A DNA stretch of 64,000 bases, from contig CP145416.1 of assembly GCA_036867785.1 (NCBI GenBank), positions 124,001 to 188,000 of the forward strand, given 5' to 3'. Source of the stretch: Plasmodiophora brassicae. Its lineage: Eukaryota. Numbering within the stretch: the first letter of the stretch is position 1; every line of letters starts with the position of its first letter. This document shows positions 1 through 64,000 of the stretch, piece by piece. The position numbers were made by a program, and so were the translations under genes. The notes below the pieces were generated by a model that was not told the DNA's origin, did no database searches, and saw only the letters and a list, made by a program, of their open reading frames with translations.

Positions 1-1375
1 GTAATCCAGCAGCGGGACGAGCTGCTTCGATTCGAACTTGTCGATGAACTCATTCGCCTGCAGAAGGACGGCGGAGAACGGCAGGCGCTCCTCGGCGAAT
101 TGCGAATCACGACTGAACCGCAACCGGCCGTCTTCGATCACGCAGCTGCCGTCCAGGTCGCCCGTGATACGCCTGCGAGTCCATCGAATGACGTTCGTTC
201 CCGTCTCGTCAACGACGAACGATCGCAGGTCGGCATCTGACGCGCAACAGCCAGTCAGAAGGGCTGGCGACCAGGAACGCTACCGGACGGTTGCCTTTGA
301 TCTGCTCGACCGCTTTGGCAATCGGTTCTTCGTACTTTGCCCAAATCGGCCGCGGAATGTACGCGGTGACTTCGCTCCACTTGAACTTCCCTGCAGTGCC
401 CAAACGACGCCGGTCAGCATATCACCCGGTGCACAGCAATTGAGGAGGCACCCTGCATTCGGGACAAGTTCAGCTTCGCTTCCTGCTTCCCCGTTTTCTT
501 CCTCAAAGCCTCCTCTTCCCGGGCGGCCTTCCGCCTTAACGCCGCGTCTTCCTTGGAGGCCTTCTCCCCCGCCGCATCCGTACGCCTGGAGATATCGGTA
601 CCAGCGACGAGCGAACGATTGCTCTGTCGCGGTCGGTTCCCCGGGGACATATCGTGCAGATCGCGAGCAATGTCCCGCTGGCCGTCGCGGCACAGTCGAC
701 CCAGCCACGCGACGCTGTCGTCGTCGCCAAGGATCGCGTTCAGGTCGGGGCAGCCGTCGCTGACTCTCTGCAACCGTCATCAATGTACAGCCAGATGGCA
801 ATCCTCGCTAGCCGTCCTACTTTCCGGTTTCGTAGACGCGGGGCGGCATCGTTCACGTTCGGGATCGGGTCGACGTCGGGCGAACCGCCGCCGGGCAGGT
901 CCTCCCGTACCTGACGCGCACGTGGCGAATCCGGAACGATGGAAATGCCAGGACTGGGTCCAACGGACAAGCGAACGCGTTCGCTAGACGAGTCCGCCGC
1001 ATCGGCGACGCCCTCTTCCTCGCTGTCGGATCTGAGATCGAGCACGACCGGCGACGAGTCCGACACGATAATTACTCGGGAGCCCACTGAATGGTCCCGT
1101 TTCGCGGCAACGGGCGTCGACTGCGGAACGATCCAGCAGTCTGTGGAGCGACTCGAACCCGACGATGCATCGTCGGCGACGACGGCCTGCGGCCAGCCAT
1201 CGTCGTCCCGCAACCGGCCGCAGGCCATGCAGGCGCCCCGGTCGTCGTCGTTCAGGCACGCGCAACGCCCGCAGGTCCACATGCGGACGGAGGCGCGCGC
1301 CGACTCGCAGACGCCGCAGACGACGGCGACATCGCTGTCGTTCACGAACGTACAGGCCGCGCACGACCAGGGCAT
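1..1375 (-). CDS. Multi-exon protein with two N-terminal RanBP2-type zinc fingers and a probable EME1/ERCC4-like C-terminal region; runs off the left edge
   Basis: ATG at 1375 gives MPWSCAACTFVN..CGVC and WTCGRCACLN..CMAC (RanBP2 W-x-C-x2-C-x3-N-x6-C-x2-C). A charged helix (RRKAAREEEALRKK) follows, then exons GKFKWSEVTAYIPRPI and FAEERLPFSAVLLQANEFIDKF, which resemble EME1. The EME1 call is tentative. Confidence 0.5.
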
Positions 1376-1631
1376 CACGCCGCGGGCGCCGCGACTGGCG
1401 CAATTTCGCCCCCCGGCCGAGCTGCACGAAGCCGTAACGCGAACCCGAGCTGCAAACGCGCCCCACTCGTCCCCGAGTTGGAGCTGCAGTGGCGCCCCCG
1501 TCGCCACCAGTGCGCAGCGCGACTGTGGAGCTGCACATCGGAGGAACGTCGGCCAGTTGGGGCCACGGTGGGGGGACGTTGTGACGGCGGCGACGGGGGG
1601 AGGCCCGTCCGTCCGTCACAACGCGCGCGCG

Positions 1632-2362
1632 ATGGCCGCCGACGAAGGCAATACGTCCGGGGCGTTCTCGATCGACCACGAGCTGGAGAAGCAGCTCGAG
1701 GCCTGCAAGGGCGAGGTGGCGCAGGGTACGGTCACGCTGGTGACCTCCGACGGGCACGCGTATGCGAACCGCTGGCCGTGGCCCGTTCGCATCGCCCTGA
1801 ACCAGTGCCCGGCAGGCACGTCATCCCGCGATCGATTGCCGTCATGTCCGAGTTCATCAAGAACGCGGTCACGCTGGATACGGGCGCACACGAGGTATTA
1901 CGGTGGGGCGGCGGTCAGGTTCCAGCTGCTGACACACGCCCTGCAGTTGACGCTGAAGCACGTCGACGAGGTCGTCATCAGACCGGTCATCGTCTGGATG
2001 TGCCACCATTCATCGAACCCGTCGCGTGCGATATCGCGCCCGTTGCGCTCCGCGAACATCGCCGAGATTGTCGGCCTGTGGGACGCGAACTTCCTCGACT
2101 CGATGCCGCTCGAGCTCACGTTCAAGGTTAGCCCGTCGCTCCATGGCTGAACGCCGCGTATCAGGGTGACTCGCCGAAACAGGTCCTGCTTGCGGCCAAC
2201 TACCTGGGCCTGCAGGCCCTGACCGAGCTCTGCTGCGCCAAGGTCGCCAGCCTGATGCTGGGCAAGACGCCGAAGCAGATCCGCAAGATCTTCAACACGA
2301 AGGACGACTTCACGCCCGAAGAGGAGAAGGCCATCCGGGAAGAGTACGCCGAGTTCCTGTAG
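1632..2362 (+). CDS. SKP1: SKP1 family protein (SCF ubiquitin ligase adaptor), 3 introns
   Basis: Spliced exons give VTLVTSDG, IAVMSEFIKNA, VIVWMCHH, WDANFL and VLLAANYLGLQALTELCCAKVASLMLGKTPKQIRKIFNTKDDFTPEEEKAIREE; stop TAG at 2360-2362. Confidence 0.92.
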
Positions 2363-2597
2363 CCCCGGCAAATGATACAGTCCACGTCCACGTTGCCCCT
2401 TGATATCCGACACAGATACTGGATCGCCTGCGGTCGCCCCAGGACGGCAGATTCGAGCCGTCCGAGGGGGTTGGAGATATTCGACGGGGGCGGGCGGGAA
2501 GGAATCTGTCCAGTGCGCCCAGCAGGGTCGAGGTCATTGCCCGTAGTCGTGCGCGCGCCCCTCGTCGTTGTCCCCTCCCCCTCCAACCCCATCCTCA

Positions 2598-3357
<760 letters not shown>

Positions 3358-3432
3358 TGATGGGCGCGGCCGCGACCGTATTTATTGAACCGACCGGCAC
3401 AATACATTCGTTGCGGAGCAAGGTGGCCCGGG

Positions 3433-5851
3433 TCACTTCAGGAACGAGTGCTGCTTGCTGAGCGTGCCGGAGGCGCTGTCATCAGCCGCATCGCCAGGCA
3501 GCGCCGACCCTCGTCGGCTGACGACCGGCAGGACTTCCCGGAGAGCAGCGCCGACATACAGCTGGCGGGGACGTCCAATCTTCAGCTGCGACCAGGCAGG
3601 CAGGCGTCAGTACGACACGACAGTGGCTACAGTACGGCCGGTTACATGGGGATCCGCAATCATCTCCTTCCCTGTGTTGCACGTTGAGGGACGTCAGCAA
3701 CCGACACGACAGCGAACGGCGTGCACCGACAGTTGGATATCCATCCGACCGTTCTGGCGACAGCGAACAGAACGGTGAACATGGAACGGGGGATTCCCAT
3801 GGCCCGGAGCATGACGCCGCTGTAGAAGTCGACATTGGGGAACCTACGACCGCGATCAGGAAGCGTATGTGCGCCTGCGGCCGCACGAGGGGTAATACAG
3901 TTTCCGCTTGATGAAGTACTCATCGTTCAGCGCGGTCTTCTCCAGTTGGAGGGCGAGCTCCAGGAACGGGTCGGACGTGATGTTCAGTTCGCGAAGCACG
4001 GCGTGGCACATCTCCTGCATGAGCTTGGCGCGCGGATCATAGTTCTGGTAGCTGCGGCCACAGATCGTCGATGAGTACACACGGCGGCGCCGGCATGCAC
4101 GGAATGGGCCGCAACGTACACGCGATGCCCGAACCTGCACGGGGACAGAACTAGTCAGCGTTCGGTTCAGTGGCCGGGTGCCAGTGTGTGACGAACCCCA
4201 TCAAGCGGAAATTGTTCGCCTTGTCTTTCGCTCGAGCGATAAACATGGGTATTCTGTCAACCTGTGCGGCCCACCAATCAGCACGAGGAGTGGCGCGCAG
4301 CATGCACGGGGGCAGGACCGTTCCGATTTCGTCGAGCATCTCCAGCACGGCCTCGTTGGCCCCGCTTGTAAACATGCTGGTGTCAGAAGCGGACGGACGT
4401 ATCACGAAGCAATCCTACCCGTGTGCTGGGCCCCATAGAGCAGTGACGGCACTCGCGATACAGGCGTACGGGTTCGCCAGCGATGACCTGGCGGACCGTT
4501 AGCGCGAGAGGCGGCGCAACAAGCAGTGGCAGAACGGGTACCCAGCGATTCGGACAGTTGATGTCGACGCGTTCTGCTCGTGGTCAGCATGCAGGATCAA
4601 CCACGTCTCAAACGCTTTCGTCAGGACCGGGTTCAGCTCGTACGCCTCAGAGGGGACTGCAGACGCGCGCGTCAAACACCTGGACCTGAACGTCAACAAG
4701 GCGTCTCGACGCACCTGAAAACATCATGTTGAGGAAGTTTTCAGCGTACGACAGCCTGGTCTGAGGATACACGAACGGCTGACCAACGGAATCTTTCGCA
4801 CAGATATCAGAGCCGTACTCCACAGGACATGACTACCTACTAACAATATCCCATGGTCAGTGTCATTGCCGGCCTGGGTATGCACCCGCAAGTACCATTT
4901 ATACGCCATAGCAGCAATGGTCGGCCTGTTGCGACCACTTGTCAGTACGTGCTGGAACCAGATGCGTCTGGGGCAACAGACATCTTTGCAATTAGGCGGT
5001 ATGCCGCACTGAACCGATGATATGGATTGTGCACATCCAGGGAATCGTGATAGAACGCCGACAGGGCCCCGACGACGCCAACCACAATCGCCATGGGATG
5101 GGCGTCGGATTTGAACCCTGCTTGACGCGTCAAGCAACTGACCAAGGTTCCGTGCCCGCACCGTTTCGCTTTACCATGGTAGAAATGGATCAGCTTCTCG
5201 TGAACCATGGTGTGGCGCTATGCACAATGATCAGCCGACGGCGCGAACGCGAACCTCGCGAGTGACGCAGTCGCACCGTTATGAGGTTCACATGGTGCTT
5301 CTTCGCAGGCGCGTCTGGCAGGTCGCCGTACAGGAGCAGATACTGACACGAACGCTCAGACGACGACGTCGCGGACACTGTCGCCACCGTTACCGTGACG
5401 TCCATGAAGTCGCATTTGCCCGCCAGTTCAGCGATATCGTAGCCCCGGTACCGAAGGTGCCCTGCAGGGCCGTCTATGAACGTGATCGACGATAAGCCTG
5501 CCCGGCACCGTCAAGCGTCAGTGCGCGGAAGAACACACATCAGAAACAGGTTCCAACATGACGCAGTGGACGTGAACCCGGGGTCGTGTGTGAAGTATCC
5601 CGTTTGCGAATACAACGAGCGGATATCGATAACGGGTGGGCCATCGGTGCCGCGAAGTATGGGCAATTCGGCCGTTGTCCTGCGACGGTTTCAACAGCGC
5701 ATTGCCCGTCACCGCCAGAGGCACGCGCAGACCCGTCGGGCAGCGTCAGGCGCGCCACCTCGTGCGTCGGCTTCTCCGGCAGGCGCGTCGTCGCGTCGCA
5801 TCTGATGAACTTCTCGACGAGCAGAACGTCGACGACCGGCGGGGCGGCCAT
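3433..5851 (-). CDS. gltA: Citrate synthase, type II (GltA-like), split by at least a dozen short introns; start uncertain (5851 or 5977)
   Basis: Exons translate to [75 protein letters not shown] and [11 protein letters not shown]; stop TGA at 3433-3435. Confidence 0.93.
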
Positions 5852-6144
5852 GACCAGCCCAGCGAACGGCACCCCGAAGACCGACGCGACCGCCAACGAA
5901 TATCCCAAATGACACGAAGAGAAGCAGCAGCAGCCCGCTACTGCCCACTTTTGCAACGCGGCGCGAAAATCGACCATGTCGGCCGATGGGTTTTTTGGGG
6001 GGGCGACAACCCGCGCCGGAGCGGCGCTCCCAGGATTGGTGCGAACGCCGCCGATCTGATCACCTCTGGCTACGCACGGGGTACACCCGTACCCGAGCGG
6101 CAACGCAGGCATGTTCGTACAGTGGCTGCCAGTGACAGATGCCG

Positions 6145-7283
6145 ATGAAGTGCGGCGACGTGACGATCGTGGTCGACGGCGGGAACGTTGGGGTCCATCC
6201 CGGGCAGCAGGTCACTGGCAAAGTGGTGTTCGGGGCCGTGGATGGCCGGCCGTGTGCCCCCCGCGTTGTGCGTCTGGTGGTAGAAGGTACCGCCCACCTG
6301 ACGCTGTCGCCAAAGACAGTCGGCCTGTTCGAGGCGTTCTACTCGTCACTGCGCCCCGTCGTGCTTCAGAACCGCACGATTACGATCACGGAGCACCGAC
6401 CACGTACGGAACGCGCGCCAAAGTGCCCCCTGCAATTAGTGATACGTTACCTGGAACAGTGTTACCATCGCAGGCGACAGAGTTCCCCTTCTCGTTCGAC
6501 GTCGATGCCTGCGGGGAGCAACGTGTGCTTCCGTCGTTCAAGGGCAAACTCGTCAAGATCCGTTGGACAGTATCATGCTACACGGGGAGAGGGTTTATCC
6601 CATCAGCCCCGAAGGCCGTCAAGGAATTCCTTGTCGTTGCCAACCCGCCGTTCTGCACACCTGAGCCGATCCGTTCGCCATTCAAATCGCACGGCTATTG
6701 CCAGAACACCGGTATGCCTTCAGATGATGTTTCATCCGATGCATCGTGCCCTAATGTTTGCGAGAGGAAGATGATGGAGAAAGCCAGGTGGACCTCGAGA
6801 TTGACATTGAAGGCTTCGTCGAAAGCACGTCCTGCGACATGCGCTCACAGCCGCTGCAAGGCGAATTGAGTGTGCTCCGCTCAACGAAACGGATCCAATC
6901 AGTCGTCCTTCGCCTCAATAGAATCGAATCCATTGGTGCGCTATCCCTTCCGCGGTTGATCTTCGCAACCTCGATCCGCTAAGACATGTCGCATAGTGTA
7001 TAGCGAGGGGGATATATCAGAGAGAAGCGAGGTGTCGTCACTAGAGATCGCGGACGGTAACATTGCCAGAGGCCTGCCGATTCCAATTCATTTCCTGTGG
7101 CCACGTGGCACGTGCTGCCCAACACTTCGACATGAAGAATTTTCTGTTAGCCCTAGGTGACGTGCAACAAGCTTTCGGCATCTGACCCCCCTTTTGTTTT
7201 AGATTGGGTTCGAAATTGAACTTCGAATCAATTTCGCAACCGGGCAGTTCATGATCGAAAGAATCCCAGTCACGCTCCACTGA
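6145..7283 (+). CDS. VPS26C: VPS26C/DSCR3 (retriever subunit, arrestin fold), multi-exon
   Basis: LSPKTVGLFEAFYSSLRP, TEFPFSF, IQSVVLRLNRIES and LEIADGNIARGLPIPIHFLWPR match DSCR3-family motifs; last exon ends IPVTLH-TGA at 7281-7283. Confidence 0.85.
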
Positions 7284-7351
7284 TAAAATAATGCGATGAA
7301 TGAATCGGTTTTAGAGTAAGACGAGGCAATCCTAACGGCGTTTCCTGGTTG

Positions 7352-8264
7352 TCACCCGAACGCGATACGTTCAACTGTTGGCAACCAGGGCAGGATGGCG
7401 TCAATCGACGGTTCCGGGTCGGCCATCAGAAACTCGTTAAACGCGTCAGCGACTTCGTTGGCCTCCTGGCACGCAACGCGAATATCCAGAGGTATTTTGT
7501 CGACCGCTTTCTGCAACTACGAAACGTCATAAGCGAACGACGACTAGGATGACAGCGTCCCCCTACCCGAGCAATTTCCCCATCAAGGCGCATCGCATCT
7601 GACATTTTCTTAGCGATGGCCGCCATGACTCGCTGGCGAAGGTTGTCCCAGGTAACGTTCGACTCGACGGGAATGTCGTTTCCCAAGTAGATTTCCGAAT
7701 ATAAATGTTCCCAGATAGTCGTCTGCACGGACTTGCGAAGCATCGGGCGTTCCATGCGCCTTCGAATCTCGTCGTCTTCGAGCATGTCGCGAACACGCTT
7801 GCCCCAATCGCCAGAGCGTCCCACGGTGGGCCACTCATACAGCAAAGCGAGTTCTTTCACGACGATTCTCATGTCGTACTTCGTTTCGTCCAGTTGCGTC
7901 AACTAGTAATTGGTGACGTATCAGAACATGAGAATGCCGTCCGTACGAGTGTGCACCATACCGCGAAGCACTCCATCTCCCATTGCTCGACGAACGACTC
8001 CATACGTGCACTGGCTAACAATCTCGCAGGACCCCCTCTTCTCCATGACGCCTCGAGCGCCCTGATCGCAACTTGCTTCCGCAGCATCTCCGGGTGCGTT
8101 AACCTCGACCTCTGGGCTCCTCGGTGTACTGCTGTCGAGCGGCGCCGCCCCACTTCCGCATGGGTGGACGCCGAGTGCAAACGCACTGCAACTGCAACGG
8201 TACTCATCAGCGCCACTGCTAGGAGAAGGACGCGTCCAGCTGGCAGGCGGTGGATCGAGCGCAT
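7352..8264 (-). CDS. Hypothetical helical protein with possible signal peptide, multi-exon
   Basis: MRSIHRLPAGRVLLLAVALMSTVAVA hydrophobic N-terminus; coding-like exons at 7563-7900 and 7352-7520. Splicing not fully resolved. Confidence 0.4.
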
Positions 8265-8851
8265 GATGGCTGGTAGTACCTTCGGAATCCAGGCTACACT
8301 GGGCGCCGCTGCGGGGCTGCCGCACAATTGCGAGACTGCACGCGACGTGCGCGACACGTCAAAGGCGACGCGACAGGGCGGCGCAAATGCGAAACGCCGC
8401 CGCTGCCGCACGGGCGATTGACCGCAAGGACGATGCGCACAGGGCATGACCCTGAAGACGGGCGCCAACCTGAAACTGGACGTGAATGTGAAGCTGAACC
8501 TTAGGGGATGACTACCAGTACGGTAGCAAAACTGGTTATATCCATAACACACGAAACGTCAGCCGGGTAGAATGTGAACGACCCGTATATGGCAACTTGG
8601 CGGGTGGAATCGCTGGATGCGCAGGCGTTCAGTAAGCGATCTCACACGCGCAGGTGAGCGTGCTACGCAGACGACGCAGGGCCATCCGGGCCAGTTGCCG
8701 GGCGAAGGCTCAATTTGGACACGGGGGCGGGCGTGCACAGTGGTGGGGCTCGGAGTCCGAGCTTGCTGCTGGATGTCATGCCGCACCAAATCGTGTTCCG
8801 GACGAGCGCGCTGGTCGACCGGACGCAAACCCGCGGCCCCGGGTCGTTGTC

Positions 8852-9357
8852 ATGGTAGGTCCGTCGGGTCCTGCCCCGTTGACGATGAGTGACGTCGACC
8901 GACACAGCATCCGTTTCGGTCTGTATACACGCCCGGGGACGACGCGTCCGATTCGTCCTGGCCGTTGATCGGGTCCGTCTTCATGCACGATGAGCACGTT
9001 GACCCGATCGTGCCCAAGCCGGTCCGGGCGTGCCCATACGCGGACAGCGGCCGCGCACCAATGACGACCGAGGAGCGCGATAACCTCCTCGATGGCCACT
9101 GGATACCCTTCGACAATTCGAAACTCGCACGAAGCACAGCGTACCGTCGACCCCTTTACGCGGCGGCCCGGCCATCCGCCGCCGAAATCGTCGCCTCCTC
9201 GATTGCCAACACCGGCGCCAACAGAGCACCGCACGGCCCCAAGACCGTGTATGCGAAAGCGCATATGCAGAAGAAGCCGTCGCGAAGGGTCCCTGTCACA
9301 CGGCCGAACGCGTTGCAACCGCCACCCATCACCTCCGCTGACCTGCGGAACGCATAA
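8852..9357 (+). CDS. Orphan protein, tandem paralog A
   Basis: ATG 8852-8854, intron GTAGGT...ACAG at 8855-8907, then HPFRS...WPLIGS...LLDGHWIPFDNS...RRVPVTRPN. Confidence 0.7.
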
Positions 9358-9742
9358 CGGCGAAGCGCGTCATCCCGAACATGGTGGGCGCGCGCGTGCG
9401 GACATATAAGGACGGTACAATAACTGTGGGACACCCCTCCCCATCGCATAATACAAGGAACGATACATTGTATAGATTTTTGGTTTTGCAGGCGTTGCGT
9501 GTCATGGGCTGCCGGACAGCGGCAGTGCCCGCTGCGTTGTCGCGCAACGTGTCCCGAGCCGACGCTAAATCGGGCTGGTCGCCAGTGCCGAGGCCTACGG
9601 ACTGCGTGGTGGTCGGGGGACCTCCGTCGGTCCTCCGTTGTTCGTGACAGGGTGGGCCGCGGCACGGATTCTCGACATCCCGCCCCGAACGACCGACCGA
9701 CCTCTGCCGCATAACCAAATCTGTCGTCGACCGGACGGAACG

Positions 9743-10367
9743 ATGCCGCTGGACCTGGTAGGTAACCCGGGGTCCGTTGTTTGGTGGCGCCGCTGACCCG
9801 GTCGGTTGCTAGCACCCGTTCCGCAGCTTAGATGACCTGCCCGAGATGAGCGTTAGCGCGCGGTGGCCGCTGGTCGGGTCCGCGTTCACCGACATGGACA
9901 AATGCGATCCGATCATCCCGGCTGTGCGGCGCCCGAAAGGCACACAAGTGTCCGACACCGAGCGCGAGATTCTCCTCGACGGGCATTGGCTCCCGTACGA
10001 CAATTCGCATCTGGCCGTCGCGGCAGGGTACCGTCTGCGACCGCCTCCCATCACCGTGTCGTCGTCATCAACATCATCCACCATCCGACCGTCCTCGTTC
10101 GCCACTGTCGTCGCTCGCCCGAAGAAGGCCGTCCAGGCCGACGTACGCTCCCTGCCACCCGCCAAGACTGTCGACCACAAGCACTACTTCTCCAAAGCGG
10201 TCCACTCGATCACCAAGGCCATGAACGCCGCCCAGAAGACGAACCGCCGCAGAGTACCCGTCACGCGTCGGCCCAATTCCGTCGCGGACCGAACCGACCC
10301 GTCGTCGGTCACCATCATGCAACCACCATGTGTGCCCAACCCCGCCCAGGATGCCGTCGTCGGGTAA
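9743..10367 (+). CDS. Orphan protein, tandem paralog B
   Basis: MPLDL, intron GTAGGT...CTAG, then HPFRS...WPLVGS...LLDGHWLPYDNS...RRVPVTRRPN. Confidence 0.7.
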
Positions 10368-10681
10368 GCCTCTCACCGTTTCGTCCGTTATATAAACATA
10401 TGATATGAATAATTACCCATTGCGTACGTTTCGTCGCGAGCACGTCGGCTCCGGCGTCGGCGGACTCCGACGTTACGGAGTTCACATCGTGACGGGGAAG
10501 GGCGAATTCGATGAGCGCCGCAATTACAGGGCAACCTGCAGACGCTCGTTGCTGCTGACGACGTTGTGATGCAGGCGATTGTGGTTCCGGTCGCGGTGCC
10601 TGGCAGGCGACGGCAAACGTGGAGCGTTCCACCCCGAAGGAAATCGAGTCGTCCGGTGAATCGTACCGTCCCTCGTGCACC

Positions 10682-11962
10682 TCACAGTATATTGACAGGT
10701 CGCCAGCGTTTCAAACCCGACGTCGGTTTCAGGATCGTCGCGATCGTGCCGCGGTGATCCGCCTGGGTGGGGCGCGTGCAGAACGCCGTCGGATCCCGAT
10801 ACCGGTCGGACGTTTCCGATTGTGGAGTCCAGTCGTCATCACCAACGTCAAGCGCAGGCCGGACGCTCTCCGCTGCGTCCTGTTCTGCAGCAGACTCGCC
10901 CGTTGACGGCAGTGCCTCGTCGTTGGCCGGTAGCGGTTCCCTGGCGCCGACGTGCGGGTTCCGGTAAGCATTGCCGGCCTCGCTGATCGGCTGGAACACG
11001 GTCGCGTCCAGAGGTACGTTTCCGTGAGATGGCATGTCGTCCTGCTCCTGGGTGTTGGGCTGCTCTTCCTGAGCGGGCTGTGATTCTGTAGGAGGAGGTG
11101 GCACCCGGTAGTTGGCCGAGTACTCGCTGTGTGCTAAGCTGTCCGACCGCGCCGGGAGGCGACGTCGTGGAGCATGATGGTATCTTGTCGAGGCCGATGC
11201 TGTTGGTTCCATCCAGCCCTGCCGTGACGATGACGGCATTCGTCTCGGCTGCCGCCTCGGTCGCCTCGTAGGTGATGGCTCCAGGACGTTCTGCTGGTGT
11301 GCGGGCGATGGCGACCGTGCCGACCGGCGCGGGGTCCATGACTGAAGAATCGCCCGACCACGCTGCTGTTCCTGTTCGAGGCGTGAATCCCAGTCCTGGG
11401 TCTCGTCAGTATACCGGGTGGTCCCAGCCGGGCTCCAAACCGCTCTGCTGCCCAAGCGCGGCGTTGCTAACGGCCCCGGCATCGCGGTCGCCATCCACTT
11501 GACAACGGGCGTGCTGGGCGCATTTGGCACCGCCCGGTCGGCGGATCCCAGGACGTCGGACAGGTACTCGCTCAGATCGACGTCGCTGTTTTCGTCGACA
11601 ACCGCATCTTCGCTGTCAGCCAGTTGCTCTTCATCGTCCTCCGATGCTGACGAGAATTCAAGCGCCCGTCGAAGGCGTCGCCTGCTTGCCGAAACGCGTC
11701 TTTGCCACTCCGCCCAGCCGACGTCGCGACGCGGCGTCACGAAATCTTCATTGACGTCTTCCGGCGCACCGGTCTGCGCGTCCACCGGCGCATCGGCTTC
11801 TTCAGCAGCGACGATCGCACGTGTGATTGCTCGACGCGGCCGACCCGTCCTGGGGGCATCCAGGGACCGGTTCAGGTTCCAATACAGCCAGTCGGTGTGG
11901 TGGACGAGCCCCGCAGGCACCGTCGCTGGACTACAGGCGACGCCTTCCACGACTCGGTACAT
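10682..11962 (-). CDS. Hypothetical, largely low-complexity/disordered protein (426 aa)
   Basis: Long ATG-initiated ORF occupying the space between neighbouring genes; no recognisable domain. Confidence 0.55.
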   Translation of the reverse strand: MYRVVEGVACSPATVPAGLVHHTDWLYWNLNRSLDAPRTGRPRRAITRAIVAAEEADAPVDAQTGAPEDVNEDFVTPRRDVGWAEWQRRVSASRRRLRRALEFSSASEDDEEQLADSEDAVVDENSDVDLSEYLSDVLGSADRAVPNAPSTPVVKWMATAMPGPLATPRLGSRAVWSPAGTTRYTDETQDWDSRLEQEQQRGRAILQSWTPRRSARSPSPAHQQNVLEPSPTRRPRRQPRRMPSSSRQGWMEPTASASTRYHHAPRRRLPARSDSLAHSEYSANYRVPPPPTESQPAQEEQPNTQEQDDMPSHGNVPLDATVFQPISEAGNAYRNPHVGAREPLPANDEALPSTGESAAEQDAAESVRPALDVGDDDWTPQSETSDRYRDPTAFCTRPTQADHRGTIATILKPTSGLKRWRPVNIL

Positions 11963-12010
11963 TGTTCGTTATATACTTCACTATTCGTTAAAGCATGGTG
12001 GGTCGGGTAC

Positions 12011-13198
12011 TCACTGGGTCAGCAGGCCAGTCAGGTGGTGCTCGTACTGGGACGGGAAGTGGTCACCGAGGCCCGGTATCGGGATTAGGGAAACGAGGAA
12101 GACGGCCTGCAGGAAGCGCTGGCCAGGTTGCACGAGGTAGCCGAGCGCGTCCGCGATGCTGTACAGGGGCGACAGCCACAACTGGCTCCGGCGATTGAAC
12201 TCGATGTCTTCGGGATCGTCCAGGAACCTGCCGTCCTTCGTCACGAACCGCTCCTTCTGGACATGGCGTAGGTCGGCCATGTGCAGCGCCTTGGGCACGA
12301 TGTCCGCCGCATGCACGAAGCGAATGTTCTTCCTCTCGAACATGCTTTCGAACGAGTCCCGGTACTGGGTATCGCCTGTTCGCGGCTGCCCGAACGTGAT
12401 GCAGGTCATTCGCGCCTGGATCGCCGGGTCCGCCAACTGGCAGAACACGTTGGCGAACGCCCCGCCAAGGCTGTGTCCGGTGACGAACACTTCCCTGGGC
12501 TTGTTCGCGGGCATGTTCAGCACCGTCTGGATTTGCTGCAGAGCGTTTCCACCCTTGCCCGAATCCGGCTGGCGTACGAGCGCTGTGTAGAACCCATAGT
12601 GGACGCCTCCCTTGCCGTCCGGTAGTGGCGTCGGGACCGCGGCGGCGTCGACGATGATCTGCGCCAGGTTCAGCGGTTCCGTGCCCTGGAATACGACGAC
12701 GACGGCGCGCTCGGTGGTGAACAGGTACGCCGAGACCGTTTCCCGGATGCGAATCAGGCAGAAGTTCTTCATGCCCCACTTGGTCGAGACGACGTCTTCC
12801 ACGATCCGAGAGTCCTCGTAGGCGAGCTTGGCGCACATGATCATGAAGTGGTTGTTGTAAACGTGGTCGTTGACGCATATCTTGCTGGGATCCTTCCAGG
12901 GGAACATCGTCCGCGCGTCCGCGGCGTACTTCGGGTCGAGATTAAACCGCGGGCTAGCGATATTCACAAGGGAATACGACACACGCTCGTCGTTCCTGGT
13001 CTTATACTTGCCGGCAAACACGATCGTGAGGACGTCCTGCAGGCGAGCCGACAGCCAGAGGAATACGCACTCCAGATGGCACCTCTCGACAACGTACTTG
13101 GTGAGGCCGATCAGTAACAACTGGTAAGCGTGCACGTACGACTCCTTCGATGCCGCCTTGGCATGATCCACAACGCTCCAGAAACTCACGGACGCCAT
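12011..13198 (-). CDS. Class 3 lipase (alpha/beta hydrolase), intronless
   Basis: VVVVFQGT, GVHYGFY, VFVTGHSLGGA (GxSxG), TFGQPRTGD, RFVHAADIVPK and GLGDH. Confidence 0.92.
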   Translation of the reverse strand: MASVSFWSVVDHAKAASKESYVHAYQLLLIGLTKYVVERCHLECVFLWLSARLQDVLTIVFAGKYKTRNDERVSYSLVNIASPRFNLDPKYAADARTMFPWKDPSKICVNDHVYNNHFMIMCAKLAYEDSRIVEDVVSTKWGMKNFCLIRIRETVSAYLFTTERAVVVVFQGTEPLNLAQIIVDAAAVPTPLPDGKGGVHYGFYTALVRQPDSGKGGNALQQIQTVLNMPANKPREVFVTGHSLGGAFANVFCQLADPAIQARMTCITFGQPRTGDTQYRDSFESMFERKNIRFVHAADIVPKALHMADLRHVQKERFVTKDGRFLDDPEDIEFNRRSQLWLSPLYSIADALGYLVQPGQRFLQAVFLVSLIPIPGLGDHFPSQYEHHLTGLLTQ

Positions 13199-13521
13199 GT
13201 GCCCGAACCCCGGTCCAGCGCCGTCCCGCCAATGTCGAATGTGGGTGTCACCCACCTTGCACAGGGCACGTGACGCGCGCGTGCCTCTGCGCCTTGTGGA
13301 ACCATTACCATCCTGTTGACGCCTGCATCGTGAGGAATTTTCAACCTAAATGGGCGCATACATGAACTTGTTTACACGGTAAAGGGATGGGGAGCTATTT
13401 CTGGACGGCTGCGCAGTGGAGCCCACATGGGGAACCGGGAACGTTGTTCAGAGACGGGAAGATTCTTTGTTGAAGTCCGCCACGGAGCGCAGCAGCGGGT
13501 CACCACTCTTCAGCAACGACC

Positions 13522-14433
13522 ATGACGAAGACGGTGTGGTCGGGTGGCAGCATCACCGACGACGGGTGGTTCGTCGAGGATGACACGCAGTGGCCGGGGC
13601 ATCGCCAGGCGCTGAAGGTGCTGGAAATCCTGTACCAGGGCAAGTCCAGGTTCCAGGACGTCCTCGTGTTCAAGTCGCAGTGCCATGGCAATGTGCTCGT
13701 GCTGGACGGGGTTGTCCAGCTGACGGAGCGGGACGAGGCAGCGTACCAGGAGATGCTGACGCACATCCCGATGATGCTGCACCCGAACCCGAAGAACGTC
13801 CTGATCATCGGCGGCGGTGACGGTGGCATCATTCGGGAGGTCGCCCGGTACGCCAGCGTGGAATCGATCACCATCTGCGAGATCGACGATGTCGTCATGG
13901 ACGTCTGCAAGCGGTTCTTCCCGACCATGTCGGCGTCCTGGAAGGACCCGCGCTTGAGCGTCGTCTGCGATGATGCGTCTGTGTACGTGAAGGATCCGTC
14001 GCTTCGCGGCACGTTCGACGTCATCCTGTCGGACACGAGCGATCCGAACGGGCCGGCCCGGCCGCTGTTCGAGAAGCCGTTCTACAGCGACCTTCGCGAG
14101 CTGCTACGCCCCGGTGGCCTCGTCTGCACCCAGTCCGAATCGATCTGGACGCACCTGCCGCTCATCAAGAGGCTGGTCCAGAACGGGCGCGAACTGTTCG
14201 GGTGCGCCCAGTACGCGACAACGCAGGTGCCCACCTACCCGGGAGGCCAGATCGGGTTCCTCGTCTGCCGCCGCTCGGACGAACGACTCCAGGAAACCGA
14301 CGATATGACCGTCATCAGGAACACGGCCGGCACCGACTCATCATTCCTTCAGGCCCTCTCGTACTACTCGCCGGACCTGCACCGGGCCGCGTTCACGCTT
14401 CCTGCGTTCGTCGCCCGCGAACTCACAAACTGA
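13522..14433 (+). CDS. SPDS: Spermidine synthase, intronless
   Basis: LVLDGVVQLTERDEAAYQEM, VLIIGGGDGG, CEID, FDVILSDTSDP and VPTYPGGQIGF. Confidence 0.95.
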   Translation: MTKTVWSGGSITDDGWFVEDDTQWPGHRQALKVLEILYQGKSRFQDVLVFKSQCHGNVLVLDGVVQLTERDEAAYQEMLTHIPMMLHPNPKNVLIIGGGDGGIIREVARYASVESITICEIDDVVMDVCKRFFPTMSASWKDPRLSVVCDDASVYVKDPSLRGTFDVILSDTSDPNGPARPLFEKPFYSDLRELLRPGGLVCTQSESIWTHLPLIKRLVQNGRELFGCAQYATTQVPTYPGGQIGFLVCRRSDERLQETDDMTVIRNTAGTDSSFLQALSYYSPDLHRAAFTLPAFVARELTN

Positions 14434-14740
14434 TTCTGCCAATGTCCCATTAATACATGATCAACACTGGTGAGGTTCCAGTCGGCACCTACGGCGGCTG
14501 CCCCTGATGACTTTGACGAGCACATTTCCGCTCCGAACGCACGGCCATGGCCAGCAGCGATGGCACGGTAACGCCCACGGCTATATTTGGCGCCCCGCGA
14601 GTCATAGCCCAGGGGGCGCCCCTCCTACCCGTCCCACAACGCACCTCCTCGCGCAACACGCAGTACTGGTTGCTGCGTTGAGGACCATCCAGACCCTGAT
14701 GCCCCGCTAAGGAGTCCTGCGACGGTCGATCCTCCACCTC

Positions 14741-16161
14741 ATGATGGCGTGCCTGTACGCGTTCTCGGACGACATCTGCGACGTGATCGTGTCGTTCGTC
14801 GTCAGCGACGACATCGTCGGCCGCATGAAGTTCATCGAGCGACTGGCGCAGGTCGATCGACGGCACAGGTCGCATTCGGTCGCAATGCAGCGTCGTCTGG
14901 TCCTAAGCGGGTCGATGAGGCTCGCCCGCGACCCGATCGTCCGGCGCTACCTGGAAATCAAGCACGTCACCGAACATGAGGCCGACGTCGTCGTGGACGT
15001 CGACGAGTGCATAATGACGAATGTAATCCAGCTGTTTGGCGACAACCTGGCCTGTAATCGTTGGCACGGCACGTTACCCGGAGAGGAACGCGACGTGCCA
15101 AGTTCCATCACGGTCGTTCTCCAAAGCCTCCGACCCGGCAGAGCCCACGACGCGTTCGTCACCGAGCTTCGTCAAATGCTAACGGATGCGTGCCTGTTCC
15201 CGAACCCGCTGCTGGTCGTCAAAATCCTTCGGGAAACGATCCGCTTCCCGGCCGTCATCCCGCCATGGCTGCTCGTCGACCTGCTCAAGTCGTCCCTGCC
15301 CAGCAACGACCCACTCAGCATGGCCTGCGCGTACGCCATCATCACCGACTCGAGATGGAAGTCGGGCAAACCCGTCTACCGACGCCCAATTGTCCCGAAC
15401 GTCCTATTGCACAGCCTGTTCCGTCGCGGCCATGGCCTAAGGTAATACGTCCGGGGCCCCGCCCTGTCCGAAGGTGGGCGATACGTCAACAGCTGACCCC
15501 CTGCCGTAGTGTCAGTCGCGAACAATACGACGTGGAGGAGCGGGTCATGACGGGCATTGGCATGCAGGCGCAGGACGTGCTCGACCTGTACCGGGCGGCC
15601 TCCGACCTGGGCCACGCCGCGCACATCTACACGTTCTGGAGGAACTTTGACCGCCTGATCGACGCCGGTGGCATCGCGCGCGCCGACCTCGCCCCGTTGT
15701 ACTGCCTGGCGGCGCCAGCGCGCGCACCGGCCGTCGTTCCATCGACGAAGGCGCCTGCGCACGCGCTGCGCCTGCTGCCCGCCTTGTTGCAGGTGTCCGT
15801 CCTGGTCCACGCTGTGCTGGCCCTAGTCCGGATCATTGTCGTCGTCGATGTCGGCCTGCCAGCGCTGGCCTGGTTCGCCCTCGGCGATTGCTGTCAGGTC
15901 GGGTTACGCGTGCGACTATGGCATCCACCGGTGCGCTGCCAATTGGTCTGGGTCCGTTTCTGGGTGGCGCAGACCCTCGACCTGACGTGGGTCGTGTTGT
16001 GCCACACGACCGTCATCTCCAGCGTAACGTCGGCGATCGCCCGACGAGTACTCGGCCCGCTCCTCGTCCCGGAGACGCTCATCGTCGTCTTCGACTGGTT
16101 CATCCTCGTACCCGTCTGGGTGGGCACACTGAACACCCCGAATACATTAACGGTGGGCTAG
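14741..16161 (+). CDS. Hypothetical protein with an F-box-like N-terminus and C-terminal transmembrane helices; one intron at 15442-15509
   Basis: LYAFSDDICDVIVSF...LAQVDRR resembles an F-box. The GT at 15442 and AG at 15509 join ORF 14741-15445 in frame to the hydrophobic ORF ending at 16161. Confidence 0.55.
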
Positions 16162-16466
16162 AGTGTCAGTTGCGCGGCCATGGCCTCGATGTCGTCCAGG
16201 GACAGCTGCTGTAAGGCTTGCTCGTAATTCCGGCGGAACTTCGCGACACCGGCGTCGTCCTCGAAGACGTCCCGCACCATGTCCCAGAACGGTCGCGACG
16301 ACGCGGACGTCGCCGGCAGACGCACGGACGCCGCACCACGATTGTCCGGACCCGGCGGTGCCGTCGATGTCGTCATCGCCGGCAGGTCGTTCGCCCGGGG
16401 GTTGTAATCGCGCGGGCGCACCACCTCGTACTTGGCGAGCTCGCGCTGGAAGCTGTCGTCGTCCAT
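16158..16466 (-). CDS. Small hypothetical protein (102 aa)
   Basis: MDDDSFQRELAKYEVVRPRDY...FWDMVRDVF...LSLDDIEAMA has protein-like composition and GC3-rich codons. Confidence 0.65.
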   Translation of the reverse strand: MDDDSFQRELAKYEVVRPRDYNPRANDLPAMTTSTAPPGPDNRGAASVRLPATSASSRPFWDMVRDVFEDDAGVAKFRRNYEQALQQLSLDDIEAMAAQLTL

Positions 16467-16736
16467 CGATGGGCGACCACACCGCGCAATCCGTGGGCGC
16501 ACACGCCGCTGCAGTTCGCGCCCGCGCTCCAAAAAACATCCGCATGGGCTCGGGACCGGGTACGAGGAGAACGCCCCCGCTGAGTGTTCCACTGTCGGCC
16601 GGCCGCTGCTCTCCGTCCGGCTCAAGCAAGTACCGCCGTAGGGTAGTTCGTGACTTGTCCGCATGCAGCTGCTGGCCGTGACGTGGTCAGCAGCGCGCGA
16701 CGCGTTTTTGCGCCATTTCGGGACCGGTGCGGGGCG

Positions 16737-18752
16737 ATGAACAACGGCGCGGGCGGCGTCGGGCTGGCGGCGCGGCTCCGATGGGGGTTCGCGGCGATCG
16801 CCGGCGCGATCTGCGGCCTCATGCTGATCTTCATGCTGATCGAGGATCTGGACTCGTATGACGGCGGGTCGAGGCGGCTGGGCGCTGCGCTCGCCGTGTC
16901 GCGCGTGCCCGTCGCACGGGACGGGCTGGCGCCCGGCGCGCTACATTTGCCACCGGCGTGGTTGAATTCCCAGGATCGGTCCATTGCCAGTGCGCCACTG
17001 GCAGCCCTACTGGCTGCCCGGCTCGGCGTCGACGTATCCCTGACGAGTAATGGCAGCAGCGCGTCACTGCCGTTGGCGACCGACGAGGACCTCGCGCTGA
17101 GGCATTTGAATTTGTCATCCAGGACGCACTTGTTCAGTTTGGACGGCGGATCATCGATTGGGTTGTTCACCATTCAATCCCAATTGGTCGCGTCGTCGCG
17201 TGACGCATCCGTCGCTACCACCGTCCTGCTGTGGTCTAGGCCGTCGTCAGCGGTTGTGAGAAGGCGGGGCCAGTTTGACCCCCAGAAACCGCGAATCCTC
17301 GTTGACGATTGGACGGTACCTTGACGAGCACGATGACGAAGGCGTCGATGTGACATTGTCTTCCCGTACAGGTTCGTTTTGAAGAGTCCTTCCCTGGGTC
17401 GTTGGAGCGTTTCACTGTTGACCAATCGGACCGGCGGCTCCTGATCGTTCTCCGGGACGCTGACGATGCGACTCGCGATCTGACATTGCTGTCGTTCGAC
17501 GAACAGTGGAGAAAGCAGAGTGTATCCACACGCAAGTCGTACAAGTCGGGCGCTGTGCTCGCCGTTGCAGTAACGTCGTCGGATCAGATCGTCTATGCGC
17601 TTGATGGCGACTCTCGCCAGTTCGTGTCTATCGCCATCGGAGACAGTGCCCGCGCGCCCCTCCCTGCTCTAGGTTGGCTGTCTGCGTCCGAAATGTTTTC
17701 CAAATCATTAATATGCGGTTGGCGTCGTAGGGCCTGCCGTGACGCCTCGCAGCGAAGTCGTTCGGACGGCCGGCATCGTTTCCGTACCGTTCGCATCACG
17801 ACCAGCTGACGGGAACGACCATGTGATCGTGGCTCAGTTCTACGGGGACCGGCTTCGCCAGTTTTACACTGTGAAGTCGTACGAGCTCGACGCGAGCATG
17901 TCCAAATGGACGCTCAGTCGTTTGCTCTCGACCAAGGAGTTTGCCGCTGCTGAAACAGCGATCAGCCTTCCCGATATTCAAGCTGTGTCCAACTTTGTTA
18001 TTGGTATGACACCGTGTCCGGCCGGTGCTCTGAAGCAAGTGGGCTGATCTATGCTCTTGGACAGCGTCATCGCCGAATACAGCTTGCATAACATCCACGC
18101 CTTTCGTCATGACGATCGATTCGTCGCTGGCCGCCAAACCCATCAAGATTATCAACCTCGATCCAAGACTGCAGTTCACCCATGTCGCGTTGGACGACGA
18201 TGGCGACTTGATCGCTCTTGCCGACAGTGTATATCGCTTTACGTCCTTGACGTCGTTCCACGCGTTCTGATATCGTGGCCACAGTTTAATAGTCTCGTGT
18301 TCCTGGCTCGAGCAACGGACCGATACGCCCCTGTACATTGGGAAGTCCAGATGGAGTTCTCTGTTCCTGCAGAGTTGTCCCACCTCCGGATAATGTCGAT
18401 AGCCTTGTTGAAGCGTGGCTCCATTCTTGGTGAATTGACGCTCGCCCGTCCACAATCGACCCGAAGCGCTGATGTTTGCATGTACCCAGTGGTCATCCTT
18501 GAAGGTGGCGTTCTCGTATCCTTTGACCTGGATCGTCAACGCGCCGAAGACCTCACCGCCGTCCTCGATATCCACTGGGAGATCGTCCTCGGCGTAATAT
18601 CCCTCGTCCTGTACGCGTTCCTCAGCCGTCTGGGCGGTAACGCCGGCGCCGCAGCCACCGGGAACAACAACATTACCCGGCAACGGGCGGTCCCCGAGGC
18701 ACCGCCGGCTCCCCCATTGCCCGTCGTGTCGCAGTCGTCAATAAATCAATGA
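16737..18752 (+). CDS. Multi-exon hypothetical membrane protein (N- and C-terminal TM helices, beta-rich middle)
   Basis: Consecutive + strand ORFs separated by short GT-AG gaps; TM segments WGFAAIAGAICGLMLIFMLI and IVLGVISLVLYAFL. Confidence 0.55.
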
Positions 18753-18765
18753 GAGCGCCGCCGCG

Positions 18766-19699
18766 TCAGAGAGACTCGTACACGGGCTGCAGGACTTTGT
18801 AAATCTCCTCGGCCTCGACGATCTCCTCGAGCGACCTCGACGACGACGACACGAACCGGTCGGGATGGAACGCGAGCAGGGCACGGCGGAACGCGCGCCG
18901 CAGGCTGGGCCCGGCGGCGAAGTCGGGCGCGAACTCGGCCAGTAACGCGCGCGGCGACCTGCCCCGCGCCCGTCGCGACACGTCCTCCCCGATGCGCTCC
19001 TGAACGCGCTGTGTCAGCCGTTGCCGGCACAAGGTCGCTCTGAAACGGTCCTCACCTGCAGACGCGATTTCGTTTCCGCCATCGTCCGGTTCGTCGCCTG
19101 CTCGTCGCGGAACTGCTGGACGCGATCCTCGCCGGGATCACGACGACGACGACTATCCGGTGGTGGCGACCGGCGCGGCACGAGCGCCGCCGTACCTGTT
19201 GCTGATGCTCGGGCTTCGATGGTCGGCGAGGTCTGCGCCCACAGGCGGCGGTCGTCGAGGCGCTGCAGCGCGGAGAACGATCGCAGGTCGCTGCGGAGCA
19301 CGTTGTGCAGGGCGATCGTCGTCCGGACGGCGCGCGCTCGCCGTCCCGAAACGTCCCTGCTCGGCTCGTGTTCCTTCCGGAACACGAGCGACGACCTGGT
19401 GCGTTTCGCAGGTGGCGCATCATACGCGTGCGGGGGTTCCCGTTCGGCGCGCGCCCGGTCTGTAGGGCACACGACGTCAGCAGCAATCGGAAGGGGGGGC
19501 GGCGACCCCGGGGACGTCACGCGACCAGACATCGTTTCGGGGAACACCATTCGCTGTCCGCCGCCGCGTCCGTTTCAGCCAGGCGCTTCGCCGCACTGCG
19601 TCGATGGTCGACCCGGACCCGCTTGGCTGGCCGGTCGCTGTCGCCTGCGACGATATTACTCTCGTCGTCGTCATCGATGCTCATCGCATCCGACGCCAT
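18766..19699 (-). CDS. Protein with a C-terminal J-domain-like (HPD) region, multi-exon
   Basis: LRRAFRRALLAFHPDRF...EAEEIYKVLQ; intron 19056-19010 joins the upstream ORF in frame. 5' structure uncertain. Confidence 0.6.
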
Positions 19700-19922
19700 C
19701 CGCCGGAGCCAGACAGCAACAAAAAACGCGCGACTCGCAACGCTGAGTTTTGCGCCCATGTTTTGCTGTCCCGTTACTCGGACCGCGTGGGTGGCTTCCC
19801 GGACTAAATATATCCGACGACCATCCGGGAACCTTCACTGCCGCCCATGCTGGGGGATACCTTGGTGCCATGGTACGTAGTACCGTGGGCGATCGCGTGT
19901 CGTCCATAGCTGTCATGGGATA

Positions 19923-21279
19923 ATGGTGTGCCTGCCGCCGTGCCTGGCGGGGACCCGCGTGGCGCCGGACGACGATGCCACGAAGCGGATCGACCAGGAG
20001 TTCCGCGAGGAACAGCGTGCCACGACGAACGTCTGCCGTCTGCTGCTCCTGGGGACCGGTACGTGATCATCCAGACGATACGCCTGATCTGTGGGTCACC
20101 CCAGCGGGTAATAATCAGGGAACTCGGGGAAGTCCACCCTGCTGAAGCAGCTGTTTGAGATCTATGGAACGCCCATGAACGATAGGGAGCGCCTGCTGTA
20201 CAAATCGGCGCTGTTTACCAACGCGGTCACATCTCTGGCAGTGCGTACAACGCCCCCGTTCGCCAACGAACAGCGCAGGCGCTGACGCCTCGCCAGGCTC
20301 TAATCGCGGCTGCGGAAACACTCGACGAGTCGCTGGGGACCCGGCTGGCCGGCGATGCGGTCGAGTGCAGGGACGCGTTCAAGCGGTTCCAGTCGCAGCT
20401 GGCCGTATGGGACAAGCCCGCCCGACCGCCCGGCCCCGACATCGCCTACGTCATGTCGAGGCTCTGGGCTGACAAAGGCATCCAGAACGCGTACAGCAAC
20501 CGGACGAAATTCAACCTGCCCGATTCCGCGGCCTACGTGCTCGACAAGGTCTACGACTGGGTGTCCGAGGACTATGTCCCCACCAAGCAGGACGTCGTCA
20601 TGGCCCGCATCCGGACCACTGGTAGGGAGCGCGCGCCCCTGTTGTGCCACCTGGCTTGCCAACGACGTCTGGGCGCTCTCGCAGGGATCGTCGAGCGCGA
20701 GTTCCGGTTCCAGCAGACGACCCTGTTCAAATTGGTGGACGTCGGCGGGCAGAGGAACGAACGGCGGAAATGGCGTAAGGGCGACGACGTCGCGGTTGCG
20801 CCAGGCGCGCCTATAGGTTCCCTCACATGACACGTGCGCGCATAGTGCATTGCTTCTCGGACGTCGGCGCGATCATCTTCGTCGTGTCGCTGTCCGACTT
20901 CGAGCTGCGCCTCGAGGAGGACTCGTCCGTGAATCGCCTGCACGAGGCGATCACGTTGTTCTCCGAGATCTGCAACTACCCCAGCTTCGAGAACATCCCC
21001 ATCATTCTGTTCCTCAACAAGAAGGACATCCTGAAGCAGCGGCTGGCCGAGGGCGCCAACCTGCGCACCGCCTTCCCCGAGTACGTGGGCCCATCCACGT
21101 ACGACGACGTCGTCGACTACATCGGCAGGGCGTTGCACAAGGTGAACAGGGACCGGCGCAAGACGATCCTGACGTACAGGACGTGCGCGACCGACGCCGA
21201 TAACGTCAAGCGGGTGTTCGAGGCGCTGTCCCGGGTCCTGATCGAGCGCAGCCTGCAGGACAGCGGCCTGATTGTATAA
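19923..21279 (+). CDS. Heterotrimeric G-protein alpha subunit, multi-exon
   Basis: RLLLLGTGNSGKST, ARIRTTGI, DVGGQRNERRKW, LFLNKKD and TCATD. Confidence 0.95.
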
Positions 21280-21304
21280 CATGTGTCGGCGTCGGGCGCC
21301 TGCG

Positions 21305-24300
21305 TCACCAGTACTCGCCGCACGAGCAGCGACCGTCGCGGAACTGGTGGTGCCTGATCACGTCCCGCACCGATATGTGCCGGACGTAGATCGCCGACGC
21401 CCGCCGGGCCGCCTCGTGGCAATCGTCGCACAGCCTATAATCCACCGCGAGGCGCACAGGTGACGACGTCCCGGGCGCGCTTAGGGCGTACGCCAGCGCG
21501 ACCTTCGCGCCGTGCTGAAGGACGGCCGGTCGCCGGTGGCCCGTACCTTCGGACGGCAACGCAGGCACGTCGGGGGCGTACCCGTGCGCACGCAGGGCCA
21601 CCATCAGGTCGTCGAGCGCCGACCGCAACCCGGCGTCGTCGTCGAGCCGCGAATCGCTGGACGAGAAGCGGACGGTCCGGCCGGGGGCCAGTAGCGACGC
21701 CTGGCCTGGTCTCGGGTCGGACGTCGTCAGCCCCCGGGCGGCCATCTCGTCGCGCAGGCGCACGACGTCGTCCTGGCGGCCGCTGCGCGCGTACGCGTCC
21801 ATCATCAGCGCGAAGCACAACGCCAGGACGCGCTGCGAGACGACGCCGTCCAGCGATCGGAAGGCGCGCTCGGCGCCGGGCACGTCGCCGTGGTGGCGGC
21901 ACGCGACCAGGACCAGGCGCCAGGACGGGGCGCTGCCCCAGTGGCCTAGCTGGTCAGGAGTACTAGCAACAGGTCAGCAAGCAGTCGCGGGACCGCAAGG
22001 TCCCCAGTTCGAGGCACGAACTCCCCCAAAAAAGTCCCGGTGACCAACAGCCGTAAATGTTGAAGGGGTGTTTACTGATCAGGCAGCCCAAAGTGCCAGA
22101 GCAATTAGGGGTCTCGCTTGAGCGTCTGGGAGGTAAAGGAACGGCCCGTAACAAGTGTATGTCGGCTCCCCGGCATAGGCGGTATGGCGAAAGAGGTCCG
22201 ACAAGAGTGCAGTCGACAAGTCCGAGCGAATCACGTCCCGTTCCGATATCGTCCAAGGCGCGATGAACCCAGTACAAAGGTGACGGGCCGGCACTGCCAG
22301 GCCGGGGGATGTTGGCGTTCTGCTGCTGATCCTTCGATCCTCGGACTCGAGACCGAGGCGCCTGCGTGAAAAGAAAAAGCGCGAAAAACAAATAAAACCA
22401 AACCAAAACCAGGCGCCAGGACGTCGGGCGCGCATGCGTCGACGTCGTCGCCAGGCGCTCCGCCTCGGCCAGGTCGCCGTGCCGGCCGTGAAGGTCGATC
22501 AGGCAGTTCAGGGCGTGCGTCGACCAGACGTCGACGTCGTTCCCCGACATGATCGCCTGGGCGCGGGCGAGGTCGCCGACATGGCTGCAGGCGGTCAGCA
22601 GCGACGCGAACGTCTGCTCGGTGGGCGGCACCGTCATCGCGTCGAACGTGGCGATCGCGTCGTCCAGGGCGCCGTGTTCGCCGTACGCGCCGATCATCGC
22701 GTTGACGGGCAGCACCGACGTCGTCGTCGTCGTCGCGATCGACGAGAACAGGGCGCGGGCGGCGGCGAGGTCGCCGCAATGCGAGTACGCGGTGATGAAC
22801 GCGCTGGCGACGGCCGCGTCCGACACGAGCAACCCCTTGGTGCGGGCGTGGTCGTGCAGGCGGTCGACGGCGGCGACGTCCGAGCACCGGGCGCAGGCGC
22901 CGACCAGTTGCCGGAGGAGGGGTGCGTCGACCGGCAGGCCGCGTGCGACCATCGCCTCGAACGTGGCCATCGCGTCGCGCAGGCGATGGCCCTGCGCGAA
23001 CGCCACCAGCATCGTCGTGTACGTCGGCAGGGTCGGCGACAGGCCAGACGACCGCATGCGCCGCAACAGGGCCAGCGCGTTCGTCAGCGACCCGTGGCGC
23101 GCGTACGCGCCCAGCATCGCGTTGAACGGGACCACGCCGGGCGACGCCGCCTGATGGAACAGGCGCTCGGCGGCCGGCAGGTCCCCGCAGCGGTCGTACG
23201 CGGCGATCAACGCGCTGACGACGACGTCGTCCTGCAGCATGCGCTTCGTCGACGCGTACGCGTGCAGCGACTCGACGGCGCCGACGACGCCGGTGCAGCG
23301 GCCGCACGCCCCGATGACCAGGCCGAGCAGGGCGCGGTCGACGTCGTGGCCGGCGCCCACCATCTCGTTCAGCAGGTCGACGGCGTCGGCGAGGCGGTCG
23401 TCGCGGACGAGCGCGACGACCAGCGTCGTGTACGACCGGCGGCAGGGCGACGTGATGCGCCGGAAGACGGAGAGGGCGTTCAGCAGCAGGCGGTGGTGGG
23501 CGTACGCGGCCAGCATGGCGTTGTAGACGGCGACGGACTGGATCAGGGCCGGGTCCCGGCGCTGGAAGACGCCCTCGGCGGCGGCCAGGTCGCCGCACCG
23601 GTCGAACGCGGCGATGAACGCCGACACGACGACGTCGCTGGTGAACAGGCCGCACCGGGTGGCGTACGCGGCCAGCGCCCGCACCGCGTCGCGGTCGACG
23701 ACCCGGCCGCAGGCGGCGACGACCTGGCTGAACACGGGCACGTCGACGTGGACGCGCCCGGCGACCATGACGCGGAGCAGGGCGAGGGCGTCGCGCGCCC
23801 GCCCGCCCTTGGCCAGCGCCGACGTCACGTGCGTGTAGATGCGGTCGGACGGCGCGTCCAGCACGTCGAGGACGCGCAGGGCGGCGTCCAGGCGCCGCCC
23901 TGCGACCAGCGCCTTGACCAGGTTGCCGAAGGCGGCGTTGCACGACGTGTGGATCGCCAGGTCGAGCAGGCGCTCGGCGGTGGCGGGGCAGGGCGCTTCG
24001 GCGGCGCAGGCGGCCAGGATGGAGAACAGCCTGGGGCTGATGGCGACGTCGTGGGCGACGGCGTCGCCGACCAGGAACAGGGCGGAGGCGGGCCGGTTCG
24101 CCACGCGGCACACGTGCGCCAGGCCGAGCATGGCGTCGTGCGTCCTGGGCGCCGCCGTCGCGTACCCGTCGAGGGCGGCGCCGACGTTCGGCGGCGTCGT
24201 GCGCAGGCAGGCGGCGAGGAACGCGCCGAACAGCGCGTCGTTGACGGCGAGGCGGCGCGCGGCAACGACGGACAGCACGTCGGGCGCTTTGGCCGGCGCG

Positions 24301-24560
24301 TGCGCCTTGCAGAACGACATCATCGTCGTGAAGAAGCGGACGTCGGCGGGCAGGCCGGATTGCAGGACGGCGTCGAGGATGAGCCAGGCGCGCGCCGGGT
24401 GCGTCTCCCGCTGCAGGGCGCGCACCGCCAGCGGGACCGTGCGCCGCGCCAGGAACCGGCGGTACTCGGGCGACGCGCCCGTCGCCTGGCGGTGCGGCCA
24501 GGCGCCCGCCGTCAGGTACGGGTTCGCCGTCGTGTGGCGCGCCCGCACCCGGAATTGCAT
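21305..24560 (-). pseudogene. Pentatricopeptide-repeat protein with a C-terminal DYW-like domain, interrupted by a SINE insertion
   Basis: Many 35-aa PPR repeats (e.g. SAFIAAFDRCGDLAAAEGVF, YNAMLAAYAHH) and a C-terminus CDDCH...RD..RHHQFRDGRCSCGEYW. Removing 21928-22423 restores one frame (PTSWRLVLVACRHHGDVPGAERAF). Confidence 0.88.
21928..22407 (+). mobile_element. tRNA-derived SINE-like retroposon, 480 bp, with a 16-bp target-site duplication
   Basis: ACCAGGCGCCAGGACG at both 21912-21927 and 22408-22423; 5' head GCCCCAGTGGCCTAGCTGG (A-box-like) and GTTCGAGGC (B-box-like); 3' stem-loop CCTCGG-ACTCGAGA-CCGAGG; A-rich tail ending AAAACCAAACCAAA. Confidence 0.85.
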
Positions 24561-24726
24561 TTGGCGGCGCGCGCACACGGCTCCAGCAGCCTAGCTAGAT
24601 CGACGACGGCGAGTCTGCCTGGTCGTCTCTATCGACAACGCGACGCGGCACAGGGATGAGGGTATCATCAGCGGCGTTTTCGTTGTTATGTAAACTGGCA
24701 TGTATGGCAGGCGTGTGCCCGGGCGC

Positions 24727-24992
24727 TTATTTCGCGGCGCCCTGGTTAGAGTTCGGGCCGCGCGCCTTGCCGGGTCCGACGACGACGTTGACGAACCGCC
24801 GGTTGTACTGCAGGCGCTTGTAGGCGCGGCCGCGCGGCTTCTTCTTCTTGTCCTGCTTCTCGACCTTGGGCGTCGCACCGCGCACCTTGCCGGCTCGTGC
24901 CAGCGATCCGTGGACCTTACCTGAACGCAGACAGCACACACGCGTCAGCACCCTAGGACACAGACCGCCGGCGCCGCCGCCGCCCTACCCAT
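24727..24992 (-). CDS. RPS30: 40S ribosomal protein S30 (eS30), no ubiquitin-like fusion; intron 24988-24921
   Basis: [44 protein letters not shown]. Confidence 0.96.

Positions 24993-64000: not shown

Follow-up and report, generated by a model that had tools for sequence, protein, structure and literature searches.

The window analyzed here is a 64,000-nt stretch of the genome of Plasmodiophora brassicae (contig CP145416.1, positions 124,001-188,000), and positions given without further label are counted from its first letter. A minus-strand gene of the RNA-editing type, encoding PPR repeats and a DYW deaminase domain, is interrupted by a 480-bp insert (21928-22407) with a GC content of 57.5%, versus 73% in the flanking DNA. 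The insert is bounded by identical copies of a 16-bp target-site duplication (TSD), ACCAGGCGCCAGGACG, at 21912-21927 and 22408-22423. An earlier, sequence-only reading had reported a lower-GC insert of this size within a perfect 16-bp duplication and had placed it in coding sequence. Both statements hold, with the PPR repeats on one side and the DYW domain on the other, on the minus strand, and the six motifs that it quoted occur once each, at 21935, 22007, 21989, 22006, 22045, and 22339. The features of the locus are as follows.

21305-21911, minus strand: downstream part of the host gene, DYW deaminase domain, severed by the insertion
21912-21927, plus strand: TSD, 5′ copy, 16 bp
21928-22407, plus strand: SINE, full-length, of the youngest subfamily, its core the same as that of four other copies
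21928-21934, plus strand: short 5′ leader before the tRNA-related part, which can pair with the GCCCC that follows
21935-22015, plus strand: tRNA-derived head corresponding to tRNA nt 1-61, tRNA-Ile(AAT) being the best match, with a ~20-nt insertion after the D loop in young copies
21942-21953, plus strand: A-box-like motif (by what we take to be the consensus), differing at one or two positions in older subfamilies
22007-22015, plus strand: B-box-like motif, conserved across all aligned subfamilies
22016-22061, plus strand: linker with an A-run and the CAACA/TGTTG hairpin, its border with the LINE-derived part approximate
22062-22388, plus strand: body derived from a LINE 3′ UTR, with ~50-60% identity to LINE subfamily A upstream and 88% in the last ~122 aligned columns
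22109-22270, plus strand: nested long-range helices common to the LINE, with two-sided changes at 7 pairs between SINE and LINE
~22109-22115/22262-22270, 22122-22129/22253-22261, and 22138-22144/22238-22244, plus strand: partners of the nested helices
22286-22382, plus strand: series of terminal hairpins, including the stem-loop at 22339-22358 singled out in the earlier reading
22359-22364, plus strand: CGCCTG, for which pairing with the beginning of the LINE-derived segment is predicted
22389-22407, plus strand: tail, CAAATAA and then (AAACC)n; (AAACT)n in older copies and LINE A
22408-22423, plus strand: TSD, 3′ copy
22424-24590, minus strand: upstream part of the host gene, PPR repeat array

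The PPR-DYW gene has no introns, and the SINE lies antisense to it; without the element and one TSD, the reading frame stays open over 929 codons. As it stands, the PPR frame extends ~148 codons into the antisense SINE and reaches a stop at 21963, before the DYW domain. The insertion probably matters little to the host, since 43 DYW domains occur in this genome (41 of them in open frames of at least 450 residues) and since the deaminase of this gene already lacked what we take to be the catalytic Glu, its first zinc motif reading HGAK. A protein search for an uninterrupted host allele, from which records of the source genome were possibly excluded, returned only distant plant-type PPR proteins. 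We found no paper on DYW RNA editing in Plasmodiophora; the accessible part of PMC8298192 mentions PPR genes and no more. Separately, a second DYW domain occupies a short (172-aa) frame at G000:C7:245663-245884. A gene that resembles a G-protein alpha subunit, judged from its translation, lies at 20500-21279 on the plus strand of the window, convergent with the PPR-DYW gene and 25 bp from its stop codon.

The element belongs to a dispersed family. A BLAST search of the source genome (25.3 Mb, 20 contigs), in which 40 of 91 candidates were scored, gave at least 48 SINE matches, distributed over at least 14 of the 20 contigs. Seventeen copies are near-full-length, at 93-100% identity, and 16 of them begin with the same base. 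Fifteen carry their own TSD of 11-16 bp and the remaining two carry one another's, so that the multi-copy family with independent TSDs envisaged in the sequence-only reading is indeed present. That reading had also proposed recent activity, and five of the ten youngest copies are identical in their core sequence; older layers lie at ~95% and 84-86% identity, and many copies are truncated at the 5′ end. The near-full-length copies all have (AAACC)n or (AAACT)n tails, and several of them have a few extra bases at the 5′ junction. In 11 of 15 copies the first letters of the TSD are also the last letters of the tail unit, as microhomology between tail and target would produce, and the boundary of the TSD is ambiguous for the same reason. 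Variable TSDs, a repeat tail, and 5′ truncation together are the hallmarks of target-primed reverse transcription (TPRT). Three of the 15 full-length copies that were tested disrupt an open frame longer than 500 codons (judged from fetched flanks, with introns ignored).

With 480 bp, the element falls below the 1-kb size used by SINEBase and is interspersed, non-tandem, and non-autonomous, with no conserved ORF of its own on the plus strand. Its 400-nt body and subfamily-specific diagnostic changes set it apart from tRNA pseudogenes, a distinction on which SINEBase also relies. According to the text available to us, SINEBase usually demands at least 100 copies and makes an exception for repeat-poor genomes (PMC3531059). 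The number found here is lower (at least 48, and 25 loci with a head), and the exception plausibly applies because the genome is 25 Mb in size.

An identical pair of SINEs in inverted orientation was observed at L041:2553-3042 and 6876-7365 (G000:C3:493559-498354), where the two copies have exchanged TSDs. Such an arrangement would result if SINEs had inserted independently into two copies of a host repeat, at sites 146 nt apart, and recombination had then inverted the DNA between them. The pair thus seems to have caused one 3.8-kb inversion, an assembly error being the other possible origin of the arrangement. Since one host reading frame has been knocked out and a 3.8-kb inversion is apparent, the SINE contributes to present genome change and provides presence/absence markers.

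The sequence-only reading had described a tRNA-like head, and its origin from a tRNA is borne out by comparison with the source genome's own tRNAs (63 of 457 candidates were scored, and several isotypes are not in the set). L027, a copy of the old type, matches nt 1-61 of tRNA-Ile(AAT) at 40 of 61 positions (66%) with one gap, a score reached by none of 300 shuffles, also when the A and B boxes were held fixed. The copy in the window matches 45 of the 61 tRNA nucleotides when gaps allow for its insertion. SINEBase, in the part seen, asks for at least 60% identity to tRNA, 5S, or 7SL RNA over at least 60 nt (PMC3531059), and L027 lies above both values. An 18-nt pattern that covers the variable loop and the B box occurred 31 times, in 25 SINE heads and 6 tRNA-Ile genes and nowhere else, against 0 occurrences in the control. 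The head most likely comes from tRNA-Ile(AAT), on the strength of these alignments; the isotype is probable and not certain, because tRNA-Asn scores a close second and ranks first for copy L012. ARAGORN detected no tRNA in the window. All of the heads, at 25 loci plus four tandem repeats, lie inside SINE copies (25 of 25 candidates scored).

The spacing between the A and B boxes is 65 nt in young copies, which carry the ~20-nt insertion, versus 44 nt in the old type, and the A box of older subfamilies deviates from what we take to be the consensus. No T4 run was present on the plus strand in five of five SINE copies checked. We infer from the internal A and B boxes that RNA polymerase III transcribes the source copies. 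Such boxes are an indication of transcription by this polymerase, and not proof, in the consulted portion of the SINEBase paper (PMC3531059). The hairpins that had been pointed out in the sequence-only reading fared less well. All four lie wholly or partly in the minimum free energy (MFE) fold, but the fold of a single copy is unexceptional (z = -1.8), with equally good folds in 5 of 100 shuffles. The hairpins of the head are weak evidence, because the one with the GNRA loop is made of a remnant of the tRNA anticodon stem and variable loop and the one over the B box has a mismatch in the middle subfamily.

The search for a partner began from reverse transcriptase (RT; 150 of 194 candidates scored), after which 20 candidate loci were read. 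Two LINE subfamilies share the 3′ end of the SINE, as had been anticipated: L044 (subfamily A) matches SINE nt 333-480 at 82% and L045 (subfamily B) matches nt 338-469 at 77%, which places a LINE with the same 3′ end in the same genome, as in stringent SINE/LINE pairs. Both encode an apurinic-type endonuclease (APE), RT, and RNase H, have TSDs of 13-14 bp, and carry (AAACT)n or (AACTT)n tails. In the last ~122 columns the SINE is nearer to LINE A than to LINE B (88% vs. 82%). The sequence-only reading was right about the common 3′ end but had centered it on the terminal stem-loop, whereas the shared part takes in the greater portion of the 3′ UTR. The alignment of SINE nt 121-332 with the LINE A UTR is better than that of any of 500 shuffles, and 1 of 500 did as well for LINE B; nt 1-120 gave no real alignment to the LINE UTRs, with 68 of 500 (A) and 290 of 500 (B) shuffles as good. 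By these alignments, the SINE body of ~340 nt follows most of the LINE 3′ UTR.

The LINE copies themselves are damaged. L044 has a 2.3-kb insertion in ORF2, L045 has lost the greater part of ORF1, and interruptions or truncations affect L046, L047, and L061. Among the LINE loci read, none was intact in both ORFs and none had an (AAACC)n tail, so that no driver of the youngest SINE burst was seen there. The partner LINE combines an APE-RT-RNase H ORF2 that has a C-terminal CCHC motif with an ORF1 bearing zinc knuckles, an architecture that we take to be that of the I group (a grouping by architecture). Its closest RT relatives are five unnamed proteins at 44-47% identity, with no named reference element among the close matches, after which identity drops to ~33%. 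It resembles the I-group LINEs (I, Nimb, Tad1, R1, Ingi) in having APE, RT, RNase H, the C-terminal CCHC motif, and a zinc-knuckle ORF1, and differs from them in its reading frames: ORF2 is in frame with the start of ORF1, and the half of ORF1 that bears the zinc knuckles is in the -1 frame.

The N-terminal half of ORF1 thus shares the open frame of ORF2. An A-AAA-AAC heptamer stands at the switch of frame in L046 (at nt ~1482 of the oriented locus, minus strand of G000:C17:545000-554900) and again in L165 (L165:1899), a metagenomic relative with 40% protein identity; in L044 (L044:1670-1700) the switch adjoins a C7 run, and P0001-P0005 have the same long open linker. This LINE is accordingly a candidate for an inverted -1 frameshift layout, in which Gag would need the slip and Pol would not. 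We found no such layout of a LINE in the literature; HeT-A gag is named as a non-LTR case of frameshifting in the section consulted (PMC5009743). The frame layout may be a more surprising object than the SINE itself.

Several other features of the LINE loci were observed. The 2.3-kb element in ORF2 (L044:6285-8565) contains ~110-nt tandem repeats and has terminal direct repeats. At the end of G000:C8 (L080:1674-1750), a LINE 3′ end leads straight into telomeric (TTTTAGGG)n repeats. Among ten LINE-B copies truncated within the UTR (93% identity or more), four (L245-L248; G000:C8:804204, C1:34761, C11:72957, C17:468826) begin within one 6-nt window; every one of the four has a separate TSD of 13-16 bp, and at least two sequence variants are represented. 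A structure-defined stop of RT or a defined RNA 5′ end is a candidate explanation for this common start; no ribozyme model fits it. A second SINE family had been considered behind four matches with a common 5′ boundary and was rejected, these being 5′-truncated ends of LINE-B with their own TSDs (five of nine loci).

A joint fold of 8 SINE and 9 LINE sequences contains 56 pairs, with 96% of cells paired. In it, a helix links the beginning of the segment with the terminal CGCCTG, and there are also four nested long-range helices and the hairpins of the 3′ end. Two-sided changes occur at 13 pairs (7 of them in the nested helices) versus at most 5 with slid partners, on one SINE-versus-LINE branch, with the structure taken from the same alignment and its first ~90 columns misaligned. 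In two pair-counting measures the fold does not stand out from shuffles (79 of 500 and 333 of 500 as good). These comparisons suggest that the long-range helices have been retained through changes on both sides between SINE and LINE, along that one branch. The comparison of SINE with LINE is a ready model of a large, structured 3′ UTR.

Two metagenomic relatives of the LINE end, by eye, in the order hairpin, CGCCYG, hairpin, with other pentamer tails. BLASTN of the SINE and LINE UTRs against 80 metagenomic loci gave a single 17-nt chance match. Two metagenomic LINE 3′ UTRs (L165:6428-6490, L166:4790-4850) open with a shared hairpin, a G-run, and a T-loop/B-box-like motif; a tRNA-like unit that was considered there gave no match to the Rfam tRNA model. 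Group I introns, RNase P/MRP, and known ribozymes had been considered because of sequence motifs and were dropped, since Rfam gave nothing beyond chance matches when run on the element, an old copy, the LINE A UTR, and the two metagenomic LINE UTRs.

Taken together, the element is very probably a real, young, tRNA-derived SINE of the stringent, LINE-tailed type with a resident LINE partner. In the mechanism that we propose, the first ~60 nt of a tRNA, probably tRNA-Ile, would have been fused to almost all of the 3′ UTR of a resident APE-RT-RNase H LINE. Source copies would be transcribed by RNA polymerase III from the internal A and B boxes. The ORF2 protein of the LINE would recognize the UTR-derived fold and nick the target, priming would take place on the (AAACC/AAACT)n tail through a few bases of tail-target microhomology, and reverse transcription would proceed in place. 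The outcome would be TSDs of 11-16 bp and frequent 5′ truncation, and the copy in the window landed antisense in the intronless PPR-DYW gene. A more specific proposal, which we consider possible and hold only tentatively, is that the recognition signal of the LINE is, instead of a terminal stem-loop, a multi-helix domain of ~340 nt with a long-range closing helix, which the SINE would have been constrained to preserve as its sequence diverged to 50-60% identity, and that the partner represents an unnamed clade of RNase H-bearing LINEs with a zinc-knuckle ORF1 reached by a -1 shift and an unshifted ORF2. If this is true, the pair would be the first SINE/LINE pair worked out in Rhizaria and would offer natural compensatory variants for testing how a LINE RT reads its RNA.

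The strongest alternative is that the element is a non-autonomous derivative of the LINE that depends on RNA polymerase II, with a head that is the 5′ end of a LINE or an inactive tRNA relic, and copies made from read-through transcripts; our model for it is the RIME/SIDER class. Such a derivative would suit a body that is almost the entire LINE 3′ UTR, an A box that is imperfect in older copies, the 7-nt leader that full-length copies share upstream of the tRNA start, and the tandem repeats of head nt 45-99 in three old copies. The head, however, matches a host tRNA, and the SINE query matched LINE loci at their 3′ ends only and neither of the two types of LINE 5′ end read, so that the 5′ homology of RIME/SIDER elements to their LINEs is lacking here. 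The same start base in 16 of 17 near-full-length copies is, moreover, what a fixed start from an internal promoter would give. We regard this alternative as unlikely and retain the tRNA-derived SINE as the preferred reading. The repeats of head nt 45-99 occur two or three times in tandem in three old-type SINEs (L023, L024, L025; G000:C7:130418-155437), which have a common flanking context.

Junctions were checked in contigs of four runs from four studies, among 20 runs from 14 studies that cover the stretch. Contigs of X1 and X2 cross the 5′ junction and contigs of X1 and X10 cross the 3′ junction, X1 possibly being the source sample; in run X20 the flank contigs stop just inside the element, short of our 31-letter rule. 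The suggestion that the insertion is polymorphic, with empty-site alleles, was not borne out, as no empty-site joint occurred in any of the four runs, in contigs that drop rare alleles. It is very improbable that the copies were retrotransposed from a structured RNA of the cell, or that the element behaves like an intron, group I-like or spliceosomal, whose removal from the host mRNA leaves the gene working. In favor of such a reading, the element has structure, and on the gene strand GT and AG dinucleotides are found close to its ends. Rfam, on the other side, identified no family in the element (sub-threshold chance matches only), in an old copy, or in the LINE UTR; the body is LINE-derived, the subfamilies share diagnostic changes, and no element-skipping joint was seen in the four runs, whose status as RNA is a guess. 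An assembly artefact or a chance repeat, for which the dependence of most data on a single assembly might speak, is scarcely credible, since independent TSDs occur at 15 other or same-family loci and the junctions are bridged by contigs from different studies (X1 being possibly the source sample).

SINE/LINE pairs are textbook biology, and the class of the element is no surprise. Shared SINE/LINE 3′ ends are general: the part of Ohshima (2013; PMC3747384) available to us treats tobacco TS with its RTE partner and 58 SINE/LINE pairs with a LINE-derived 3′ end, of the stringent type. The present family resembles stringent tRNA SINEs as described there in its tRNA head, LINE-shared 3′ end, short-repeat tail, TSDs, and 3′ stem-loop, and we identified no central conserved domain in it. 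Unlike TS, in which the shared end is ~100 nt in that account, the LINE-derived part here is ~340 nt and keeps its long-range helices; and whereas CR1 and RTE partners predominate in the pairs surveyed in the part seen (PMC3747384), the partner here is an RNase H-bearing LINE. Low-copy SINEs of fungi and oomycetes, as far as the accessible text goes, include AfuSINE2-1a, with an I/Tad1-like 3′ end, and the infSINEs cited with it (PMC5063351). The likeness to these lies in a small microbial genome, tens of copies, a tRNA head, and a 3′ end like that of an I-group LINE, and is one of description; the present host belongs to a different supergroup, and several age-layered subfamilies and the structured UTR of the partner are resolved here.

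We found no description of this SINE family, and none of short interspersed elements in Plasmodiophora, in the literature, with Dfam and Repbase outside the comparison. SINE and LINE appear among the automated repeat classes in the part of a P. brassicae genome paper that we saw, without description (10.1101/2024.04.03.587992), and the main text of a pangenome preprint, as far as available, does not contain SINE as a whole word (10.64898/2026.10.14.759018). Neither SINE nor LINE occurs as a whole word in the accessible supplement of PMC11191646, whose Table S2, like the bioRxiv supplements, may list the family as an unnamed RepeatModeler consensus. The SINE is apparently not yet described in the lineage of P. 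brassicae, and it represents a young, age-layered family in a lineage for which we found no described SINE. Elsewhere in the window, long inverted repeats in lower-GC DNA (53767-54265 and 30993-31205) are MITE-like, and two arrays (29490-39370 and 58592-63856) contain three paralogous genes each.
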